IMG/VR virus record: IMGVR_UViG_3300033073_000489
Location: 18,781-82,780 of that record
Reading direction: 5' to 3' (one strand)
From: a virus
Lineage: Duplodnaviria; Caudoviricetes
Length of the DNA stretch: 64,000 nt
The notes under the pieces were generated by a model. It ran no database searches, was not told the origin of the DNA, and saw only the letters and a list, made by a program, of their open reading frames with translations. Of the stretch, positions 1 to 64,000 are shown piece by piece. The first letter of the stretch is position 1. Every line of letters starts with the position of its first letter. A program made the position numbers and the translations under genes.

Positions 1-512
1 TTACGATGATTCTTGACCATGTCATATGGTCCAAACTTTTCAATTTCTTTATAGAAGCTACTTGAAGCTTTTGGATGACAGTAGCCGCATTTAAAATTAC
101 ATTCGTTGCCAAATGATATTTCAATGTATTCGGGATTAATGTTAAAGTCTATATCATTAGACTCGATCTCGGACATACGAGCTTCTGTGTAAATGCTCGC
201 GTTGCGCTCGTGTCTGTCACTTATGTAATCAGGACCTAACGCTTCAATGTTCCAACAATACTGACAACCACTCGGTTGTTCACCGTTCAGCATTGCAATT
301 CTTTGATTCTTTTTCTCTTGAGTATTGTGTAGCGCACTTGGGTTTTCTGCTATTTCACTTAATGGAATTGCGTGTGGCGCTGGATGATAACAACTGTGCG
401 TTTCGCCCGTTTGTAGATAGATTGTTGTATGGTGCCATTTGGCTAGGCAAAAGGTTGGACTTATTTTGTCAGTAACGTCTTTGATTTTAATTATACGTTG
501 TTTGTTCATCAT
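1..512 (-). CDS. Radical SAM protein (5' part; runs off window start)
   Basis: Manual translation from ATG at 512: MMNKQRII...TFCLAKW...GCQYCW...ECNFKCGYC (CxxxCxxC). Not in ORF track because no stop lies in the window. Confidence 0.85.
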   Translation of the reverse strand, partial: MMNKQRIIKIKDVTDKISPTFCLAKWHHTTIYLQTGETHSCYHPAPHAIPLSEIAENPSALHNTQEKKNQRIAMLNGEQPSGCQYCWNIEALGPDYISDRHERNASIYTEARMSEIESNDIDFNINPEYIEISFGNECNFKCGYCHPKASSSFYKEIEKFGPYDMVKNHR

Positions 513-542
513 GTATATAGTCAAACAAAAAGGCCCACAGCC

Positions 543-905
543 TCAACTGTGAACCTCTTTGTATTTTTCCAGTGCCAGCGCTCTTATTTGAGCTAGTCTG
601 TCTGTAATGTGTTTAGGTAGTTCCTCGTCATCATCAAATAAGTTGTATTCAATTTTGACAAGTTCCGGACGACGGTAAGCAACAAAAATATCAATTTCGT
701 CGCCATACTCGTCATCCGAGTCGTCTACATCACTTTGACGCTGGCTTAGTAGCTGGTGCTGCTGCCTTTTCGTCCTTGGCAGGAGCACTTTTTGCAGGCT
801 TTGCTGCCTCTTTAGCAGCTGGGGCTGGAGCACTAGCGGCAGGTTTGGCAGCAGGTGCCTTTTCTTCTTTCTTAGCAGGCTCTGCGGCGAACGCTGTAAC
901 TGCAA
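543..905 (-). CDS. Small acidic hypothetical protein, start uncertain
   Basis: Only the C-terminal ~60 aa (DDSDDEYGDEIDIF...DDDEELP) look protein-like; the upstream part overlaps the 730-942 gene in another frame. Confidence 0.35.
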   Translation of the reverse strand: MQLQRSPQSLLRKKKRHLLPNLPLVLQPQLLKRQQSLQKVLLPRTKRQQHQLLSQRQSDVDDSDDEYGDEIDIFVAYRRPELVKIEYNLFDDDEELPKHITDRLAQIRALALEKYKEVHS

Positions 906-942
906 ATGCTGATGCGATTAAAGTTGCGATAAGTTTGTTCAT
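730..942 (-). CDS. Secreted Ala/Lys/Pro-rich low-complexity protein
   Basis: Start moved to MNKLIAT; signal peptide ending AFA-A followed by APAAKP-type repeats. Confidence 0.75.
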   Translation of the reverse strand: MNKLIATLIASAFAVTAFAAEPAKKEEKAPAAKPAASAPAPAAKEAAKPAKSAPAKDEKAAAPATKPASK

Positions 943-953
943 TTTGTTTTCCT

Positions 954-1247
954 TTAAGGTTGATTTTGAACTAATACCAGTCTGTAGCAATTACAGTTAG
1001 CGTCTAAGATGTTTTCGTAGTGATAACCGTATGGTGCAGGTGGCGGTTGTATACTAGGTGGATTTTGTATTACTACTGGTTGCGGCGGCCTGGTGAGTGC
1101 ATACGTTACTACGCCTCCTATCACAAGCGGCGCAACCCAGCCGTAATGATTGTGATAACCATGATGATGACCATGTCTCGGATTTGCCTGGCTTGTCCCA
1201 CTTATTAGGATCAGACTCGCAAGAGCTATAGTTTGTAGCAGTTTCAT
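954..1247 (-). CDS. Secreted His/Pro-rich small protein
   Basis: Signal peptide, HGHHHGYHNH tract, Pro-rich linker, C-terminal DANCNCYR. Confidence 0.7.
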   Translation of the reverse strand: MKLLQTIALASLILISGTSQANPRHGHHHGYHNHYGWVAPLVIGGVVTYALTRPPQPVVIQNPPSIQPPPAPYGYHYENILDANCNCYRLVLVQNQP

Positions 1248-1306
1248 ACATAATGCCTCCTAGCATATATATACAACGCCTTAGCTAACTATAAAGTTGA
1301 CATAAA

Positions 1307-1882
1307 TTATGATATTTTATGTCCAATTTGCTGATACATGTAGTATTGTGCCGCAAAGGTGATTCTTAAGTTATTACTCACAGGATCAGTTGCTCTATGA
1401 TAGATATTACTAGGGAAAATAACAGCTCGATTCTTCTTATACTCACACCGCATGATTTCAGTAGTCTGATCGTCATCGAAGAACAATAGATCCCCGTCGC
1501 TATCATTTACAAAATAAACAATAGTCCACTGCGATGTATGGTCATGCGAGTCAGCATCATTATCCCTGTGTATGCTAGGGCAATGACCTTTTATTGTTCC
1601 GTTCCACCGTATACCAAAAAAACCAGTAATCTTAACATTGGGAACTGTTCTAGGTATAAGATCTATAGTGAGTGCATCGTTTATGATCTCAGTCATGCCA
1701 ATTCGATCACTCGGATCGTTGTGGTTATTATATGATAGTGTAGCTTCCGTATATGTAGGAGAGTGGACACGTTCGCGAAACTCCCAGGGAATTAACCGTG
1801 CCCGCCTTTCAATATGAGTTTGAAACCATTCCGGAAACGCATTGTCAACTATAAAAACTTTATTAAGGTCTATCATGTCCAC
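1307..1882 (-). CDS. 2OG-Fe(II) oxygenase
   Basis: H-x-D (IHRD), IVYFVN, FPSNIYH and RITFA motifs. Confidence 0.8.
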   Translation of the reverse strand: MDMIDLNKVFIVDNAFPEWFQTHIERRARLIPWEFRERVHSPTYTEATLSYNNHNDPSDRIGMTEIINDALTIDLIPRTVPNVKITGFFGIRWNGTIKGHCPSIHRDNDADSHDHTSQWTIVYFVNDSDGDLLFFDDDQTTEIMRCEYKKNRAVIFPSNIYHRATDPVSNNLRITFAAQYYMYQQIGHKIS

Positions 1883-2712
1883 AATCCATGTCTTACTTTA
1901 ATTAGACGAATCATCATTTCTTCATCTTCTTTTTCGTAAGCGGCTTCTATCTTTTGAAGAAGCTTGTGTGCTTTATCGCCTTGTTTCTTTAGGTCTTTAT
2001 TCTTAGTTTGTGCAAGGCTTAACCAGATTTTACTACCAGTTTCATCTCGGCAAGCATCACAATAAGCAGTCCAGCCACTTGCTTCCATAGGCTCTGGACG
2101 ATTGCGATAAGTCTCAGTCCACCACTTGTAAAGGTCTAGGATTTCTTGCGCTTTGATTGCCTGCGGAGTAAGTTTGCCAAGTTCTTTATGGTCTGGACCA
2201 ACTTCGTCTTCCTTCCAACGTAGATTACGTTGCCATTCAAGGTTGTCAAGGCCGGCTTGAGGACAACGCCATGTGCGCCAGCGGAACCAACCACTAGCCC
2301 AAAAAGGTGCTTTGTATTTTTCTTTTTCATCTTTGTCTGCCCATGCGATATGCCACCATGCTAGTTCAACTTCGACAAAATCCTGTAGCTCATTAAATAG
2401 GCAAGGGAGAAAACGATTTCCTACATCGGTCCAAGTGCCTGGCTTAATATCGCGGGGATTGGCAGTGAGAGCGTGAGTGCGAGTAACCCAACGGTTATTG
2501 ATATAGTATTTTGCGGCATAAATTTTATCCGGAATAAACATAACAATGTTTTGTAGCATGTCTAGCCCTTCTTCGGCAAGCCACCAACGGATAGGATAAT
2601 CTGCCTTGGCACGGGTTTCCCATTCGTGCCAGCCTTCGGCAGTTTTGGCGCCACCCTTGGTAGTGCCACGAATCCAATCTGCAAATGTGCTACAAGTCCA
2701 ATAGTTTCTCAT
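1873..2712 (-). CDS. Hypothetical phage protein (Trp-rich)
   Basis: 279-aa ORF in the operon; no recognisable motif. Confidence 0.75.
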   Translation of the reverse strand: MRNYWTCSTFADWIRGTTKGGAKTAEGWHEWETRAKADYPIRWWLAEEGLDMLQNIVMFIPDKIYAAKYYINNRWVTRTHALTANPRDIKPGTWTDVGNRFLPCLFNELQDFVEVELAWWHIAWADKDEKEKYKAPFWASGWFRWRTWRCPQAGLDNLEWQRNLRWKEDEVGPDHKELGKLTPQAIKAQEILDLYKWWTETYRNRPEPMEASGWTAYCDACRDETGSKIWLSLAQTKNKDLKKQGDKAHKLLQKIEAAYEKEDEEMMIRLIKVRHGLWT

Positions 2713-2834
2713 AATTTATATAACTCACTAAATGATTCAAATGGCAACTTACTCCAAAAGGTCATAGCTTCGTTAAACGTTTCAAACTCTTTTGATCTGC
2801 GTTTGTTCATCCTATAGAAAACTACACGAAACAT
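2709..2834 (-). CDS. Small hypothetical protein (41 aa)
   Basis: MFRVVFYRMNK...ELYKL fills the gap and overlaps both neighbours at start/stop. Confidence 0.55.
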   Translation of the reverse strand: MFRVVFYRMNKRRSKEFETFNEAMTFWSKLPFESFSELYKL

Positions 2835-3523
2835 CAATCTTTCTTTTCACCAAACAGTTGGAGCAAATTAAGGAATAGGTTAATGAAATCCAAATACAAA
2901 GTTAATGCTCCTGTAACTTCGGCAATGCCATCATTTTCAACGCTAACTTCTTCACGGATTTGCTGTGTGTCGTAAGCAGTCAAACCAAGGAAGATGAGAA
3001 TTGCAATGGCACTAATGACCATTTGGAATACTGTGCTACCAATAAAGATATTAATGATAGACGCAATAATCAAAGCAATTAATCCGACAAACAATAGAGA
3101 GCCGAGTCCACTAAGATCTTTCTTAGTAAAGTATCCGTAACCACTCATTACCCCAAACAAAACTGCGCCTGCCATAAACGCACTTACAATACTGCCCATA
3201 TTATAAATTACAAAGATCGTAGCAAAGCTCAAGCCCATGAGCGCGGCAAAACCATGTAGCATTAATTGGGCTCCAAGTTTACTTGGGCCTGCATTGAGAG
3301 CAATAGTGATGCCAAAGATTGCTACTAGCGGTGCAAAGATAACAATCCATTTCATAATACCTGTAAAGAAGAACGCCATTAAGCCGGCATTACTTCCAAC
3401 CTGATAACTAACAAACATTGACACTAGAACCGCTAGCGCCATATGCCCGTAGACTCTACCCATTGCAGAATTAATCTGTTCGGCAGAGCGATACTCGTTT
3501 CCTGTATAAGTTGTTCCAAACAT
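2834..3523 (-). CDS. Bax inhibitor-1/YccA family membrane protein
   Basis: About 7 TM helices, YDTQQI and GALTLYLDFINLFL family motifs. Confidence 0.9.
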   Translation of the reverse strand: MFGTTYTGNEYRSAEQINSAMGRVYGHMALAVLVSMFVSYQVGSNAGLMAFFFTGIMKWIVIFAPLVAIFGITIALNAGPSKLGAQLMLHGFAALMGLSFATIFVIYNMGSIVSAFMAGAVLFGVMSGYGYFTKKDLSGLGSLLFVGLIALIIASIINIFIGSTVFQMVISAIAILIFLGLTAYDTQQIREEVSVENDGIAEVTGALTLYLDFINLFLNLLQLFGEKKD

Positions 3524-3525
3524 AA

Positions 3526-3912
3526 TTACTCCTTAGTAATAAAAGGTTTCAAATCCGGTGCAACCCAACCGGTAGGTTTTAAAACTTTACCATCCTCACG
3601 TTTTCGAACTTTGCCAGTTTCTTTGTCAATTTTAGCAAAGTTAGTCTTCATAACTTCTTTCCAGCCGCCATCACCGTCTGCACCCATAGAGTGAATAGCA
3701 CCGATAGTGACAACTATAATGTCTTCTAATGCATCTAGGATTTCTACAGGATCGCAAGCATCGATTGCTTCTTGTAGTTCCTTACGTTCTTCGTCAATTA
3801 GATCGACGTATAGTTTAAATTGTTCTTGATTCCAACCTTCGACTGTTTGGTCGCAGGCTCGCATAAATTTTTCTTGATCTCGAAACGGGTTTGTCATTTG
3901 TATTTGTTCCAT
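3526..3912 (-). CDS. MazG-like/HisE-like NTP pyrophosphohydrolase
   Basis: EERKEL...EILDALEDII and N..K...RKREDGKVLKP motifs. Confidence 0.8.
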   Translation of the reverse strand: MEQIQMTNPFRDQEKFMRACDQTVEGWNQEQFKLYVDLIDEERKELQEAIDACDPVEILDALEDIIVVTIGAIHSMGADGDGGWKEVMKTNFAKIDKETGKVRKREDGKVLKPTGWVAPDLKPFITKE

Positions 3913-3914
3913 GT

Positions 3915-4100
3915 TTATTCTGGTAGGGGGCTAAATCGTTGGAGGAAACTTTCTTCATAGCAACTATACTCTCTCGGAGGAGATCCAACTTCGTCCCTGT
4001 AATGAACCCAAGTATGCCCATCCTGCTCAATCGTGTGTAGCACTACAAATACTTTTCGATCATATGCACCCCAGCGACTTCCTTCTTTAATTGTTTTCAT
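3915..4100 (-). CDS. Hypothetical protein
   Basis: 61-aa ORF tightly packed in the operon. Confidence 0.6.
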   Translation of the reverse strand: MKTIKEGSRWGAYDRKVFVVLHTIEQDGHTWVHYRDEVGSPPREYSCYEESFLQRFSPLPE

Positions 4101-4345
4101 TTTAACGCATCCATTGTTTGTCGTTTAGCTTCTTCTTTGACTTCTTCTCTGTGAATCGTTTGTAATCCGCGAAACATTTCTTCAACAACATGTATAATAG
4201 CAGCCTTGCCATCATCTGTCAAGTGACTATATTCAGGACTGACTGAACTTTCATGCCAAACTTTTTGATTCTTTGCTAACTCGAGCATCGCCCCATACAA
4301 CATGTCTTTATGCATGGACCGACGAATATCAAATTTTCTCCCCAT
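4097..4345 (-). CDS. Hypothetical protein
   Basis: Start moved to MGRKFDIR (4345); the longer track ORF lies inside the ligase gene. Confidence 0.6.
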   Translation of the reverse strand: MGRKFDIRRSMHKDMLYGAMLELAKNQKVWHESSVSPEYSHLTDDGKAAIIHVVEEMFRGLQTIHREEVKEEAKRQTMDALK

Positions 4346-5657
4346 TCTCAAACCCTCTAAAATGTAAGAACCTCGGAAAGCGTAAAGAATAGCTTCCATC
4401 CTGGTTTTGTGTGATAGCGTCAGCACGGATTTCAACAACTTGACCAATAAGGGTTTCACGACTGCTCCAAAAAGTATCACGGTCGGAATCACTAAAGCCA
4501 GAACCGCAGTTAACTCGAATTGACTTTCCATCATCTTCACCTTCGCATACTAATGCACCTAACTTACCAATGTTCTTGCCGGTGCCTTCTTCTACTGCAA
4601 CAACACTAAGGCTTACTTCAATAAATGGTTTGAGCTTGAGCCAAGCCACACTACGTTTACACTTATAACCTGCATCAACATCTTTGAGCATAATGCCTTC
4701 GTATCCACCGGCAATAGCCTGTGAATTGATTTCCTTATACCTCTTTTGACCTTCGTTAGTGTCAAGGTCAACAAGTTCGTTGCCTACAACTGCTACATTG
4801 GGCATTTCGTCTTTGTATGTTTTATGCCAGTGATACAACATAGCACTACGTTCTTCTTGACCCTTGTCCCATTCGCCTTTTTCAAAATCTGCCAGCGGCA
4901 AGAAGTCAAACAAATGTAGAACAGCATCACCCGATACAACATTGTCTTTACGATGAACTTGCTTCATTAAGTCTTGGAATGAGCTAGACATAACTTCACC
5001 ATCTAGCACAAAGTCAATATTTTTAGTAGTGCCATGCTTTTTAACAACCGCACTAATCTGTTCTGCAATATGGGGGAAGTTTACCAACTCCTTACCGTTT
5101 CGGCTAAACATATCAACCCGGCCATCAGCACGAACAATCGTAATAACGCGAACGCCATCGAGTTTGACTTCAATAAGTTTCTTCCCTGTAACCTTTCCTT
5201 CGTGATTAGCACTATCATGAGCAAGCTGGCAAGTGAAAACAGGAATTGCATATTGTGGCCATTTCTTTTCTACGACTTTATTAACTGTGTTATCGCTGAA
5301 GCCAGCTCGCATATCCTTAATAAGAATGCGTCGATACCATCCATTCCATTCTGCCTTTGTAGCAGTTGACATCATCTGATCAACGGCATCCCTAGCAGAG
5401 TTGCCGGTGAGTTCGCGATTGCGTAGGCGAGTAGCAACATCGTTGAAACAAGCCCAAGATAGGCCAGGGCCATCTTCATCATTTTTTTCCTTAATTTGTT
5501 TGAGACCAAACGTGATCATAGAATCATAGCATAGACGCAAGCCTTTAAAAAATACGTCATTGCCGGCTTCTGCCTGCGCAAGAATGATTTGTTCTTTGTT
5601 CAAACGACTAGGATGATCTTCCAAACTGGAAATAACATACTGGCAGGGATCGCTCAT
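4329..5657 (-). CDS. lig: ATP-dependent DNA ligase
   Basis: Motif I EVKLDGVR, LDGE, EGIMLK, WLKLK, SLRFPRF. Confidence 0.95.
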   Translation of the reverse strand: MSDPCQYVISSLEDHPSRLNKEQIILAQAEAGNDVFFKGLRLCYDSMITFGLKQIKEKNDEDGPGLSWACFNDVATRLRNRELTGNSARDAVDQMMSTATKAEWNGWYRRILIKDMRAGFSDNTVNKVVEKKWPQYAIPVFTCQLAHDSANHEGKVTGKKLIEVKLDGVRVITIVRADGRVDMFSRNGKELVNFPHIAEQISAVVKKHGTTKNIDFVLDGEVMSSSFQDLMKQVHRKDNVVSGDAVLHLFDFLPLADFEKGEWDKGQEERSAMLYHWHKTYKDEMPNVAVVGNELVDLDTNEGQKRYKEINSQAIAGGYEGIMLKDVDAGYKCKRSVAWLKLKPFIEVSLSVVAVEEGTGKNIGKLGALVCEGEDDGKSIRVNCGSGFSDSDRDTFWSSRETLIGQVVEIRADAITQNQDGSYSLRFPRFLHFRGFENGEKI

Positions 5658-5687
5658 GTTTAGACCTTAGTTAATTGTAATGTAACT

Positions 5688-5716
5688 ATTATACAGTCTA
5701 ATTATCAGTATGTCAA
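5688..5716 (-). promoter_or_regulatory. sigma70-type promoter
   Basis: TTGACA-N17-TATAAT directly upstream of the ligase gene. Confidence 0.85.
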
Positions 5717-6433
5717 GTAGTTAGTAGTCTTAAATGGCTTACCAATGTAAGCATATTCTAATTGTTTTAGAATCTTTTGTTTCATTTGGCGAACTTTTGG
5801 ATGATTGTGGTTCCAATCAAATGCAGCCAAATATCTATGATAGGTAGTTTTTTTGTGTCGTTTGGCTTGCATACTGTCCATATATTTTTGGATAGTTCTG
5901 CGATCAGGTCCAAATCGATCAATCATATCACATGCAATGTTGAAACTAAAAGCACCCATTTCATCTCGGTCGCCATAATACTCTTGATCCACACGTTGTT
6001 TATGATAATGGGCTGTGCTTTCGTAACCAGGAATTGGTTTAAAGTTTCTGCTACGATACTGCCTCATGTGGATAACTTCGTGCAAAATAGTATCTGCAAA
6101 AAGCGCACAGAGTCTAGCCCAACGATAGTCAGTTACCTTAATCTTATCATCTAATGGATGGTAGCAAAGTATTACTTCAATAAAACGGGTATAGCCTTTC
6201 CTGTCCAAGTCGCTGTAGTAAGTGCCGCCCATATAAATTAGGCCGCGCTTTTGCGAATAGTCGTTTTGCTTACGAATAACTTTTACGGGCAAATACTGCT
6301 TAATCTGCGCACTTATTAATTTTTGCAGATCCTTAACTGGTAGCTTTTTGCCAACAATATCCCTACCAGCGTTGTATAACACGCTATATAGGTTTTCACG
6401 GGTTAAAAGACTCCAGTTAAAATCTTCACGCAC
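5705..6433 (-). CDS. HExxH metallopeptidase-like hypothetical protein
   Basis: ILHEVIHMRQ plus downstream YYGDRDEMGA. Confidence 0.65.
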   Translation of the reverse strand: MREDFNWSLLTRENLYSVLYNAGRDIVGKKLPVKDLQKLISAQIKQYLPVKVIRKQNDYSQKRGLIYMGGTYYSDLDRKGYTRFIEVILCYHPLDDKIKVTDYRWARLCALFADTILHEVIHMRQYRSRNFKPIPGYESTAHYHKQRVDQEYYGDRDEMGAFSFNIACDMIDRFGPDRRTIQKYMDSMQAKRHKKTTYHRYLAAFDWNHNHPKVRQMKQKILKQLEYAYIGKPFKTTNYLTY

Positions 6434-6484
6434 GATTATCTCCCAACGGGCTCAAAGTATTTAGTAGCCCGCCTAAGAAACAAA

Positions 6485-7105
6485 TTATGGGCGTTTTTCG
6501 ATAACTTTATCCGCTAAACCGTATGCTACCGCTTCTTCCGCACTCAAAAATGTGTCAAATTTCATGGTCTCGAACAGTTCTTCGTAAGTTTTGCCCGCAG
6601 TATTGTGGCGCACGTATAGCTCTGTTAGTCGTTTGTTAATACGGACAGATTCTTCAAAACTACGTTTTGCGTCTTCGAACTGCAAATCCTGCACATGGAC
6701 TGAACCACGGGTTCCGGGTGTTCCAGAACTAACACGGTGAATCATTGTGCGCGATTCAGGCAGGACAAACCGCTTTCCTCTTGCGCCGGCTTGAGCAAGG
6801 AATGAGCCCATACTACAAGCCTGTCCGAGAACGTAAGTTGCGACGTCGGGTTTAATAAACTGCATGGTGTCGTAAATAGCAAGGCCAGCAGTAACGGACC
6901 CACCAGGGCTATTAATAAAGAAGGTAATGTCTTCATTTCCTTGACTCTCCAAAAAGAGCAACTGTGCAACGATCACACTAGAAGTATGCTCATTAACATC
7001 CGTATCTAACATTACAATACGGTCCTTGAGCAAACGACTATAAATGTCGTAAGCTCGTTCACCTTTTGGTTCTGATTCAATGACTGTTGGAATAAGTCGT
7101 GTCAT
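6485..7105 (-). CDS. clpP: ClpP protease proteolytic subunit
   Basis: AYDIYSRLLKDRI, FINSPGGSVTAGLAIYDTMQ, ACSMGS (Ser), MIH (His), FLSAEEAVAYGLAD. Confidence 0.95.
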   Translation of the reverse strand: MTRLIPTVIESEPKGERAYDIYSRLLKDRIVMLDTDVNEHTSSVIVAQLLFLESQGNEDITFFINSPGGSVTAGLAIYDTMQFIKPDVATYVLGQACSMGSFLAQAGARGKRFVLPESRTMIHRVSSGTPGTRGSVHVQDLQFEDAKRSFEESVRINKRLTELYVRHNTAGKTYEELFETMKFDTFLSAEEAVAYGLADKVIEKRP

Positions 7106-7117
7106 TTGTTTCCTTGA

Positions 7118-7657
7118 TTACTCTAGTTCTTTAAAGGCTTCAGTAGAGCGCTTTGCAGCCAACTCTTGAATCCTTTGATTTTCTTTTGCGCGGCGCAATA
7201 CGTTTGCATCACCAGTTGGCAGGGCTAGCAATACATAAGCACGATATTTGTTACCTTCGGTGATGATTTTCTTTTCGGAAACTTCAACACCTGTGATGTC
7301 AACTTCCTTACATGAAGACCGTGACACGGACTCACTAAGGGTAGTTGATTCTGTTTTGTAAGTTTTCATACGCTGGCTAGCAGTTCCGCCTGCAGCCATA
7401 CACAACTTGTCATATGCATCTTGTCGTGCAATTTTAAAAGCCATAGAATAGTCCATAGCAGAGCCTGTTCCTGCAGAATATACTGCACTCTTGCTAGTAG
7501 GAACTTCTAGCATCCATTTAGGTGCTTTGTCAATTACACGCTCAACATAACGTTCTTGACGTTCACGTTCAGCATCTGCACGTTTTGCATACGGATCAGT
7601 AGAACCGCAAGCGGCAAGCATTGCAACAACAGGAATTAGTGTTAGAATCTTTTTCAT
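7118..7657 (-). CDS. Lipoprotein (LPP20-like)
   Basis: Lipobox LAAC; APKWM and AVYSAGTG segments. Confidence 0.7.
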   Translation of the reverse strand: MKKILTLIPVVAMLAACGSTDPYAKRADAERERQERYVERVIDKAPKWMLEVPTSKSAVYSAGTGSAMDYSMAFKIARQDAYDKLCMAAGGTASQRMKTYKTESTTLSESVSRSSCKEVDITGVEVSEKKIITEGNKYRAYVLLALPTGDANVLRRAKENQRIQELAAKRSTEAFKELE

Positions 7658-7779
7658 TATTTTCCACCCATCTTTTCTTTAGTCCAGTCAGCGGCTGACG
7701 AAATGTCTTTGCCTACACCTGACACAGTTGAACATGCGGCCAAGAAACTAGCCAGAATTAAAACTGCAACTATTTTCAT
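7657..7779 (-). CDS. Entericidin EcnA/B-like lipoprotein (40 aa)
   Basis: MKIVAVLILASFLAACSTVSGVGKDISSAADWTKEKMGGK: lipobox plus TVSGVGKDI. Confidence 0.75.
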   Translation of the reverse strand: MKIVAVLILASFLAACSTVSGVGKDISSAADWTKEKMGGK

Positions 7780-7916
7780 TTTGCCATCTCCACAGATTGT
7801 GTTTTAACTGTGTCGACGCCTTTGTCCATAAGTTTAGCAACACCGTTAACTACGCCGGAAAAACCGACTGTAGCAACTGCAATGCCAAAGATGGTGCCTG
7901 CGATAAATGCCTTCAT
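7776..7916 (-). CDS. Small membrane protein (46 aa)
   Basis: MKAFIAGTIFGIAVATVGFSG..., ATGA overlap with next gene. Confidence 0.6.
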   Translation of the reverse strand: MKAFIAGTIFGIAVATVGFSGVVNGVAKLMDKGVDTVKTQSVEMAK

Positions 7917-7948
7917 TGTGTGCCTCTATGTGTGTTGAACATGTGTAT

Positions 7949-7977
7949 ATTATAACTGAACTCAGTTCAATCGTCAA
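7949..7977 (-). promoter_or_regulatory. sigma70-type promoter
   Basis: TTGACG-N17-TATAAT; spacer holds inverted repeat TGAACT-C-AGTTCA. Confidence 0.8.
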
Positions 7978-7994
7978 TACTCAAGTTAGCCAAA

Positions 7995-8852
7995 TTAAAA
8001 AGTGATCATTTTATCTTCGAGCCCTTTAATAAACACTTTGGCTACTTCGACAGCCTTTTCCATTGTATCCGCTGGCTCTCCGTTTACATAACCTCTGCGA
8101 CTTTGGAATTTGGCTTCGTAGCCATTTTGGTCGCAAACTTCCTTAAATGTTTTTCGGAACTCGTCAGTATTGGCTTTACCGGCATGCCAAATTTCAACAA
8201 ATGCGCCCGAAGTCTTATACGGGCAAATAGCAACAGTAAGACCAGTGCCGCCTACGTTAGTTTTACTAACATAGTATTTGGCTACGTTTGTAAAGATTCC
8301 CGGATTGTTATCGTAGATGGATTGACATTGTTCCGAAATGATATTGTCCGATTCAGTGCTAGGGCTAGACCTTCTTACAATTTTCTTATCTTTAGTTTGA
8401 GTTGGGCGGATAAGGGGAATGAATTCGCAGTAAGGATTCTTACCGTTTTCATAAATTACAACGCCCACAAGGGTAATGCGAAGAGGCGTATTTTCGTTAA
8501 GCCAGCGAACAAATCCTTTGATATGTTCATCTGCATCTTCACAAATAAGAACACCATCATCGCATTTTTTATCATACATATAATATGTGATTTTACTTGC
8601 GTGAATAGAATCTAGCCAACCAGAAGCATCCTGGCTTTCAATTACAAGGAATGTATCGCCGTCACGGTCTCGAACAATAAGGTCGACACGTTTGTCGTGG
8701 ACTGTATGTTCCTCTGGCGTAACACTATAATCTTCTTCGTCAAGATCTAACGCATTGAGCAAACGCTTAGATGTTTCTAAATCTGAAGCAATGAATTTGG
8801 TAAAAGGAACCTCACCACCGAACGCAGATTTAATGTCTAATCTTTTTACCAT
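7995..8852 (-). CDS. PD-(D/E)xK nuclease-like protein (DUF4268-type)
   Basis: RVDLIVRD...LVIESQ motif; start moved to MVKRLDIK. Confidence 0.55.
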   Translation of the reverse strand: MVKRLDIKSAFGGEVPFTKFIASDLETSKRLLNALDLDEEDYSVTPEEHTVHDKRVDLIVRDRDGDTFLVIESQDASGWLDSIHASKITYYMYDKKCDDGVLICEDADEHIKGFVRWLNENTPLRITLVGVVIYENGKNPYCEFIPLIRPTQTKDKKIVRRSSPSTESDNIISEQCQSIYDNNPGIFTNVAKYYVSKTNVGGTGLTVAICPYKTSGAFVEIWHAGKANTDEFRKTFKEVCDQNGYEAKFQSRRGYVNGEPADTMEKAVEVAKVFIKGLEDKMITF

Positions 8853-9190
8853 TTGTCTACCACTAACCAATTTGTGTCGCTATTGTCAACTTGACAAATA
8901 ACGCCGTTGTAAACTCGCAACTTACCTTTGACTGTTTGGTTCTCCATGAACAATCTGCAACGACTATTTCGGTAATTGAAATAACCAACATCTACCCGAG
9001 ACTTGTTTACTTCACTTTCCAAAATAACATCGCCCTTTTTGATCTTTGGAAATTCCCCAACGCCCTCTTTGCAAACTGTAAGAGTTTCGTTAGCAACGAT
9101 ACCTTCGCGCTCAATTGATGCAGATGTTTGGCGGCAGTCTGCAAATGCAGAAGTGCAAAGGACTGCAAGAACTACAGTAAGGTATTTCAT
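8846..9190 (-). CDS. Secreted hypothetical protein
   Basis: Signal peptide (SAFA-D), four Cys. Confidence 0.65.
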   Translation of the reverse strand: MKYLTVVLAVLCTSAFADCRQTSASIEREGIVANETLTVCKEGVGEFPKIKKGDVILESEVNKSRVDVGYFNYRNSRCRLFMENQTVKGKLRVYNGVICQVDNSDTNWLVVDKW

Positions 9191-9462
9191 GATTTTTCAC
9201 ACCTGTAGGCATACCACCAGATGGTAGCTTTCAAACGACTATTAAAGATACGATCCTCTTCGCTGAGCATATCGGGATCAGAATGAAACCCCTTTTGAGC
9301 TTGCAAATTGTGTAGCTCGGCAAGTTGTTTATCGGCACGATCACAGCTAACAGGGTAATCGACTAATTGTTGGTAAGTCATTACCTTGGGAGTGTATTCT
9401 TCGCTTTGACGTTCACTGCATCCAGCTAGCACTAGTGCCAGCACAATCAGGGCTCGTTTCAT
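9187..9462 (-). CDS. Lipoprotein
   Basis: Start MKRALIV, lipobox LAGC. Confidence 0.65.
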   Translation of the reverse strand: MKRALIVLALVLAGCSERQSEEYTPKVMTYQQLVDYPVSCDRADKQLAELHNLQAQKGFHSDPDMLSEEDRIFNSRLKATIWWYAYRCEKS

Positions 9463-9905
9463 CCGTGTCTTTCTACAAGTTCCGTTGAAGTTAATTGGGC
9501 AAGTGTTTGAAACTTTTCCCAAGCCATTTTAAGTGTAGGGTTTGCATCGAGCTCTTCACTGGGCAAAACAGTCTCAAGCCAAATGTAGGGCAAGCGGCGA
9601 GGGTGTGCGCCAAATTGGCGAGGCTGATGGAATTTGCCGCTTTCCCACAACTCGATGCTCACTGAACGGAAACGATCTTCGTCTTCGTCTGAGTAGTTTG
9701 CCCATTCAGGGAAACTACTGCTAAAAATGCCACGCAAGGAGTTACCGTCAGACCCGCCACCGTATCCCTGCCAGATACTTTTCCACTGTTTGTCATCGTG
9801 TGGATCGAAATCAGTTCTTGCAATAATTAGCAAAACATCGTCAATGTCCACTTTGCCGTCGATGATATCTCGAACACATCGACTGTAACTGAGCCCGATT
9901 TTCAT
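9459..9905 (-). CDS. Hypothetical phage protein
   Basis: 148-aa ORF in the operon. Confidence 0.7.
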   Translation of the reverse strand: MKIGLSYSRCVRDIIDGKVDIDDVLLIIARTDFDPHDDKQWKSIWQGYGGGSDGNSLRGIFSSSFPEWANYSDEDEDRFRSVSIELWESGKFHQPRQFGAHPRRLPYIWLETVLPSEELDANPTLKMAWEKFQTLAQLTSTELVERHG

Positions 9906-10206
9906 ATTTTTCCTTTAGCGAATAAAGCTCGCGACCACGATCTCTAATTAATGATTTTGCACCAATTGGGTCGTCTTCAAACAGTTTGGCAAACTCTTTA
10001 GCAGTAACACCATCAACTGTTATAGAATAAACTTCAAATGGTTCTCTTTCTTGTGCATGTATTATAGCACGTCTGAACTCTGCGAGCAAGCCAATTGGCT
10101 CGTTTCCTTTGAGTGTTTCCCACATGGCTTTCTTATCGTAGCCCGAAACATCTGCAACCCAATCCAATTTATCGTCAGTCCACTTGACAATAAATGTAGA
10201 TTCCAT
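9841..10206 (-). CDS. Hypothetical protein
   Basis: 121-aa ORF; C-terminus overlaps next gene by 65 nt. Confidence 0.6.
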   Translation of the reverse strand: MESTFIVKWTDDKLDWVADVSGYDKKAMWETLKGNEPIGLLAEFRRAIIHAQEREPFEVYSITVDGVTAKEFAKLFEDDPIGAKSLIRDRGRELYSLKEKYENRAQLQSMCSRYHRRQSGH

Positions 10207-10207
10207 T

Positions 10208-10447
10208 TTATCCCCTTGAGCCCGTTTGGGTTTTGCTTATTTTTGGACCATTGCTAATAAAGTCCATTCCTGCCATTCTTCCCTCGTATACTCGCCCGTT
10301 CCAATTCATTAAGAGCTTGACACTTTTGTTCATAACAACGGTAAGGTTACGACCCTCGTTGAAGGCCATAACCGTTGCTTCCACTTGTCGTTTAGTTGCT
10401 TCTTGAATAACGGTGCAAGTTTCGCTATGTCTCGTCACTGTGCTCAA
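10208..10447 (-). CDS. Hypothetical protein
   Basis: 79-aa ORF in the operon. Confidence 0.65.
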   Translation of the reverse strand: MSTVTRHSETCTVIQEATKRQVEATVMAFNEGRNLTVVMNKSVKLLMNWNGRVYEGRMAGMDFISNGPKISKTQTGSRG

Positions 10448-10748
10448 ATTCTTCTCCGATTGTTATTTTTACATTTTTAATGCTGTCCCATCGAAAACTT
10501 TTCCAATGTTTAGATTCAAGATCGTAAACTGGCATAACATCTTCGTTGACTTTCTTTTCTCGCTTAGGTGTAGCATTTTCAACAACCGGCTCTTGAGGCA
10601 CAAGATCCGAACTGGTAGTGCAAAGCATAACCCGTTCGGTCCCGTCCTTTTTAGTAAAAGCTACAGTAACTTCGCCCATTGCTAACATGCTTCTAAGCCA
10701 TGGCTTAAACTTTGCCATGTCCTTTTCAGTAAAGTTACTGACTATCAT
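10425..10748 (-). CDS. SH3/WYL-like phage protein (DUF2693-type)
   Basis: VTVAFTKKDGTERVMLCT...VYDLE..WKSFRWD pattern. Confidence 0.7.
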   Translation of the reverse strand: MIVSNFTEKDMAKFKPWLRSMLAMGEVTVAFTKKDGTERVMLCTTSSDLVPQEPVVENATPKREKKVNEDVMPVYDLESKHWKSFRWDSIKNVKITIGEEFEHSDET

Positions 10749-10905
10749 GTGCAGCCTCTAGCTCTGAAACACGTTCGGTTAGTCGTGCAACTTCCATTTC
10801 TAGTTGCTCAATATGAGCAGCCACTTGCTCCATAAATTGAGAGGTATTTGCACCAGTAATTCTAAGCATAGTAGGCACGCTCGGTTTCAAGTCTTCGTTA
10901 CTCAT
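10735..10905 (-). CDS. Small coiled-coil protein (56 aa)
   Basis: MSNEDLKP...IEQLEMEVARLTERVSELE fills the gap. Confidence 0.55.
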   Translation of the reverse strand: MSNEDLKPSVPTMLRITGANTSQFMEQVAAHIEQLEMEVARLTERVSELEAAHDSQ

Positions 10906-11760
10906 TTAAATCTCCAAAATTAAGTTAGGGTTCCAGCCGGTTTCCTCGCTGTAACCATCATTTTCGTAACCACGTGGGTTACATACAACTCGTGTCTCAC
11001 CGATCATGTAATCAAACGGATGATGGGTGTGTCCGTGCGTCCACAGTTTAATCTGCGGATGATCTAAAATGAACTCACTCAAATCGCTGTGATATCCACC
11101 GTTCATAAGTGTTTCATGTTTGTAAGATTCATGCACACTTTGGAAGCTAGGACTGTGATGTCCAACAACAACAAATTTCTTGTCATGTTGTTCAGCTAGC
11201 ACACTTCTAAAGTATTGCAAAGTCTTACGGTGACGGACAGTAACATCGATAGCACTCATAGGGGCAAAACTACGTTTGTCATTGCGAATGATTCGGAAGT
11301 CGTTCATCATGCCTTCGATGGCATGCATGGTCAAAGGATCACCTTTGTTCATGTCAGTCCAAAGAGTGCCGCCGATGAATGTTACATCGTCGATTACTTT
11401 AGTGTCGCACTCTAACATATAGATGTTAGGAAATTTGGCACACTCTTCTCTCATGTGTTCGATACTGTCGTAGAACCGACCGTGGTAGAACTCGTGATTG
11501 CCCATGATGTAGATAACATGTGGGAACTGAAACGAACAACGCTTTAGAAAATCACGAAAGCGAGCTACTCTTTGTTGTTTACGACCAAGTGCTTCAAACG
11601 CACCATGCTGGTATGGATTAAAATCAAATGTAGGATGGTCGTGCAGATCTGCGGCAATCATAATATCACCACCGAGGATAAGCACGTCAGCGCCTTCATC
11701 ATTTTTAATATTGATATCCGAAAACTCTAAATGGAGGTCGGATACAAGTTTAATCTTCAT
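10906..11760 (-). CDS. Calcineurin-like metallophosphoesterase
   Basis: SDLH, GGD, GNHE, GHH, HGHTH motifs. Confidence 0.9.
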   Translation of the reverse strand: MKIKLVSDLHLEFSDINIKNDEGADVLILGGDIMIAADLHDHPTFDFNPYQHGAFEALGRKQQRVARFRDFLKRCSFQFPHVIYIMGNHEFYHGRFYDSIEHMREECAKFPNIYMLECDTKVIDDVTFIGGTLWTDMNKGDPLTMHAIEGMMNDFRIIRNDKRSFAPMSAIDVTVRHRKTLQYFRSVLAEQHDKKFVVVGHHSPSFQSVHESYKHETLMNGGYHSDLSEFILDHPQIKLWTHGHTHHPFDYMIGETRVVCNPRGYENDGYSEETGWNPNLILEI

Positions 11761-12313
11761 TTATAAACCTTCTGGCTTTCTCTCTGAGCTTGTCAGGGTC
11801 TTTGTCAAATTCTTCGATTGCGTTTACTAGCGCACGTTCAACTAGTTCATTAAAAGTAATGTCTAGTTCATGTGCCATTTTCATATATTGTAACAGTTCT
11901 TCGTCCGAGAAGTCAACCGGAACTTTAACACGGGTGTCATAGTCTTTATTGTTAACTATAGCATTAATCTTTTCCAAGATATCCTCTGCTACATCCAAAT
12001 CAATGTAGTTGCGTCCGTCCATAGATTCGTAAACATCTACATCATGTTTGGCACATGCTTTCATGTGGGCTTTAACGTAGGCAGGATTAATCCAACGATA
12101 TTCTCTATCATTAATGTAGTCCCAAAGTTCGATAGCATAAACAGTTTGGTCTACGCTGTCGTAGATAGCATGAATGCTGTAAGCGCCACCGTGGCCTTCT
12201 TTTTCGTGGCAATCTAGATAGCGAGCATTTTCGCCGTAGCATTTCCAGCAATACTCACTGCCGGCAGAAATTTTATACTGAATAGCTTCCAAATAATCTT
12301 TTAGAGTAATCAT
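11750..12313 (-). CDS. Hypothetical phage protein
   Basis: 187-aa ORF in the operon. Confidence 0.7.
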   Translation of the reverse strand: MITLKDYLEAIQYKISAGSEYCWKCYGENARYLDCHEKEGHGGAYSIHAIYDSVDQTVYAIELWDYINDREYRWINPAYVKAHMKACAKHDVDVYESMDGRNYIDLDVAEDILEKINAIVNNKDYDTRVKVPVDFSDEELLQYMKMAHELDITFNELVERALVNAIEEFDKDPDKLREKARRFINED

Positions 12314-12747
12314 AGTTCCAAGCCATCCTTTCTTGCTTGTTCTTCGATACGAGCTTGACGCTCCAATTCATGTTGATCGCATAGTGTGCGGACCCATCCG
12401 CCTCCTCTGCGCTTGCCAATACCGCCACATTCTTCACAAGCAATACCTGCCCAGGACTCGGCCATGCTCACTAGTCCGTGAACATAGTCATCCCCGCCTT
12501 GATAGTAAAAACGAAGTCCGCCGAACTTTTCTTTGATCTGTTCTACAACAACTTGTGGACAAACTTCTTCGTTCTTGTTCACATGTTCAATATGTTGCTG
12601 GATGCTGGCGCACAGTCTTTCAAGGATTGGATACCAACCCTTGCCCACAGCAAATCCACCGTATGCCCCAGGAAACATTTTAGGATAGGATTTCTCCATC
12701 CGTTGTGCAAACTTTTCATATTCTATAAATTCTTGATCTTCGTTCAT
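12310..12747 (-). CDS. Hypothetical phage protein with C-terminal Cys cluster
   Basis: QIKEKFGGLRFY and CEECG...TLC pattern. Confidence 0.7.
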   Translation of the reverse strand: MNEDQEFIEYEKFAQRMEKSYPKMFPGAYGGFAVGKGWYPILERLCASIQQHIEHVNKNEEVCPQVVVEQIKEKFGGLRFYYQGGDDYVHGLVSMAESWAGIACEECGGIGKRRGGGWVRTLCDQHELERQARIEEQARKDGLEL

Positions 12748-13451
12748 TGAAATGCCTTTACATAATTTAATCTAGTTACAGGAACATCTTGATGCTTCCA
12801 ATGCGTAGAATGGTCTTTTACTTTGCCTTTTATAATTACGCAGGCCCCCAATTTTAGGTCAACTTTACTCATCCATGAAACCATCATATTGTTGATTATA
12901 GCATCAATATTAAACGCATCAAAGTTCTTTGAACGTTTTGAACTAATAACATCGCAGTCCAAATCTAAAACTTCAGCACCAACAGGAGCCAAGTAGCCAA
13001 TGTCTACAGTCTTAATACGCTTTTCAAATTGAGTCTTTGCATAGTCACGCTTGTATGTGCTAGGCAAACAGGCAATAAACCCAAACTTGTTTAGAGGAAC
13101 ATCTTCTGCATTTAACAGTGAGTTCACTTCTGTTTGAAACTCGTTGTCACCCTGAATAGCAGAAAACATCAACCTCTTATAAAACTTTTGGATTTCAGTT
13201 GCTAACTCTCTATCATCCAAGTTAGTTGAAATTAGCTGTGGCATTGTTTTTGGATCTGCGTAGGTTGTTTTGTCCTCGCCTAAGGCCACGAGCATTAAAG
13301 TTTTATTAGCGTGTTTGTATGCTACGGTTACTCCGTCGCTAGCTGTAACGGCTTCAACGCTTTTGATATAATCTTTATTTGATCGTTGGGCGGCGCAAGC
13401 CAATTCGAGCACCGTTTGCAATGGATAACGATTTACGGCTTCTTTTGCCAT
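12744..13451 (-). CDS. Hypothetical phage protein
   Basis: 235-aa ORF; possible OB-like C-terminus. Confidence 0.7.
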   Translation of the reverse strand: MAKEAVNRYPLQTVLELACAAQRSNKDYIKSVEAVTASDGVTVAYKHANKTLMLVALGEDKTTYADPKTMPQLISTNLDDRELATEIQKFYKRLMFSAIQGDNEFQTEVNSLLNAEDVPLNKFGFIACLPSTYKRDYAKTQFEKRIKTVDIGYLAPVGAEVLDLDCDVISSKRSKNFDAFNIDAIINNMMVSWMSKVDLKLGACVIIKGKVKDHSTHWKHQDVPVTRLNYVKAFQ

Positions 13452-13484
13452 TTTAAGTCCAAGTGGTTAATTTATACTTGTATT

Positions 13485-14150
13485 TTACATGAAAATAGAA
13501 TCTTCGTCAACCTTCATTAATCGAACGTATACTTTTTTGGCTAATTCACGTAGGACTGCACTATTAACATTTTCAAAATGGGATACGTATTCTAATAAAT
13601 TTGGACTAGCGTAATTGCCGCTGACCTTTAATCTGCTAAGGCTAGTAAATTTGGACATATATCTCAACGCCCTGCCTTTGCCCAAACTTCTGCAGAGTTC
13701 GATCGCAATGCTTAATGCATACGCATCAATCTCGTCAGGGTCTCCCAGATATCGATAAATGCTACCGCTACTGTCCCAATAAGTTTTATAGTGGCGTTTT
13801 CTACTTTGCCTTTGGTGTTTAAATTCGTGGACTACTGCATCAAAAATTTGTATTAGCAAGTTACCAACATGAAACTGATCCCATTCTAAATCTTTAGGAA
13901 AGTTGTGATGGATAATAACTTCTATTGCAGTATCTTTATTTTTATCGTCTTCAGGGTCATAATATGCGTTAACATAAAATTCTTCCTGATTCATTCTATT
14001 AGATCTTGCTGATCTAAGTTTTAAATCAATCCCCTGCGTTCTAAACTCTTTGCGAGTTTTAGTTAACAGGTTTTGGAAACTAGTTGTAGGTTTGCAACTG
14101 TCTTTAACTGTCTTGCAGATCTGCGCAACTAGTTCCAATACCGAGTTCAT
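13485..14150 (-). CDS. HExxH metallopeptidase-like protein (resembles 5705-6433)
   Basis: VVHEFKHQRQ and YLGDPDEIDAY. Confidence 0.65.
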   Translation of the reverse strand: MNSVLELVAQICKTVKDSCKPTTSFQNLLTKTRKEFRTQGIDLKLRSARSNRMNQEEFYVNAYYDPEDDKNKDTAIEVIIHHNFPKDLEWDQFHVGNLLIQIFDAVVHEFKHQRQSRKRHYKTYWDSSGSIYRYLGDPDEIDAYALSIAIELCRSLGKGRALRYMSKFTSLSRLKVSGNYASPNLLEYVSHFENVNSAVLRELAKKVYVRLMKVDEDSIFM

Positions 14151-14151
14151 A

Positions 14152-14370
14152 TTATAACCTATAAGTTACTCTGCCCTTTGTTAAGTCGTATGGGCTGACT
14201 TCTACTTTAACGCTATCCCCTAGGATAACTTTAATCTTATGTTGTTTCAACTTACCGCCCATGTAGCATAGTAGCACATGGCTTTGTCCGTCAACTTTTA
14301 CCCTAAACATATTACCCGGAAGGACTTCTTCAACCTTACCGGTTAGTTCAATTAAATCTTGCTTGCTCAT
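14152..14370 (-). CDS. infA: Translation initiation factor IF-1
   Basis: 72 aa; GKVEEVLPGNMFRV, GDSVKVEVSPYDLTKGRVTYR. Confidence 0.95.
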   Translation of the reverse strand: MSKQDLIELTGKVEEVLPGNMFRVKVDGQSHVLLCYMGGKLKQHKIKVILGDSVKVEVSPYDLTKGRVTYRL

Positions 14371-14537
14371 GGTTTAGTAATAATTAGTGCGCCGTTTTCA
14401 ACTGTTATATTCAAAACATCTCCCTCTTTCCATCCCTGAGCTTCGCATATCTCAGGCGGTATTTTTAGCATGACATTATCGGGGTCGCCGTCAATATCTT
14501 CAAACAGTTCCTCAACTGTGTAGGTTAATTTAGTCAT
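14367..14537 (-). CDS. AbrB/MazE/SpoVT-like DNA-binding protein (56 aa)
   Basis: Manual ORF: LKIPPEICEAQGWKEGDVLNITVENGALII. Confidence 0.7.
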   Translation of the reverse strand: MTKLTYTVEELFEDIDGDPDNVMLKIPPEICEAQGWKEGDVLNITVENGALIITKP

Positions 14538-14548
14538 CGTGTATTTAC

Positions 14549-14938
14549 TTAAACAAAATCGTCATCGTAAGGAACTGGAAACCATCCTAGCTTGTCAAGA
14601 TCGTTAAGTATTTCTTCTTTGACTTCGCCCTCGGATGCATAACCTTTTTCGTCCCACCATTCGTTTTCTTTATCGTCATATTCTACATTTCGAATACCAG
14701 AGCAGTAATAGTCCATGTAGTCTTCGCCTGCATTGCGAAGATCTGCAACAATACCGCCGGCACCTCTCCAACTAGCAGACCAATAATTTTCTGCTAGAAT
14801 AGGCCAAGTGTCTCGTTTACACCATTGCATATTACACCATGCCGCATACAAATTTTGGGCATAGCGCCTATCTTCCGCACGAATCTTAGCCATTATTTCA
14901 GGGCAGTTGCGAATGTCTTCAACTAGGTCGTATTTCAT
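14549..14938 (-). CDS. Hypothetical phage protein
   Basis: 129-aa ORF, YAQNLYAA...WSASWRGAG. Confidence 0.7.
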   Translation of the reverse strand: MKYDLVEDIRNCPEIMAKIRAEDRRYAQNLYAAWCNMQWCKRDTWPILAENYWSASWRGAGGIVADLRNAGEDYMDYYCSGIRNVEYDDKENEWWDEKGYASEGEVKEEILNDLDKLGWFPVPYDDDFV

Positions 14939-15252
14939 TAAGGATGCCAGTTTCCGTTAATACAATGGAGTAACTCGTGACCAAGTGTATGTTGATTGGT
15001 AGTTTTGCCAACGATGATAGTGCATTCAGTATCAGTCCAAAAACTACAACCTTGAACTGCATAACCAAATCCGTTATTTCCTACACGTCTACTTTCTCGC
15101 TCGCAGGCTTGCGTAGGATTCTTTTCAAATCTAAAACTTACAGTCATAGTCTTGTTAGGACTTGTAATTCGAACAGGTGTAGTAGGATTATCGTTATATG
15201 CAAAAGCGCACATCGATATACTTGCCAAAACTGCTGAAATCATTGCCTTCAT
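14938..15252 (-). CDS. Secreted HExxH peptidase-like protein
   Basis: Signal peptide; LGHELLHC. Confidence 0.65.
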   Translation of the reverse strand: MKAMISAVLASISMCAFAYNDNPTTPVRITSPNKTMTVSFRFEKNPTQACERESRRVGNNGFGYAVQGCSFWTDTECTIIVGKTTNQHTLGHELLHCINGNWHP

Positions 15253-15278
15253 TGTATGCCTTTCAAAGTTGCCTAAAA

Positions 15279-15377
15279 TGGTGCAGGCGGTAGGATTCGA
15301 ACCTACAAAGGCGCTCTAAGAGCTAGCCCCGTTCCCTCCCCGAAGGGAGGAGGTCTACCAATTCCACTCACGTCTGC
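15279..15377 (-). ncRNA. tRNA-like RNA without a canonical anticodon loop
   Basis: GCAGACG/CGCCUGC-ACCA acceptor, Leu-like D loop, GUAGG-UUCGAAU-CCUAC T arm; the anticodon arm is CUCCC-UUCG-GGGAG. Confidence 0.75.
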
Positions 15378-15383
15378 ATTTGT

Positions 15384-15412
15384 ATTATATAGTTATTTTG
15401 AGTAAAAGTCAA
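15384..15412 (-). promoter_or_regulatory. sigma70-type promoter for the tRNA-like RNA
   Basis: TTGACT-N17-TATAAT, -10 box 6 nt before the RNA 5' end. Confidence 0.75.
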
Positions 15413-15438
15413 CTCAGTTTGGCTCATTTTGATAGAAC

Positions 15439-15446
15439 TATAAATA
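15439..15446 (+). promoter_or_regulatory. T4-type late promoter
   Basis: TATAAATA 22 nt before the first island gene. Confidence 0.6.
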
Positions 15447-15468
15447 CCCATATTATGAGGAATTAACG

Positions 15469-16410
15469 ATGATTAAATTTATTTTGGCTAGTTTTTTATT
15501 TTGCACGACAGCATTGGCATTTGAACCAATTGGAAAGCCAATTACCATTATCACTGGGTTTGCGCCCGGTGCAACCGATCAAGCATTAAAGCCATATACC
15601 GATGCTTTAGCAAATAGTGGATACACGTTTATAATTGAGCGCAGACCCGGTGCCGGTGGAATGATTGCATTAAATCATTTTGCAAATAATTCACCAGCTG
15701 ATGGGTTTACACTATTTGCTACAGCATCGTCGATGTTTACAGTTGCTCCGTTGTTTACACCCGAAACAGTTGCGCATAACGGTGTTATACCTATAACAAC
15801 ATTAAGCGCCGGGCCGATAGTTTTAGTTGCTAGTCGAGATTCATCGATCAAAACGTTTGATGACTTTAAGAAAACAGTCCAACAAAATACTACGCCTCCT
15901 ATCGCAGTCCCTTCATTATTCTTTCAAGCCGGTGCAGAATATATTGCAACTAAGATTAATAAGAATGCAACAATTACAACGGCAATGTATAAATCTGGGC
16001 CAGATGCGTTACGAGATATCGTAGGAGGACATGCACAACTAGGAGTGATACAGTTATCGGTTGTTGCACCTATGCTAACATCTGATAAAATCTCAATCCT
16101 TGCAATTAGCGGAGAAACTAGATTAGATACCTTAACTAATGTTCCAACATTCTCTGAAAAGATTAAAGGTATTAATCCACGAATTGAAGCTAGCTGGGGT
16201 ATTGCATTGCCGTTGGGAACCCCTCCGGAAATTCAAAAATTTTATAATGATTTTTTCTTACAGGTTGCACAACAAGAATCAACTAAGAAAGCCTTGGCAG
16301 TTAATTACATGATTATTCCAAAGAACTACTTAGGAAGGCAAGCATTTGACAAACGTATTGCAGAAGAAACCGAAATGTGGTCGTCGGTGCTGCACAGGAT
16401 TCCAAAATGA
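15469..16410 (+). CDS. Bug/TctC tripartite tricarboxylate transporter substrate-binding protein
   Basis: Signal peptide; KPITIITGFAPGATD, ERRPGAGGMIA, APADG-like segment, WGIALPLGTPPEI. Confidence 0.85.
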   Translation: MIKFILASFLFCTTALAFEPIGKPITIITGFAPGATDQALKPYTDALANSGYTFIIERRPGAGGMIALNHFANNSPADGFTLFATASSMFTVAPLFTPETVAHNGVIPITTLSAGPIVLVASRDSSIKTFDDFKKTVQQNTTPPIAVPSLFFQAGAEYIATKINKNATITTAMYKSGPDALRDIVGGHAQLGVIQLSVVAPMLTSDKISILAISGETRLDTLTNVPTFSEKIKGINPRIEASWGIALPLGTPPEIQKFYNDFFLQVAQQESTKKALAVNYMIIPKNYLGRQAFDKRIAEETEMWSSVLHRIPK

Positions 16411-16592
16411 GTTTTGAGCAAACTAATCCCTCAGACAATTCTGACCAACAGCCGTATGTTGGCCGCGGTCAAAGTGACTGGGCAGGCAGCGGAGTTGTAA
16501 TCTATCGAAAAGAAGATAAAGGTCGGAAACAAGACCCTCAAACAAATATGCCCGGTGGTTTACCTAATATGGAGACCGGAGATGACGACTAA
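16407..16592 (+). CDS. Small acidic disordered protein (61 aa)
   Basis: ATGA overlap with upstream stop; MSFEQTNPSD...METGDDD. Confidence 0.55.
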   Translation: MSFEQTNPSDNSDQQPYVGRGQSDWAGSGVVIYRKEDKGRKQDPQTNMPGGLPNMETGDDD

Positions 16593-17292
16593 GCAGTATC
16601 TTAACGTAGTAGTCGATCAGGAAACAAAAGGTATTCTAACACGATGTTCAACACCAAGTGTTGCAAATGCTGTTGCTAGAGGAATCCCAAACAGCTCAAT
16701 GATGATAATTGAGTTTCCGTTTATGAAGCACGAGATTGTTAATTATCAAACTGACATAAACTTAAATTATAAACTCTTAAGGAAGTTGTATCCCCAACAT
16801 TCTGATGTGATTCCTCTAGACAGCGAAAGCAATGTGTTTGAAGTAGTTGACGATACACCGTCAGGCCGGCCCTTTGATATAATACCGATGGACGCTACAC
16901 CTGCTTGGATTGAACAACGAAAAATTGCAAATTTTAAAGCATTTGCATTTAATGACTTAGAGAACAGATGTGACAGATATCTAGCACGTATAGAAACATT
17001 TAGTCACGATGAACTATTTTATCAATACCTTGCAAAAGAACTTGAGCAAGTAAACGTTGATGATAATTACTATCCGGTAGGAATCACTGAATGGGCTGAA
17101 ATTAACGACATGAGTAATTTTGCAGCATACCAAGAACTTAAGATGAACTACCAGTCTAATGGAATTATTCTTATGCGCATTCATGCAATATGGAATAGAT
17201 ACCAGGACCTGATTAATGGTATAAGCACATATGATGAGTTATGGAAATTAGTATACCAGGTAGAAACAGAGTTAAGGTTTGGTAAGAGATGA
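16582..17292 (+). CDS. Hypothetical island protein
   Basis: Start moved to MTTKQY (GGAG SD). Confidence 0.7.
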   Translation: MTTKQYLNVVVDQETKGILTRCSTPSVANAVARGIPNSSMMIIEFPFMKHEIVNYQTDINLNYKLLRKLYPQHSDVIPLDSESNVFEVVDDTPSGRPFDIIPMDATPAWIEQRKIANFKAFAFNDLENRCDRYLARIETFSHDELFYQYLAKELEQVNVDDNYYPVGITEWAEINDMSNFAAYQELKMNYQSNGIILMRIHAIWNRYQDLINGISTYDELWKLVYQVETELRFGKR

Positions 17293-18374
17293 AATCAGTT
17301 ACTGCAAGTTTAGCATTAGAGCTTAAGGATCTAAGAGCATTAGACATTATTAAAAATTATCCGGATATTGATATCTACAGACAAACACATGTATTGATAG
17401 GACAGTCTTGGATTCTTGATAGGACGCAAACTGTGCAATTACCATTTCGCAGCACAGTATTAGTTGAACATCAATTACCTGACTTTACGCTTATACCTGA
17501 ATACGACTTATTAGATATTTGCCTCAGACGTGCGGCTGAATTGATTAGCACTAATCGTCAGTTATTCTTCTTCTGGTCTGGCGGCATTGATTCTACGCTA
17601 GGATTAGTTAGTTTTTTAAAATTAGGTATCCCATTAGATCAAGTAACTGTAGTATGTAATAATGATAGCATACGAGAAAATTTAAAATTTTATCAGGATC
17701 ACATTCGTGGAAAATTTAAGTTAATATCGTCTGAATTAATGATGCAACAAATGAAGACTACGCAAATTGACGGAATCATTGTAAGTTCAGAACATGGCGA
17801 CTTAATGTATGGTCAAGATTTTGGCCATGCAATGTTTGAGATGTTTGGGACTAACTATTTGCGTGAAAAGCCAACTCGTGAGAATATTACTAAATTTTTT
17901 AGGCAAGGTAAGATGTCTGACCAAGCTGCTAACTGTTGGTATGATTTATATATGGATAGTGCAAAAATGTCGCCTAGACCGATAGACACAACTTATGACT
18001 TTAGCTGGTGGGCCGGGTTTAATTGGAGGTGGCAATGGGCCAAAGAAAAAATTAAAATTAGGACTGCAATTGACCTAGACATTAGAACTTTCTTTTCAAC
18101 GCACGAGTTTCAAAAATGGTCTGTAAATCATACACAGTCAGACATGAAAAATAAACGAGATATTAAAATAGAGTTTAAGAAAATTATATTAGACTATACA
18201 CACGACCAGACATACTTTGACACTAAGATCAAACATCCGTCTGTTACAATGTATTATGGCGGAAATTCTTTTGTAGCAATTGATGAGCAAGGAAAGAAAA
18301 TATCTGCAAACGACTTTACAATATTAGACTATTACCAGAGTGATAATTTTATAGCAAACTGGCTCAAGTCATAG
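17289..18374 (+). CDS. AsnB-like / PP-loop adenylating enzyme
   Basis: FFWSGGIDST PP-loop, SSEHGDLMYG, DFSWW. Confidence 0.75.
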   Translation: MKSVTASLALELKDLRALDIIKNYPDIDIYRQTHVLIGQSWILDRTQTVQLPFRSTVLVEHQLPDFTLIPEYDLLDICLRRAAELISTNRQLFFFWSGGIDSTLGLVSFLKLGIPLDQVTVVCNNDSIRENLKFYQDHIRGKFKLISSELMMQQMKTTQIDGIIVSSEHGDLMYGQDFGHAMFEMFGTNYLREKPTRENITKFFRQGKMSDQAANCWYDLYMDSAKMSPRPIDTTYDFSWWAGFNWRWQWAKEKIKIRTAIDLDIRTFFSTHEFQKWSVNHTQSDMKNKRDIKIEFKKIILDYTHDQTYFDTKIKHPSVTMYYGGNSFVAIDEQGKKISANDFTILDYYQSDNFIANWLKS

Positions 18375-18399
18375 AAAAAGGACCCGAAGGTCCTTTTCT
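18373..18399. terminator. Bidirectional intrinsic terminator
   Basis: AAAAGGACC-CGAA-GGTCCTTTT between convergent genes. Confidence 0.85.
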
Positions 18400-18413
18400 A
18401 TTAGTGTTACTAA

Positions 18414-19439
18414 TTAATCTGCTTTCTTGATTTCTTTAACCAATTGCTCACTACCTGGAACATAATGATATGCTCTAAAGTATTGTTGAGGAGCAGCTTC
18501 TCTTAGAGTAGCTGTTTCTTCTGCAGAAATTTCTTTAATTGTTACACCGTTAGCTACAGCATTGTCTTCGTATGCTTGCGCATCATCTAACGACCACTGA
18601 CGTTCTAACTTAGCAACAACCTTTGCTGCTTTCTTAAACACAGCTTGTTGTTCTGCTGTTAACGAATCAAAGAATGGTCCACCAACTAAGATAGTTGTTA
18701 AGAACATGCTGTGGTTTGTTTTGAGAACATTTTTACCTGCAAAGCGTAGATAAGTAGTTTCAATAGCACCACCTTTAGCTACTTGCTCTGCTGTTTGATC
18801 AATCTTCTGATTCATTCTGCTAGTTGCCTTAGCAGTAAATCTTTCAAAGAATGTGCGAGTCATTGGTGTTGTAGTAATGTCTACAGTCTTTAATGCTTCA
18901 ACACTTTCAATTGGGTGATTAGATCCAACAATGCGATATCCACCTGAGTAAGTAAATGCTAGGCCTTTGACGTTAGTCTTGTCTCCTAGTTCCTTACATA
19001 GTGAATCACCGATTTCACCGTCTAATACTTTGCTAACGTGATCGTGACTGTTAAACAAGAAAGGCAAATCTAAAGTAGCAAACTTATCGTGCAAGTGTCC
19101 GCCGATAACTGTTACTTGTGTTTGGCTTAAATGAATCTTACCGTCGCGCATGCCGTTAAACATTGCAGCCCATTTCTTAGTTACGTCTTTCCATTCAATA
19201 GGAGTAAAGAAGTCACTGTTAGGCAACGACTCGATCCCGTCGACTGTTCCTGGGCGCATTTGAAGTTCTGGAATATCTCCATACTTTTCAATATACTGTT
19301 TCATGGTTAAAATTTCAATCTCAAACTGCCCTGGTAATTCTTTTTCTAGTTCAGCAGCAAATGCTTCTGCTGTTCTAACAAACAAATAGGCAGGTTGGTG
19401 AGCAATTAACCAACGTAGTTTCATAGGTCCTTGAGACAT
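18414..19439 (-). CDS. TRAP DctP-like solute-binding protein, no signal peptide
   Basis: LDLPFLFNSHDH, GLAFTYSGGYR, FDSLTAEQQAVFKKAA. Confidence 0.8.
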   Translation of the reverse strand: MSQGPMKLRWLIAHQPAYLFVRTAEAFAAELEKELPGQFEIEILTMKQYIEKYGDIPELQMRPGTVDGIESLPNSDFFTPIEWKDVTKKWAAMFNGMRDGKIHLSQTQVTVIGGHLHDKFATLDLPFLFNSHDHVSKVLDGEIGDSLCKELGDKTNVKGLAFTYSGGYRIVGSNHPIESVEALKTVDITTTPMTRTFFERFTAKATSRMNQKIDQTAEQVAKGGAIETTYLRFAGKNVLKTNHSMFLTTILVGGPFFDSLTAEQQAVFKKAAKVVAKLERQWSLDDAQAYEDNAVANGVTIKEISAEETATLREAAPQQYFRAYHYVPGSEQLVKEIKKAD

Positions 19440-19451
19440 ATCTGCTCCTAA

Positions 19452-20408
19452 TTAATGTAGTTGAATCTTGCTAACAAGTCCTGGAGTAAAGTAGTCGGCA
19501 TACATGTCGTATACTTGGCTAGTTACTTCCTTAAACTTATTAACTTCATCGCCTGACATAGTTACAACTTCAACACCTTCTGATTCGCATTGTGCTAAAA
19601 TATTTGGAATATCTGCAACTGACTCACGACGCTCTGCGCGAGCTGCATTGAATGCGGCTGTTGCAAAAATTTCTTGAGTTGCTTGATCAAATTGAGACAT
19701 GAAGTCTTTGTTTACAATAATAGAAGTTAAGAACAAGCTGTGTGCTGTGTCGTTAACAACTTTGAAACTCTTGTGCTGATCTAGAGGGAACACACGAACG
19801 TATGTTGACTCACCAGCTTCGATGATACCTTGATCAGCAGCAGCGTTCATCTGCTCTAATTCAATACCTTCAAATGGGACAGCACCTAATAGCTTAAATG
19901 TATCAACTGCTACAGGGCTACGGCTTGTGCGAACTTTCTTGCCTGCCCAAGCAGCAACAGTATCACCACGGAAGTTAGCAGGAACAACACGATAGCCACC
20001 GCTATATGTAAAGCTCATTGCGTGAATGTTACTATTCTTAGAAACACCAGCTAATAGCTCTGCACCAATTTCACCTTCTAAAACGCGATCAGCGTGTGCG
20101 TGATCTTGGAATAGGAATGGTAGATCTAAAGCATGTAGATCTTTATTGTAGTCAGCTAGCCATGTTGTGTAGATGTGGCTCATCTCGATTGTGCCGTCAT
20201 TGATTAGGCCCATCAAGTCATTCTTAGTAATTTTCTTACCATCATTATATTTTGTAGCATAGTCGCTTAGTGACAATACTTCAATATCAAACTTACCACC
20301 AGTTTTTTCGTTCACTTCTTGTGCGAAACGATTTGCTACTTTTAGGAAAAGTCCAATTGGTTCATGGGCGATTACCCAACGAATTTTTGTGCTCATATGA
20401 TTCTCCAT
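19452..20408 (-). CDS. TRAP DctP-like solute-binding protein, no signal peptide
   Basis: LDLPFLFQDHAH, SFTYSGGYR, GKKVRT; paralog of 18414-19439. Confidence 0.85.
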   Translation of the reverse strand: MENHMSTKIRWVIAHEPIGLFLKVANRFAQEVNEKTGGKFDIEVLSLSDYATKYNDGKKITKNDLMGLINDGTIEMSHIYTTWLADYNKDLHALDLPFLFQDHAHADRVLEGEIGAELLAGVSKNSNIHAMSFTYSGGYRVVPANFRGDTVAAWAGKKVRTSRSPVAVDTFKLLGAVPFEGIELEQMNAAADQGIIEAGESTYVRVFPLDQHKSFKVVNDTAHSLFLTSIIVNKDFMSQFDQATQEIFATAAFNAARAERRESVADIPNILAQCESEGVEVVTMSGDEVNKFKEVTSQVYDMYADYFTPGLVSKIQLH

Positions 20409-20446
20409 TTAACGTTAAATTGGGCAGGTCATGACTCTGCTCAAAG

Positions 20447-20454
20447 TATTTATA
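20447..20454 (-). promoter_or_regulatory. T4-type late promoter
   Basis: TATAAATA upstream of the DctP pair. Confidence 0.55.
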
Positions 20455-20707
20455 CTTTTGGAACTTCTAAGCTGTTATCTGCTAGTTTTTTGCCCCAATC
20501 GGCTATGTTCCATGCACGTTCGTGGAAGAAATAAAGTATGCTGTTAACTACTAGGGCAAAGCTAACGACACCTAGACCAACCATCCAGCTACCGCTTGCT
20601 AACCATCCGCCGATGAAATTAGTAATAGTTACTAAGATACGCCAGGTAATGACCTTGGCAACTGAGCGAGGGATGCGCTCTTGGAATTTAGTTTTAATAT
20701 TGAACAT
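20450..20707 (-). CDS. DUF2061 small membrane protein
   Basis: RSVAKVITWR...YFFHERAW signature. Confidence 0.8.
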   Translation of the reverse strand: MFNIKTKFQERIPRSVAKVITWRILVTITNFIGGWLASGSWMVGLGVVSFALVVNSILYFFHERAWNIADWGKKLADNSLEVPKV

Positions 20708-20781
20708 TATGTCTCCTTTGTAATTAAAACTGATTCCTAACCAAAATGCTTTCGTAAAAGCACTTCAGATAAGAATTTCTC

Positions 20782-21666
20782 TTACTTGCTGCTGTTAATT
20801 TTATCTTTATATTTGACTTGTAGAGATTTAACTTGCCCTACAGATCTAGTATAAAACTCTTCAGCAGTGACATTGTCAAACTGCGGCGGGCGCATTGCAG
20901 ATAGATTATAGATCTCTTGCTCGCCTACTTTAGCAGTGGCATTGGTTAAAATCATTGCAATAGCTTTACGTCTTGCTTCTGGCATAGATTTATGTGCAAC
21001 AGTAATATTAAAAACATATGGTGCATCAATTCCTAGTTGTTTTAATGTTTTTACATTGGGTGCTTGTTTTAACCTAGTAGGGCAACTGGCAGCAACCATT
21101 TGAAGTTTAGCGTTTTTCGTCTTTAATGCTTCATAGCTTTCAAACTTGTCAATTACAAATTCAACCCCGTTGTTTCCTGCCATATTGATCAAAGCATCGT
21201 TGTTACTCTTAAACACAATGTATCTAACATCAAACTTATACTTGTCACCTAGTGCTAGGGCAGTTAAGTGTGCAGCATTGCCATAGCCAACTCCCCCGAC
21301 TACAAATTCTTTTTGCCCTTTTAAAGGTTTGTTAGTTACCACTGCCCAACAGGCATCACCGAAAGCGTGTAACGGAATATAGTCTGCTTCGTTTAGCTTA
21401 CCCGACTCTACATTTTCTACGTAAGCGGGGGCAATAATTGCAAGGCTGTTTTCATCTAAACTCTTCACAGCAATAATTTGATTACCACCTGGTTTAAATT
21501 CTACAATAAATTTGTAGATAGATTGACTAGCGTTAGCTTCGTCCACAACCCTGTGTAGTGCAGGAGTAGCACTATGTCCAGGACTGTAGGGGCTATAAAT
21601 TTTAATTGTTTCTGCAAATAGAGAGTTGCTAAAAAGGATCATTAATCCAAGGATAATTTTTTTCAT
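20782..21666 (-). CDS. Bug/TctC-like substrate-binding protein
   Basis: Signal peptide; YSPYSPG, EFKPGGNQIIA, NVKTLKQLGI. Confidence 0.7.
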   Translation of the reverse strand: MKKIILGLMILFSNSLFAETIKIYSPYSPGHSATPALHRVVDEANASQSIYKFIVEFKPGGNQIIAVKSLDENSLAIIAPAYVENVESGKLNEADYIPLHAFGDACWAVVTNKPLKGQKEFVVGGVGYGNAAHLTALALGDKYKFDVRYIVFKSNNDALINMAGNNGVEFVIDKFESYEALKTKNAKLQMVAASCPTRLKQAPNVKTLKQLGIDAPYVFNITVAHKSMPEARRKAIAMILTNATAKVGEQEIYNLSAMRPPQFDNVTAEEFYTRSVGQVKSLQVKYKDKINSSK

Positions 21667-22913
21667 GTATCTGTCCAGTTGATTGAGTAATTAATAATGT
21701 GATGTCTAAAGTATTCTCTTACACTAGGATCTTCCATTGAAAGCATTTCATAATCTTTGCTCAGTGCTAGGTTAGACTGCCACGGAAGAATTGCCTTACC
21801 TTTAATTAGTAAATTGCCTAACGATTCTAATTTAGTTTTAAAATGAAAATACCAATCATTTTTATCATAGTTATGTATGTATTCACGAGCTACGTATTTG
21901 TAAGTCCCCACGGTATTTCTAATCTTACAACCGTTGTTATTATTGGCCATACTCCATAGTTGGTAGTCGGTTCCGTTAAACCAGTTAATTGTAGAATCTA
22001 TACATTCACGTTTAGGCATTTCCATATTGAAATATAATGCACCGCGAACAGAACAGTTTAGATACTTAACATTAAAAATTAACCACCAAAAGAAATCATG
22101 TAATGTATGGACTGGAACTCTTGCAGTATTAATGTTATGGCGATACTTTTCGTATAACAATCTACCAAACTCTAATCCTTCGGGCGTATGATCATATGCC
22201 AAGTGTCTTACAATAATGTCTTTGTAAACACTAAAATGCACTTCGCCGGTTGCTATTTTATATTTTAATGGTCGCAGTCTTTCTCTAGTTTCTGGACTCA
22301 AATGTCTAATATACGCATCGTAGTTGTGATATAGTTCCAACCCAATACTAGTCCCCATAATGCAATCACCTTCGTCAGAAGTAATTGGCATGTATCCTGC
22401 ATTAATGAGATCGTCATACCAATATTTGTGAGAGTCAAGTATTGTAAACTTACCAAAGATATATTTTTCCCACACATAGGGGTTTTCTATAATAACGTGA
22501 ACGCTTGCACATATTACTACAGACTTTAGTTCTTCTGTGGTTAAGTTCTTTAATAGTGCAATTAATACTAGTGTGCTATCCATGCCCCCAGAGTAAAGTA
22601 GTGCAAACTTTTTCCCTGCATTAATTAAGGCTTTAATTTCCAGGGCACGGGCGTCGGTAACTTCTTCGAATGTTTTTTCAAACCTAGGGTTATACTCGGG
22701 CATAGCAAAGTCGGGTATAATTTCTTGCTTCCATGGCAAGCTCCACTCGCTATCATTTCTACTTACAAAACGATTTAACGGAAAACGCCTAGCAATGTCT
22801 AGGTAAAATTTGCCACCGGGTCCTGCCTCTTCTCTAATACTGTTCCAGAAGTCCCACGGTGCAAAGTGATCGCCGCGAATATTATGGAAGTATATAGTAT
22901 CATCTAAATTCAT
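21663..22913 (-). CDS. AsnB-like / PP-loop adenylating enzyme
   Basis: LLYSGGMDST, ITSDEGDCIMG, HDFFWW. Confidence 0.75.
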   Translation of the reverse strand: MNLDDTIYFHNIRGDHFAPWDFWNSIREEAGPGGKFYLDIARRFPLNRFVSRNDSEWSLPWKQEIIPDFAMPEYNPRFEKTFEEVTDARALEIKALINAGKKFALLYSGGMDSTLVLIALLKNLTTEELKSVVICASVHVIIENPYVWEKYIFGKFTILDSHKYWYDDLINAGYMPITSDEGDCIMGTSIGLELYHNYDAYIRHLSPETRERLRPLKYKIATGEVHFSVYKDIIVRHLAYDHTPEGLEFGRLLYEKYRHNINTARVPVHTLHDFFWWLIFNVKYLNCSVRGALYFNMEMPKRECIDSTINWFNGTDYQLWSMANNNNGCKIRNTVGTYKYVAREYIHNYDKNDWYFHFKTKLESLGNLLIKGKAILPWQSNLALSKDYEMLSMEDPSVREYFRHHIINYSINWTDT

Positions 22914-23665
22914 CTTTTTCTAATCAATGGAATTAATATTTTTGCAGAGCTGTCAAACTCCCACCATTTCTCACCAAAGTTGGCAGCACCAGCATTATAA
23001 TGATGATTGTTATGCCAGCCGTGTCCCCATATAAACAATCCAGTAAACCAATTGTTAACTGAGTTATCGTCAGTATTATGATTCCTATATCCCATTGAAG
23101 GCAAATGCCCTACTAGGTTTACTAGGTTATCCTGATGGTGACTTATTAGAATTGCAGGAATTAACATACCTAATGCAAATTGCCAAGAGATTAAAGTAGC
23201 AATAATTATAGTTCCCCAGAATACTTTATTATGGTTTTCGTGTAAGAACATTAGATACGGATCTTTCATAATGTCTCTGGCCGATAGTAAATTTACAGTC
23301 TCTGGATTGATCTTGACCTGCCATGTAATAAACGCACTTAGCTTGCCGTGTATTGGACTGTGAAGGTCTTGCTCTTTATCAGCATATCTATGATGACTTC
23401 CCCTATGTAACGCCACCCAAAACGGCAAACTTCCGTCTGCACTCATGAGTCCTAAGTATGCTAATATCTTAGCAATGATAGGATATGTTTCAAAACTTTT
23501 GTGAGCAAAATATCTATGATAACCAACTGCAACACCGTATCCGCCTATAAGAGTCCATAGAATAAAAATCCCAACAGCGTTTACCCATGTATAGTCTATA
23601 AAAAACAAACTAATAAAAAAAATTGCATGTAGCGGATAACTTACTTCATGTAAATGTTTATTCAT
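22910..23665 (-). CDS. Membrane fatty-acid desaturase (delta9-like)
   Basis: His boxes HRYFAH, HRGSHH, HNNHH; DLHSP. Confidence 0.9.
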   Translation of the reverse strand: MNKHLHEVSYPLHAIFFISLFFIDYTWVNAVGIFILWTLIGGYGVAVGYHRYFAHKSFETYPIIAKILAYLGLMSADGSLPFWVALHRGSHHRYADKEQDLHSPIHGKLSAFITWQVKINPETVNLLSARDIMKDPYLMFLHENHNKVFWGTIIIATLISWQFALGMLIPAILISHHQDNLVNLVGHLPSMGYRNHNTDDNSVNNWFTGLFIWGHGWHNNHHYNAGAANFGEKWWEFDSSAKILIPLIRKR

Positions 23666-24224
23666 TTTTATAACACCACCTCACTGTTTGGTCTACTGGA
23701 AATACAAGCTGATTGACTAGGTTATTTATGAGTATGCTATCTACCCGTTTATTTTTAGGAATAAGGCACATGTCAAAAACTTTATACTTTCTTAATTCTG
23801 CAGAGTGGTCTCGAGTGTTTGCACTAGAAGTAAAGCTAGTCGGTTGCACATAGATAAAATTATGAATATTGTGTGATTCCCAATAAGGTATAGCAGTATC
23901 GTAAAGCGCAGCTATACCATTAGTTGCTGCATCGAATCTAGTATTGCCTTTCTTACACACTACTAGGCTCATATACCATGCAGGTAAAAATAATAGTCGC
24001 TTGGTTACCATAAAAGATATAAGCTCGTGATTATCATCGAAGCAGCCAAATGTTATCACATCCATTGTTAGGATACGTTTAACATCGGAGGCGGACATGC
24101 GGTTCTGCAAAACACGCCTGCTAAATTTATGATGCTCTAAACATAGATTATGAATTTTTTGAAAATCATGATCGTCGCATACTCTTACATACATTCGTTG
24201 ACCCTCTTGGTAAGTTCTTCCCAA
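23658..24224 (-). CDS. GNAT-like hypothetical protein
   Basis: TFGCFDDNHELISFM pattern shared with 32787-33434; fold is inferred. Confidence 0.5.
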   Translation of the reverse strand: MGRTYQEGQRMYVRVCDDHDFQKIHNLCLEHHKFSRRVLQNRMSASDVKRILTMDVITFGCFDDNHELISFMVTKRLLFLPAWYMSLVVCKKGNTRFDAATNGIAALYDTAIPYWESHNIHNFIYVQPTSFTSSANTRDHSAELRKYKVFDMCLIPKNKRVDSILINNLVNQLVFPVDQTVRWCYKNE

Positions 24225-24760
24225 CTTATGCTTGGAACAAAGGTTGCCGAAATAGTTAATCTCGGCAACGTATTTTTACTTACATCTAAGACATGCGGAT
24301 ACTCTGTGCGAACAAACGCACCGGACATTGATAACGTTTCTTGATGTAGCGCAGGTTCTATAATTGGGAGAATAAACGCACCAGAATGGTTGTCAAACGA
24401 TTTAATATCAAAGTCGTCAGGTATAGCATGCCAAGATATAATACCCGGTTCGCCACCGACATAAAAGGCTAGTCGAAAACGGAGAGGCCCCTCAACAGTA
24501 TTCCCATCTATATGATTGCTAGTAACAGTTCCGGGTCTGGCAGTAAATGCATTAATCTTTGCTACTCTCAAACCTAGTTTTCTAGCAAGCTCTGTTAGAT
24601 TTTTTCCAAACTGTGTTTTTAAGATAGTTCTTAAATTTAAATATCCGTGGTATTCTAACTGTTTGGTTGAATCGTGTTCATGGAGCATTGCCTGTATTAA
24701 TGCAACATCTTCTTGAGATGGAGTAAAACTTGTAAAGGGTATTAGGAAGTTTTCTCTCAT
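24185..24760 (-). CDS. 2OG-Fe(II)/cupin oxygenase-like protein
   Basis: NHID, RTEYPHVL, RLTIS. Confidence 0.65.
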   Translation of the reverse strand: MRENFLIPFTSFTPSQEDVALIQAMLHEHDSTKQLEYHGYLNLRTILKTQFGKNLTELARKLGLRVAKINAFTARPGTVTSNHIDGNTVEGPLRFRLAFYVGGEPGIISWHAIPDDFDIKSFDNHSGAFILPIIEPALHQETLSMSGAFVRTEYPHVLDVSKNTLPRLTISATFVPSISWEELTKRVNECM

Positions 24761-26019
24761 CAGTTTGGCCAGTCTATTTGATAGTTAGTAATTTTGTTTC
24801 TAAAGAAGTCTGCAACACCGGGTTCGTCGAAGCACAGCCATTCGTATTTGTTATTAACACCTAGAATATGCCTATCTTGGAATCGCATATTGTGTATCTT
24901 ACCTTTGGTGCGCAAGTTGCTTAACGATTCTAATTTAGTTTTGAAATGAAAATACCATTCATTGTTATCAACATCTTTAATATATTCTCTTGCGGCATAC
25001 TTGTATGTTGCAACAGTATTGCGGATCTTCTGACCATTATTGTTATTGGCCATACTCCATCGCTGATAGTCTGCACCATTAAACCAGTTAATAGTCTGAT
25101 CTATGCATTCCTTAATTTCTAATGAATCGTTAAAGAAAATTGCACCGCGAACAGAGCAGTTCAAATATTTAACGTTAAAAATTAACCACCAAAAGAAATC
25201 ATGTAGTGTATGCACTGGCACATTAGATGTATTTGCGTTATGCACATATTTTTCATATAGCAATCTACCAAATTCTAATCCTTCAGGTGTTTGGTTGTAT
25301 GCCAGATGTTTGACAATAATGTCTTTGTAAACACTAAAATGAACTTCGCCTGTTGCTATCTTATATTTTAATGGTCGCAGTTTTTGTTTAGTTTCGGGAC
25401 TTAGATTATGAATGTAAGCATCATAGTTATGATAAACTTGTAACCCTATGCTAGTCCCCATAATGCAATCGCCTTCGTCGGCAGTAATTGGCATGTATCC
25501 AGCGTTAATAATATCATCATACCAATTGTAGAGTGATTCAATAATAGTAAACTTACCTTGAATATATTTGTTCCATACGTGCGGGTTTTCAAGCATAGCA
25601 TGAACGCTTGTTGAAACAGCAACCGACTTTAATTCTTCTTCAGATAAATTCTTAATTAGAGATAACAATACTAAGGTGCTGTCCATACCGCCCGAATACA
25701 TTACTGCAACCTTTTTGCCCTGCCTTATTAAATCTCTAACATAGAGCGCCCGTTCGTCAGTTACTTCTGCAAATGATTTTGAAAAGTTAGGATCGTATAC
25801 CGGCATTTCAAAACCTGGCATTAATTCTTGATTCCATGGCAATGACCATTCACCTGCTCTAGCAACAAAGCGGCTAGGACTTAGTCGCTTTCCTAGATCA
25901 ATAAAAAACTTTCCACCAGCACTTGATTGCGCTCTTACTTCGTCCCAAAAGGCTACAGGCCCAAAGCGATTTTCGTAGCGAACATTTCCAAAGTATAAGA
26001 TTTCATTTGGTTGTATCAT
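24760..26019 (-). CDS. AsnB-like / PP-loop adenylating enzyme (close paralog of 21663-22913)
   Basis: VMYSGGMDST; start moved to MIQPNE (ATGA overlap). Confidence 0.75.
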   Translation of the reverse strand: MIQPNEILYFGNVRYENRFGPVAFWDEVRAQSSAGGKFFIDLGKRLSPSRFVARAGEWSLPWNQELMPGFEMPVYDPNFSKSFAEVTDERALYVRDLIRQGKKVAVMYSGGMDSTLVLLSLIKNLSEEELKSVAVSTSVHAMLENPHVWNKYIQGKFTIIESLYNWYDDIINAGYMPITADEGDCIMGTSIGLQVYHNYDAYIHNLSPETKQKLRPLKYKIATGEVHFSVYKDIIVKHLAYNQTPEGLEFGRLLYEKYVHNANTSNVPVHTLHDFFWWLIFNVKYLNCSVRGAIFFNDSLEIKECIDQTINWFNGADYQRWSMANNNNGQKIRNTVATYKYAAREYIKDVDNNEWYFHFKTKLESLSNLRTKGKIHNMRFQDRHILGVNNKYEWLCFDEPGVADFFRNKITNYQIDWPN

Positions 26020-26744
26020 GCAGGACCATTCATTGTAAAGTTGTGTTTTTCGTCTATAAGAGTATAATAGTAATCTGCCATCCACCATACTTTGTCATAG
26101 TTTTCTCTCCAGATTGTTTCAATCTTAGATTTAGCTTCTTCAAGTGTTTGACTGAAATATAAAATCTTCTTAATTTCTTGAGTAATTCCGTTTGAAAAAT
26201 CTGACCTATCGGTATACGAGCTAACAGTATCTAACCATTCTTTAGGTAGGAACTCTTGCGCTACAGTATTATTATCGTGGAAGTTTGCGGCTGCGTTACA
26301 CACGCTAGTTGCATACATTGACTTGTGAACATAGTCTGCATATTCTTTAATCTTTGTAAGCATTTCTAAAGGCCTACCAAACTTGTAGTCTGCCGGTAAA
26401 CCTTGATAATCGAGCTGTAGCGGATTATCAATAATTCTTACCATAGGGAGCTGTCCTGCAATCAAGTCTGCAACACCTGCTTTCTTTTGTCTAGTCTTAT
26501 CAAACAACATAAAATGTAAGCAGTTCTCGTTTGTCACTTTGCCGATCGATGCTGGCAAAACATACACCATCGAAGCAATCTTTGATGATAGCACTCTTGC
26601 GGTCTGAAGAGTAGTCCAAAGATCGTATTGATCGATTATCAGCCATCTATCAAAGACTTGACAGTAAATCCCGTAGTTCTTTCGGTTGCCGTCTTTATCA
26701 AAGTAGTAATGATGATATGCTGGCAAATTTGGTCCCCATTCCAT
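26016..26744 (-). CDS. Hypothetical island protein
   Basis: 242-aa ORF coupled to the AsnB-like gene. Confidence 0.7.
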   Translation of the reverse strand: MEWGPNLPAYHHYYFDKDGNRKNYGIYCQVFDRWLIIDQYDLWTTLQTARVLSSKIASMVYVLPASIGKVTNENCLHFMLFDKTRQKKAGVADLIAGQLPMVRIIDNPLQLDYQGLPADYKFGRPLEMLTKIKEYADYVHKSMYATSVCNAAANFHDNNTVAQEFLPKEWLDTVSSYTDRSDFSNGITQEIKKILYFSQTLEEAKSKIETIWRENYDKVWWMADYYYTLIDEKHNFTMNGPA

Positions 26745-26825
26745 TAATTAAAGTCCTATATTATAGGAAATATTTAGTGTGCGATGAATTTCAAGATAAA
26801 TATTGTGACTAAAGGAGTCAAATAT

Positions 26826-27119
26826 ATGACCTATCAACATACAACTATCTTAATTAGACCGGACACTAGTTCGGAATTTTTTACGTTTACCCCTTCTGTC
26901 CAGGCATATGTTAAAGCAACATACGAAGACACAGGCAAGGTTCAAAACGTTTATACAGTTTCCCCAGACGGCCTATCAAAAACTTTACAAAAGACATGGG
27001 TTGATCACGAAGCATCTTTACAGTTTGCACATGATCCTGCACTTCAGGAAGAGTTTGCAAGACGCGATGCATACATGATTGAGCGCGGTCACACTTACAG
27101 ATCATTTCCAACACCCTAA
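26826..27119 (+). CDS. Small hypothetical protein
   Basis: Start moved to MTYQ (AAGGAG SD). Confidence 0.65.
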   Translation: MTYQHTTILIRPDTSSEFFTFTPSVQAYVKATYEDTGKVQNVYTVSPDGLSKTLQKTWVDHEASLQFAHDPALQEEFARRDAYMIERGHTYRSFPTP

Positions 27120-27133
27120 TTTGAAAGGCGAGC

Positions 27134-27961
27134 ATGTTCCAACAGGAAGTATTAGCACATAAATCAGCAATTAAAGATAAGAATTTTGTTGTTCCGGACT
27201 ATATCCTTAACAAAGGCGAAACAAACGTAAATTTGTTTAACAGGCATTGTCCACATAGGATGTATCCTTTAGCAGAACCGGGACAACACGTAGAAAATAT
27301 TCTGTGCGAACTGCACGGATTTGAATGGACTAAATCTGGAATTCCTATCAACAACGATCGAAAGATTGGTTGCGGTAGTGCTAATATTGGTAAGTCTGGA
27401 CTTGTGTTAAAAAACTTTACAGAGCCCAATCATAAATGGGTTGATGTGTTAGCCAGCGAAACTGGCTTAGAATATAGTCACATGTGTAAGGGTGCCAGCA
27501 ACGGCAACTGGTTATTCATGATGGATATTCAAGCAGATTTGTTTCATATTAGAAAAGGCGGTGTCCACCCTGGCCTATCAGAAGAGACAAACTTAGACGA
27601 AGTTACATTAGATCAGGGCGATGGTTGGGTCATACAATACTGCGCAACTGGGTTCTGGCTTGTAATTTATCCATACACTTTTATCGAATGGAGTCCCGGT
27701 TGCCTGGCGATAAACTATGTTACGCCTAACGACCCTGCAAGCGAATTTGGATTTACTTGGAATACACAGTTCTACTATGATCCTGCAACTACCTTAGAAA
27801 AACGTAAACAGTTTGAAACACTAGAAGATGTTTTTAAGGAAGACGTTGGAGCGATCGAAAAGATAAAAGGAAAATTCTTTCCTGTTATGAAATCAGAGAG
27901 TCCACTTGAGGATCACTGTGTTCACTTTGGCCAGTGGTTGTTTCAGAACAGAGTGCGGTAA
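27134..27961 (+). CDS. Rieske [2Fe-2S] oxygenase (ring-hydroxylating alpha-like)
   Basis: CPHR...CELHG Rieske motif; DLFH..GVHP mononuclear-iron His pair; EDVGAIE. Confidence 0.8.
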   Translation: MFQQEVLAHKSAIKDKNFVVPDYILNKGETNVNLFNRHCPHRMYPLAEPGQHVENILCELHGFEWTKSGIPINNDRKIGCGSANIGKSGLVLKNFTEPNHKWVDVLASETGLEYSHMCKGASNGNWLFMMDIQADLFHIRKGGVHPGLSEETNLDEVTLDQGDGWVIQYCATGFWLVIYPYTFIEWSPGCLAINYVTPNDPASEFGFTWNTQFYYDPATTLEKRKQFETLEDVFKEDVGAIEKIKGKFFPVMKSESPLEDHCVHFGQWLFQNRVR

Positions 27962-28865
27962 GTAGCTGCTCTTCTGTATAGATATAAGTGTTAGACCTAA
28001 CTTTAGCAACAATATTTTTTGCACCAAAGTCTAACATAAAGCGAGGCTTTGACATTACCCCTGGGTCTTGTTCCCCTTCAAAGCCTACCATCTTTGGTCT
28101 CACTTCAATACTTGGCCACCACTCTTGATGTATAATTGCCTTACTACTGTTAATTGACAGTTTCCCTGGGATATTGTCGTTAAGCAAGGCCTGAACCATA
28201 GGTAGACGAGTATGTGCTACAATTAGCTCAGGCGAATACTCATACCAGTCAGTAATAGCCGGACGACCTATAGTTTTATGATAAACAGCCCAGTGCTTTG
28301 GCCCTTCTGCTAGTTCAAACACCCACGGATATTTTTTAGTCATATCTCGACTAGTTCTGCGCCAGTAAGATTCCCCACTTCCAAATATAGGAGTTCCATC
28401 TAGATATTCAGTCATCTTCATATGCGGTAACCAACCTGTGCTATTTGCATAGCACTTGGACCAAATATCATACGCTTCTTGTTCAAAGAATTTTTCTAGA
28501 TTAAAATCTATCACTTTAGGAGTAACATTTAATTCTTGACAAATTTTAATAGCACGATCAAACTCTCTATAGTTGTAGTTGTTTTCGTATTTGAAGATGT
28601 AAACATTAATTGGTATTTTTAAATCGTGGTAGATTCGTAAAATAATTTCGCTGTCAATTCCACCGGAGAACAACAGATCTAGATCACCTGAGAATGTATC
28701 GCGAATAAGGGTAGCGTTTGCAGCTAATTCTTCGTAGTAGCTTCTTACAGGGCCGGTTACTATATTTTTAAGTTTAATGTTAAATCTGCTAGTTGGCTTT
28801 AGTTTAGGCCCGTATGGCTCTGCATTATCGTAGTTCCATTCTAACCAATTATCTTTATAAAACAT
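27885..28865 (-). CDS. AsnB-like / PP-loop adenylating enzyme
   Basis: LLFSGGIDSE; start moved to MFYKDNW. Confidence 0.7.
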   Translation of the reverse strand: MFYKDNWLEWNYDNAEPYGPKLKPTSRFNIKLKNIVTGPVRSYYEELAANATLIRDTFSGDLDLLFSGGIDSEIILRIYHDLKIPINVYIFKYENNYNYREFDRAIKICQELNVTPKVIDFNLEKFFEQEAYDIWSKCYANSTGWLPHMKMTEYLDGTPIFGSGESYWRRTSRDMTKKYPWVFELAEGPKHWAVYHKTIGRPAITDWYEYSPELIVAHTRLPMVQALLNDNIPGKLSINSSKAIIHQEWWPSIEVRPKMVGFEGEQDPGVMSKPRFMLDFGAKNIVAKVRSNTYIYTEEQLLTALCSETTTGQSEHSDPQVDSLIS

Positions 28866-28885
28866 GTTTTGTCCTGTAAGTGAGA

Positions 28886-28893
28886 TATTTATA
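28886..28893 (-). promoter_or_regulatory. T4-type late promoter
   Basis: TATAAATA 20 nt before ATG 28865. Confidence 0.6.
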
Positions 28894-28938
28894 GGGCTAG
28901 TTAAAGCTGTAGATAAATACTGAATAAAGGAATTCAAT

Positions 28939-29736
28939 ATGTCAATCACAGCTAGCAAGATTAAATCATTATGGTATCCACGAGAGTGGTTCTTTATTCT
29001 AATGCAATTATTAGCCGCAGGATCGTTTGTGTGGGCATTACTTAATCCTGCAGGATTAGACTATTGGTTGCTGTCCCTATTGGGTTATTTTCTAATCACG
29101 TGTTTAGGCATTACTGTTACATTTCACAGACTGTTAACACATCGCTCTTATGTGCTAGCTAAACCGTTAGAAAGACTGTTTAGTTTCTTTGGCAACATTG
29201 GCTGCACCGGCAGTTCAGTTGGGTGGGTCTTTGTCCACAGGGCTCATCACAAACATGCAGATCAAGCAGGTGACCCGCACAGTCCAGTAACCTTAGGACC
29301 TGTTGGGGCTATAGTTGGTGACTACGGCGGTCCATTTAATAAATGGTTAGTTAAGGATATCATCAACGATCCAGTTCAGCGCTTTATGCACGAATACTAT
29401 ATTGCAATGATCCTTGCTCTGTTAGCAGGATTGTTCATTGTTAATCCGTTAGTTGCAGTATACTTGTTTTTAATTCCAGTATTCTTTAATACGATTGCAT
29501 CACGTTTTAGTAATTGGATTGATCACGATCCTAAGTTTGGAACTCGCCCTGTAGAAACTAAAGATGCTTCACACAACGTTTGGTGGTGGGCATATTTGAC
29601 ATTTGGCGAAGGTTGGCACAACAACCATCACGCACGACCCGGCGATTATCAAATTGGTAAAAAATGGTATCAGTTCGATCCGGGCAGATATGTTATTGAG
29701 TTGTTGATGCTTTTAAAACTAGCACATCCTAGATAA
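28939..29736 (+). CDS. Membrane fatty-acid desaturase
   Basis: HRLLTH, HRAHH, GEGWHNNHH; DPHSP. Confidence 0.9.
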   Translation: MSITASKIKSLWYPREWFFILMQLLAAGSFVWALLNPAGLDYWLLSLLGYFLITCLGITVTFHRLLTHRSYVLAKPLERLFSFFGNIGCTGSSVGWVFVHRAHHKHADQAGDPHSPVTLGPVGAIVGDYGGPFNKWLVKDIINDPVQRFMHEYYIAMILALLAGLFIVNPLVAVYLFLIPVFFNTIASRFSNWIDHDPKFGTRPVETKDASHNVWWWAYLTFGEGWHNNHHARPGDYQIGKKWYQFDPGRYVIELLMLLKLAHPR

Positions 29737-29739
29737 CTA

Positions 29740-30288
29740 ATGCGGTATTTTAAAGAAATTGATATAGATTTTTATGACGAAATTGTTAAGAAATCTATAG
29801 AATATGTATTATCACAACCCTTTGTAACAGAAGAGAAGATAGACAATTTTTTTAAATTAGATTTAAAATCATATTTTAATTATTGTCCAGAAGCCCTTAA
29901 GGCGTTTAGTAAACTAGGCCTTACGCCTATGATGGTTGCAGTTTACTATACTGTTAAAGACGAAGAGAGTCCTATACATATAGACTATCCAACTCCCGAT
30001 TGTAGAATAAACATTCCTTTAATAAACTGCGACAGTTCTGCTACAGTATTTTATGAAGCACCACTTACTACTAAAGAGCAACAAAACAATGGTTTGAATT
30101 TTTATTTGTGCGATGCCGACGCTGCTGTTGAAGTTGCAAGAGTTACTATTAGAAAAGCAACAGTTATTCGTGTTAATAAACCTCACAAGGTTCATATGTT
30201 TAAAAAAGGTGCTCCGCGTATGTGCCTAACTGTTCGATTTGTGCAAGATCCTAAGTTTTTATTAGAAGACGACGATGAGATATTATAA
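29740..30288 (+). CDS. 2OG-Fe(II)/cupin oxygenase-like protein
   Basis: IHID, RINIPL, PHKV, RMCLT. Confidence 0.7.
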   Translation: MRYFKEIDIDFYDEIVKKSIEYVLSQPFVTEEKIDNFFKLDLKSYFNYCPEALKAFSKLGLTPMMVAVYYTVKDEESPIHIDYPTPDCRINIPLINCDSSATVFYEAPLTTKEQQNNGLNFYLCDADAAVEVARVTIRKATVIRVNKPHKVHMFKKGAPRMCLTVRFVQDPKFLLEDDDEIL

Positions 30289-30838
30289 TAAAATTGATTT
30301 AGATAATATAGATATCATTATCGAAAAGAGTCTAAACTATGTAAAACTTCAAACAGATGTTTATCTTAGAAAGAAAGATGCTTCATTCTATTGGCTTAAT
30401 GCATCTGAGTTACTTGAAGCATGTCCGGAAATTAATCAGAGCTTTTCTAAGTTTGGATTAACTTGCAATTATGCTGCGGTGTATATTACCTATAAGAAAT
30501 CAGATGCAACAATACATGTTGACGATTACTATCACAAAGCGAGAATAAACATTCCCCTGTTAAATTGCAAAGGTAGCTTTACAAATTTTTATAGTAATGT
30601 TAAATTTGAGAAAGTGATTAATGAATTTACAAAGTGCCCGTATCTTCGAGTTGTAAATGATGATTACAAGTTAGAGGATCGTGTTGAAATAGACCAAGCA
30701 ACTGTCATTTTAACAAGCGAAGCACATATGGTAGACATGAACATTGCCGAATCTCCTAGGATTGCTCTTACACTAGGATTTGATAAAGATCCAGCGTTCC
30801 TTATTCCACAAGACACTACGGTTATTCGTAGTGAATAA
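30275..30838 (+). CDS. 2OG-Fe(II)/cupin oxygenase-like protein
   Basis: IHVD, RINIPL, AHMV, RIALT; tandem paralog of 29740-30288. Confidence 0.7.
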   Translation: MRYYNKIDLDNIDIIIEKSLNYVKLQTDVYLRKKDASFYWLNASELLEACPEINQSFSKFGLTCNYAAVYITYKKSDATIHVDDYYHKARINIPLLNCKGSFTNFYSNVKFEKVINEFTKCPYLRVVNDDYKLEDRVEIDQATVILTSEAHMVDMNIAESPRIALTLGFDKDPAFLIPQDTTVIRSE

Positions 30839-31430
30839 AGTCAGGGTATCTTGCCTGGCTTTCTTCGATTAACTTTTTATAATAGTCTGTTTTAAAAGAA
30901 CCGTAATAAACAATAAGTTGTTTATGGTGCCCATACCAGAAGTCTGTGCCGTGTTGCGACTTGTTATCCCAATACAACCAAGTATTTGAATCAGGGGGCA
31001 ATCGCTGATACTTTTGTTCTTCATTTACTTTGTAATAAAATGTAGGTTTGAAATTATTATCATAAAGCATTGAGCGAACACTAATTGCTGGAACTGTATG
31101 ATCATTGTGCGGAATAACTGTAGCTAAACTAGACACTACTCGCATTGCTTTAATCTCAACTGGAAACGCATCTAGGTTATTAAACAAGGTTGGAAACAAA
31201 TCTGGACAGTCAACATTTGGTGCAGAATATCCAGTTAGTGCTTCTGTATCGACACCGGGGGCTACATACACATCAAATCCGCGCCATTCTGCTCCAGTCT
31301 CATTATGATTTTTATTAACCTTTGGTATTCGTTTACCTTCAGTTAACCAAAGGCGCCACCAGCGCGGCCAATCTACTGGCTGTATCTTTGGCCATACTAT
31401 CGGAGCTGAAATTATTTTTAAGTCGTCCAT
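30822..31430 (-). CDS. Asp/Asn beta-hydroxylase-like 2OG oxygenase
   Basis: IPHND and SQHG motifs. Confidence 0.55.
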   Translation of the reverse strand: MDDLKIISAPIVWPKIQPVDWPRWWRLWLTEGKRIPKVNKNHNETGAEWRGFDVYVAPGVDTEALTGYSAPNVDCPDLFPTLFNNLDAFPVEIKAMRVVSSLATVIPHNDHTVPAISVRSMLYDNNFKPTFYYKVNEEQKYQRLPPDSNTWLYWDNKSQHGTDFWYGHHKQLIVYYGSFKTDYYKKLIEESQARYPDFIHYE

Positions 31431-31435
31431 GTGGT

Positions 31436-31443
31436 TATAAATA
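31436..31443 (+). promoter_or_regulatory. T4-type late promoter
   Basis: TATAAATA 17 nt before ATG 31461. Confidence 0.6.
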
Positions 31444-31460
31444 GTTGTATATAATTATTT

Positions 31461-32051
31461 ATGACCATGAAAGAACTCTATAAAAATATTGTAATTCCAA
31501 ATTTTGAATCAATTCAACAAGAGCTACTTGCCTGTATTGATCACGATTACAAAGCAGATACAAAACCTCATGCGTTTACTTATAGTGAACAATACATGTC
31601 AGAAAAGTGTCCGCAGTTTATGAGCTGGCTACGTCCAAGGTGCAAACTGCCAATCAGACTCTTAAGATTTTATATAACGCCACCACATCAAAAGCTAGGC
31701 GCACATATAGACGGTGGCGGCAGAAGCCCTGTAGTTCCGTTAGGATTAAACATACCAGTTGCAGGTTCAACAAATACGTTTATGACATGGTATGAGTGTA
31801 AGCCTGAAAATTTACGCACAGACAACCCAGATGGATACTTAGGCGGAGTTCATCCTAAAGATTATACGCAACTAGTTCCGATTGAATCTATTGAAATCAC
31901 TAAACCGTGCTTTACTAATAATTCAATCATGCACGGTGTTGAAAACAAGAGTGACGAATACCGAGTTATGTTTACCGTTCGATGGGTGCTAGATCATTTT
32001 ATTGGAAGAACTATTGAGGACTGTATTAAAACCGAAGGGCTATTTGAATGA
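31461..32051 (+). CDS. 2OG-Fe(II)/cupin oxygenase-like protein
   Basis: AHID, LNIPV, MHGVEN, RVMFT. Confidence 0.7.
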   Translation: MTMKELYKNIVIPNFESIQQELLACIDHDYKADTKPHAFTYSEQYMSEKCPQFMSWLRPRCKLPIRLLRFYITPPHQKLGAHIDGGGRSPVVPLGLNIPVAGSTNTFMTWYECKPENLRTDNPDGYLGGVHPKDYTQLVPIESIEITKPCFTNNSIMHGVENKSDEYRVMFTVRWVLDHFIGRTIEDCIKTEGLFE

Positions 32052-32809
32052 GATATCTAGCAGCTAGTGCCAACACTATTACAAATGTTCAATTATTTAC
32101 AGGCGTTGCTTCTGTTATAGGATTGTTCTTTGCCGACTTTACACTAACAAATATATTAATTACTATTGCGTTCTTTTATATCTATAGTATTTTAGGTATC
32201 AGTATTACGCTACACAGGTATTATACTCACAAGGCGTTTGAATTTAAACATCCTGCTCTTAAATGGTTGTTTACTTTGTTTGCTTTGTTAGCAGGCCGTG
32301 CAAGTATACTAGGTTGGGTATATGTCCACAGACTGCACCATGCTAACACAGATAACGACAAAGATCCGCACTCGCCCCTAACTATTGGATATAAACTATT
32401 TGGGTTTAAACACATAGAAGAAAAGTCAGAGAAGATGAAAATTTTCCTAGTCAAAGATTTAATGACCAAGGAGCACATCTGGATCAATAACTATTACCTA
32501 ACAGTTATTATAAGTTGGATTATACTAATGGGACTAATCAATCCTAGTCTAATTTACTTTACTTGGATCTTACCAGCATTTATCGTTCAGCTTAGTCAAA
32601 ATAATTTTAACTACTTTGCACACAAGAACGGGTATAGGAACTTTGAAACTAAAGACATGAGCACAAATAATGCTTGGTTGTTTCCGTTTATTCTAGGCGA
32701 TGCTTGGCATAACAATCATCACGGTAGACCTGCTGTTTCAACTACAAAAGTAAAATGGTGGGAAATTGATCCAGCTGAATGGATTATTACTTTGGTAAAG
32801 AAGGCTTAG
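32048..32809 (+). CDS. Membrane fatty-acid desaturase
   Basis: HRYYTH, HRLHH, GDAWHNNHH; ends in TAG. Confidence 0.9.
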   Translation: MRYLAASANTITNVQLFTGVASVIGLFFADFTLTNILITIAFFYIYSILGISITLHRYYTHKAFEFKHPALKWLFTLFALLAGRASILGWVYVHRLHHANTDNDKDPHSPLTIGYKLFGFKHIEEKSEKMKIFLVKDLMTKEHIWINNYYLTVIISWIILMGLINPSLIYFTWILPAFIVQLSQNNFNYFAHKNGYRNFETKDMSTNNAWLFPFILGDAWHNNHHGRPAVSTTKVKWWEIDPAEWIITLVKKA

Positions 32810-33434
32810 CCTGTAGTTCTTCTACGGAATATGGGCTAGCGCCTTGCTCTAAAGGACTAACATTATCGTAATCTTTTCTGAACTCGGGGCGCAAACTCCG
32901 GTGTTTGACAGTCATGTCAGTGGGCTTAACTTGTTCACCTAACAGCCTGTAAACAAATCTAGGCTCTGGGATAGTATTTGCTGGAACACGAGCATATGTT
33001 TCTAAGTCATATCTTCCGGTATCTACCCAGGGATTCTTCATCCATTGACGCTGATAAACATGTTCTAGTCGCGATGCTAGTGTGTAAAAGTAGTCCCAAT
33101 ATTTTCTATGTTCTGCAATTTCAAAACAGCCTTTCATTAAGTATCCCATCTCGGGCTTATCAAATGATAGGATATTACTAAATCGATTAGACCATAACGA
33201 TGTAATAGTCCAGATGTTCATGTCGTCTTGTTTTCCAAAACGTAGAGTTGCCCAGCTAATCATCTTATCTTCTTCGTAATACCCAAGGGCCAATGCAATC
33301 GGGCTAGTTGTAAAATAATAGTAGTAGCGTTTGTCTAACTGATCAGATGGTGCTGTTCCGCCGTGACGTGACTTTAACGAAGTCATTTTTATTGCTTCGT
33401 CAAAATCCATTATGTTTAATACTTTTAATCTCAT
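32787..33434 (-). CDS. GNAT-like hypothetical protein
   Basis: Start moved to MRLKV; ALGYYEEDKMISWA resembles 23658-24224. Confidence 0.5.
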   Translation of the reverse strand: MRLKVLNIMDFDEAIKMTSLKSRHGGTAPSDQLDKRYYYYFTTSPIALALGYYEEDKMISWATLRFGKQDDMNIWTITSLWSNRFSNILSFDKPEMGYLMKGCFEIAEHRKYWDYFYTLASRLEHVYQRQWMKNPWVDTGRYDLETYARVPANTIPEPRFVYRLLGEQVKPTDMTVKHRSLRPEFRKDYDNVSPLEQGASPYSVEELQAKPSLPK

Positions 33435-33461
33435 GCCTGCAATCTCATAATAAGTATATGT

Positions 33462-34070
33462 ATGTATATGATCCACGAATATAAACAGTTTGATCAAGAG
33501 CGATTTTTTCATTTTTTAAAAAAAGAACATCTTGATATTAAACACCCTGCACACATTAACATGTGGCATGATGATTGGAAAACTCACAATAATACGCTTC
33601 CTTATCTCTTAGAACAGACTAACAGATTCGTAGAGCCCAAAGGTAATTTTTATATTCTTACAGATAATGATACTATTGTAGGTTGTAGCGGAGTCTATAT
33701 CAGTGACTTCAGTGATAAAGTGGCGATGGCCGGAACTCGATCGTGGATTACTAAAGAATATCGAAATAGGGGATTGCTAAAAGATTATCTCTTACCTGAA
33801 CACAAAGATTGGGCTATTGCAAATAAATGTGAACAAGTTGCACTATGCTTTAATGATTATAACAAGAATTTAATTGAAGTGTTTAATAGAACTCGGCTAG
33901 CGGAACCCGTTAATAGAATAACATCAAGGTCTGATCGTAACTTATTTTATTCAGGTCTTCATCGAGTTCCATTTCGTGTAAACATACAATACACACCTCA
34001 GTGGGTCATCTACGAAACTATTGCACCCGGTGAAAGTTTTAGCTGGGAAACGATTCGTAATCTAGACTAA
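33462..34070 (+). CDS. GNAT acetyltransferase-like protein
   Basis: IVGCSG...WITKEYRNRGL (motif A R-x-x-G). Confidence 0.6.
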   Translation: MYMIHEYKQFDQERFFHFLKKEHLDIKHPAHINMWHDDWKTHNNTLPYLLEQTNRFVEPKGNFYILTDNDTIVGCSGVYISDFSDKVAMAGTRSWITKEYRNRGLLKDYLLPEHKDWAIANKCEQVALCFNDYNKNLIEVFNRTRLAEPVNRITSRSDRNLFYSGLHRVPFRVNIQYTPQWVIYETIAPGESFSWETIRNLD

Positions 34071-34081
34071 GCAGTCAAAAA

Positions 34082-34103
34082 AATAGGACCCGGAGGTCCT
34101 ATT
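34082..34103. terminator. Bidirectional terminator
   Basis: AATAGGACC-CGGA-GGTCCTATT at the island's right border. Confidence 0.8.
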
Positions 34104-34566
34104 ATTCTGCATACCAAATTTCTGTAAAACCTTCGTCTTCGGTTGGCATTTCAAACCCAGCAATCATACTAGCAATAACGTGCTCTGGAATTTCTTTCCC
34201 AGGACGACTCCACAGTCTACGAATCAACTCCTTATGCTCTGGTGTCTTGAACACGACGGCAATATGCTCGTAGTTTGGCAGAGTGTTAAACTTACGCTTA
34301 CGGCTAGCAATAGTTGTTGAAGTTTGATCCCAGATTACATCTAAGTTGTTTGCTTGACAGACCAACGCTTGGTTTGCCATTAACCGAACAGCGATTGGCA
34401 TGTATTCAGTAAACACTTCAGAGTAAGTCTTACCTTGCTCCTTAGCGTATGCTTCTACAAAGTTGTCAGTAGACACTACAGGAATATCCTTAGCCCAGTC
34501 TTGGTTGTTAATCCAAGTAGACTTTCCAGATCCTGGAACACCGACTAATTGATAACACTTTGGCAT
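34102..34566 (-). CDS. P-loop kinase, polynucleotide-kinase-like (AAA_33)
   Basis: GVPGSGKST, WDQT...RK. Confidence 0.8.
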   Translation of the reverse strand: MPKCYQLVGVPGSGKSTWINNQDWAKDIPVVSTDNFVEAYAKEQGKTYSEVFTEYMPIAVRLMANQALVCQANNLDVIWDQTSTTIASRKRKFNTLPNYEHIAVVFKTPEHKELIRRLWSRPGKEIPEHVIASMIAGFEMPTEDEGFTEIWYAE

Positions 34567-34739
34567 TTTTGTAACCTTTCTATTTCATCAGCTGCCTCTT
34601 CCAGCAGGTCTGCTATACGATCTCTTGCACCTTCTTCAACACTCTTACGGCCAGGTATCTGTCGTCTAATCTCCGCCCGTTTGCGCAAACGGAAGACTAG
34701 ACTTTGTTCAGATACTGGCAAGTGACTTTCATCTTTCAT
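34545..34739 (-). CDS. Small hypothetical protein
   Basis: Start MKDES; LVFRLRKRAEIRRQI...DLLEEAADEI. Confidence 0.65.
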   Translation of the reverse strand: MKDESHLPVSEQSLVFRLRKRAEIRRQIPGRKSVEEGARDRIADLLEEAADEIERLQKCQSVIN

Positions 34740-35635
34740 GCTAATTGTTCCCTTACCCATGCTAGACGAGCTTGCTCGTCCATTGCTGTGTATTCTACTA
34801 TGTTAGCACGGATTGCGTCAACCAGTGGATAGTATTCTTCATCTAGATTGTGCTTAATGTCCTTGTTCAAGTCTACTAACTTATCTGTGCGTGGATTGCG
34901 AGCAACCCACTTTGAAGTTAGGTAGTATGGTGACTTGATCTTAGCACTCACACCTTCGTCAGTATAGAATACATAACCTTCATGCTTACATTCCTTAGCC
35001 AACTGTTCCAAACGTGCCATGTTAGTTGTAACACTTTCTGCCCAGAAACAGTTTAGGCTACGAGCAAAGTCCATTAGGATGTATGGGTCATGTAAGATCT
35101 TAGAGCCGAACACGTTTTCGCGCCAGCCTAACAAATACATACCCGACTTTTCTGGAATGATATGTGGATCACTTGGATGCACACATTCAAACATAAAAGT
35201 CACTCCCTTGCACTCTGCGTTGCCTAGTGCCATTTGCCAGTCAGCCCAGCACATATGAGTTAGCATCATTTCTTTTGCCATTGCTACATATGGGCTGTCT
35301 GTGCTACCAGTAGTAGACACTAGGATGTCTCCGTTGTGCCAAGTCATAGCAACCATGAACCCGTTTATCTTACGGAACGCTGTAACCTTAGTATCGCCGG
35401 ATAGCTTTGGAGCTTCCTTTTCAATACCGTAGTTATAGATCTTTGTGAATGGATATGTAACTAGGTTAAAATCCTTGTCCACAATAGACCCACGACATTC
35501 TGCAATGTAGTCGTTCCACAAGTTGTCGTAGAATACCTTCTTCTTATACTTTAATACAAAGAGCCCGTCACTACATTCCTTCATGTTAACCAATCCAGAA
35601 GTAGCAACGTAGTTCTTTAACTCATCCTTAAACAT
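34736..35635 (-). CDS. RNA ligase (T4 Rnl1-like)
   Basis: ECRG, PFTKIYNY, motif I RKINGFM, FECVHP, HEGYV, KIKSPYY. Confidence 0.85.
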   Translation of the reverse strand: MFKDELKNYVATSGLVNMKECSDGLFVLKYKKKVFYDNLWNDYIAECRGSIVDKDFNLVTYPFTKIYNYGIEKEAPKLSGDTKVTAFRKINGFMVAMTWHNGDILVSTTGSTDSPYVAMAKEMMLTHMCWADWQMALGNAECKGVTFMFECVHPSDPHIIPEKSGMYLLGWRENVFGSKILHDPYILMDFARSLNCFWAESVTTNMARLEQLAKECKHEGYVFYTDEGVSAKIKSPYYLTSKWVARNPRTDKLVDLNKDIKHNLDEEYYPLVDAIRANIVEYTAMDEQARLAWVREQLA

Positions 35636-36176
35636 GATGACCCTTAATTTCTTTGTCCTTGATCATACGTATAGCACGATCCAAGCCAATTACAATTTCT
35701 CCAGTTGAGTCCATACCCACATCTAATGCGCGATACTTTTCCAACCCGCTTACACCACCGTGCAAGTGTCCATGAAAATGCAAAGCTCCTCTGTGCATTT
35801 GATCCCACTCAGCGATTGGATAGTGGAACATAACAATCTTGTGACCGTCATACGTCATATCCAAATACTTGTGAACTTCCTTAAATGCATTACGGAAAGT
35901 TACATCCATCAATGTCTTGCGATCGTGGTTACCTTCAATCAAAATCTTTGTGCCGTTCAAACGATTAATCATTCTACCAGCATCGCTACCTGACATGAAC
36001 GCTACATCACCTAAGATGTAAACTGTGTCTTCGGGTTGAACCTTGTGGTTCCATTCCTCAACCATAGCATTATTCATGTAGGTAACATCGTCATTAAAAC
36101 GTGCTCGCGTCTGTGGGCAGAACTTCATAATGTTCTTATGCCCAAAGTGCAAGTCACTTGTAATCCATGTTTTCAT
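35628..36176 (-). CDS. Calcineurin-like phosphoesterase
   Basis: SDLHFGH, LGD, GNHD, HYP, HGHLH, DVG. Confidence 0.9.
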   Translation of the reverse strand: MKTWITSDLHFGHKNIMKFCPQTRARFNDDVTYMNNAMVEEWNHKVQPEDTVYILGDVAFMSGSDAGRMINRLNGTKILIEGNHDRKTLMDVTFRNAFKEVHKYLDMTYDGHKIVMFHYPIAEWDQMHRGALHFHGHLHGGVSGLEKYRALDVGMDSTGEIVIGLDRAIRMIKDKEIKGHHV

Positions 36177-36374
36177 TTATTCACCTACAAATTCTTTTAC
36201 CCATTCAAAATGAGTTTCGCTGGCCTTAACCCACTTAAACTGCTCTCGACGTCTGTTGATCTTGTCGAAGTCAAAGCAAATAAAGATCCAGCCCTTTTCT
36301 TCTGAGAACTGCACAGATTCAGCAACCCGAACAATCTGCACAATCCTGTCCTTAAACTTTGCTACGATCATCAT
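36177..36374 (-). CDS. Hypothetical protein
   Basis: 65-aa ORF in the operon. Confidence 0.6.
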   Translation of the reverse strand: MMIVAKFKDRIVQIVRVAESVQFSEEKGWIFICFDFDKINRRREQFKWVKASETHFEWVKEFVGE

Positions 36375-36383
36375 ACTGGCTCC

Positions 36384-36665
36384 TTACATGGACCAGTAAG
36401 TCTCCGAAGCTGGATTGCAACACCAAGGAGTGTCGCGATCAATTTGGACATCTTTACCGGTCATCAAATTCTTAACTGTTTTCATTGTTGGGAAATATTC
36501 AAAACGATAGCCCAACTTTGCAGGATACAAACTAAACAATTCGGCGCATTCACGCTTCATGCTCGCTTCATCGCGGGCTTGCCAAACTGTAGTAGAAACA
36601 AGACGCTCACCTCGCTTAGTGCGCTTGTCCAATTTGTAGATATACAATGTCCAATCTTGTTTCAT
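36384..36665 (-). CDS. Hypothetical phage protein
   Basis: YKLDKRTKRGER...TPWCCNPASETYWSM. Confidence 0.7.
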   Translation of the reverse strand: MKQDWTLYIYKLDKRTKRGERLVSTTVWQARDEASMKRECAELFSLYPAKLGYRFEYFPTMKTVKNLMTGKDVQIDRDTPWCCNPASETYWSM

Positions 36666-36696
36666 TTCGCTCTCCTATGTGTTTCAGTATATGTAT

Positions 36697-36725
36697 ATTA
36701 TATGCTCAAACGGCTAAGGCGTCAA
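36697..36725 (-). promoter_or_regulatory. sigma70-type promoter of the RNA-repair operon
   Basis: TTGACG-N17-TATAAT. Confidence 0.8.
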
Positions 36726-36754
36726 CCAGAGAGTTGTTGTATTAATACAACACT

Positions 36755-36946
36755 TTACCAATCTTCGACACCGCTAATCTCAATGTTAAACGAGCCCTGT
36801 AGCCCGCCAGCATCAAGTGGAAATGTCATCGTAGTGACGCTTCCAATTCCACTGCTAGAATCTTGGTCTAGTTCAAAAATTTCTACTTCTGGAAACTTAT
36901 CCAAAACTTCTTGAATTTTGTCGATGTCTTTTCTAGTTAAGTGCAT
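36755..36946 (-). CDS. Hypothetical protein
   Basis: 63 aa, DSSSGIGS. Confidence 0.65.
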   Translation of the reverse strand: MHLTRKDIDKIQEVLDKFPEVEIFELDQDSSSGIGSVTTMTFPLDAGGLQGSFNIEISGVEDW

Positions 36947-37413
36947 CAGTCTATACTCCTAAATGTGCGCCAATCATCAAGATTGGGCTTTTCGTTTTCG
37001 TCGTATGTCCAGCCCAATGCCTTCATCATACGATGCTTGACTAACAAGTTAGGGCTACGGAAACGACCAGTATCCTGGAAGCCCATCATGACACCAACTT
37101 CACAAACTGCACCCGAACGGCAGATACCTGCAAAGCAATGAACAACAACGTTCATGTGGTTGTCCTTTGCGTGTTGCAACAGGCGAACTAGCTCGTCGGC
37201 TTGTTCTTGACTGCAACGCATTTCTTCGTCGTCTACGTGATCATTCTTTTCTACATCCAAGAATTCAAAGTTATGAATTTCCTTGAACTTGTGCGCAGGA
37301 GTAGGACGCCAGCTTGCAGGATCAGTAATACTGATCAGCATACTGTTCTCCCCTGCTTCGTGATGGAACCGCTTTGGAATGTCATCAGCGGCGACATTTT
37401 CAATCCATGGCAT
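36946..37413 (-). CDS. Cys-based protein/tyrosine phosphatase-like protein
   Basis: VHCFAGICRS (CX5R). Confidence 0.8.
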   Translation of the reverse strand: MPWIENVAADDIPKRFHHEAGENSMLISITDPASWRPTPAHKFKEIHNFEFLDVEKNDHVDDEEMRCSQEQADELVRLLQHAKDNHMNVVVHCFAGICRSGAVCEVGVMMGFQDTGRFRSPNLLVKHRMMKALGWTYDENEKPNLDDWRTFRSID

Positions 37414-37434
37414 TTACTGCTCCTTTAAAGTTAA

Positions 37435-37463
37435 ATTATACTAGATGTTTTGGACTACGTCAA
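37435..37463 (-). promoter_or_regulatory. sigma70-type promoter
   Basis: TTGACG-N17-TATAAT. Confidence 0.8.
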
Positions 37464-37471
37464 CCTAAAAA

Positions 37472-37493
37472 AATAGCACCCGAAGGTGCTATT
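37472..37493 (-). terminator. Intrinsic terminator after the TROVE-like gene
   Basis: AATAGCACC-UUCG-GGTGCTATT followed by U tract. Confidence 0.85.
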
Positions 37494-37508
37494 AAAAAGT
37501 AATACTTT

Positions 37509-38918
37509 TTAGCTAAGGTCGTAGCGTGGGACCATTACAGTCTTAAGCATGATACCTTCTGGAGTGAATTGGTCCAGATCAGCGGACAGCAAAGCTGTCA
37601 TGATGCTTGGGCTAAATCCGCTAACTAGAGCGGCTCCAGACTTGTCTGACTTAACAGGAACGTTACCGCTACTGTTCAAGTTCCAGAACACAACTTGTGG
37701 TGCGGTATAACCCGCATCAGCATACTTGCGTTCGATCATTTCCATTGCGCTGTCGTCGAAACGAGCGCATTGGTTGAACTGCATGTCTGACAAGATTAGC
37801 AACATCTTTGGCATGTCGCTAGCTGGGACGTTACCCTTAACTGCAACGCTTAGGATCTTGTCCATAGCGGCATGCAAGTTAGTGCTCATTTCCCAGTTGC
37901 TGGTCGACATTTGTTCGACCTTTTGAACAATGTTACCCTTTAGAGTAACAAGTTGTGGCTTGCTAGAGAAAGTCAAGAATGTGTCCTTGAACACGCCCTT
38001 GTTCTTGTCTGCAAGATACAAACCTAGTCCAACCGCTACATCCAAACAACGAACAGTCGAACCTGGAACAGATGTTGTCATCGAACCAGATACGTCAACT
38101 AGAGGCAGGATACTTGCGTCACCTACGTAGTTAGGCAGAGCGTCCCATTGTGCGATCACATGGTCTGTTTCTGTCTTGTTCAGCTTGGTGTAGCTGTGTG
38201 CAATGCCCTTCAACACATCATGTGGGTAGATTGCTGAGGCGTTAACCTTAACAGTCTTATCACCACTTGTCAACTTGGCCACATACTCTGCGAACGCAGG
38301 TGTGTGACGGTTGAATGCCTTCTTGTAGTTGCGAGCAGCCACAGAAGGAACGTGTGAGAAGTTGATGTTATCCCAGTCGTTGGCACACATTTGTGTTTCA
38401 ACAACCTTGGTAAGTGCCACAAGGCTCTTACGATATTGCTTTGGAGTCATTCCAAAGAACGCACGGATTTCCTGTGCGATTTGACCCTTACGAGGAGTCC
38501 ACTTTGCAGCCAAGCCATTACGAGCACGAAGTGCATCGCCTAGCATAGTGTAAGCGGCGCTCTTAAGAGCAGGAGTAGAGAAGACAAAGATGTCGTCCCA
38601 ACGTCCCACTTCAGGCGCCTTCTTTAGCAAAGCCAAAGCGGCGTCTGGGTCACGCTTTTCCAAGTGAACAAGAATGTCACGGAAAAGTTGACGTTCACCC
38701 GCACCACCACGGACATCACGTGCCCATTGTGCGATGCGTAGAGCAACGTCTTGGTTTTCAACATAAGCGGCTGTAAAGTCGCCTACGATGTTCTTACCAC
38801 GGCTTGCGCCAATGTTGTAAAACAGGTCAACTGTAGCCTTGGCTGTTGACTTACGTGCCTTCATACCGTTAGCGGTGCGGGCTTCTTGATTTGCTACTGC
38901 GTTTACAAATGCGTTCAT
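37509..38918 (-). CDS. DUF2828 / TROVE(Ro60)-like protein with vWA domain
   Basis: RDVRGGAGER, WDD, AAKWTPR, vWA MIDAS DVSGSM, ILSDMQF, VFWNL, VSGFS; Ro60 relationship is inferred. Confidence 0.8.
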   Translation of the reverse strand: MNAFVNAVANQEARTANGMKARKSTAKATVDLFYNIGASRGKNIVGDFTAAYVENQDVALRIAQWARDVRGGAGERQLFRDILVHLEKRDPDAALALLKKAPEVGRWDDIFVFSTPALKSAAYTMLGDALRARNGLAAKWTPRKGQIAQEIRAFFGMTPKQYRKSLVALTKVVETQMCANDWDNINFSHVPSVAARNYKKAFNRHTPAFAEYVAKLTSGDKTVKVNASAIYPHDVLKGIAHSYTKLNKTETDHVIAQWDALPNYVGDASILPLVDVSGSMTTSVPGSTVRCLDVAVGLGLYLADKNKGVFKDTFLTFSSKPQLVTLKGNIVQKVEQMSTSNWEMSTNLHAAMDKILSVAVKGNVPASDMPKMLLILSDMQFNQCARFDDSAMEMIERKYADAGYTAPQVVFWNLNSSGNVPVKSDKSGAALVSGFSPSIMTALLSADLDQFTPEGIMLKTVMVPRYDLS

Positions 38919-38931
38919 TTTAATTACCTTT

Positions 38932-38988
38932 CAGAATGTGTTTTTTTTTCGATATGCTTGAAAATTTAAAGTTGCTGTTAACATTCTA
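38932..38988 (-). ncRNA. CAGCAA-scaffold RNA copy A (5' UTR of TROVE-like gene)
   Basis: AGAAUGU-UAA-CAGCAA...ACAUUCUG directly followed by AAAGG SD and AUG. Confidence 0.7.
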
Positions 38989-38997
38989 TGTTTCTAG

Positions 38998-39236
38998 CAG
39001 GATGAGCGGAACAGTTTTTATTTTCTGGTTGGCCCCATCCCCTGTATATTGGTTCAGTTCCCCAACCCTAGCTGTCCTTGTGTCTGCGACAGCGCATATA
39101 TGTCTTTCCATAAGTCAACAGTTCCATTAGCGTTATGGTTTATACATTTCTGTATTGCCACTACAGCCGTTCCACGGGCCGCCGTCTACTGCATGAACGG
39201 TTTCAGTATAAAGTTAAAGTTGCTGTAATCATCCTA
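38998..39236 (-). ncRNA. CAGCAA-scaffold RNA copy B (long, GGA-rich insert)
   Basis: AGGAUGA-UUA-CAGCAA...UCAUCCUG. Confidence 0.75.
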
Positions 39237-39243
39237 TGATTAA

Positions 39244-39408
39244 CAGGATCGTTGTTGACTGCTTTTATTAGACTCAGGCCATCACTCTGAGCTTGTTGGT
39301 CTATTTCAATAGCAACCTTCAACGTCTCCAGGCGAACCTTTTGACTCCAGCCGACTACCATAGGGTCCAACGATCCATAGTAATATGAATGTTGCTGATA
39401 CGATCCTA
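39244..39408 (-). ncRNA. CAGCAA-scaffold RNA copy C
   Basis: AGGAUCGU-AU-CAGCAA...ACGAUCCUG. Confidence 0.75.
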
Positions 39409-39440
39409 AAACTCTCTGCAAGTTGCCTTGCTATGTGTCT

Positions 39441-39469
39441 ATTATAGTATAGATCAAACTGCTTGTCTA
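39441..39469 (-). promoter_or_regulatory. sigma70-type promoter for copies C, B, A and the TROVE-like gene
   Basis: TAGACA-N17-TATAAT. Confidence 0.7.
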
Positions 39470-39493
39470 GCCTTTTGGCTAAACTGAATAAAA

Positions 39494-39607
39494 CAGGATA
39501 CTATTCTTTGACGAATGCTCTACCTAATGAGCTATTTTTCCCTAGCGGAAAAAGATGGAATCGAACCACCTACCTATCGTTTGGATAGTTTTGCTGTGAG
39601 TATCCTA
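39494..39607 (-). ncRNA. CAGCAA-scaffold RNA copy D, YrlA-like permuted tRNA mimic
   Basis: AGGAUACU/AGUAUCCU encloses a hairpin, T arm GGUGG-UUCGAUU-CCAUC, loop-closed acceptor stem UUUUUCC/GGAAAAA and D arm GCUC-AUUAGGUA-GAGC. Confidence 0.85.
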
Positions 39608-39610
39608 AAT

Positions 39611-39685
39611 TGGAGGTCAGGGTAGGGGTCAAACCTACCTGTATCCGGTTTGCAATCGGAAGCATAGTCGCTCTGCCACCTGACC
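39611..39685 (-). tRNA. tRNA-Cys(GCA)
   Basis: Cloverleaf, loop UUGCAAA, U73, CCA encoded. Confidence 0.9.
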
Positions 39686-39691
39686 ATTGCT

Positions 39692-39766
39692 TGGTGGATC
39701 GTGTAGGGATCGAACCTACGACCTACGCCGTGTAAAGGCGGAGCTCTACCGCTGAGCTAACGATCC
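39692..39766 (-). tRNA. tRNA-Val(UAC)
   Basis: Cloverleaf, loop UUUACAC, CCA. Confidence 0.92.
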
Positions 39767-40192
39767 AATATGCTTTACTTCAATCCCGGACTTTTCCAGG
39801 AAATTTATTCCGCTATCATCCCGATAGTGGCTACCAAAAAATACACGAGCAATACCTGACTGATGGATAAGTTTGGCGCACTCAATGCAAGGACTGTGAG
39901 TGACAAATAAATCAGCACCCAAGCCACTATTACTAGACTTTGCCAACTTAGCAATCGCATTAGATTCTGCATGTAATACCTCTGGCTTTGTTTTCAACGA
40001 AGTTGTATCATCAGAATGTTGTATAACATCTTCGCAGTTGTTATCCCAACCGGCTGGCATACCATTGTAGCCATAACTGATGACACAGTCGTCTTTAACA
40101 ATAACGGCTCCGACTTGCAAACGTTTTGCGTGACTTAGCTGAGTCAGGCGTGTAGCCCAATCCATGTATAAGTCTATATACTTTTGCTTCAT
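39746..40192 (-). CDS. dCMP deaminase
   Basis: VGAVIV, GYNG, HAESNAI, SPCIEC. Confidence 0.92.
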   Translation of the reverse strand: MKQKYIDLYMDWATRLTQLSHAKRLQVGAVIVKDDCVISYGYNGMPAGWDNNCEDVIQHSDDTTSLKTKPEVLHAESNAIAKLAKSSNSGLGADLFVTHSPCIECAKLIHQSGIARVFFGSHYRDDSGINFLEKSGIEVKHIGSLAQR

Positions 40193-40419
40193 ACCCGTTT
40201 TAAATACTCTTTACCGACTTTACCAGCTTGGATTTCTTCCAATGCTGTTAGCGCACTATGCACATGTTCACGCTTGTCGCTTTCGCGATGTTGACGTTTA
40301 ATTTCACGTGCCCTAGCAGCCGCAATTAAAACAAGATCAAATCGATTACCGCCTGCGTTTTCTACGCACTTCTCAGTGTCTACATTTGGTCCACGACTTA
40401 AAAATTTTGATTGCAACAT
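40189..40419 (-). CDS. rpoZ: RNA polymerase omega subunit homolog
   Basis: NRFDLVLIAAARAREI...ALEEIQAGK. Confidence 0.85.
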   Translation of the reverse strand: MLQSKFLSRGPNVDTEKCVENAGGNRFDLVLIAAARAREIKRQHRESDKREHVHSALTALEEIQAGKVGKEYLKRV

Positions 40420-40438
40420 ACGCTGTCCTTAATGTTTA

Positions 40439-40467
40439 ATTATATAGCAATGTTTGACAAGTGTCAA
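40439..40467 (-). promoter_or_regulatory. sigma70-type promoter
   Basis: TTGACA-N17-TATAAT upstream of rpoZ. Confidence 0.85.
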
Positions 40468-40476
40468 CATTTAAAT

Positions 40477-40551
40477 TGGTCTCGTAGCCCGGAATCGAAC
40501 CAGGATCTACTCTTTAGGAGAGAGCCGTTCTGTCCATTGAACTACAACGAG
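40477..40551 (-). tRNA. tRNA-Arg(CCU)
   Basis: Loop CUCCUAA, CCA. Confidence 0.9.
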
Positions 40552-40552
40552 C

Positions 40553-40651
40553 TGGTCCCTCTGGCAGGACTCGAACCTGCACACTCAGGCTTATCTGGCC
40601 TGTGCTTTGGCGAGGTATAAGCTCGCGTCTTTACCATTAAGCTACAGAGGG
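40553..40651 (-). tRNA. tRNA-Ile(UAU) with 29-nt extra arm
   Basis: GCGAG-CUUAUAC-CUCGC; extra arm AGGC-CAGAUAA-GCCU. Confidence 0.75.
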
Positions 40652-40655
40652 AAAT

Positions 40656-40733
40656 TGGTCGGGGTGGTGGGATTCGAACTCACGACCCTCTGCTCCCAAA
40701 GCAGATGCGCTAACCAGACTGCGCTACACCCCG
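40656..40733 (-). tRNA. tRNA-Pro(UGG)
   Basis: Loop UUUGGGA, CCA. Confidence 0.93.
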
Positions 40734-40740
40734 AATAAAC

Positions 40741-41334
40741 TTAGACTAGGTTAGGACCACATACCCAACCGACTAGCGTTTTTCTTACCCCTTTAGTTAC
40801 AGGAGTAACGCTGTGCGGTATGTATGATGGAAACAAAACCATCTCACCTTTTTGCAAGTTAGCAGAATACGGCTCTTTGCTAACATGAAATAATAAATCA
40901 CCGCCTTCGAACTCGCTAGGATCATTTAACAATATGCTAAAAGATATCTTGCGATTGAAGCCATTTGTATTTCTTAATTGTGTATCACAATGAATATCGT
41001 AAAACCCAAGATTTGAACTTTCGTAAACCGAGTATTGCAACACTTCGGTATAGTTTAAACTGTATCTAAAATGTGTTGTGTTAACACTTAACACAACGTC
41101 AAATACCTTTGTGTATAATCCAGAAAACACTTCCATGTCATGTAAGAACATAACACTGGACCTACGATAGTCTGTGTCTACAGGGTCGTTATCAGTTCTA
41201 ACTTCCGCCTCTACTAGTTGGTCCGGAAACGCACTCGCGTAATTTTCAATAACTTTGATCTCTTCATCGGACAATACATTTGGGATCTTATAATCCCATC
41301 CGATAATTTGATCAGGTGGTTCGAACCAAATCAT
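40741..41334 (-). CDS. 2OG-Fe(II) oxygenase (PKHD/P4H-like)
   Basis: YDIHCD, RKISFS, FEGGDL, FPSYIPHSVTPV..G.RK.LVGW. Confidence 0.9.
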   Translation of the reverse strand: MIWFEPPDQIIGWDYKIPNVLSDEEIKVIENYASAFPDQLVEAEVRTDNDPVDTDYRRSSVMFLHDMEVFSGLYTKVFDVVLSVNTTHFRYSLNYTEVLQYSVYESSNLGFYDIHCDTQLRNTNGFNRKISFSILLNDPSEFEGGDLLFHVSKEPYSANLQKGEMVLFPSYIPHSVTPVTKGVRKTLVGWVCGPNLV

Positions 41335-41921
41335 AAAGAATCCTTATATATAAATTTAATGTTAAACGATATTGATATACGTGTGTTATCAGTATTGTTC
41401 ATCATAACTGCATGTTCTAAAAACGACGGAAATAACAACAACTTACCTTGTAGCGGTTTATGTGCCACATACTTGTTTAATAGAATTGAACTTGATATAT
41501 GTGCAGACGACGGGGACTTAAATTTAATATCACCATCTTCAACAGTTGATTGATAATAGTAGCAACCAGAGATATCTGAGAATGTATGCGAGTGATAATT
41601 TTGATATCCACCACGATCGGAAAAATTAATCCACGAGTCTGTTATTTTAAAATCAATAACAGGTAGCTTCGGGTTAACTTCTGCAAAATATTGTATCATA
41701 TGATTACGAATTGCTTCTTTAAAGATAGGAGTTTGTTCAACAAAGTTCCTAGGAGCATTATAATCAAATGATGACTTAACAGTATCATCCCACGGATTCT
41801 TTAAACTGTCGATGTCTAATGAACTAATAGCTGTAGCAATTTCTGATTGCACAAGTTTATATTCTTCGTTCTTAACTATATCAGAATAGATTGGAATTGG
41901 AAATAAATTTTCTACAGGCAC
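41331..41921 (-). CDS. Putative 2OG-Fe(II) oxygenase
   Basis: LFPIPI, HSH, ISGCYY, LFPSFLEHAV, RISISFN. Confidence 0.85.
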   Translation of the reverse strand: MPVENLFPIPIYSDIVKNEEYKLVQSEIATAISSLDIDSLKNPWDDTVKSSFDYNAPRNFVEQTPIFKEAIRNHMIQYFAEVNPKLPVIDFKITDSWINFSDRGGYQNYHSHTFSDISGCYYYQSTVEDGDIKFKSPSSAHISSSILLNKYVAHKPLQGKLLLFPSFLEHAVMMNNTDNTRISISFNIKFIYKDSL

Positions 41922-41937
41922 ACTAGTCTCTTTAAAA

Positions 41938-42011
41938 TGGAGCGGGGTAAGAGAATCGAACTCTCAGCATTAGCTTGGAAGGCTAAGGTATTACCACTAT
42001 ACGAACCCCGC
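41938..42011 (-). tRNA. tRNA-Gly(UCC)
   Basis: Loop CUUCCAA, U73. Confidence 0.93.
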
Positions 42012-42014
42012 ATA

Positions 42015-42158
42015 TTATCTTCTTGTCACTTTGCGAATTAAAATTAACCAGTAATATTTAATACCGCGGAATGTTGGCATCCAACTAAAGTCAAAGTTGA
42101 TTCCAACTTCCTTTGGAATGCTGCCATACGCTTTTTGTAATGTTTCATCTGGTTTCAT
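42015..42158 (-). CDS. Small hypothetical protein (47 aa)
   Basis: AAGGA SD; MKPDETLQKAYGSIPKEVG... Confidence 0.55.
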   Translation of the reverse strand: MKPDETLQKAYGSIPKEVGINFDFSWMPTFRGIKYYWLILIRKVTRR

Positions 42159-42174
42159 CAACATTCCTTTTGTT

Positions 42175-42249
42175 TGGTGCCGGTTGTCGGGATTGAACTG
42201 ACGACCTACCGCTTACAAGGCGGTTGCTCTACCACTGAGCTAAACCGGC
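42175..42249 (-). tRNA. tRNA-Thr(UGU)
   Basis: Loop CUUGUAA. Confidence 0.93.
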
Positions 42250-42264
42250 ATAATCTTACTTATA

Positions 42265-42531
42265 TTAAACAGGATTACCGGTTGCGTCTTCTTGATTAGT
42301 CATATACTTTTCAAGTGCTTCTTTATATTGGTCCTCATTTAAACCATGCCAACCGATACACTTACCAGTTGGGCTACGACCGCAACCGCATTTACCAATT
42401 TCGCTTGAATCTTCTTGAACTCTTACTTGCACAGGTTTATCCTTTTTAAAAATTCTATCCCAGTTAGTGTCAAATTCTTTTTGACTGATACTAAAAGGTC
42501 TCGGGCTATCACCCTTACCGCCATCACCCAT
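42265..42531 (-). CDS. CDGSH-type iron-sulfur-binding small protein
   Basis: CGCGRS...KCIGWH matches CxCxxS...CxGxH. Confidence 0.7.
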   Translation of the reverse strand: MGDGGKGDSPRPFSISQKEFDTNWDRIFKKDKPVQVRVQEDSSEIGKCGCGRSPTGKCIGWHGLNEDQYKEALEKYMTNQEDATGNPV

Positions 42532-42552
42532 AAAATCTCCTAACTAATACTT

Positions 42553-42628
42553 TGGTGGAGGTGACAGGACTTGAACCCGCTACCTTCTGAATGCAAATCA
42601 GACGCTCTCCCAGGTGAGCTACACCCCC
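42553..42628 (-). tRNA. tRNA-Ala(UGC)
   Basis: G3:U70, loop UUUGCAU. Confidence 0.93.
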
Positions 42629-42632
42629 AAAT

Positions 42633-42709
42633 TGGTTGCGGAGGCTGGATTCGAACCAGCGATTCTTGGCTTATGAGACCAAGCGGATAGACCACTTCCA
42701 TACACCGCG
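42633..42709 (-). tRNA. tRNA-Met(CAU), initiator-like
   Basis: C1:A72 mismatch, loop CUCAUAA; lacks the three G:C anticodon-stem pairs. Confidence 0.8.
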
Positions 42710-42711
42710 AT

Positions 42712-42992
42712 AATTTTTAGTATGCACATCTCTTTCACCAACGGAGCCTGTCTTATGTGCAGGGCGCGATATACATACTAAAAATGTCTAGCCACTCCCA
42801 CCACAGGAGCCCTAAACTGAGCTGTTACTCTGTCCACACCTTTTTCCATTTAGACGGCTAGTGTTGCCGCCTTTGTGATTTCTCAAGTCGTTCCTAAAGA
42901 GAACCTTGCGGTAGATCCAATGCACCGTGCTGTTCTCGCTTACAGCAATCGCGCACTTTAGTTAACGTAAAAGTGTAAAACGGGGTCTGTTA
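42712..42992 (-). ncRNA. Candidate ~280-nt multi-hairpin ncRNA
   Basis: No ORF; 16-bp stem UUUUUAGUAUGUAUAU/AUGUGCAUACUAAAAA, ACC-GCAA-GGU, GGCGGC/GCCGUC, UGCUGU/ACAGCA. Confidence 0.65.
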
Positions 42993-42993
42993 T

Positions 42994-43167
42994 TTACTCA
43001 GCAGCCTTGCGTTCTGCTTTAGATTTGACAACCACACGCGATGCAAGCTCTGCACCGATCATTGCGTGTTTCCATGCATGTCGATCTTCTGCGTTTCGAA
43101 ATTTTCCTAATGCAAGCATTGTTTTTGTTGGCTTGCTCATTTTGTAAGTTGCTGTTGGTTTTAGCAT
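42994..43167 (-). CDS. Small basic hypothetical protein (57 aa)
   Basis: Manual ORF MLKPTATYKMSKPTKTMLAL...KAAE. Confidence 0.6.
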   Translation of the reverse strand: MLKPTATYKMSKPTKTMLALGKFRNAEDRHAWKHAMIGAELASRVVVKSKAERKAAE

Positions 43168-43177
43168 TTTGGTCCTT

Positions 43178-43185
43178 TATAAATA
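43178..43185 (+). promoter_or_regulatory. T4-type late promoter
   Basis: TATAAATA 5 nt before ATG 43191. Confidence 0.6.
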
Positions 43186-43190
43186 ACGTT

Positions 43191-43994
43191 ATGCTTGATT
43201 ATACATTCCATAGACTGAATCACCGCAATAAAACGGAACAATGGCATCAATCTGATAGAGAAGATCAATATAAGACTGAAAATGTTTTCGGTCCTAATAT
43301 ATATACACCTGAATCATTTGACTATAAATTTAACAGTTACGGTTTTCGCTGTGACGAGTTTGATTTGCCTAGTGATGTGCCTATTGTATTTTTAGGTTGC
43401 AGTTTTACAGAAGGTGAAGGCCTACCAGTTGATAAGACTTGGGCGTATGTTCTACTAGAACACATAAGAAACAAAACTAAAAAGAACATTCCGTTTTGGA
43501 ATCTGGCTATATCTGGCGGAAGCACTGATATTAATGCAGGTGTTCTTGCTAATTTTATTGATCAACTTCGTCCTAGATATGTTTTTTATCTTCGACCACC
43601 GTGGATGCGTAGAGCAATCTTTGTAGAAAAAGATCATCTTCAAAACTGGATCCCTGGCTATCTTGGCTCTCCCCATCCATGGATGCTACCTACACACTTC
43701 ACAGAAACTCTAATCCACGAAGATTTTGCAATACAACAAGCTGATCGCAGTCTAACTATAATTGACTTACTTGCAGAAAGATACAACACTAAAGTCTATC
43801 ACTTTCCGTGGCAATTAGGTGAGTCTGAAAATGCAATACAGCCTTCTATCAATAGATTGAAAAATTTTTACAAATTATCAGTGCCTTGGTTAGAAAATAT
43901 AGATATGGCGCGAGATTCTCTGCATCCCGGACCAGCTACTCACAAAATGGTTGCTGATCGTCTGTGGGAGTTTGATGTGAAACATTTATTTTAA
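43191..43994 (+). CDS. SGNH-like hypothetical protein (lone plus-strand gene in the tRNA array)
   Basis: YKFNSYGFR, FLGCSFTEG (block I), NLAISG, ARDSLHPG (DxxH). Confidence 0.7.
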   Translation: MLDYTFHRLNHRNKTEQWHQSDREDQYKTENVFGPNIYTPESFDYKFNSYGFRCDEFDLPSDVPIVFLGCSFTEGEGLPVDKTWAYVLLEHIRNKTKKNIPFWNLAISGGSTDINAGVLANFIDQLRPRYVFYLRPPWMRRAIFVEKDHLQNWIPGYLGSPHPWMLPTHFTETLIHEDFAIQQADRSLTIIDLLAERYNTKVYHFPWQLGESENAIQPSINRLKNFYKLSVPWLENIDMARDSLHPGPATHKMVADRLWEFDVKHLF

Positions 43995-43995
43995 A

Positions 43996-44072
43996 TGGCT
44001 GGCATACCTGGGCTCGAACCAGGGACCCTTTGATTAACAGTCAAATGCTACTACCAACTGAGCTATATGCCA
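43996..44072 (-). tRNA. tRNA-Asn(GUU)
   Basis: U1-A72, loop CUGUUAA, G73. Confidence 0.92.
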
Positions 44073-44078
44073 ATAACC

Positions 44079-44168
44079 TGGCGGAGTGACTGGGACTTGA
44101 ACCCAGAAGCCTGCTTTCGCAAACCGACGGATTAGCAATCCGCTCCAATACCATTATGGGACCACTCC
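44079..44168 (-). tRNA. tRNA-Ser(GCU)
   Basis: Long extra arm, G73. Confidence 0.92.
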
Positions 44169-44174
44169 AATGTT

Positions 44175-44259
44175 TGGTGCGCCTAGCCGGAATCGAACCA
44201 GCACGCCTTACGGCGGGAGATTTTAAGTCTCCTGTGTCTACCTATTTCACCATAGGCGC
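44175..44259 (-). tRNA. tRNA-Leu(UAA)
   Basis: Loop CUUAAAA, long extra arm, A73. Confidence 0.93.
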
Positions 44260-44265
44260 ATAATC

Positions 44266-44466
44266 TTATATTCTACGCTTTTTCCACGTATAGTCAATAC
44301 CATCTGGGCATTTTCCATCTTCGATAGAGTCCGCACCAAACATACCGACAATTTCCATTCCGTTACCACTTATGGTGACAAAAATTCCTAATTCCTTAGC
44401 ATAAGCCATTGCTTGATCTAAGTTAACGAATTCTGTTTCTTCTTCTTTGTTTATTACTTTATACAT
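44266..44466 (-). CDS. Small hypothetical protein
   Basis: 66 aa, EIVGMFGADSI...YTWKKRR. Confidence 0.65.
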   Translation of the reverse strand: MYKVINKEEETEFVNLDQAMAYAKELGIFVTISGNGMEIVGMFGADSIEDGKCPDGIDYTWKKRRI

Positions 44467-44517
44467 TGTTAATTTTACTTTCTTTTCTCTCTCATCACAA
44501 CAATGACGACATTAATT

Positions 44518-44591
44518 TGGCATCCCGGCAGGGACTCGAACCCCGACCAACAGTTTTGGAGACTGGTATGCTGCCATTACACTACCGAGAT
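44518..44591 (-). tRNA. tRNA-Trp(CCA)
   Basis: Loop CUCCAAA, G73. Confidence 0.9.
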
Positions 44592-44598
44592 ATAAATG

Positions 44599-44740
44599 AA
44601 TTTGTTTACCGCTACACGCTGTCCAAGTCGTGCGCTGAACTTACGCTTTGTAAGTCTGTCACACGCATCAGGTTCATTAGAAAGTGTCTTGGGCGACTCT
44701 CTAATCACATATGGTATCCGTGTGCCCACATAAACAAAAC
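44599..44740 (-). ncRNA. Candidate ~140-nt structured RNA
   Basis: Closing stem UUUGUUUAU/GUAAACAAA; hairpins ACUUAC/GUAAGU and UUAGA/UCUAA. Confidence 0.5.
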
Positions 44741-44816
44741 TGGCGCCCCGTAGGGGTTTCGATCCCCTTACCTCCGCAGTGACAGTGCGGTGCTCTCCCG
44801 ATTGAGCTAACAGAGC
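44741..44816 (-). tRNA. tRNA-Asp(GUC)
   Basis: Loop CUGUCAC, G73; T loop AUCGAAA. Confidence 0.88.
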
Positions 44817-44821
44817 TAATA

Positions 44822-44911
44822 TGGCGGAAACGGTGAGATTCGAACTCACGGAGCATTTCTACTCGGCAGTTTTCAAGACTGCTGCAATAAACCGGACTCT
44901 GCCACATTTCC
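44822..44911 (-). tRNA. tRNA-Ser(UGA)
   Basis: Loop CUUGAAA, long extra arm, G73. Confidence 0.93.
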
Positions 44912-44918
44912 GTGTATT

Positions 44919-45004
44919 TGGTGGAGACGACTGGACTTGAACCAGTAATGCCATAAGGCGGCGGATTTACAGTCCACTGGGGTTACCAATTTTCCTACAT
45001 CTCC
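44919..45004 (-). tRNA. tRNA-Tyr(GUA)
   Basis: Loop CUGUAAA, long extra arm. Confidence 0.92.
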
Positions 45005-45008
45005 ATAT

Positions 45009-45091
45009 TGGTGCCCCAGGACGGACTCGAACCGTCACGCTCGCGCACTGGCTTCTAAGACCAGCGTGTCTACCAATTTCACCACCAGGGC
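45009..45091 (-). tRNA. tRNA-Leu(UAG)
   Basis: Loop CUUAGAA. Confidence 0.93.
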
Positions 45092-45100
45092 ATAAACTTT

Positions 45101-45223
45101 CCATTGTTGAATATTCTGCACTATTTGCCTATTCTCAACAGCTTTACTCGAGTTTACTGTTTATTGAATAAGTTACATAACGCACGATCTAAGCCTCTGA
45201 GCTTACAGAATACTCAACAATGG
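45101..45223 (-). ncRNA. Structured spacer whose 18-bp stem begins with the CCA of tRNA-Glu
   Basis: CCAUUGUUGAGUAUUCUG / CAGAAUAUUCAACAAUGG with two internal hairpins. Confidence 0.65.
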
Positions 45224-45295
45224 AGACCCATAGGAGAATCGAACTCCTCTTGCCAGGATGAAAACCTAGTGTCCTAACCGATAGACGAATGGGTC
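45221..45295 (-). tRNA. tRNA-Glu(UUC)
   Basis: Loop UUUUCAU. Confidence 0.9.
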
Positions 45296-45350
45296 ATTGT
45301 CACTTCAAATTTTTAAGGAACGTTGCTAACAGTTGCTAGCGTATGTATCT

Positions 45351-45379
45351 ATTATATAGCTTAAATGCAGTATTGTCAA
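45351..45379 (-). promoter_or_regulatory. Internal sigma70-type promoter of the tRNA array
   Basis: TTGACA-N17-TATAAT. Confidence 0.85.
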
Positions 45380-45410
45380 CTACTTTTTGGCTAAACTAAC
45401 AAATATATTT

Positions 45411-45484
45411 TGGTGCTCTTAGAAAGAATCGAACTTTCATTACCTCCATACCAAAGAGGCGTTCTACCATTTAACTATAAGAGC
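45411..45484 (-). tRNA. tRNA-Thr(GGU)
   Basis: Loop UUGGUAU. Confidence 0.88.
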
Positions 45485-45488
45485 AAAA

Positions 45489-45597
45489 CAGGATGATGTA
45501 GTATTGCCGGGAATCGAACCCCAATTTCAACTACGGTCCCCAATTGGACGGCCTGGCAGAACAATGGCGCCAAAAAGTGTTTGCTGGATTCATCCTA
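45489..45597 (-). ncRNA. CAGCAA-scaffold RNA copy E (partial tRNA-like insert)
   Basis: AGGAUGA-AUC-CAGCAA...UCAUCCUG; insert has GGG-UUCGAUU-CCC. Confidence 0.75.
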
Positions 45598-45601
45598 AAC
45601 T

Positions 45602-45676
45602 TGGCCGGGCCTGAGAGGATCGAACTCCCACCCTCTGGTTCGAAGCCAGAGATGATATCCATTTCACCAAAGCCCG
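45602..45676 (-). tRNA. tRNA-Arg(UCG)
   Basis: Loop CUUCGAA. Confidence 0.88.
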
Positions 45677-45683
45677 AAATACA

Positions 45684-45761
45684 TGGTGCCCCATCTCTGA
45701 TTCGAACAGAGAGAACTTCTCCTTTTGAGAGAGACGACTTTACCAATTTGTCCAATGGGGC
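45684..45761 (-). tRNA. tRNA-Leu(CAA), short extra arm
   Basis: Loop CUCAAAA; only a 6-nt variable region. Confidence 0.82.
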
Positions 45762-45768
45762 ATTATAG

Positions 45769-45929
45769 GTTTTCGAAGTGCCCAACTATCCTCCTGGGAA
45801 GACTCGCTGGATTGTCTCGAACAGGCAAGTTTAAACAAACCGGCTTCAGTCATACTGTAGTGTCAACACAGTCAACCCCACTGTGCCTAGACTGGCAGGG
45901 ACTCAAACCCATCGTCTAACTTCGAAACT
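45769..45929 (-). ncRNA. Candidate ~160-nt structured RNA with T-arm-like element
   Basis: Closing stem GUUUCGAAGU/ACUUCGAAAAC; GGG-UUUGAGU-CCC; GCACAGU/ACUGUGU. Confidence 0.55.
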
Positions 45930-46018
45930 TGGAGGAGGGATAGTAGAATCGAACTCTAACCGCTTTCGCAGTCCATCTGTTTTCAAGACAGTGCTGGGCC
46001 CAGCCCAGATAACCCTCC
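45930..46018 (-). tRNA. Atypical tRNA-Ser(UGA)
   Basis: Loop CUUGAAA, long extra arm, CUGGG/CCCAG D stem, bulged T stem, U73. Confidence 0.65.
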
Positions 46019-46109
46019 ATAATAAAAACGCACTCGTCACTTTTCACGACGGTGGTGTGCAGTCCTTACAACCTAACTTATAGCTAGGTCAAGTGCGTTT
46101 TTATTATGG
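46017..46109 (-). ncRNA. Structured spacer pairing the upstream tRNA CCA with the downstream tRNA 5' GG
   Basis: CCAUAAUAAAAACGCACU / AGUGCGUUUUUAUUAUGG, perfect 18 bp. Confidence 0.7.
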
Positions 46110-46227
46110 CCCCGCCCCGTGGATTCGAACCACGATCTCGTCCTTGACATGGAATTGTGTATTATGCTGACTGTATCCTTAACAGGATAACCTTTTAATA
46201 CGTGTGCTACCATTACACCAAGGCGGG
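46107..46227 (-). tRNA. 121-nt tRNA-like gene with expanded anticodon domain
   Basis: Normal acceptor, D and T arms, G73-CCA; insert carries UAUCC-UGUUAA-GGAUA and UCC-AUGUCAA-GGA. Confidence 0.7.
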
Positions 46228-46235
46228 TTAAATTG

Positions 46236-46310
46236 TGGTCTCGCCTGCAGGAATCGAACCCACATTCACAGGGTAGAAGCCTATTGTATTTTCCATTATA
46301 CGAAAGCGAG
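46236..46310 (-). tRNA. tRNA-Arg(UCU)
   Basis: Loop CUUCUAC. Confidence 0.88.
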
Positions 46311-46317
46311 AATTGAA

Positions 46318-46512
46318 TTTGTAAGCATTGCGTCCCTCATATCGCAAACATTTTCCCTTGTAATAAAGCCGGCAGGGTCAAGATACGTCATTACAGTTAC
46401 TCATCCAACGCTTCTATATTTGTGCTAGGGTATTGCGCCCCTCGTTGTTTACCTAATCTTTGGCTGGCCAGCTACTCGAGTTGGTGACTTTCACTTACTG
46501 ACACTTACAAAA
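46318..46512 (-). ncRNA. Candidate ~195-nt structured RNA
   Basis: Closing stem UUUGUAAG/CUUACAAA; AGGG-GCGCAAUA-CCCU, UGUAAUGA/UUAUUACA, UUGCG/CGCAA. Confidence 0.55.
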
Positions 46513-46514
46513 CT

Positions 46515-46589
46515 TGGCGCCCGCATATGGAATCGAACCACAATCCCCGGCTTCGTAGACCAGTGTATTATCCATTATACTATGCGGGC
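46515..46589 (-). tRNA. tRNA-Arg(ACG)
   Basis: Loop CUACGAA. Confidence 0.9.
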
Positions 46590-46597
46590 AAATTAAA

Positions 46598-46656
46598 CAG
46601 GATGCATTTACTTTTTTCCGAATAAAAGAAATGTAATGTTTGCTGTTAGCATCCTA
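46598..46656 (-). ncRNA. CAGCAA-scaffold RNA copy F (short)
   Basis: AGGAUGC-UAA-CAGCAA...GCAUCCUG. Confidence 0.75.
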
Positions 46657-46660
46657 AAAC

Positions 46661-46736
46661 TGGGGAGTTATATGAGGATCGAACTCATACTAGCGGAATC
46701 ACAACCCGCGGTGCAGACCACTACACTAATAACTCC
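46661..46736 (-). tRNA. tRNA-His(GUG)
   Basis: G-1:C73, loop UUGUGAU. Confidence 0.92.
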
Positions 46737-46744
46737 ATAGAACT

Positions 46745-46819
46745 TGGTAGTTCCTACTGGTGTCGAACCAGTCACCTCTACAATGTCAATGTAGCGTTCT
46801 ACCGATGAACTAAGGAACT
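46745..46819 (-). tRNA. tRNA-Val(GAC)
   Basis: Loop UUGACAU. Confidence 0.9.
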
Positions 46820-46821
46820 GT

Positions 46822-46899
46822 TGGTGCGGGATAGGAGATTCGAACTCCTTCTTGCTGGGTGGAAGCCAACTGTGCTAGGCCGTTAAACACTAATCACGC
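46822..46899 (-). tRNA. tRNA-Gly(UCC) variant
   Basis: Loop CUUCCAC; A73. Confidence 0.8.
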
Positions 46900-46905
46900 A
46901 TAACT

Positions 46906-46979
46906 TGGTGCGGGGTAAGGGAGTCGAACCCTTGACTAAACGTTGGCAACGTTTGATTTTACCGTTAAACTAACCACGC
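46906..46979 (-). tRNA. tRNA-Gly(GCC)
   Basis: Loop UUGCCAA; A73. Confidence 0.85.
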
Positions 46980-46986
46980 ATTAAAT

Positions 46987-47061
46987 TGGTAGCCATGGAC
47001 AATTTTGAAATGTCGACCCTCGCCTTATCAAGACGATGCTCTTCCTCTGAGCTACACGGCT
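46987..47061 (-). tRNA. tRNA-Ile(GAU) variant
   Basis: Loop UUGAUAA; atypical T arm GACAU-UUCAAAA-UUGUC. Confidence 0.78.
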
Positions 47062-47062
47062 A

Positions 47063-47136
47063 TGGTTCCTCCAACAAGAATTGAACTTGTAATGACCGGT
47101 TATCAGCCGATTGTTATACCATTTAACTATAGAGGA
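47063..47136 (-). tRNA. tRNA-Ile(GAU)
   Basis: Loop CUGAUAA. Confidence 0.88.
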
Positions 47137-47142
47137 ATAATT

Positions 47143-47217
47143 TGGTGGTGAAGGTGAGATTCGAACTCACACCTTGCTCCGTATGAAGGAGGTGCACAAC
47201 CATTATGCTACTTCACC
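47143..47217 (-). tRNA. tRNA-Met/Ile2(CAU)
   Basis: Loop UUCAUAC; identity not resolvable by eye. Confidence 0.82.
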
Positions 47218-47298
47218 ATATGGAAACACACTAGCCTGCAGGACTACTATTAACTCCACGGGTTCGCCGCTGTTAATAGGTAATGTGTTTTCATATGG
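47216..47298 (-). ncRNA. Structured spacer pairing the upstream tRNA CCA with the downstream tRNA 5' GG
   Basis: CCAUAUG-A-AAACACA / UGUGUUU-C-CAUAUGG plus CUAUUAAC/GUUAAUAG hairpin. Confidence 0.65.
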
Positions 47299-47370
47299 TC
47301 GGAGCACGGGGATTCGAACCCCGAACTGGCGGATTAAAAGTCCGCTGTGATACCATTTCACCATACTCCG
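47296..47370 (-). tRNA. tRNA-Lys(UUU)
   Basis: Loop CUUUUAA. Confidence 0.92.
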
Positions 47371-47374
47371 TATA

Positions 47375-47449
47375 TGGTCCCTCCAGACGGATTCGAACCG
47401 TCACCTCATCGGGTAAGAGCCGAGTATGCTACCATAACACCTCGAAGGG
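47375..47449 (-). tRNA. tRNA-Lys(CUU)
   Basis: Loop CUCUUAC. Confidence 0.85.
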
Positions 47450-47543
47450 ATAGCTTGTATTAAAAAGATCTTTAACATCTTACACTCAGTTAAAGAGTTC
47501 TTTAATGTGCCATCCCGGACCAATACGGAGTCTCAGGATGACA

Positions 47544-47567
47544 CTATCGTTTCATTGAACGTTTCAT
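47544..47567 (-). CDS. Micro-ORF MKRSMKR-amber followed by a hairpin
   Basis: GGAG SD 6 nt upstream; ATG AAA CGT TCA ATG AAA CGA TAG, then an 8-bp stem. Confidence 0.4.
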   Translation of the reverse strand: MKRSMKR

Positions 47568-47590
47568 GTCATTCTCCAAAAAAAAAAATG

Positions 47591-47666
47591 TGGTGCCGCC
47601 TCTAGGGATCGAACCTAGTTCCTCGGTGCTTCAAACCGGTGCTATGACCACATCAGCTAAAGCGGC
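47591..47666 (-). tRNA. tRNA-Phe(GAA)
   Basis: Loop UUGAAGC. Confidence 0.85.
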
Positions 47667-47674
47667 AAATAAAA

Positions 47675-47738
47675 CAGGATGTATTTTTACGGTTTAGATT
47701 AAAAGTCTAATGTATAAATTTTTGCTGTTAACATCCTA
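47675..47738 (-). ncRNA. CAGCAA-scaffold RNA copy G carrying a Lys(UUU)-type anticodon stem-loop
   Basis: AGGAUGU-UAA-CAGCAA...UUAGA-CUUUUAA-UCUAA...ACAUCCUG. Confidence 0.8.
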
Positions 47739-47743
47739 AAACT

Positions 47744-47817
47744 TGGTGCTCCATCGAGGAATCGAACCACGATTGCCGGACTACAAAACCGGAGTATTAC
47801 CATTATACTAATAGAGC
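47744..47817 (-). tRNA. tRNA-Thr(UGU) variant
   Basis: Loop UUUGUAG. Confidence 0.85.
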
Positions 47818-47824
47818 ATTAACT

Positions 47825-47902
47825 TGGTCTCCACGGTAGGATTCGAACCTACAGCCTCCTGACTCCAGATCAGGCCGTCTACCAGATTGACATTACGCAG
47901 AG
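47825..47902 (-). tRNA. tRNA-Pro(UGG) variant
   Basis: Loop UCUGGAG (C33). Confidence 0.8.
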
Positions 47903-47909
47903 ATAAACT

Positions 47910-47983
47910 TGGTGCTTCGTAAAGGAATCGAACCTCTATCTACGGTATGTAACACCGTGGCCCTGCCATTAGACGAACGAAGC
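47910..47983 (-). tRNA. tRNA-Val(UAC) variant
   Basis: Loop GUUACAU (G32). Confidence 0.82.
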
Positions 47984-47988
47984 ATATT

Positions 47989-48075
47989 TGGTGGATAGCA
48001 ACAGAATCGAACTGTTACCCTTTTCAGGGTAGACCGGTTTAGCAAACCAGCTCGTTACCATAAACACTACTATCC
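47989..48075 (-). tRNA. tRNA-Ser(GCU) variant
   Basis: Loop UUGCUAA, long extra arm, A73. Confidence 0.78.
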
Positions 48076-48081
48076 ATAACT

Positions 48082-48156
48082 TGGTGGAAGCCGAGGGAAT
48101 CGAACCCTTCTAGACACGATGCTTGCAAGGCAACGCCGTAGCCCACTACTGCCCCC
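48082..48156 (-). tRNA. tRNA-Ala(UGC) variant with reduced D arm
   Basis: G3:U70, D arm GUAG-UGGG-CUAC, loop CUUGCAA. Confidence 0.75.
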
Positions 48157-48162
48157 AAATTT

Positions 48163-48236
48163 TGGCACCCCCACCAGGATTCGAACCTGGAACGACTGAG
48201 TCAAAGTCAGTTGTGTTACCATTACACCATGGAGGA
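48163..48236 (-). tRNA. tRNA-Gln(UUG)
   Basis: Loop CUUUGAC, G73. Confidence 0.88.
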
Positions 48237-48247
48237 ACAGATTAAAA

Positions 48248-48371
48248 CAGGATAGAATTTAACATAGTGCTACCGTTACACCAAACACCGCCTAAGCGAT
48301 GCCGCGGAGTCGAACCGCTCCCTTACTTTTCAAGAGTAGTAGTTGTTATTAATTTTGCTGTTACTATCCTA
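48248..48371 (-). ncRNA. CAGCAA-scaffold RNA copy H, YrlA-like permuted tRNA mimic
   Basis: AGGAUAG/CUAUCCU encloses UACU-CUUGAAA-AGUA, T arm GCGG-UUCGACU-CCGC, closed acceptor GGCAUCGC-UUAG-GCGGUGUU and D arm GUG-UAACGGUAG-CAC. Confidence 0.85.
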
Positions 48372-48382
48372 AAACTTCTTTG

Positions 48383-48458
48383 CTCCGCATTTGAGAATCG
48401 AACTCAACTAACCACTGATTAACAGTCAGGTCCATGCACCTTGCTCGGATTTTGCGGA
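48383..48458 (-). tRNA. tRNA-Asn(GUU) variant without encoded CCA
   Basis: Loop CUGUUAA, G73; leader CUUCUUCGC pairs with trailer GCAAAGAAG. Confidence 0.65.
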
Positions 48459-48537
48459 GCGAAGAAGTCTTTGCATTAGTTTCTATATCCCCCATTGAAA
48501 CTAACAAACATTGAGTGTATTGCTACACTATTTGCCC

Positions 48538-48612
48538 TGGCGCCGTAGACGAGAATCGAACTCGCCTTAGTCGGATAGACAATCCGTTGCCCTCCCAGAG
48601 AACTACTACGGC
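48538..48612 (-). tRNA. tRNA-Asp(GUC) variant
   Basis: Loop UUGUCUA (U37), G73. Confidence 0.8.
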
Positions 48613-48617
48613 ATATA

Positions 48618-48695
48618 TGGTGCAGCCAAAGGACTCGAACCTTTGCGGGAAACTAGTATGCGGCGCACAGGGCGCCTACCCCATTCCATTGCTGC
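48618..48695 (-). ncRNA. Aberrant tRNA-like RNA (acceptor, T arm and CCA; no canonical D or anticodon arm)
   Basis: GCAGC/GCUGC-ACCA, AAAGG-UUCGAGU-CCUUU; internal GGCGC-CCUGU-GCGCC. Confidence 0.6.
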
Positions 48696-48700
48696 AAAAT

Positions 48701-48775
48701 TGGTATCGCGGACGGGAATCGAACCCGCCTCTTTGGCTTGAAGGGCCAAGGACCTACCCAGAAGTCCACCGCGAT
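48701..48775 (-). tRNA. tRNA-Glu(UUC) variant
   Basis: Loop CCUUCAA (C33), A73. Confidence 0.78.
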
Positions 48776-48780
48776 ATAAC

Positions 48781-48857
48781 TGGAACACCGGGTGGGACTC
48801 AAACCCACGGCTTTACGGATTTGCAATCCGCTACATTGGTCGCTCTGTCACCGGTGC
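48781..48857 (-). tRNA. tRNA-Cys(GCA)
   Basis: Loop UUGCAAA, U73. Confidence 0.88.
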
Positions 48858-48864
48858 ATACATA

Positions 48865-48952
48865 TGGTGGAGCCTGATGGAATCGAACCACTTGCCGCCA
48901 CCCCACTTAATAATGGCTACCGGGTTACAGCCGGCAATGGGGAACAAGCTCC
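48865..48952 (-). tRNA. Atypical D-armless tRNA-Tyr(GUA)-like RNA
   Basis: GGAGCUU/AGGCUCC-ACCA, CCGG-CUGUAAC-CCGG, long extra region; D region reduced to ~11 nt. Confidence 0.6.
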
Positions 48953-48960
48953 ATAATCTT

Positions 48961-49166
48961 CACACACTCTTTCGAATGTGTCGTATAAAATAAGCTAGTT
49001 CATCCCGTCAAAGGGGAAACGTTATACGATTCCTAACTTACTTTATACGCTACCTTTTTACGCATTCTAGTTATCGCCTAGAACTTACCATCCGGTAGGC
49101 CGCCCACATTAAGCCGATGTTTATAGTGCCAGCAGGGTCGCGTTCCCTATACACACTTTTTCGAAA
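48961..49166 (-). ncRNA. Candidate ~205-nt structured RNA at the head of the tRNA array
   Basis: Bracketed by UUCGAAARAGUGUGU direct repeats; hairpins UUCUAG/CUAGAA, AGGG/CCCU, UCCC/GGGA. Confidence 0.6.
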
Positions 49167-49170
49167 TCTT

Positions 49171-49208
49171 AAAAAGCAAAAACCCCAGGGTGTTTAGTCC
49201 TGGGGTCC
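49171..49208 (-). terminator. Attenuator terminator upstream of the tRNA array
   Basis: ACCCCAGG-ACUAAACAC-CCUGGGGU-UUUUGCUUUUU. Confidence 0.85.
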
Positions 49209-49231
49209 TTTTGGGTAAAATTGTGTAGTGT

Positions 49232-49381
49232 TTAGTTACACGATCCTCCAATGGACCCCGGGGTAATCCCCTCTGGTGTGCGATCATAAGACAGACTATT
49301 AATCGCTAACCAGCATGAGGGCATAAAGCCTACATGTTTGGCTATCGTATTAAATTGTTGTTGTCTGTTAAACGATTGCAT
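49232..49381 (-). CDS. Putative leader peptide (49 aa)
   Basis: MQSFNRQQQFNTIAKHVGFMPSCWLAINSLSYDRTPEGITPGSIGGSCN; contains CCGGGGUCC, complementary to the terminator 5' arm. Confidence 0.6.
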   Translation of the reverse strand: MQSFNRQQQFNTIAKHVGFMPSCWLAINSLSYDRTPEGITPGSIGGSCN

Positions 49382-49442
49382 TTTGTTTTCTCTTTAAAAT
49401 CCTTGTTTGTTAACAAGCACCATTGCTTGCTAACTAGTCTCT

Positions 49443-49471
49443 ATTGTAGTGCCTTTCGGCACCTATGTCAA
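49443..49471 (-). promoter_or_regulatory. sigma70 promoter P1 of the tRNA operon
   Basis: TTGACA-N17-TACAAT then AGAGACTAGTTAG; spacer hairpin GTGCC-GAAA-GGCAC. Confidence 0.85.
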
Positions 49472-49541
49472 CAACTTTTGGTAAATCTTTTTGTTGTATT
49501 TTTACAACGCTTAGAAGCACCTTGCTTGCTAACATGTCTCT

Positions 49542-49570
49542 ATTGTATAGTTATTTAGTTCCTGTGTCAA
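49542..49570 (-). promoter_or_regulatory. sigma70 promoter P2 of the tRNA operon
   Basis: TTGACA-N17-TACAAT then AGAGACATGTTAG. Confidence 0.85.
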
Positions 49571-49624
49571 CCTGGTTTTGCAAATTTGAGCAAAAAGATT
49601 GTGCTGACTATCTAACTAGTCTCT

Positions 49625-49653
49625 ATTGTATTGTATATAGTCTCTTCTGTCAA
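49625..49653 (-). promoter_or_regulatory. sigma70 promoter P3 of the tRNA operon
   Basis: TTGACA-N17-TACAAT then AGAGACTAGTTAG. Confidence 0.85.
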
Positions 49654-49709
49654 GACCTATGTTGAAATAGGCGAATTTTGTTGTTTTTTGACAACTGTAA
49701 ACTTTTGTT

Positions 49710-50330
49710 TTAAATCCTGCCCGGGTCGGTGAGCGACAGTTGTTCAAACCCCCACGACCGTTCGTTACAGCCGTTGCATTGATTACACCTTCCAATCTCC
49801 TGTGCCGAACAACTATGAGTGATGTAAAACAACGACTCTAGTTGTAACTGAGAACAAAGATCAACAATATGACTTTTATTTAATTTTGAAAGTGGTGCTT
49901 TAAATTTATCAGTCTCGGTGTAAGGGATTGGTTGCCAACCTACCATATGTTGCGGTAATTGTTGAATTAAACCAGTATATGCTCGATCAAATTGTAAGCG
50001 CCATGCATCATGAACACCAGATTTGACTTGTTGTTCTTCGGGCAAGGTGTTATTGCCCACAATTATCGGGTCAATGTATGGAAGGTCAAACATTGATCGA
50101 ACGTGGGCAATAACTGGTTTAGCAAAATGCTTAGACCCTTCTTTTCGCAAAACAGTAAGAGGAACAATGTCGTGAACTCCGCCTACCCGTCTATTTTCTT
50201 CTAATAACAAGTAATATAAAACTGCACTATCTAAGCCACCGCTTATAAAAATTGCAATCTTTAACGGGTCAAATGGCAACTCTAGTTCAAACGTTCTCCG
50301 ATCTGTTTCGCAACCACAAGCCAGTATCAT
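49710..50330 (-). CDS. QueC-like PP-loop ATPase
   Basis: ISGGLDS, APL..LNK, THSC...CNQCNGC. Confidence 0.7.
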   Translation of the reverse strand: MILACGCETDRRTFELELPFDPLKIAIFISGGLDSAVLYYLLLEENRRVGGVHDIVPLTVLRKEGSKHFAKPVIAHVRSMFDLPYIDPIIVGNNTLPEEQQVKSGVHDAWRLQFDRAYTGLIQQLPQHMVGWQPIPYTETDKFKAPLSKLNKSHIVDLCSQLQLESLFYITHSCSAQEIGRCNQCNGCNERSWGFEQLSLTDPGRI

Positions 50331-50335
50331 AGCGT

Positions 50336-50842
50336 TTAACTATTCAACACCTTAGCAACAGAGTTCATTACTGCGGCAATACGTCCAATGTCACGAAGTT
50401 GTTCTACTGTGTAGCCTTCCTTCTTGAGTGTGTCGTAATGGGCTTTCACACAAAAATGACACTTGCCAACAATACTTGCGGCAAGACTAAACGCTTCAAA
50501 GTTTGCCTTAGTAGTTCCGCCATGTGACGCAATAGCATTCATGCGTAACTGTGCTGGCAGGCCCTTTAGTTGTTCATCATCTGCCATTTCAACGTAAGGA
50601 TACCATACATTGTTCTGTGCCATAATGCTAGCGGCAGTCATTGCGGCTTCTGCATAAACTGGCGCATCTGCTAACATAATGCTTAGAACTTTGCCGTTGC
50701 CTGTTGCGGCCAATGCAGCCACAGCACAACCCATAGCAACATCTGGGTCCAGTGTGCTACGCAAAAGGACAGCGTCCAAGTTTAGTTTGGTGTCCTTTGC
50801 GTATTCTGGCAACGCACCTTTAATAGTGTCGTTGAATGCCAT
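50336..50842 (-). CDS. ahpD: Alkyl hydroperoxide reductase AhpD
   Basis: LPEYAKDTKLNL, CHFCVKAH. Confidence 0.9.
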   Translation of the reverse strand: MAFNDTIKGALPEYAKDTKLNLDAVLLRSTLDPDVAMGCAVAALAATGNGKVLSIMLADAPVYAEAAMTAASIMAQNNVWYPYVEMADDEQLKGLPAQLRMNAIASHGGTTKANFEAFSLAASIVGKCHFCVKAHYDTLKKEGYTVEQLRDIGRIAAVMNSVAKVLNS

Positions 50843-51381
50843 TATAGAGTCTCCCCGCCTACTGTGCGGTTACATGCACATAGCTCGCCTGTTTGTAGCG
50901 CATCTAGAACACGAAGTGTTTCTTCTGGGCTACGACCAACGTTCAAGTTGTTAACAGTAACGTGCTGGATAACGTTTTCTGGGTCAACGATGAATGTTGC
51001 GCGAAGTGCGGCACCTGCTGGAGCATAGAATACACCTAGTTGTTCGATCAAGCTCAACTCGCCGCGCTGTGTGTCTGCGAACTGTGTATGTGTAATCTTC
51101 TGTAGGTCTGGGTGTGCTTTTTGCCATGCTACTTTGCAGAACTCATTGTCTGTGCTACCTGTGAGCAATACTGCATCACGGTCAGCAAAGTCGCCTGCTA
51201 GTTTGTCATAGGCTACAATTTCTGTAGGACAAACGAATGTGAAGTCTTTTGGATAGTAAACGATTACTTTCCACTTGCCAGCAAAACTTTCATCGGTAAT
51301 ATCGAAGAAAGCATCTTCTGGTTGTCCTGGCTTAACACCAGTAATTGCGAATTTTTCTAATTTATGTCCAACTGTTTTCAT
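50842..51381 (-). CDS. ahpC: Peroxiredoxin AhpC
   Basis: YPKDFTFVCPTE, VGRSPEETLRVLDALQT. Confidence 0.95.
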   Translation of the reverse strand: MKTVGHKLEKFAITGVKPGQPEDAFFDITDESFAGKWKVIVYYPKDFTFVCPTEIVAYDKLAGDFADRDAVLLTGSTDNEFCKVAWQKAHPDLQKITHTQFADTQRGELSLIEQLGVFYAPAGAALRATFIVDPENVIQHVTVNNLNVGRSPEETLRVLDALQTGELCACNRTVGGETL

Positions 51382-51528
51382 ATCATTCTCCTTTTAGTGT
51401 GTGTTGAAAACTTTAAGAACTGTTTGTTCCATGTTCTTATTGTAATAGTATTTAATAATTAAATCAACGGTTTTTATAGATTTTTTCAATAATTATTTTA
51501 ATAACGCTTATAGGAAAAATCAATAACA

Positions 51529-51550
51529 AAAAGGGCCCGAAGGCCCTTTT
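51529..51550 (-). terminator. Intrinsic terminator
   Basis: AAAAGGGCC-UUCG-GGCCCTTTT. Confidence 0.85.
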
Positions 51551-51564
51551 GAATCTAAGTTTGA

Positions 51565-52017
51565 TTAGAACGAATATTTCAAACCAGCAGTTACAACGTT
51601 ACCGTCGAACGAGCTAACACGGTTCTGACCGTATTGACGATCAACTGACAAAGTTGCCGCTACATTTTTTGCAAGCGGAGCAACTGCGCCAACACCAACT
51701 GTGACAGCCGAACCGTCTTCGCCAGTTTGGTTATTCAAGTAAGCATAGCCAACACGGCCTGTTAGGCTAACTGGACCTGCTTTGAATACCTCACGACTAC
51801 CGACCAATGTAACACGAGTTTGGTCGTTAGCTTCGCGATTGAAGCGGCTAAGACCTGCGGTTACATTGTAAGCGCCAAAGTTCTCACCAACGGTGACACC
51901 ATAACCATAACGGTTTGGATTTGGAGTTGTTTGGTCAACTGCGGTAACGCCTACTTCGATTGCTGAAGCTGCGATTGCGGCTGTTGCCAAGATTGTTGCG
52001 ATTGCAAATTTTTTCAT
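51565..52017 (-). CDS. Outer-membrane beta-barrel protein
   Basis: Signal peptide, alternating beta strands, C-terminal KYSF. Confidence 0.8.
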   Translation of the reverse strand: MKKFAIATILATAAIAASAIEVGVTAVDQTTPNPNRYGYGVTVGENFGAYNVTAGLSRFNREANDQTRVTLVGSREVFKAGPVSLTGRVGYAYLNNQTGEDGSAVTVGVGAVAPLAKNVAATLSVDRQYGQNRVSSFDGNVVTAGLKYSF

Positions 52018-52101
52018 AATACTTCCTTTAAAACATGACTCTGTGTCATTGCGTTATTATATAGTAGTAAAACTACAAGAGCAAGATATTTTCACTCCAA
52101 A

Positions 52102-52674
52102 TTAACTATACTCAAATGGTGTGCTAGGGTGTCCATAGTCTACCTTAATGTCATCGCCTTTAATGTTATCATACTCTGTATAATAAGACTCATTTGGCTT
52201 TACTTCATGCCAGTCATTGTATTTGATTTGAGCTAGCATGACTTCCTTTTTACTCAAGAGATCACAAATAATAAATGTGCTAGAACATCGACCTTGGATA
52301 GTTTTAAATGGGCTATGTTTGTATTCGTTTTGTAACAGTCCTTTATGGATGCCACTACCGGGACGAAACATAATCCGTGTGATGCCCAACTTCTGATTGC
52401 GAAGTCTAAATTTATCGTAGATGGTGAGTTCTGTTAATGTAGCTTCGTTGTCATCGCTAACACGCAGGAGTGCGTTCTTAACTTTGATGCTACCTTTGGT
52501 ATGACTGTTGTCGGGTGTTTCCTTAGTGCTCCAAGGAATGCTACAGTCTACATGATTGACATATAATGTCTCCCCATGAAATTTTAAGACCCACATGGGA
52601 ACAGTTTGGTCTTCTAAGTGTTTTTTATTAAAATGGAACACTACGTCCTTACAAGCATATTCAATCTATTTCAT
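52102..52674 (-). CDS. Conserved-looking phage protein with in-frame TAG at codon 3
   Basis: GGAGA-N6-ATG AAA TAG ATT GAA TAT GCT TGT AAG GAC GTA GTG TTC CAT, in frame with track ORF 52102-52641. Confidence 0.6.
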
Positions 52675-52677
52675 TTT

Positions 52678-52824
52678 TTATCTCCAAGTTTTTTGTGCGA
52701 TCCAATGTTGGATCTCCTGAACCTTCCATGCTAGCCCCCATGGCAACATGAAAGGAATTTTATTTCCATTAGGAGTATACATAGTTTTACCATCGTTGTC
52801 GACGCCCATCAATCCAATAAACAT
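52678..52824 (-). CDS. Small hypothetical protein (48 aa)
   Basis: GGGAGA SD; MFIGLMGVDNDGK...KTWR. Confidence 0.55.
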   Translation of the reverse strand: MFIGLMGVDNDGKTMYTPNGNKIPFMLPWGLAWKVQEIQHWIAQKTWR

Positions 52825-53011
52825 AAGTTTCTCCCTTGTTGGATATTTAGTATAACATCTTATTTAAAATAAGCAAGAACGGCTTTTATCAAAAGTAAGG
52901 CTCCGAATATTGCCATTAAGCAAATTCCCCAAATGATCATTATAGCTTTAATAATTCCGTTATCTGCTAATCTATATAGCCATCGTTGATGTGTTGGTTT
53001 ATCGTGGTGAC

Positions 53012-53794
53012 TCATCTTCCGGTCCATATTTTTGGCTCTGCATCTCTTCTTCTTTGTTCCTCAGTCTTAGGCATCCAACCAGTTCCTAAGTGCGGATATT
53101 TCTGTATACGATCTTCTACCACTAAAGCAAATGCTACTCCAACGGATGATGCAAGGAATAGAGCGCCTACTCCTAATGCAATATCAATATGTATACGGTC
53201 CATACGCTTTCTACGTTTAAGTCTAGCCGCATACTCATCTTTCATTTGTTTGGCAATGAGCACTTCTTGCTCAGCCCCCATTACTTTCATCATCTCAGAT
53301 ACTTCAGTGTATAGTGCGCCTAGCTCTGGAGGACTTTGATAAACCATTAGTTCACGAAGTTCTGTCCCCATTTGCTCTAATTGCTTACGCATTAGAATAC
53401 GTTGCAAGGCACGTTTGCCTATACTAGCATCACCTGTGTAGACTTCGTTATGGGCACGTTTTTCTTCTTCGTTAAAAATAGCAAGACACTTGTAATAGTT
53501 GTCGTAGTATTGACCTAAGTGTTCGCCAATCTCTGCGTAGACGCCAGTTGTTTCTCCAGCGTTAGCTTTTTTGTTAAGTTCAATAACTTCATTCTTTTGT
53601 TTAATAAAGTTATTCTTTTGTTCAACCGTAGGAGGTTTGTCTGGAGGATGCAATTTCTTAAATTGCTCATCCATATCTTTGATGACGTCCTTAACTTCCC
53701 CGGCCGCACCTTTAATATCTCTATATAGTTTACACCCTGCCTTAACTGCTGAAACCGCTCCGTTAGCAAGGGCAAATAGCGTCATTGGATCCAT
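53012..53794 (-). CDS. Coiled-coil membrane-anchored hypothetical protein
   Basis: MDPMTLFALANGAVSAVK N-terminus, helical core, C-terminal TM segment. Confidence 0.7.
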   Translation of the reverse strand: MDPMTLFALANGAVSAVKAGCKLYRDIKGAAGEVKDVIKDMDEQFKKLHPPDKPPTVEQKNNFIKQKNEVIELNKKANAGETTGVYAEIGEHLGQYYDNYYKCLAIFNEEEKRAHNEVYTGDASIGKRALQRILMRKQLEQMGTELRELMVYQSPPELGALYTEVSEMMKVMGAEQEVLIAKQMKDEYAARLKRRKRMDRIHIDIALGVGALFLASSVGVAFALVVEDRIQKYPHLGTGWMPKTEEQRRRDAEPKIWTGR

Positions 53795-53831
53795 TATACC
53801 GCTCCTGGATCATAATACTATTATTTAATAA

Positions 53832-53853
53832 AAAAGGGCCCGAAGGCCCTTTT
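53832..53853 (-). terminator. Intrinsic terminator
   Basis: AAAAGGGCC-UUCG-GGCCCTTTT, same as 51529. Confidence 0.85.
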
Positions 53854-53873
53854 AGGATAGTTAAGTGCGTATA

Positions 53874-54638
53874 TTACGCAAATATTTCTAATGCAGTTCC
53901 GCACTCGACACAAAACTTAGCATGAGCTTTGTTTTGCTTGCCGCAAGTTACACACTTGGGCTTATGCTTAACTGTAACAGGTTTTACTACAGGTTTGTTA
54001 TCACCCAAGTCGCCGACTAGTTTCAACACAATGTTGTGAATAGTAGGATCAAGTGCGCCCATTGTAACTGTAGTGAAGCTCTGTGTTGACTTACTACCGG
54101 GAACAGTAATACCAGTTTCGTTCTTAAAGCTAGCGGCTTGTGCTGATACATTTACACTATTGAGTGTAGCACCGGATGCTGTAACAGAACTATAGGTTGC
54201 GCTCATTGGACCGGCCCAGTCTCCTGTGCTACCGCTAATACCACGAAGGGTAGTATTACTCCACAAAGGTTGGATGACAGGGCGTGAGATCTCAAATTGA
54301 TATTCGATGCGAACAAGGCCATCTTCTAGTTTAATGCCGCGTGGGCCGTCTTCGATTGCCTGTGTGCGTTCAATGAACTTAAATTTGTTACCTTCGGAGA
54401 GATTGCCGTTTTTAATCCAACGCTCTAAGTCGACAGTCCGACCCGGGTCTACAACCAATCCGCCGGGAACGACATTCTCTCCGTCGATAAACACATTTAC
54501 GACAGCACGAACAGTATTGAGGTTTTTGAGTAAGATGCTATATTCGCTTGCAAATGGAATATAGACTGTGTCCTTAAATTCACGTAGGACTTTTCCGTTG
54601 GCTTTTACGCTCGCCACGAGCTTTTGATTATACATCAT
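53874..54638 (-). CDS. Hypothetical protein with C-terminal zinc ribbon
   Basis: EYSILLKN N-domain; CVTCG...FCVECG. Confidence 0.75.
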   Translation of the reverse strand: MMYNQKLVASVKANGKVLREFKDTVYIPFASEYSILLKNLNTVRAVVNVFIDGENVVPGGLVVDPGRTVDLERWIKNGNLSEGNKFKFIERTQAIEDGPRGIKLEDGLVRIEYQFEISRPVIQPLWSNTTLRGISGSTGDWAGPMSATYSSVTASGATLNSVNVSAQAASFKNETGITVPGSKSTQSFTTVTMGALDPTIHNIVLKLVGDLGDNKPVVKPVTVKHKPKCVTCGKQNKAHAKFCVECGTALEIFA

Positions 54639-54723
54639 TTTTCTTCCTTTTTACTGGCTACACTCTAAAGCCATATTAATTTAAAGAGTGTTGGTTGCGG
54701 ACCTTCCGCAAATTTATTTAGTA

Positions 54724-54963
54724 TTACATTAGAGAACCAGGTATAACATTGAACAATGCATCTCCTGCTCTTTGATCAAAAGGAACACCGTTTCCTGCAA
54801 TATATTGTGCATCAGAACGTTCGTTCTGTCCTTGACCGACACCAATGTAGTATTTGAAGTTAGCTTCACCGGTTTGGCGGTATGTATCGCGTTCATGCTC
54901 TTGAACAATCTGCACAATGCCAATACACTCGTTACCTGCAAACCAAATTTGATTAGTAATCAT
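54724..54963 (-). CDS. Hypothetical protein
   Basis: 79 aa, CIGIVQ...KYYIG. Confidence 0.6.
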   Translation of the reverse strand: MITNQIWFAGNECIGIVQIVQEHERDTYRQTGEANFKYYIGVGQGQNERSDAQYIAGNGVPFDQRAGDALFNVIPGSLM

Positions 54964-54976
54964 ATAAAATGTTTAG

Positions 54977-55051
54977 TGGTGCGCTAGACAGGATTCGAAC
55001 CTGCTACACGGCGGTTTAGAGTCGCCTACCCTTCCAACGGGAGACTAGCGC
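54977..55051 (-). tRNA. Amber suppressor tRNA (anticodon CUA)
   Basis: GCGCUAG/CUAGCGC-ACCA, GGCGA-CUCUAAA-CCGCC, canonical T arm. Confidence 0.85.
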
Positions 55052-55058
55052 ACGTTAA

Positions 55059-56030
55059 TTACTTTTGAGCAAAGGGCCAAGCACCTGCTTCAACTTTTGC
55101 TGTTGTATAGCGATAACGTTCGTTGCCGCCATACTTGCGATCGTCTGTGCCTTTTTCAAAGCCTTCGCGGTAGTCACGACGGTCTTTACCAAAGTGGTCA
55201 TCAGTTGCATTGTAGCTACCTTGCCAACCTGCTGAATAGCCTGCATAGAACGGGCTGTTACCCAACTTAGGACCTGCATATACAGGCTTGCTACCGACTG
55301 CTGTAGACTGCACAGGCTTAGTGAACGCATCTTCCGGCTCAACGTTCAGTTCACCGATCACCTCGTAGCGGCAAGCACGACCCTTAGCTTGATTGTAGTC
55401 GCTTGGGATACTGACAACGTCACGTGGGTTAACCTTGACAATAACTGTGCGAGCACCACCGAAGCTAGACAAGTAGCTCATGCCACAGAAGTGCAAACCT
55501 GTTGAACAAGTTTCGTCTTTGTTGTCGTTAACTTCGTGGCGTTCCATCTCAACAACATTACCAACGGAGTTATCCATTGTGCCGCTATGAACGTCAAAGT
55601 AGTTATCACGAACTTTCTTGTATGCCAGGAAGTGGCCGTCTGGAGTAATCGGCAATGCGTTCTTTTCCAAGAAGCCATACAGTTCTGTAACTGCACGGTG
55701 ACTTGGGTTTTGATACAAGTTCTCCATGAAGTTAACCATTGGCTCAATTGGGAAGCCATCTTGCAACATTTGGATCATACGCACCGACAAGCCAGTGTTC
55801 AGTTCCTTACCTTTCCAGAACAACGTTTCACCTTGGATAGACACATTGCCTTGTCCGTAGTTCAACACGACCTTCTTAGGTTCGATAATATCGGGCAAGG
55901 CATCCCAGTCCTCTGCCTTGATTGCGTCCAACACCTTTTGATAAGTGATGTGCGTCTTGCTAACGGTGTGCGATTTATTGCCAATAACGACAACAATGTT
56001 ATTACCTTGAATCAAATATGGGTAAGCCAT
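55059..56030 (-). CDS. rIIB-like protein
   Basis: Start MAYPYL; PITPDGHFLAYKKV, CSTGLHFC, VKVNPRDVVSIPSDY...RACRYEV. Confidence 0.85.
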   Translation of the reverse strand: MAYPYLIQGNNIVVVIGNKSHTVSKTHITYQKVLDAIKAEDWDALPDIIEPKKVVLNYGQGNVSIQGETLFWKGKELNTGLSVRMIQMLQDGFPIEPMVNFMENLYQNPSHRAVTELYGFLEKNALPITPDGHFLAYKKVRDNYFDVHSGTMDNSVGNVVEMERHEVNDNKDETCSTGLHFCGMSYLSSFGGARTVIVKVNPRDVVSIPSDYNQAKGRACRYEVIGELNVEPEDAFTKPVQSTAVGSKPVYAGPKLGNSPFYAGYSAGWQGSYNATDDHFGKDRRDYREGFEKGTDDRKYGGNERYRYTTAKVEAGAWPFAQK

Positions 56031-56031
56031 T

Positions 56032-58203
56032 TTAAATACCTTTCTGTGTGTCAACCATGTTAACATATTCGGCAACTTCTGCGTTAGGGGCACTACGCAA
56101 GTAGGCCAGCAACGGATACCGTTTGTCAATGGTTGCACATTCATCAACAAACTTTTGAACAAAAGCCTCTGGGCTAAAGTTAACGCCGGGGGCATAACGA
56201 TTGCACAAACGCTTCAAACTGTGTTCGCTATAACGAATCTTTTCGTAGCCCTTAAATTGATTAACCAATTTCAAATATGGGCTATTAGGATTAGCAATAG
56301 CGTCAACGATATTAGCAGTATAACTGAGCAAGTTAAAATTGTCAACAGCCTGCATTACCAAACTCATCATTAATTTATGATCAACGACTTTCAATTGGCT
56401 TGCAATGTGAGTTTCAATGTTAACCCAATTCTTCTTGTTCTTGATAGCGTTGATATCGCTCTTACGAACACCGTAGATAGTCTGCTTCAGACCAGTAACA
56501 CCGCACTCCTTCAAATCGTTGTAAAACTCTTTGACATTAGACATGCTGTAGTTACTTTGAACTGTGTAGCCGCTCAAAGGCAAGTAGTAGAAAGTTTCTT
56601 GGTCGCTGAATGTGTCCAGCTTGCCTGCATCTTTCCAAACCATTTCTTTTTCACGATAGTATCCACCGTAGCCACGTTCTTGCATTACCAAGATTGTAAC
56701 GTTCTTGCCCAAGCCAGAATCAACACGATCTTTCTTCAAAAGCGCACTCGCCACATGACGTGTATTTTCAGGTGGGTTAGACAGCATCTTAAAGAATGCC
56801 TTTGTGTTTACAGGCTTAGTCCGGTCATATGCTTCGATAACAAACACTGATTGGCTATATGGGCCGTTAGGATCAGCAACTGTGTTTCTCCAGTGATACT
56901 TAGCACGTTCCAACGCACCAACATTTGTATCGTTTACAACAAAATTAATACCTGCTTGAACAGGAATAACCCAAGAATAAATTGTCTTCACAGGAGTTGT
57001 GGAACGATCGTGTTCAACACACTCTTTCAAAGAAGAACAAGCGGCATTACCGCGGCTCTTTGTAAAGCCACGAATAATCATATTGTATTTGGTCTTCAGC
57101 ATGTCAACATCCAAGTTGAAACGCTTCAAAGCATTATAGCCACCGTGCTTGCCAGGTGCATACAATTCAAACTTAGTGTCCGCAATGTATTTGTTTACTG
57201 CCGCTTGCCACAAGTATGAGTCGCCTTTCTTTTGCAAGAACAACGCACGATCCCACAGGTTAGTGATAGCATCAGCTTCTTTGGCCAACACAGTAGTCAA
57301 AGCAACATTAAGGGCTTCTAGCTTCTTCTTGATAGCAGCCACAGTTTCTGGAATATAGCTCAAGCCTTCACGTGACGCTTGGAAGTCCAATTCGCCAATG
57401 TCAAAGTGCATTTCCAAACCACAGTTCAACAAGTTGCGAACATGCGCCAATGTTTTGTCTGCGTCTGGGATTTGAATAGGGTATGCAATATTGCCCATAA
57501 TAGCTGTGCTACTACGGGCGCCTTTGTAGGAATGCACACCCGGAATAATATTCTTGCTTTCGTATTCAACATCTGCAAATTTAAAATCTGCATTGCCAGA
57601 AATAACAGGGCGCAATGTAAAGTAAGTGTAAACTTGGCGAGCTTCTTGACGGAACTTGTCAAAGTCGTAACGATCGTTGACGCTGAACTTAACTTCAACG
57701 CCAGCAGGCTCATTGGTCGCTTCAGTCATCATTTGTGCAATACTAGGCACACCTTGCTCGTTAATAAAAGCGGTGTAGATGCCTTTTACGCCATCTTTGA
57801 TAGCGGTTACTGTGAAGTTATCCGTGTAAGAAAATGGTGACTTTGAGCCAAGACCAAGAGCACCAATAAAATCATTGCTACCAGTTTTAGTGGATTCAAA
57901 ATAAGTTGTATAAATGTTTGTAACTTGTTCATGAGAAAGGCCTGTGCCATAGTCGCGAATGGAGAACCAAGGTTCCAACGTATTTGGAAGATGGACATCA
58001 AATGGAGTATCTTGTTTGCCTGCGGCAACGTGTGAGTCAACTGCATTACAAGACAGTTCACGAACGATAGCACGGATCTTGTTAGCATACAAGCCCGAAC
58101 TCAAAATGTTAAATGCTTTCGCAGAATTGCGAATACGGAACTCGCCGATTTCACCAACGTTAGAAACAATAGCTTCGTTAACTGGAGCATTGTTGAGAAT
58201 CAT
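56032..58203 (-). CDS. rIIA-like protein (GHKL ATPase N-domain)
   Basis: RELSCNAVDSH, IRDYGTGLS, STK, GALGLGSKS. Confidence 0.88.
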   Translation of the reverse strand: MILNNAPVNEAIVSNVGEIGEFRIRNSAKAFNILSSGLYANKIRAIVRELSCNAVDSHVAAGKQDTPFDVHLPNTLEPWFSIRDYGTGLSHEQVTNIYTTYFESTKTGSNDFIGALGLGSKSPFSYTDNFTVTAIKDGVKGIYTAFINEQGVPSIAQMMTEATNEPAGVEVKFSVNDRYDFDKFRQEARQVYTYFTLRPVISGNADFKFADVEYESKNIIPGVHSYKGARSSTAIMGNIAYPIQIPDADKTLAHVRNLLNCGLEMHFDIGELDFQASREGLSYIPETVAAIKKKLEALNVALTTVLAKEADAITNLWDRALFLQKKGDSYLWQAAVNKYIADTKFELYAPGKHGGYNALKRFNLDVDMLKTKYNMIIRGFTKSRGNAACSSLKECVEHDRSTTPVKTIYSWVIPVQAGINFVVNDTNVGALERAKYHWRNTVADPNGPYSQSVFVIEAYDRTKPVNTKAFFKMLSNPPENTRHVASALLKKDRVDSGLGKNVTILVMQERGYGGYYREKEMVWKDAGKLDTFSDQETFYYLPLSGYTVQSNYSMSNVKEFYNDLKECGVTGLKQTIYGVRKSDINAIKNKKNWVNIETHIASQLKVVDHKLMMSLVMQAVDNFNLLSYTANIVDAIANPNSPYLKLVNQFKGYEKIRYSEHSLKRLCNRYAPGVNFSPEAFVQKFVDECATIDKRYPLLAYLRSAPNAEVAEYVNMVDTQKGI

Positions 58204-58244
58204 TGTAAAGCCTTTCTGTGCCTGTGTGTTTAATTTATGTATAT

Positions 58245-58273
58245 ATTATAGCAAGGATTGAGCAATGTGTCAA
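58245..58273 (-). promoter_or_regulatory. sigma70-type promoter
   Basis: TTGACA-N17-TATAAT. Confidence 0.85.
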
Positions 58274-58668
58274 TCACTAATTGCTCTGCGGAACACCAAT
58301 TCTTGTTTTGCAAACGCATCTTGTTCCCAGGGCTGATCCAAATATTTGGTTTTTTTGGAAAACTGTTTGCCGTTCCAAATTGTTCCTTTTGGGCCCGATT
58401 TAAGAATCCCCTTAGCCATTTGACGAACATGGACCATTTCGTGCGCAAGGGTAATACCCATTGCTTCAATTTTGGCAGGATTAACTACAACCAAATATGT
58501 GTCAATTTCGTCCATGGGTATAGTAACACCCTGGCTATCGATCTTGTCCGTTTTTACAATTAGAAACTTACGGCTGTTTGTAAGTTTGAGCTGTTTAATC
58601 ATAGAAGGCAAAATGGCTTCAAAAAACTTACGTGTCTTTTGGCTACGTGCTTCAACTACAAATTCCAT
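58270..58668 (-). CDS. HExxH metallopeptidase-like protein
   Basis: TLAHEMVHVRQ...YLDQPWEQDA. Confidence 0.75.
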   Translation of the reverse strand: MEFVVEARSQKTRKFFEAILPSMIKQLKLTNSRKFLIVKTDKIDSQGVTIPMDEIDTYLVVVNPAKIEAMGITLAHEMVHVRQMAKGILKSGPKGTIWNGKQFSKKTKYLDQPWEQDAFAKQELVFRRAISD

Positions 58669-58696
58669 TTTGGACTTTCTTTGTTTCTATGTATGT

Positions 58697-58725
58697 ATTA
58701 TACAGTCAAAAGAACAGGGTGTCAA
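58697..58725 (-). promoter_or_regulatory. sigma70-type promoter overlapped by an inverted repeat
   Basis: TTGACA-N17-TATAAT; ACAGGGTG-TCAAG-CACCCTGT at 58714-58734. Confidence 0.85.
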
Positions 58726-58755
58726 GCACCCTGTCTTATTTTGGACTAGCTCTGA

Positions 58756-59847
58756 TCAAAAAGCATCGTAGTAGCTGTAGCTCTTTTCCTTGACCTTGTT
58801 AAGGACCAAAGTAGTGCCGTCCTTGCTTACAAAGACAAACTTACCAGTTTGGCTGTCAATCTTTGTAAGGTCGGCTGGGCTGAAACGAATTCGTTCCCAA
58901 TCCCAATCAAAGTCTCCTTCGTCGTTCTTTTCGTCATCGTAAGATTTGAAGTGAACGCTGACTTGACCTTGGAGTGGGTTACCGCTCCATTCTTGGCTTT
59001 CCAGATCGGTGTCTTCCAGTTCTTCGCCGTCCTTGATCAACTTGATTGTGAACTTGTTGCCTGAATCAAATTCTGGCTTAACGTTCAACATACGCAGAGC
59101 ATCTTCTGGCGATTCGTCGTAACGGTTCATTTCTTCAACAGTTGCTTTCAACATGTCGAAGTTGAACTGTGCAAACAATGCCGCGATTTGGCACAGTTTT
59201 TCAGTGTGCTTCAACAGAGCCGGCTTCAAATTGTCATTACAATATTCTGTAATGAAGTTTGCATCCAAGCCTTTGTAGTCAATCATATAGAACAAGCGAC
59301 CAGGACGATTACGCATGTGTTGGTCAATACGCCACTTGTCGTTGCAAGTCAAGACAAACAACTTCTTGCTTGGGAATACGCCGTCAAGCAAAGTCAATGC
59401 CTGTTCTTGGCTGTCGCTATCATAGACCTTTTCAAACTCGTCAAACAGGACTACGCATGGTTGTTCGATCATCTGCATGAACGCATTAAACTTGTCACCA
59501 ACCCAAGGAGCATTGATAACGATAGTTGGAATTTCCAAACGCTTTGCGGCTTCAATTGCCAAGTTCTTAGCCAGCAATGACTTACCGGAACCTTTTTCAC
59601 CTGCTAGCATAACACCAGTAGATGAGCTACGATCCATGAACGTATTCAAAATACGGTCAGTGTTCTTGTCAAGGTCGCCGTAACGCTTACCCTTAATTTC
59701 AAATGATTCAATGTGTTCAAGATAAAGAGGACCATCCATTGGCATCTCTTTAACTACGTAATTACCTGCGGGCAACTTTTCGTGAAGATCCATAGCTTCT
59801 TTTGTAGAAACTCGGAACGTGTTACCTGACTTCAGAAAATAAGACAT
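58756..59847 (-). CDS. AAA+ ATPase
   Basis: GEKGSGKS, VLFDEFEK, NRPGR. Confidence 0.9.
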   Translation of the reverse strand: MSYFLKSGNTFRVSTKEAMDLHEKLPAGNYVVKEMPMDGPLYLEHIESFEIKGKRYGDLDKNTDRILNTFMDRSSSTGVMLAGEKGSGKSLLAKNLAIEAAKRLEIPTIVINAPWVGDKFNAFMQMIEQPCVVLFDEFEKVYDSDSQEQALTLLDGVFPSKKLFVLTCNDKWRIDQHMRNRPGRLFYMIDYKGLDANFITEYCNDNLKPALLKHTEKLCQIAALFAQFNFDMLKATVEEMNRYDESPEDALRMLNVKPEFDSGNKFTIKLIKDGEELEDTDLESQEWSGNPLQGQVSVHFKSYDDEKNDEGDFDWDWERIRFSPADLTKIDSQTGKFVFVSKDGTTLVLNKVKEKSYSYYDAF

Positions 59848-59885
59848 GAAAAATCCTTAGTGTGTCTTTGTTAATGTATGCGCTA

Positions 59886-59914
59886 ATTATAACAGGGGCT
59901 CAGGCCCCTGTCAA
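59886..59914 (-). promoter_or_regulatory. sigma70-type promoter with palindromic spacer
   Basis: TTGACA-N17-TATAAT; ACAGGGGC-TCAG-GCCCCTGT. Confidence 0.85.
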
Positions 59915-59928
59915 CTGTATTTTACAGT

Positions 59929-61329
59929 TTATTTGCGAGCGTTAGCTCGAACTTGATCGAAAGTAATTTCGTTTACAAGTTTACCATTACGGAAAACTTC
60001 TTGCAATGCAGGAACCCATCCACCGATGCCTTTGTCAGTCCAACCAGTTGGAGCAGTGACACCGCTAGCAAACTCACCACCACTGTTAGTCCAAAGTTGG
60101 ACACGACCAGCTTTTGACTTCTTGCCAGAGTCAGTAACAGGATCTTTTTGCACATCGACCCATTTACCGTTAATTTCCGCACTCGAGCATTTCATTGCAA
60201 ACTTTTGAGTATCGCGATCTACTTGTTGCAGTAGTGCGCCGCCCATACCAAATGCAATGTTATCGGCACTATAGCCATACACTTGGAATGAACCAAGGAT
60301 ACAACGAATAGTGTGTTCGTTAACACCGTCACCTTGGATAAGGCGAACGTTGTTAAGGACCTTGAAGCCTTTGCTGTTAACAGTAGATCCAAACTTTTGG
60401 TCTAAGATTTGAACAAGTTGTCGACATACAACGTCAGGATCCCCAGAGTCTGGACGGATGACAACAGTAGCGCCACTATCAATAACCTTCTGCTTGAGTT
60501 CTTCACCCCAGAGTTTCGAGGCAGCGTTGAAGATATCATAACTATCGCTAACCACTGCAACGATACTACCAGGCTTAGCAAATTGAGCAAGCATATTTTC
60601 ATAGGCTTTTACCTCACCATCACGGCCCCAGCTAGTAATTGTTGAGTGTTCGGCGGCAGGGATAGAAAAGCCGCTAACCCCAGCATCATAGTATTCGCGA
60701 GCATACAGAACACCAGAAATAGTATCACTACCCATGAAGTTAACCAAGTGTGCCGCACCTCCGATAGCCGCTGATTCCAAGCTAGAAACACCACGAGCAC
60801 CGAAATCGTGCAACTTAAAGTCAATAAGGGAAGGGTCACCTGTTTTCTCCAATGCGTCTAAGATAACCTTGCGGATTGTGTAACTCTGTGTTGCCACAGT
60901 AGTTGGATACCACACGGCACGAAGCAAGGCAGTTTCGAGCCAGGTAGTTAGCCAGAAGCATTCTGGATCAGTGTTTTCAATCGTTGCCAGGACTTGCTTG
61001 ACTGGGACAACTGTGCCTTCAGGGACGGCTCTGATAACAACTGGGAGGTATCCAGAGTGCTTGTCAAGAATGTATTGCCATCCTGCTCTGTTGAAAGGCT
61101 CACCGTGTGCGGTAAGGATCTCGTCAGCAATGTCGATATCGGATTGCGTGATAGGATCGAGCAAGTATTCCTTGATAAAGGCCTGTAGTCCGAACATGAC
61201 AGTTTTGTCATATCGACCGCCTCGCGATTCAATGTAAGAATATACACCAGTAGTTCCTGCTGGATATTGTTTGAACATCGACACTTTGTATGAGTCGGTG
61301 TTGAGAATAATGTTTTTTGCTAGTTTCAT
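59929..61329 (-). CDS. nadV: Nicotinamide phosphoribosyltransferase (NAMPT)
   Basis: TDSYKVS, LHDFGARG, PAAEHS, SDSYD, IRPDSGDP, QGDG, FGMGG. Confidence 0.93.
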   Translation of the reverse strand: MKLAKNIILNTDSYKVSMFKQYPAGTTGVYSYIESRGGRYDKTVMFGLQAFIKEYLLDPITQSDIDIADEILTAHGEPFNRAGWQYILDKHSGYLPVVIRAVPEGTVVPVKQVLATIENTDPECFWLTTWLETALLRAVWYPTTVATQSYTIRKVILDALEKTGDPSLIDFKLHDFGARGVSSLESAAIGGAAHLVNFMGSDTISGVLYAREYYDAGVSGFSIPAAEHSTITSWGRDGEVKAYENMLAQFAKPGSIVAVVSDSYDIFNAASKLWGEELKQKVIDSGATVVIRPDSGDPDVVCRQLVQILDQKFGSTVNSKGFKVLNNVRLIQGDGVNEHTIRCILGSFQVYGYSADNIAFGMGGALLQQVDRDTQKFAMKCSSAEINGKWVDVQKDPVTDSGKKSKAGRVQLWTNSGGEFASGVTAPTGWTDKGIGGWVPALQEVFRNGKLVNEITFDQVRANARK

Positions 61330-61352
61330 GATAAACTCCTTATCAGTTAATC

Positions 61353-61376
61353 ACCCGTTGCGTCTATCGCTTGGGC
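61353..61376 (-). promoter_or_regulatory. Leader hairpin motif 1 (CGAUAGACG)
   Basis: GCCC-AA-GCG-AUAGA-CGC-AAC-GGGU upstream of the AAGGAG SD. Confidence 0.65.
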
Positions 61377-61384
61377 TTAGTTAT

Positions 61385-61413
61385 AGTATAACGTCTACAC
61401 CATGTAGCGTCAA
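61385..61413 (-). promoter_or_regulatory. sigma70-type promoter of NAMPT
   Basis: TTGACG-N17-TATACT. Confidence 0.75.
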
Positions 61414-61614
61414 CTATTTCTTACCACGAATGGCATTTAGCTTGTCCAATCGTTCGTAATCTTCTCTGCACTCTTTTGAGCAAAATGCTCCTTGAGTTGG
61501 TTCTTCACAGGCCAAACAGAATCCAGTTTTCTCTGGAACTTTTGCCCTGTTGCGTAACGCTTCTTGAAATAACATTTCGGTTACTTGTTCCGCGTCTTCT
61601 AACATATCTGCCAT
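61414..61614 (-). CDS. TraR/DksA-like C4 zinc-finger protein
   Basis: Start MADMLEDA; CLAC...FCSKEC; ends in TAG. Confidence 0.65.
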   Translation of the reverse strand: MADMLEDAEQVTEMLFQEALRNRAKVPEKTGFCLACEEPTQGAFCSKECREDYERLDKLNAIRGKK

Positions 61615-61624
61615 TTTATTATCC

Positions 61625-62089
61625 TTATTGCCCAAATTCAACTAATGTAACTGAGCCACCTTGAGCTGTCATTTTGGCTGCAAAATCTTCAATCATTGGA
61701 ATGATGCGATTTGGATCTCCTCCAGCTAACCCCATTCCAATCATTGGCAGACCAATTCGATATTTACCAAATCGTTTTGCCAATTTATCTAGGATTATTT
61801 GGAAACTTGTGTATTCAAATACATCCTCGCCTGGATAGCTTGCTGTGTTATATTGGGTGTAGGCGTTGATAACAACTAAACGTCCTGCCATACCAATTGT
61901 ATAGCAACCCAACTTGTTACGATCGCCGGCTAGCGTTTCTTGATCAGCTAGCCATGCATCTGGAAACTGCTCACGAATGCTTTTGGCAATACCACTACCC
62001 ATTACGTTCCAGCAGTTACAGCCTTGAACAATAATGTCAAACTCGTTTGCCTTACCTAGTGCGAGCAAGTCGCCTTTAACTAATTTCAT
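61625..62089 (-). CDS. Macro domain (ADP-ribose binding/hydrolase) protein
   Basis: KGDLL, QGCNC..MGSGIA, INAYTQ, PMIGMGLAGGD. Confidence 0.9.
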   Translation of the reverse strand: MKLVKGDLLALGKANEFDIIVQGCNCWNVMGSGIAKSIREQFPDAWLADQETLAGDRNKLGCYTIGMAGRLVVINAYTQYNTASYPGEDVFEYTSFQIILDKLAKRFGKYRIGLPMIGMGLAGGDPNRIIPMIEDFAAKMTAQGGSVTLVEFGQ

Positions 62090-62090
62090 G

Positions 62091-63128
62091 TTATGATCCT
62101 AAGAAGTGTTGAATAATTTCGTAGTGGTCTTCAAAGCATTCCTCGCTTCTAACTTCAGCGATAGGAACCCACCGTGCTTTTTCTGCGTCATCGCTACCTT
62201 TTACCTTAGGCAACTCACCGTCGGGAAGTTGAATGTAAAAGGCATGCGTAATTATACGTCCTCTAGGACTTCTGTCAATTGCATCGAACACTTTGCTACG
62301 GACAATACTGCCACGAAGCACAGGAGCAGGAACTTTGATCATCGTTTCTTCACGCAACTCACGAATGGCCGCATCTTCAACTGACTTGTCAGTATTAGCG
62401 TTTACATATCCGCCTGGCAATGCCCACAGGCCTCGACCTGGCTCAGCACGGCGCTTGATAAGCAAGATGTGTCCGCTTTGAATCACAACCGCATCGGCAG
62501 TTGAGAAGATTGGCGGGTAGGGCAAACTTGCATATTGTTTCTTGTAAGTTTCCACAAACTCGCGTTCGCGAATGATTTGTTCGTATTCTGGAGTAGATTT
62601 GAATCGTTCAAGGAAATCAAAAGTGCTTTCTGGAACTACGCCTTTAATGAACTTCATGTTGACATCACGCTTGAAGAACAAGTCACGAATGTTAACGGCT
62701 GACAGGAACTCGATAAGTTCTACATCTTCATATCCCCATTGTGGGAACATATCAAGATAGAAACTACTGTCGTCTTTTTTGTGACCGATGATGCCGACCT
62801 TCATATTTTCTTTGGGACCATAATTGTCCCAAGTGTGTTTGGCTACAAGTTGCTGGACGCGAACTGCCCATGCTTGATCGTTGTAGATAGTATCTGTATT
62901 GGCTTCGATGCTGATCTGCATACTAAGACCTGCTGTAGCGGCACGGATCATATCACGGCGCTCGGCAAAAGTAAATGGGTTCTTATAAGTGCGTGGTTGG
63001 CAAGAACTACCAACGACAATAACCAACTTATCGCACAGGGCCGTGGCACGTTTGATAATCTCTAAGTGAGCACTATGAATTGGTTGAAAACGTCCAATGA
63101 GGACGAGGGTATCGTATTTTTTAGACAT
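62091..63128 (-). CDS. nadM: Bifunctional NMN adenylyltransferase / Nudix ADP-ribose hydrolase
   Basis: GRFQPIHSAH, NPFTFAER, LSAVNIR, Nudix GGYV...AAIRELREET, SDDA. Confidence 0.92.
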   Translation of the reverse strand: MSKKYDTLVLIGRFQPIHSAHLEIIKRATALCDKLVIVVGSSCQPRTYKNPFTFAERRDMIRAATAGLSMQISIEANTDTIYNDQAWAVRVQQLVAKHTWDNYGPKENMKVGIIGHKKDDSSFYLDMFPQWGYEDVELIEFLSAVNIRDLFFKRDVNMKFIKGVVPESTFDFLERFKSTPEYEQIIREREFVETYKKQYASLPYPPIFSTADAVVIQSGHILLIKRRAEPGRGLWALPGGYVNANTDKSVEDAAIRELREETMIKVPAPVLRGSIVRSKVFDAIDRSPRGRIITHAFYIQLPDGELPKVKGSDDAEKARWVPIAEVRSEECFEDHYEIIQHFLGS

Positions 63129-63150
63129 TGAAAAATCCTTTCAATAATGT

Positions 63151-63175
63151 CAGCGCCACGTCTATCGTTTTGCTA
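63151..63175 (-). promoter_or_regulatory. Leader hairpin motif 2 (CGAUAGACG)
   Basis: UAGC-AAA-ACG-AUAGA-CGU-GGC-GCUG upstream of the AAAGGA SD. Confidence 0.65.
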
Positions 63176-63219
63176 TATTTTTATTTATGCCTTAAGTATA
63201 ACACTAAGGCATAAACTGG

Positions 63220-63663
63220 TCAAGCTAATTTGGCTCTAATTTCCATGTAGAATTGATGATACTTAGCCATTCGGGCGATGTCTTTTTCAGTTACCCCTTT
63301 GAGTCTACGGATGTCAGTGTTGTGACGCAGATCAGCCATTTTGACACGCATTGCATCTTCACTAGCAAATACGCCTTCCTTATATTCTTCATAAGTTTGG
63401 CCCGGTTGCTTAGTAAGAGCACGGATACCAGTAATAACACGCTCGCTAATACCAGCTTCACGAAGTTCCTTGTAAGTAACCTTAGTGTCTTCAATAACGT
63501 CATGACCTAATGCCATGCACATCAGTTCTTCGTCGTCGGACTTCAAGTAGTGCATAACTTTGAGAGGGTGGAGAATGTAGGGGTTTCCACCTCTGTCAAA
63601 TTGACCGTGGTGTGCATTAGTTACAATAACTAGCATCTTGTCTAACATTTCGCCTTTTCTCAT
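63220..63663 (-). CDS. HD-domain protein, RelA/SpoT hydrolase-like
   Basis: AHHGQFDRGGNPYILHP, ALGHDVIEDT, VKMADLRHN. Confidence 0.85.
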   Translation of the reverse strand: MRKGEMLDKMLVIVTNAHHGQFDRGGNPYILHPLKVMHYLKSDDEELMCMALGHDVIEDTKVTYKELREAGISERVITGIRALTKQPGQTYEEYKEGVFASEDAMRVKMADLRHNTDIRRLKGVTEKDIARMAKYHQFYMEIRAKLA

Positions 63664-63742
63664 TTTGGACTCCTTTTACTACACTTTTAGTATAACATCA
63701 AAGCTATCTTTGTCAACCGGTGTTGTTTTAAAGCCACAAAAG

Positions 63743-63764
63743 AAAAGCGCCCGAAGGCGCTTTC
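63743..63764 (-). terminator. Intrinsic terminator ending the tmRNA coding piece
   Basis: AAAGCGCC-UUCG-GGCGCUUUU. Confidence 0.85.
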
Positions 63765-63982
63765 TGCTATTTTGGGTGACAAGGTATAACTACCTCGCAA
63801 GTGCAGTTTCTTAGGCTGCTAGTTCGAAACGCTCAGCGTTTGCAGCCTTAGCTACGAATGCTGGCACTTCGAAGTGCTTGAATGTAGATGCTGTTGCATT
63901 TACTAGTTTTGCTTGATTTACGGTCATCGCCTACCGTGTTGCCGTCTTCAATATCTACCCCTGTCGAAACCATGGCAGGCCC
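63765..63982 (-). ncRNA. ssrA: tmRNA, 5'/coding piece (probably permuted two-piece gene)
   Basis: 5' GGGCCUGCCAUGGUUUCGACAGGG; UAAAU before resume GCA; tag ORF 63897-63811 ATASTFKHFEVPAFVAKAANAERFELAA. Confidence 0.85.
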
Positions 63983-64000
63983 ATTATAAAACACACTAGA

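What the first reader, a model, noticed from the sequence alone, without database searches (positions are those of the whole stretch)
46107..46227. 121-nt tRNA with a branched anticodon domain showing Asn-like (GUU) and Asp-like (GUC) loops
Seen: perfect acceptor, D and T arms with G73-CCA. Between D and T lie GUAUUA/UAAUAC enclosing UAUCC-UGUUAA-GGAUA, then UCC-AUGUCAA-GGA. Established: Asp and Asn tRNAs both use G73 and both are queuosine (GUN) tRNAs, the class cut by colicin E5-type nucleases. Inference: a two-bait decoy, or a tRNA with a protein-spliced intron (an RNA ligase is encoded nearby).
Basis: partly seen in the sequence, partly recalled or inferred. Interest (0 to 1): 0.72.

Follow-up and report, generated by a model that had tools for sequence, protein, structure and literature searches.

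The report
tRNA-shaped RNA carrying Ro60-partner handle
A giant phage encodes an RNA with the full shape and CCA end of a tRNA, but its anticodon stem carries the same conserved "handle" that marks the phage's small RNAs encoded beside a Ro60-like protein. It is therefore most likely a non-decoding partner RNA that displays a swappable anticodon-like loop, and not an Asp/Asn double decoy or a broken tRNA.

Summary
The minus strand 46227..46107 is a 121-nt tRNA cloverleaf (7-bp acceptor, G73-CCA, D and T arms) with a 47-nt insert between positions 28 and 29 of the anticodon stem.

The insert is a capped, circularly permuted copy of the AGGAU-N5-CAGCA "handle" found in the window's eight Y-RNA-like genes. 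Those genes lie beside a protein I confirmed as Ro60-shaped.

At least 63 distinct relatives occur in phage contigs, plus unannotated copies in the cultured phages Vibrio nt-1 and Synechococcus BUCT-ZZ01. All six helices covary, including the two pairs that close across the insert.

The "Asn-like" loop is only a GNNA-type cap on the handle and is not conserved. The "Asp-like" loop is a real anticodon-loop look-alike, but its triplet is hypervariable: bodies at least 90% identical differ in loop in 25 of 47 pairs, against 2 of 211 for ordinary tRNAs. It usually has A32 (1% in ordinary tRNAs) and is sometimes 8 nt long or absent.

Best reading: a tRNA-shaped partner RNA of the Ro60-like protein, probably a bait or tether in the conflict over anticodon nucleases.

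This scan reached the same reading earlier on other genomes (e1-5809754, e1-5809770). I found no paper describing it.

The parts
46107..46227 (-). The whole 121-nt handle-bearing tRNA-like gene. It lies 8 nt downstream of tRNA-Arg(UCU) inside the minus-strand tRNA operon.
   Evidence: CM R1 scores it 147.5 bits. It is not called by ARAGORN or by Rfam RF00005.
46203..46227 (-). 5' tRNA body: acceptor 5' strand CCCGCCU, U8 G9, D arm GUGU-AAUGGUA-GCAC, A26.
   Evidence: Acceptor and D-stem pairs covary in 63 relatives. U8-A14 is present in 61 of 61, and the 15-48 pair is A-U or G-C in 54 of 61.
46201..46202 (-). C27 and G28, the outer two pairs of the anticodon stem. They pair with G43 and C42 (46139-46140) across the insert.
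   Evidence: 27:43 is CG 39, AU 11, UA 10; 28:42 is UA 31, GC 18, CG 11; the four types CU/AG, CG/CG, AC/GU and UU/AA.
46154..46200 (-). The 47-nt insert, i.e. the capped and circularly permuted Ro60-partner 'handle'. It consists of helix 2 (G28-UAUUA with UAAUAC), an A-rich/GGU strand, helix 1, the cap, N4-CAGCA, and an A/U-rich linker.
   Evidence: Helix 2 covaries, but only in the clade with G28.
46174..46189 (-). Helix 1 with its cap: UAUCC-UGUUAA-GGAUA, which can also be written (U)AUCCU-GUUA-AGGAU(A).
   Evidence: Helix 1 covaries: U-A, C-G and G-C at the outer pair, and AUUCU/AGAAU, AUACU/AGUAU, AAUCA/UGAUU, AGUCU/AGACU in distant members.
46165..46179 (-). The motif AGGAU-ACAGU-CAGCA, shared with the eight Y-RNA-like genes of the window.
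   Evidence: 10 matches in the window against 0.27 expected, 9 of them on the minus strand between 38.9 and 48.4 kb.
46141..46153 (-). Anticodon-like hairpin UCC-AUGUCAA-GGA (A32 U33 G34 U35 C36 A37 A38).
   Evidence: Frame UCC/GGA occurs in 41 of 63. A38 is 53 of 53, A37 49 of 53, U33 47 of 53, A32 39 of 53. The triplet is hypervariable.
46107..46140 (-). 3' tRNA body: C42 G43, variable region AGAU, T arm CGUGG-UUCGAAU-CCACG, acceptor 3' strand GGGCGGG, G73, CCA.
   Evidence: CCA is encoded in 52 of 63 relatives.
48248..48371 (-). Y-RNA-like 'copy H'. It has the same parts in the other circular permutation: handle ends free, acceptor capped. It is context, not part of the gene.
   Evidence: The permuted element aligns to it with score 96, against 32 +/- 8 for shuffles (z 7.6) and 23 for the unpermuted element. 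The D arm is 16 of 17 identical.
37509..38918 (-). Gene for the Ro60-like protein (DUF2828 + DUF7788), the presumed binding partner of the handle.
   Evidence: Pfam. AlphaFold model with pLDDT 91. The top 13 PDB matches are all Ro60/TROVE, with TM 0.37-0.67 (0.54 or more for the best five). The motif is linked to the gene in 80 protein-anchored loci.
34102..37413 (-). RNA-repair genes downstream on the same strand: DSP-type phosphatase, phosphoesterase, Rnl1-type RNA ligase, polynucleotide-kinase-like P-loop protein.

Best explanation
The gene makes a tRNA-shaped, non-decoding partner RNA of the phage's Ro60-like protein. It is transcribed within the tRNA operon, and its ends are probably matured like those of a tRNA, since it has a 7-bp acceptor, G73 and an encoded CCA. 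It folds into the tRNA L-shape. A 47-nt arm branches from its anticodon stem between positions 28 and 29. That arm is the same AUCCU/AGGAU-N5-CAGCA handle that closes the phage's free-standing Y-RNA-like RNAs, here capped by a tetraloop. The RNA is thus the acceptor-open circular permutation of a tRNA-mimicking Y RNA. The Ro60-like ring is inferred to bind the handle. The rest of the RNA then offers a tRNA body and a small hairpin in which a constant frame (UCC-A-U-NNN-A-A-GGA) displays a triplet, GUC in this phage. Because the triplet changes freely between near-identical bodies, I infer that it is a specificity module aimed at something that reads anticodon loops. The most likely targets are host anticodon nucleases, with the RNA acting as bait or competitor. 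The adjoining Rnl1 ligase, kinase and phosphatase set may then reseal it or the real tRNAs. What is shown: the structure, the homology of the insert to the handle, family-wide covariation, the linkage of the handle to the Ro60-like gene, and the variability of the triplet. What is inferred: protein binding, absence of decoding, and the bait or tether role.
For: (1) The insert carries the handle motif. The motif occurs 10 times in the window against 0.27 expected, and the other copies on this strand are the eight Y-like RNAs. (2) After circular permutation the element aligns to Y-like copy H at z 7.6. (3) There are 63 distinct relatives. All six helices covary, including 27:43 and 28:42 across the insert, and the tRNA tertiary pairs are kept. 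(4) The neighbouring DUF2828 protein is Ro60-shaped. In 80 loci chosen by the protein alone, the motif occurs 175 times on the gene's strand and 0 times on the other, with 88 copies within 500 nt upstream of the gene. All 10 of 10 large records holding a handle-tRNA encode the protein. (5) Evidence against decoding. Bodies at least 90% identical differ in loop in 25 of 47 pairs, against 2 of 211 (both synonymous) for ordinary tRNAs of the same loci. A32 occurs in 39 of 53 against 11 of 1103. Nine of 63 loops are 8 nt long. Members with Ser triplets have no long variable arm. An ordinary tRNA with the same anticodon sits in the same locus in 24 of 40 cases, and twice in this window. (6) Some members have no anticodon hairpin at all (L111, L072, L168 copies 1 and 4). 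(7) An Rnl1-type ligase, a kinase and two phosphatases follow the Ro60-like gene on the same strand. (8) Precedent: M. smegmatis YrlA is cut by RNase P and receives CCA (PMC4201824).
Against: No expression, binding or charging data exist; everything rests on sequence comparison. The handle resembles no known Ro60-binding site: the YrlA motif GNCGAA is absent and Rfam YrlA scores only 14 bits. Removing the insert would leave a perfect 74-nt tRNA-Asp-like molecule with G73 and GUC, which is what an intron would look like. The loop keeps U33, A37 and A38 as real anticodon loops do. The family was collected with patterns taken from the handle, so conservation of AUCCU/AGGAU/CAGC within it is partly built in; the protein-anchored sample and the CM hits in nt-1, BUCT-ZZ01 and L168 are free of that bias. 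Counts of pairs of sequences are not phylogenetically independent. The bait or decoy function has no direct support.
Confidence: 0.62

Rival explanations
1. It is a precursor of a decoding tRNA-Asp(GUC). The 47-nt insert is a protein-spliced intron, cut out by an unknown endonuclease, and the halves are joined by the nearby Rnl1-type ligase with help from the kinase and phosphatases. The released handle hairpin might itself be a small Ro60-partner RNA.
For: Excision between positions 28 and 29 restores an uninterrupted 5-bp anticodon stem CGUCC/GGACG and a 74-nt tRNA with G73, G34-U35-C36, U33 and A37. The pairs 27:43 and 28:42 covary across the insert. A ligase, a kinase and phosphatases are encoded about 9 kb downstream on the same strand.
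Against: No tRNA-splicing endonuclease domain is found in this record or in five complete genomes with such genes. I see no bulge-helix-bulge at the junctions by inspection. Members in which the handle replaces the loop or the whole anticodon arm cannot yield a tRNA. Copy H uses the same parts with a capped acceptor, so that RNA is a final product. The spliced products would have A32 (1% in real tRNAs), 8-nt loops in 14%, Ser triplets without a long arm, and triplets that change on identical bodies. Canonical Asp tRNAs are already present twice.
Confidence: 0.1
2. It is a working, chargeable tRNA-Asp that keeps the extra arm permanently. The arm, with or without bound protein, might shield the anticodon stem from host nucleases, or mark the tRNA for repair.
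For: The RNA has a complete cloverleaf, tertiary pairs, G73-CCA, a GUC triplet, U33 and A37. Phage tRNAs that evade anticodon nucleases through loop changes are documented (PMC10264068, PMC11555353; titles and abstracts seen).
Against: The triplet changes to non-synonymous ones on identical bodies, e.g. Thr/Ser and Asp/8-nt loop. A32 is nearly absent from ordinary tRNAs. Ser-type members lack the arm that bacterial SerRS needs (established knowledge). A 47-nt arm, possibly carrying a ~53-kDa protein, in the middle of the anticodon stem is hard to fit into the ribosomal decoding sites (inference). It is redundant with two ordinary Asp tRNAs.
Confidence: 0.1
3. It is a two-bait decoy: one RNA presenting both an Asn (GUU) and an Asp (GUC) anticodon loop to GUN-specific nucleases of the colicin E5 type.
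For: Both loops contain a U-G-U stretch. GUN triplets are enriched in the anticodon-like hairpin of the family (19 of 53 against 164 of 1118).
Against: The 'Asn' loop has 6 nt, or 4 nt if U-A closes it. It follows U-GNNA-A in 49 of 63 relatives, reads GUU in only 16 of 63, and belongs to the handle that is also found at the ends of RNAs without any tRNA part.
Confidence: 0.03
4. It is a decaying tRNA pseudogene that was hit by a random insertion.
For: tRNA finders do not call it.
Against: There are 63 distinct relatives with compensatory changes in every helix and a conserved insert at the same position. Members are present in cultured phages of Vibrio and Synechococcus.
Confidence: 0.01

Closest known systems
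YrlA-type bacterial and phage Y RNAs bound by Ro60/Rsr (Rfam RF02553; Chen et al. 2014, PMC4201824), especially M. smegmatis YrlA, which is cut by RNase P and receives CCA
   Same: Both are small RNAs encoded next to a Ro60-type protein that join a protein-binding helix to a tRNA-like module with T arm, D arm and acceptor. In M. smegmatis the acceptor is opened by RNase P and ends in CCA. Both are linked to RNA-repair genes.
   Different: Here the RNA ends lie at the acceptor, as in a true tRNA, and the protein-binding helix is closed by a cap; this is the opposite permutation, in a single piece. An anticodon-like hairpin with a variable triplet is kept. The handle sequence is AUCCU/AGGAU-N5-CAGCA rather than GNCGAA. 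The protein belongs to Pfam DUF2828/DUF7788, not TROVE. The Rfam model does not match (14 bits against a cut-off of 69).
The same phage's free-standing Y-RNA-like genes, e.g. copy H at 48248-48371, and the handle-bearing tRNAs noted by this scan in other genomes (e1-5809754, e1-5809770)
   Same: They share the handle, the D arm and the order of parts around the circle, and lie in the same operon.
   Different: Copy H has free handle ends and a capped acceptor, so it cannot carry CCA. The present RNA has tRNA ends.
Archaeal tRNA genes with introns at non-canonical positions, and split or permuted tRNA genes
   Same: An insert interrupts the anticodon stem away from position 37/38, and circular permutation occurs among relatives.
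   Different: There is no bulge-helix-bulge and no splicing endonuclease. The hosts are bacteria. The insert is a conserved protein-binding module shared with RNAs that are not tRNAs. Some members lack any anticodon loop.
tmRNA, including the two-piece permuted form (one lies at 63811-64000 of this window)
   Same: A tRNA-like acceptor/T-arm domain with CCA is joined to a foreign functional domain where the anticodon arm would be, and permuted gene forms exist.
   Different: There is no mRNA-like reading frame and no pseudoknots. The D arm and an anticodon-like hairpin are kept. The partner is a Ro60-like protein, not SmpB.
Phage tRNAs that evade host anticodon nucleases (PMC10264068; PMC11555353) and the T4 Pnkp/Rnl1 repair of PrrC-cut tRNA-Lys
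   Same: The setting is the same: large phage tRNA clusters, altered anticodon loops, and an Rnl1-type ligase with end-healing enzymes nearby.
   Different: Those are decoding tRNAs that replace cut host tRNAs. This RNA carries a protein handle, and its features argue against decoding.

Membership tests
Canonical tRNA (Rfam RF00005 / ARAGORN) | Detected by tRNA models | tested here: not met
   There is no RF00005 match, even at E<=10, in 45700-46600, and no ARAGORN call.
Canonical tRNA (Rfam RF00005 / ARAGORN) | 7-bp acceptor, D arm, T arm with UUCGAAU, U8-A14, 15-48 pair, discriminator + CCA | tested here: met
Canonical tRNA (Rfam RF00005 / ARAGORN) | Uninterrupted 5-bp anticodon stem and a 7-nt loop with pyrimidine 32 | tested here: not met
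   A 47-nt insert lies after position 28, and position 32 is A. A32 occurs in 1% of 1103 ordinary tRNAs.
Canonical tRNA (Rfam RF00005 / ARAGORN) | Anticodon tied to the identity of the body | tested here: not met
   25 of 47 near-identical bodies carry different loops, against 2 of 211 for ordinary tRNAs.
Canonical tRNA (Rfam RF00005 / ARAGORN) | Aminoacylation and use on the ribosome | not testable with these tools
   This needs acid-gel or ribosome-fraction experiments.
YrlA (Rfam RF02553) | Match to the covariance model at or above the gathering score | tested here: not met
   14.2 bits against a cut-off of 69, with E 9.6, and the match covers only part of the element.
YrlA (Rfam RF02553) | GNCGAA(N0-1)G motif at the Ro60-binding helix (PMC4201824) | tested here: not met
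   The motif is absent from the 121 nt by inspection. The conserved motif here is AGGAU-N5-CAGCA.
YrlA (Rfam RF02553) | tRNA-like module with T and D arms, encoded near a Ro60-type gene on the same strand | tested here: met
   The gene lies 7.2 kb upstream of the Ro60-like gene on the same strand. The handle motif is tightly linked to that gene in 80 loci.
YrlA (Rfam RF02553) | Bound by Ro60 in vivo | not testable with these tools
   This needs immunoprecipitation or gel-shift experiments.
Phage 'AGGAU-N5-CAGCA handle' RNAs (partner RNAs of the DUF2828 Ro60-like protein; defined in this scan, not in the literature searched) | AUCCU/AGGAU helix followed five bases later by CAGCA(A), on the strand of the Ro60-like gene | tested here: met
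Phage 'AGGAU-N5-CAGCA handle' RNAs (partner RNAs of the DUF2828 Ro60-like protein; defined in this scan, not in the literature searched) | Co-occurrence with the DUF2828/DUF7788 protein | tested here: met
   10 of 10 large records encode the protein. No sample of comparable phages lacking the handle was tested.
tRNA with archaeal/eukaryal-type spliced intron | Bulge-helix-bulge at the exon-intron junctions | tested here: not met
   By inspection of the covariation-supported structure there are no two 3-nt bulges spaced by a 4-bp helix.
tRNA with archaeal/eukaryal-type spliced intron | A splicing endonuclease available | tested here: not met
   PF01974 is absent from this record and from five complete phage genomes with such genes. 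Host genomes are unknown.
tRNA with group I intron | Self-splicing intron of about 200 nt or more in the anticodon loop | tested here: not met
   The insert is 47 nt, sits in the stem, and has no Rfam intron match.

The most novel reading that the evidence does not exclude
The hairpin UCC-AU-NNN-AA-GGA is a programmable display cassette. Giant phages would load a Ro60-like ring with tRNA-shaped RNAs whose triplet they swap to match the anticodon-specific nucleases or toxins of their current hosts. The particle would trap or sense the nuclease and pass cut RNA to the adjoining Rnl1/kinase/phosphatase repair enzymes. This would be an RNA-based counter-defence that can be retargeted, and a first function for the very widespread DUF2828 Ro60-like proteins, which occur in 706 cultured phage records.
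Probability: 0.3. Interest if true: 0.88.

Novelty: new variant of a known kind. Interest (0 to 1): 0.72.

Why it matters
Ro60 and its Y RNAs are conserved from bacteria to humans, yet what the tRNA-like part of bacterial Y RNAs does is still unclear.

These phage RNAs push the tRNA mimicry to its limit. They have genuine tRNA ends with CCA, a full L-shape and an anticodon-like loop, with the protein handle grafted into the anticodon stem. The one part that changes quickly is the triplet, which gives a concrete and testable clue to what the RNP recognises.

The protein family occurs in 706 cultured phage records, including phages of Escherichia, Salmonella, Vibrio, Listeria, Staphylococcus and Mycobacterium, and is annotated only as 'RNA-binding protein' or 'hypothetical'. 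The RNAs are unannotated even in the classic Vibrio phage nt-1. Experiments are therefore possible in easy laboratory systems such as V. natriegens and S. elongatus PCC 7942.

There is also a practical point for annotation. tRNA finders miss these genes, and anyone who does spot one could mistake it for an intron-bearing tRNA or a pseudogene.

Tried and rejected
- **Phage DNA search:** blastn of the region against 50,697 phage records found only a neighbouring ordinary tRNA in Ralstonia phage RsoM2USA. DNA similarity search was too insensitive, whereas patterns and a covariance model worked.
- **Loose pattern scan:** the first loose scan of viral contigs was mostly chance matches and had to be filtered for a T loop.
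- **Cellular genomes:** the pattern scan of 185,579 prokaryote genomes returned 120 rows, none a true member.
- **Protein structure:** the single-sequence AlphaFold model of the DUF2828 protein was useless (pLDDT 41). Sequence searches against the PDB gave only marginal Ro60 hits (E about 0.09-0.4). The model built with an alignment settled the question.
it is real and covaries, but only in the roughly 18 members with G28. Elsewhere the two linkers show no consistent pairing (mean z -0.6).
- **RNAalifold:** run on its own, it did not draw the two pairs 27:43 and 28:42. Their support comes from covariation counts.
- **Frequency near the Ro60-like gene:** only 4 of 80 loci hold a handle-tRNA within 6 kb. 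That range would also miss this window's copy, which lies 7.2 kb away, so no frequency can be stated.
- **Duplicate of the phage's own tRNA-Asp:** rejected, because the bodies are unrelated.
- **Literature:** searches for DUF2828, phage Y RNAs, YrlA in phages, and anticodon-nuclease decoys found no description of such RNAs.
Full report
**1. The observation**

The window is part of an 82.8-kb fragment of a giant phage, with an estimated completeness of 23%. It holds 43 tRNA genes called by ARAGORN, nearly all on the minus strand between 39.6 and 48.9 kb.

The flagged stretch, read on the minus strand from 46227 to 46107, is 121 nt long. It starts 8 nt after the CCA of tRNA-Arg(UCU).

- acceptor CCCGCCU/GGGCGGG (7 bp), then G73 and CCA;
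- D arm GUGU-AAUGGUA-GCAC;
- T arm CGUGG-UUCGAAU-CCACG;
- between them GUAUUA...UAAUAC, UAUCC-UGUUAA-GGAUA and UCC-AUGUCAA-GGA.

The minimum-energy fold gives the same arms. ARAGORN and the Rfam tRNA model both miss the gene.

The molecule is therefore a normal cloverleaf whose 5-bp anticodon stem CG|UCC / GGA|CG is interrupted after position 28 by 47 nt (46200-46154). Without the insert it would be a 74-nt tRNA.

**2. What the insert is**

I searched for AGRAU-N5-CAGCA and found 10 matches against 0.27 expected. Nine are on the minus strand between 38.9 and 48.4 kb, and one of them lies inside the insert at 46165-46179.

Reading the eight RNAs shows their common frame. The 5' end is AGGAUnn, followed by (N)CAGCAA. 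The 3' end is nnAUCCU-G, which pairs with the 5' end.

The insert holds the same pieces in permuted order. The 3'-end strand (U)AUCCU-G comes first, a short cap follows, and then comes AGGAU(A)-CAGU-CAGCA. In other words, the terminal stem of the Y-like RNAs is closed by a loop, and the tRNA body sits where their variable interior would be.

I tested this directly. I rotated the element so that it starts at AGGAU and aligned it to Y-like 'copy H' (48248-48371). Copy H contains an anticodon-like hairpin, a T arm, a capped acceptor and a D arm. The score is 96, against 32 +/- 8 for shuffles (maximum 63, z 7.6) and 23 for the unrotated element. The two D arms are identical at 16 of 17 positions. 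The two RNAs are circular permutations of one design.

**3. Relatives**

A 20-mer from the insert occurs in 10 viral contigs, always inside a tRNA-like gene, but with different acceptor, D and T stems. Degenerate patterns and a covariance model built from nine members brought the family to 63 distinct sequences.

On their alignment 97.8% of cells are paired, against 73% in shuffles and 38-49% when partners are slid. Twenty-two of 26 pairs show changes on both sides.

The two pairs that close across the insert covary clearly. Pair 27:43 is C-G 39, A-U 11 and U-A 10. Pair 28:42 is U-A 31, G-C 18 and C-G 11. Together they fall into four Watson-Crick types. RNAalifold, run on its own, recovers the acceptor, D arm, helix 1, the small hairpin and the T arm, but not these two isolated pairs.

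The tRNA tertiary pairs are kept: U8-A14 in 61 of 61, and 15-48 as A-U or G-C in 54 of 61. CCA is encoded in 52 of 63, as in 1060 of 1118 ordinary tRNAs of the same loci.

However, it exists only in the clade with G28, about 18 of 59 members.

In more distant members helix 1 itself covaries: AUUCU/AGAAU, AUACU/AGUAU, AAUCA/UGAUU, AGUCU/AGACU.

The pattern scan of prokaryote genomes gave no true member among its 120 rows.

**4. The two loops**

*The 'Asn-like' loop.* It is the cap of helix 1. It follows U-GNNA-A in 49 of 63 members, reads UGUUAA in only 13, and has GUU in 16. It is a tetraloop-type cap, not an anticodon mimic.

*The 'Asp-like' loop.* It does look like an anticodon loop: U33 in 47 of 53, A37 in 49 of 53, A38 in 53 of 53. 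In four respects, however, it does not behave like the loop of a decoding tRNA.

- *The triplet varies on a constant body.* There are 35 distinct loops and 19 different triplets: GUC, GUU, GAC, UAC, CAC, UCU, UCG, GCU, UGA, CAU, GAU, UAU, UGU, UCC, UGG and others. Bodies that are 100% identical carry UGU in one contig and UGA in another, or GUC and an 8-nt loop ACUCUAAA. Among pairs with at least 90% identical bodies, 25 of 47 differ in loop. For ordinary tRNAs of the same loci the figure is 2 of 211, and both of those changes are synonymous. These pairs are not phylogenetically independent, but the contrast is large.
- *Position 32 is unusual.* It is A in 39 of 53, against 11 of 1103 ordinary tRNAs. 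The inner stem is UCC/GGA in 41 of 63, against 37 of 1103. The hairpin is thus a constant frame around a variable triplet.
- *Some loops cannot decode.* Nine loops have 8 nt. Members with Ser triplets have a short variable region, although bacterial SerRS depends on the long arm (established knowledge).
- *The RNA is redundant.* This window has two ordinary tRNA-Asp(GUC) genes, unrelated in body to the element. In 24 of 40 loci with at least 10 tRNAs, an ordinary tRNA with the same anticodon is present. That group includes all six complete genomes examined.

Some members have no such hairpin at all. In L111 and L072 the handle replaces the anticodon arm. In the five-gene tandem array of L168, copies 1 and 4 carry the handle arm on an intact 5-bp stem in place of the loop.

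**5. The protein partner and the neighbourhood**

The gene at 37509-38918, on the same strand, has Pfam domains DUF2828 and DUF7788. Four Y-like RNAs lie directly upstream of it.

A single-sequence model of the protein was useless. With 66 diverse homologues the model reaches pLDDT 91. Its 13 best PDB matches are all Ro60/TROVE proteins, including the Thermus phage Ro60 (E from 1.5e-7 to 1.9e-5). TM-scores are 0.54-0.67 for the best five and fall to 0.37 for the last of the thirteen.

I then took 80 loci chosen only by this protein. In them the handle motif occurs 175 times on the gene's strand and 0 times on the other, and the reversed control pattern occurs 0 and 2 times. Eighty-eight copies lie within 500 nt upstream of the gene, and 52 of 65 loci have one within 1 kb. 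This is the same kind of linkage by which bacterial Y RNAs were found (PMC4201824).

All 10 large records holding a handle-tRNA encode the protein.

Downstream of the gene, on the same strand, lie four RNA-repair genes:

- a DSP-type phosphatase;
- a phosphoesterase;
- an Rnl1-type RNA ligase (PHROG 562);
- a polynucleotide-kinase-like protein.

This is the T4-type tool set that reseals anticodon-loop breaks (established knowledge for T4 Pnkp/Rnl1 against PrrC).

**6. Mechanism**

*Shown:* the architecture, its conservation, the homology of the insert to the handle, the linkage of the handle to a Ro60-shaped protein, and the free variation of the triplet.

*Inferred:*

- the RNA is matured like a tRNA;
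- the Ro60-like protein binds the handle;
- the RNA does not decode;
- the variable triplet in a constant frame is aimed at something that reads anticodon loops.

Given the repair genes next door and the known diversity of tRNA-cutting defences (PMC10264068, PMC11555353), host anticodon nucleases are the most likely target. The RNA would act as bait or competitor, or as a tether that brings the Ro60-like ring and the repair enzymes to that conflict.

GUN triplets are over-represented: 19 of 53 against 164 of 1118 (p about 3e-4), or 14 of 44 after collapsing duplicates (p about 0.005). The sample is biased towards the window's own clade, however.

**7. Rivals**

*Intron.* This is the serious rival, because excision would restore a perfect stem. 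Several findings count against it:

- members exist that could never yield a tRNA;
- the capped-acceptor permutation is a final product;
- the would-be products are oddly non-canonical;
- there is no bulge-helix-bulge and no splicing endonuclease.

*Decoding tRNA with a permanent arm.* This is contradicted by the triplet switching and by A32.

*Random insertion or pseudogene.* This is excluded by covariation.

**8. Comparison with what is known**

The closest known thing is YrlA. M. smegmatis YrlA is cut by RNase P in its capped acceptor and receives CCA. That produces in two pieces what this gene encodes in one.

Membership in the Rfam YrlA family fails. The score is 14 bits against a cut-off of 69, and the GNCGAA motif is absent. 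The RNA therefore works like a YrlA but is not a member of that family.

The 2021 survey of jumbo phages mentions only that some encode a TROVE protein with 'a tRNA-like partner' in cellular organisms (PMC7824862). I found no paper on DUF2828 in phages or on such RNAs.

This scan reached the same reading on two other genomes (e1-5809754, e1-5809770). I did not look at their DNA, but I tested the claim independently here.

**9. Cultured systems**

The protein family occurs in 706 cultured phage records. The covariance model finds unannotated members in two of the five cultured phages scanned:

- three in Vibrio phage nt-1, in stretches with no annotated feature;
- two in Synechococcus phage BUCT-ZZ01, directly 3' of its Ro60-like gene.

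**10. Verdict**

The thing itself is a new variant of tRNA-mimicking Ro60-partner RNA, with an unusual and testable feature: the swappable triplet.

Noticed in passing
window 45934-46018 (-): A tRNA with a selenocysteine-type fold (Rfam tRNA-Sec 45.3 bits, just under the cut-off of 47), but with loop CUUGAAA, i.e. anticodon UGA (Ser) instead of UCA. ARAGORN does not call it.
   Followed up: no
window 40556-40651 (-): A 96-nt tRNA (Rfam tRNA 56.8 bits) with anticodon loop CUUAUAC (UAU) and a variable arm of about 25 nt, an odd combination. ARAGORN does not call it.
   Followed up: no
window 15279-15377 (-): A 99-nt tRNA-Arg(UCG) with a long variable arm, standing alone 24 kb from the tRNA cluster.
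   Followed up: no
window 46010-46112 (-): The spacer after the element folds very strongly (-39 kcal/mol, z -4.9). An 18-bp stem begins exactly at the element's CCA and ends in GG, the first bases of the next tRNA-like gene, so the CCA end is sequestered in the precursor.
   Followed up: partly
L168:270-941 (IMGVR_UViG_3300033696_000004): Five handle-bearing tRNA-like genes in tandem in one phage, with handle helices AGUCU/AGACU, AUCCU/AGGAU and AAUCU/AGAUU. In two of them the handle arm replaces the anticodon loop on an intact 5-bp stem.
   Followed up: partly
NC_021529.2 99441-99556, 101471-101594, 101868-101990 (L402, L403, L405); ON615601.1 111201-111447 (L401, L404): Cultured Vibrio phage nt-1 and Synechococcus phage BUCT-ZZ01 carry handle-bearing tRNA-like genes. 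No tRNA is annotated at any of them in the stretches I inspected. In BUCT-ZZ01 they lie directly 3' of the Ro60-like gene.
   Followed up: partly
L375:4646-4773, L366:881-1007, L370:367-493, L184:9153-9280: A sub-family with acceptor GGAGAUG/CAUCUCC-A-CCA, handle variant CUGCAA, and loops CUGUAAA (GUA, Tyr-type) or CUGUGAA (GUG, His-type). With the many GUC and GUU members this makes all four queuosine-type triplets present in the family.
   Followed up: no
window 63811-64000 (-): A permuted (two-piece type) tmRNA gene, cut off by the window end (Rfam RF04321, 53.9 bits).
   Followed up: no
window 49710-50330 (-): A QueC-like gene (7-deazaguanine pathway) just upstream of the tRNA operon. It may be relevant because a third of the display triplets are GUN, the queuosine class.
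   Followed up: no

What the first reader, a model, noticed from the sequence alone, without database searches (positions are those of the whole stretch)
47675..47738. Free-standing tRNA-Lys(UUU) anticodon stem-loop displayed on the scaffold (copy G)
Seen: UUAGA-CUUUUAA-UCUAA, a 5-bp stem with a 7-nt loop identical to the loop of tRNA-Lys(UUU) at 47296. Established: PrrC and RloC-type nucleases target the tRNA-Lys(UUU) anticodon loop. Inference: a minimal anti-nuclease bait.
Basis: partly seen in the sequence, partly recalled or inferred. Interest (0 to 1): 0.7.

Follow-up and report, generated by a model that had tools for sequence, protein, structure and literature searches.

The report
Anticodon-arm mimic on phage Y-RNA scaffold
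A jumbo phage encodes, inside its tRNA operon, a roughly 75-base small RNA whose base is a handle for a Ro60-like protein and whose tip copies a tRNA anticodon arm; this tip is conserved in distant phages and sits beside tRNA-repair genes, so it probably belongs to the fight over host enzymes that cut tRNAs.

Summary
On the minus strand, 47710-47694 forms UUAGA-CUUUUAA-UCUAA, with the same loop as tRNA-Lys(UUU). It caps a 62-nt element (47737-47676) with a 7-bp basal helix and the motif UAACAGCAA, one of eight such scaffolds here.

The hairpin is not chance. Among 41 unique homologues collected without regard to stem or loop, all keep a 5-bp stem and 7-nt loop. The stems change by compensatory swaps, while C32, U33, A37 and A38 never change.

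It is not Lys-specific. The "anticodon" is UUU, UCU, GCU or UGU, nearly always NNU-AA. Similar mimics occur in a cyanophage and in mycobacteriophages.

The scaffold is Y-RNA-like. Its neighbour gene (37509-38918, DUF2828/DUF7788) folds as Ro60. It is followed by a phosphatase, a phosphoesterase, an Rnl1-like RNA ligase and a polynucleotide kinase.

My reading is a Ro-like ribonucleoprotein that displays an anticodon arm during tRNA-damage conflicts. A nuclease bait is plausible but untested, and a tethering role is the main rival.

Phage Ro/Y RNAs are known. I found no description of this CAGCAA class or its free-standing anticodon arm.

The scan noted the same kind of element on other genomes (e1-5370044, e1-5809768, e1-5809753).

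The parts
47667..47743 (-). Probable span of the small RNA (copy G): from the base after the CCA end of tRNA-Thr(UGU) to the base before tRNA-Phe
   Evidence: tRNA coordinates and sequence. The ends are inferred from tRNA processing and were not measured.
47731..47737 (-). Basal helix, 5' strand AGGAUGU
   Evidence: Pairs with 47676-47682. 100% of cells are paired in 18 homologues, with compensatory changes at the inner pairs.
47722..47730 (-). Conserved unpaired motif UAACAGCAA, the presumed protein handle
   Evidence: CAGCAA is invariant in alignment A2. It is also conserved in Felixounavirus, cyanophage, Listeria phage and mycobacteriophage elements beside the Ro-like gene.
47712..47714 (-). 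Middle 3-bp helix, 5' strand UAC
   Evidence: Pairs with GUA at 47688-47690. UAC/GUA changes to UGC/GCA in 4 of 18 homologues.
47694..47710 (-). Anticodon-arm mimic UUAGA-CUUUUAA-UCUAA (5-bp stem, 7-nt loop; loop at 47699-47705)
   Evidence: Three of five stem pairs covary. In the alignment of 18 loop positions 32, 33, 36, 37 and 38 are invariant; in the wider set of 41 32, 33, 37 and 38 are invariant and 36 is U in 40.
47688..47690 (-). Middle 3-bp helix, 3' strand GUA
47676..47682 (-). Basal helix, 3' strand ACAUCCU, followed by GUUUUAUUU
   Evidence: The G after the helix is invariant.
47296..47370 (-). Phage tRNA-Lys(UUU), whose anticodon loop CUUUUAA is copied (stem GCGGA/UCCGC differs)
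37509..38918 (-). Ro60-like protein gene (DUF2828 + DUF7788), the presumed partner of the scaffold
   Evidence: Pfam. The AlphaFold model has pLDDT 92.5. The 13 best Foldseek PDB hits are all Ro60/TROVE, best E 5e-8 with TM 0.66. A scaffold element lies 14-350 nt upstream in most of the 36 related loci that hold the gene.
38933..38987 (-). Sibling scaffold (mini, AGAAU variant) in the 5' leader of the Ro-like gene
38999..39235 (-). Sibling scaffold with a long insert
39245..39407 (-). Sibling scaffold with a long insert
39495..39606 (-). Sibling scaffold carrying T-arm and D-arm (YrlA-like)
   Evidence: Rfam YrlA 31.3 bits, E 6e-5, below the gathering score of 69.
45490..45596 (-). Sibling scaffold with a T-arm-like insert
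46599..46655 (-). Sibling mini scaffold with a 5-bp/7-nt hairpin and loop UUUAUUC (not anticodon-like at position 37)
   Evidence: 51.4 bits with model R1.
48249..48370 (-). Sibling scaffold carrying a whole permuted tRNA-like body, including a CUUGAAA loop equal to that of tRNA-Ser(UGA)
   Evidence: Sequence; 39.7 bits with R1.
36946..37413 (-). Cysteine (DSP/PTP-like) phosphatase gene directly after the Ro-like gene
   Evidence: Pfam PF00782, PF22785 and PF00102. Synteny recurs in 21 of 53 related loci.
35628..36176 (-). Phosphoesterase gene
   Evidence: phrog_547, E 5e-53; synteny.
34736..35635 (-). T4 Rnl1-like RNA ligase gene
   Evidence: phrog_562, E 3e-50. T4 RNA ligase 1 structure 2C5U, E 1.2e-5 over residues 32-278.
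34102..34566 (-). P-loop polynucleotide-kinase-like gene
   Evidence: Pfam AAA_33, E 8e-18; phrog_505 polynucleotide kinase.

Best explanation
Copy G is a small Y-RNA-like non-coding RNA of about 75 nt. It is transcribed with the phage tRNA operon and released when the flanking tRNAs (Thr-UGU upstream, Phe downstream) are processed. Its 7-bp basal helix and the unpaired UAACAGCAA motif form the handle by which the phage's Ro60-like protein (37509-38918) holds it. Its tip is a free-standing imitation of a tRNA anticodon arm: a 5-bp stem and a 7-nt loop with C32, U33, U36, A37 and A38, here with the Lys triplet UUU. The particle works in the conflict over tRNA anticodon-loop cleavage. It offers host enzymes that recognise anticodon loops, most likely anticodon nucleases, a look-alike that competes with real tRNAs. 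It does this alongside the healing and sealing enzymes encoded directly downstream (phosphatase, phosphoesterase, Rnl1-like ligase, kinase). What is shown: the structure, its conservation and covariation, the Ro60 fold of the neighbouring protein, and the gene linkage. What is inferred: binding of the RNA by that protein (my odds about 0.8), true anticodon-arm mimicry (about 0.7), and the bait function itself (about 0.3).
For: The structure is supported by covariation: 98% of cells are paired in 18 homologues against about 35% when partners are slid, and 6 pairs change on both sides. In a collection blind to stem and loop, 41 of 41 unique homologues have a perfect 5-bp/7-nt hairpin. There are four stem versions related by compensatory swaps. 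The loops are CUUUUAA 26, CUUCUAA 11, CUGCUAA 2, CUUGUAA 1 and CUUAAAA 1. Among 101 unique mini elements found by the scaffold alone, 64 have a perfect 5/7 hairpin, against 9.4 in shuffles. Of those 64 loops, 39 show Y32-U33-R37, against 7% expected from composition. The same module occurs in distant cultured phages: cyanophage BUCT-ZZ01 has UUCAA-CUUUUAC-UUGAA, mycobacteriophage Finnry has UUUCA-CUGCUAA-UGAAA, and LeBron has UUUCA-AUGGUAA-UGAAA. Model R1 scores these elements at 25-50 bits. Sibling scaffolds carry T and D arms, so tRNA parts are what this scaffold displays. For the partner, the adjacent protein folds as Ro60, and scaffold RNAs lie next to its gene in most of the 36 related loci that hold it and in five cultured phage groups. 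For the context, an Rnl1-like ligase, a kinase and two phosphatases follow on the same strand, and this order recurs in relatives. A Listeria phage has RtcB after its copy of the gene. From the literature: PrrC's main recognition cues map to the tRNA-Lys anticodon stem-loop and it cleaves isolated stem-loop analogues (PMC1950546). AriB of PARIS cuts Lys-UUU, Thr-UGU and Asn-GUU tRNAs, which share U36-A-A-U39, without needing modifications (PMC12409363). The mimic family keeps that UAAU. A Ro60-like protein of Felixounavirus Bas63 counters the Ppl defence (bioRxiv 10.1101/2024.10.10.617714). Some contigs carry two or three mimics with different triplets, which looks like a panel.
Against: The triplet is not fixed, so no single nuclease specificity is implied. 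Loops with A36 (GUA, GCA, UGA, GGA) also occur, and AU-richness alone favours W36-A37-A38. AriB also needs D-loop contacts that a bare anticodon arm lacks. The stems are AU-rich even in high-GC mycobacteriophages, so they do not copy host tRNA stems. Felixounavirus and Listeria phage minis carry other loops, so the anticodon-like tip is one of several tips rather than the defining one. Copy G lies 8.8 kb from the Ro-like gene. A stoichiometric decoy must be abundant, and abundance is unknown.
Confidence: 0.4

Rival explanations
1. Adaptor rather than bait. As in the Ro/Y RNA/PNPase machine, the scaffold binds the Ro-like ring and the tip tethers it to another protein. That protein could be host PNPase or a tRNA-binding enzyme, or the phage's own ligase or kinase, so that damaged or structured RNAs are degraded or repaired. 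The anticodon-arm shape is then the docking surface and not a substrate look-alike.
For: Y RNAs act as tethers in Deinococcus and Salmonella, and the Ro60 and Y-like RNAs of phage phiLo assemble with host PNPase (PMC4201824; PMC12135203). The repair genes sit directly downstream. Several different tips on one scaffold fit several different partners.
Against: Non-specific KH/S1 binding by PNPase would not explain invariant C32, U33, A37 and A38 together with free positions 34-35. No partner has been identified.
Confidence: 0.27
2. The conserved loop is part of the Ro-like protein's own binding site, or a folding or processing element of the operon. Its resemblance to an anticodon loop is then a by-product of AU-rich sequence and of descent from tRNA-bearing scaffolds, with no interaction with anticodon-recognising enzymes.
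For: Other mini subfamilies have equally conserved loops that are not anticodon-like, such as YUUAUYC in copy F and 9-nt loops in the leader copy. The AU-rich interiors (A 47%, U 30%) favour U and A at positions 36-38. The elements lie between tRNAs, where processing signals are needed.
Against: The Y32-U33-R37 signature is enriched about 8-fold over composition, and C at position 32 is seen in 41 of 64 loops although C is only 14% of interiors. The 5/7 geometry is kept across phages of Actinobacteria, Cyanobacteria and the window's lineage.
Confidence: 0.18
3. Damage sensor. The hairpin is a sacrificial substrate whose cleavage by a host nuclease changes the particle, for example by freeing the Ro-like protein from its RNAs or from the scaffold in its own mRNA leader, and so switches on the repair genes.
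For: A mini scaffold overlaps the ribosome-binding region of the Ro-like gene in at least 12 loci. In Salmonella, damaged tRNA fragments induce the rsr-yrlBA-rtcBA operon; this rests on the title and abstract of PMC7790460 and on my own knowledge of the field.
Against: This is purely inferential. No regulator or switch structure was found.
Confidence: 0.08
4. Chance hairpin or decaying tRNA-Lys fragment with no function.
For: The folding z-score is only -1.8.
Against: Conservation with compensatory changes is seen in dozens of contigs and in distant cultured phages. The stem is unrelated to that of the phage tRNA-Lys. Only 0.08 such hairpins are expected per strand.
Confidence: 0.02

Closest known systems
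Bacterial and phage Y RNAs (YrlA/YrlB, Rfam RF02553) with Ro60/Rsr
   Same: Both are small RNAs encoded beside a ring-shaped Ro60-fold protein on the same strand. The 5' and 3' ends pair into a basal helix next to a conserved unpaired motif. A distal module imitates tRNA, and there are several RNAs per locus, including short ones without a tRNA body.
   Different: The protein belongs to DUF2828/DUF7788 and does not match Pfam TROVE. The motif is UNACAGCAA, not GNCGAAN0-1G. The RNAs are scattered through a tRNA array. The tip is an anticodon arm, whereas YrlA mimics the T arm, D arm and acceptor and has the Ro helix where the anticodon stem would be.
Thermus phage phiLo Ro60 with Yrl1/Yrl2 (PDB 9KOP, 9L5Y)
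   Same: It is a phage-encoded Ro60 with Y-like RNAs directly upstream, and it is a structural hit of the window's protein.
   Different: phiLo has a canonical TROVE protein and a CGAA motif. No anticodon-arm tip or tRNA-array setting is reported.
T4 Pnk + Rnl1 repair of PrrC-cut tRNA-Lys; phage tRNA variants that escape AriB (PARIS)
   Same: The theme is the same: phages countering cleavage of anticodon loops. An Rnl1-like ligase and a kinase are encoded next to the Ro-like gene, and the phage carries its own tRNA set.
   Different: Those counter-measures either repair tRNAs or replace them. None of the papers I searched and read describes a non-tRNA anticodon-arm look-alike on a protein scaffold.
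Felixounavirus Bas63 gp130 (Ro60-like, counters Ppl) and abundant RNAs upstream of the Rsr-like gene of Listeria phage CKA15
   Same: The protein family appears to be the same, judged by synteny and annotation. The gene sits at the tRNA stretch, and the authors suspected unrecognised Y RNAs. I found CAGCAA scaffolds at exactly these places in the relatives pinkbiff and LMTA-94.
   Different: Neither paper defines the RNAs or their motif. The minis of those two phages do not carry canonical anticodon-like loops. I did not verify orthology of gp130 or CKA15_055 by sequence.

Membership tests
YrlA / bacterial Y RNA (Rfam RF02553; Chen et al. 2014) | Scores at or above the Rfam gathering threshold (69 bits) | tested here: not met
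   Copy G gets no YrlA hit even at E up to 10. The best sibling (39491-39607) scores 31.3 bits.
YrlA / bacterial Y RNA (Rfam RF02553; Chen et al. 2014) | GNCGAAN0-1G motif near the 5' end | tested here: not met
   The conserved motif is UNACAGCAA after an AGGAUnn helix strand. The defining motif is taken from PMC4201824.
YrlA / bacterial Y RNA (Rfam RF02553; Chen et al. 2014) | tRNA-like domain with T arm and D arm | tested here: not met
   Copy G has only a 17-nt anticodon-arm-like hairpin. Siblings at 39495-39606 and 48249-48370 do have T and D arms.
YrlA / bacterial Y RNA (Rfam RF02553; Chen et al. 2014) | Encoded within about 4 kb of a Ro60 orthologue on the same strand | tested here: inconclusive
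   Copy G is on the same strand but 8.8 kb away. Four siblings lie within 0.7 kb of the gene. The protein has the Ro60 fold but no Pfam TROVE match.
Y RNA in the broad sense (Ro60-bound small RNA) | Physical binding to the Ro60-type protein | not testable with these tools
   Only genomic linkage is available.
tRNA | Cloverleaf recognised by ARAGORN or Rfam RF00005 | tested here: not met
   ARAGORN does not call it. The only tRNA match is a local 10.6-bit hit, E = 10, to model positions 25-42, which is the anticodon arm.
Canonical anticodon stem-loop | 5-bp stem and 7-nt loop with pyrimidine 32, U33 and purine 37 | tested here: met
   The hairpin is UUAGA-CUUUUAA-UCUAA. The signature is kept in 41 of 41 homologues of the subfamily.
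PrrC/RloC-type tRNA-Lys substrate | Anticodon UUU conserved | tested here: not met
   UUU is present in copy G, but homologues carry UCU (11 of 41), GCU, UGU or UAA, and GCU or GGU in mycobacteriophages.
PrrC/RloC-type tRNA-Lys substrate | Wobble and position-37 modifications (mnm5s2U34, t6A37) that tune cleavage | not testable with these tools
   This needs mass spectrometry of the RNA. The role of modifications is described in PMC1950546.
AriB (PARIS) target tRNAs | U36-A37-A38-U39 near the cut site C40|A41 | tested here: met
   Copy G reads UAAUCU. The commonest homologue reads UAAUCA, identical to the E. coli site quoted in PMC12409363.
AriB (PARIS) target tRNAs | D-loop contacts (U16-U17) with the second monomer | tested here: not met
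   Copy G has no D arm. The requirement is described.

The most novel reading that the evidence does not exclude
Phages from several bacterial phyla share a modular Ro-like ribonucleoprotein whose RNAs display separate tRNA parts. These range from whole permuted tRNAs through elbow-only forms to bare anticodon arms with exchangeable triplets. The anticodon-arm RNAs would be programmable decoys or capture probes for host anticodon nucleases, working with an adjacent healing-and-sealing enzyme set. Triplet switching between close relatives and panels within one genome would record an arms race with tRNA-targeting immunity.
Probability: 0.25. Interest if true: 0.85.

Novelty: new variant of a known kind. 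Interest (0 to 1): 0.68.

Why it matters
tRNA anticodon loops are a favourite target of bacterial immunity, including PrrC, RloC, PARIS and retron effectors. The phage answers named in the papers I read are repair and replacement tRNAs. A conserved non-tRNA anticodon arm on a Ro60-type particle would be a third answer. It would also assign a concrete job to the poorly understood phage Ro/Y RNA systems.

The protein is present in more than 700 cultured phage genomes, including Felix O1-like, P100-like, KVP40-like and cluster L mycobacteriophages. The RNAs are unannotated in those records. The idea can therefore be tested directly in standard laboratory phage-host pairs.

Tried and rejected
- **Family searches in the 82.8-kb record:** Pfam TROVE, RtcB and Rnl2-type ligase gave no hit. 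The record is only about 23% of a genome.
- **Sequence search of the Ro-like protein against PDB:** this was not significant alone (E 0.04-0.1). The fold search was needed.
- **Pseudoknot between the loop U-run and the 3' A-run:** rejected by eye. Loops with C or G at position 35 show no matching change in the A-run.
- **Mobile element with terminal inverted repeats:** rejected. The helix sequence covaries within the window and is entirely different in other phage groups while CAGCAA stays. All copies are on the tRNA strand.
- **Recent copy of the phage tRNA-Lys gene:** rejected, because the stems are unrelated.
- **Intrinsic terminator:** rejected from the sequence. The stem is AU-rich and a tRNA follows 9 nt after the element.
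- **Mimicry of the host's own tRNA stem:** could not be tested because the host is unknown. It looks unlikely, since the stems stay AU-rich in mycobacteriophages.
- **Link between the mimic's triplet and neighbouring tRNAs:** none was seen.

Full report
**Setting.** The window is part of an 82.8-kb virus record that is estimated to be 23% complete, so it comes from a jumbo phage. Its rIIA protein is closest to that of Xanthomonas phage XacN1. Between about 39.6 and 48.9 kb the minus strand carries 42 tRNA genes (Rfam agrees). The finding lies in the 77-nt spacer between tRNA-Thr(UGU) (47744-47817) and tRNA-Phe (47591-47666).

**The observation.** Read on the minus strand, the element runs from 47737 to 47676.
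- A basal helix AGGAUGU/ACAUCCU encloses the unpaired motif UAACAGCAA.
- A variable linker follows, then a 3-bp helix UAC/GUA.
- The hairpin UUAGA-CUUUUAA-UCUAA occupies 47710-47694.

The loop equals that of the phage tRNA-Lys(UUU), whose stem GCGGA/UCCGC is unrelated. On this strand of the window only these two hairpins combine a 5-bp stem with the loop CUUUUAA, against 0.08 expected. The predicted fold contains all three helices, but its energy is not exceptional (z = -1.8). No Rfam family matches. The only tRNA-model hit is a non-significant local match to the anticodon arm.

**The scaffold family.** The 3' half of the scaffold recurs far above chance. A looser search finds eight copies on the minus strand: three minis, two with T-arm-like inserts, one whole permuted tRNA-like body and two long ones. 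One copy (39491-39607) resembles Rfam YrlA, with T arm and D arm, at 31 bits. That is well below the family threshold.

A scan of viral contigs with the 5' half alone returned at least 119 loci. I parsed 194 elements from them. Where tRNAs were mapped around them, the elements lie inside tRNA arrays and on the tRNA strand.

**Is the hairpin real?**
- In 18 homologues of copy G, 98% of cells pair, against about 35% when the partners are slid. Six pairs change on both sides, three of them in the anticodon-like stem.
- A second scan fixed only CAGCAA, ACAU and CCGUAAAA and left the hairpin free. It gave 41 unique scaffolded elements, and every one has a perfect 5-bp stem and 7-nt loop.
- The stems are UUUGA/UCAAA (19), UUAGA/UCUAA (14), UUGAA/UUCAA (5) and UUCAA/UUGAA (3).
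- The loops are CUUUUAA (26), CUUCUAA (11), CUGCUAA (2), CUUGUAA (1) and CUUAAAA (1).
- So C32, U33, A37 and A38 never change. U36 and U34 almost never change. Position 35 is free.

Among 101 unique minis found through the scaffold alone, 64 have a perfect 5/7 hairpin, against 9.4 in shuffled interiors. Of those 64 loops, 39 carry the canonical Y32-U33-R37 signature, against 7% expected from composition. The Lys identity is not the conserved property either. The conserved property is an anticodon-loop architecture, mostly of the NNU-AA type found in tRNAs that read ANN codons.

**Reach of the module.** The neighbouring protein has homologues in 706 cultured phage records. I looked next to the gene in six of them.
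- CAGCAA scaffolds are present, and unannotated in the records where I looked, in Felixounavirus pinkbiff, cyanophage BUCT-ZZ01, Listeria phage LMTA-94 and mycobacteriophages Finnry, LeBron and Bromden.
- The helix sequence differs completely between these groups, while CAGCAA is kept.
- Anticodon-type minis recur in BUCT-ZZ01 (UUCAA-CUUUUAC-UUGAA), Finnry (UUUCA-CUGCUAA-UGAAA) and LeBron (UUUCA-AUGGUAA-UGAAA).
- The Felixounavirus and Listeria minis carry other loops.
- A covariance model built from copy G's relatives scores these distant elements at 21-50 bits.

**The partner.**
- ORF 37509-38918 matches DUF2828 and DUF7788 and PHROG 850, "RNA-binding protein". It does not match Pfam TROVE.
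- With an alignment of 88 diverse relatives, AlphaFold gives a confident model with pLDDT 92.5.
- The 13 best PDB matches of that model are all Ro60 or TROVE proteins over the full length: Xenopus and human Ro60, Deinococcus Rsr and phage phiLo Ro60. The best has E 5e-8 and TM 0.66. Below these, only vWA domains match.
- In 36 related loci that hold this gene, a scaffold element lies 14-350 nt upstream on the same strand in most of them.
- This is the genomic signature of Ro60 with its Y RNAs (PMC4201824). Binding itself is inferred.

**Context.** Directly after the Ro-like gene, on the same strand, come four genes.
- A cysteine phosphatase (36946-37413).
- A phosphoesterase (35628-36176).
- A T4 Rnl1-like RNA ligase (34736-35635), supported by phrog_562 at E 3e-50 and by PDB 2C5U at E 1e-5.
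- A P-loop polynucleotide-kinase-like protein (34102-34566).

Parts of this set recur downstream of the gene in many related loci. Listeria phage LMTA-94 has an RtcB-type ligase there instead. Healing and sealing enzymes of this kind are what phage T4 uses to repair tRNA-Lys cut by PrrC. That is established knowledge, also summarised in the abstract of PMC2610378 listed. Comparative work has already proposed Ro/TROVE proteins with a tRNA-like partner as RNA-repair platforms in some jumbo phages (PMC7824862).

**Mechanism.** I commit to a Ro-like ribonucleoprotein that displays an anticodon arm in the conflict over tRNA cleavage.

Points for a bait role:
- PrrC reads mainly the anticodon stem-loop and cleaves isolated stem-loop analogues.
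- AriB targets share U36-A-A-U39 and need no modifications. The mimic family keeps exactly that UAAU.
- A Ro60-like protein of a Felixounavirus is reported as an anti-defence factor.
- Some contigs carry panels of mimics with different triplets.

Points against:
- There are no functional data.
- The triplet varies, and tips that are not anticodon-like share the same scaffold.
- AriB also needs the D loop.
- The stems are AU-rich regardless of host.

The main rival is a tether, as in Ro/Y RNA/PNPase machines. Lesser rivals are a protein-binding or processing hairpin that only looks like an anticodon loop, and a cleavage sensor.

**Comparison and novelty.** The element works like a Y RNA but fails the membership tests for YrlA on score, motif and tRNA-body features, and its protein lies outside Pfam TROVE. 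Phage Ro60/Y RNA pairs are known. Two recent papers suspected unrecognised Y RNAs beside this protein family in Felix O1-like and P100-like phages. In six literature searches and the papers I read, I found no description of the CAGCAA class or of a free-standing anticodon-arm tip. I therefore class it as a new variant of a known kind. Other first-stage notes of this scan recorded the same type of element on other genomes.

Noticed in passing
window 34102-37413 (-): A four-gene RNA healing-and-sealing set lies directly after the Ro-like gene: a DSP-like phosphatase, a phosphoesterase, a T4 Rnl1-like ligase and a P-loop polynucleotide kinase. The ligase is only 299 aa and aligns to residues 40-295 of T4 Rnl1, so it may lack much of Rnl1's C-terminal domain.
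   Followed up: partly
window 38933-38987 (-): A mini scaffold (AGAAU variant) ends 14 nt before the start codon of the Ro-like gene, and its 3' flank GAAAGG looks like the ribosome-binding site. The same arrangement is conserved in at least 12 related loci, which suggests autoregulation of the protein by its own RNA handle.
   Followed up: partly
L226:7719-8555; L228:3661-3927; L229:4483-4740; L230:336-592; L231:97-370; L225:1493-1561 and 7651-7980: CAGCAA-scaffold RNAs, which I found unannotated, lie beside the DUF2828 Ro-like gene in cultured phages: Escherichia phage pinkbiff, Listeria phage LMTA-94, mycobacteriophages Finnry, LeBron and Bromden, and Synechococcus phage BUCT-ZZ01. The three Listeria elements may be the three abundant RNAs reported for phage CKA15 (PMC12282133), but I did not verify this.
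   Followed up: partly
window 46599-46655 (-): Sibling mini (copy F) belongs to a separate subfamily. It also has a 5-bp stem and 7-nt loop, but the conserved loop YUUAUYC has a pyrimidine at position 37, so it is not anticodon-like.
   Followed up: partly
window 59929-61329 and 62091-63128 (-): A nicotinamide phosphoribosyltransferase gene and an NMN adenylyltransferase-Nudix fusion gene form an NAD salvage pair. From my own knowledge, such pairs can offset NAD-depleting defences. The rIIA gene lies next to them at 56032-58203.
   Followed up: no
window 54977-55051 (-); L225:2627-2702: A tRNA with anticodon CUA (an amber suppressor, which ARAGORN labels Pyl) lies apart from the main array. 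The cyanophage BUCT-ZZ01 has one too, together with a tmRNA.
   Followed up: no
window 45934-46018 and 40556-40651 (-): One RNA scores 45.3 bits with the selenocysteine tRNA model, just under its threshold of 47. A 96-nt stretch scores 56.8 bits as a tRNA but is not called by ARAGORN, so it is probably a tRNA with an insertion.
   Followed up: no
window 40741-41921 (-): Two 2OG-Fe(II) oxygenase genes sit inside the tRNA array. PHROG matches suggest a dCMP-deaminase-like ORF and a GDSL-like ORF nearby.
   Followed up: no
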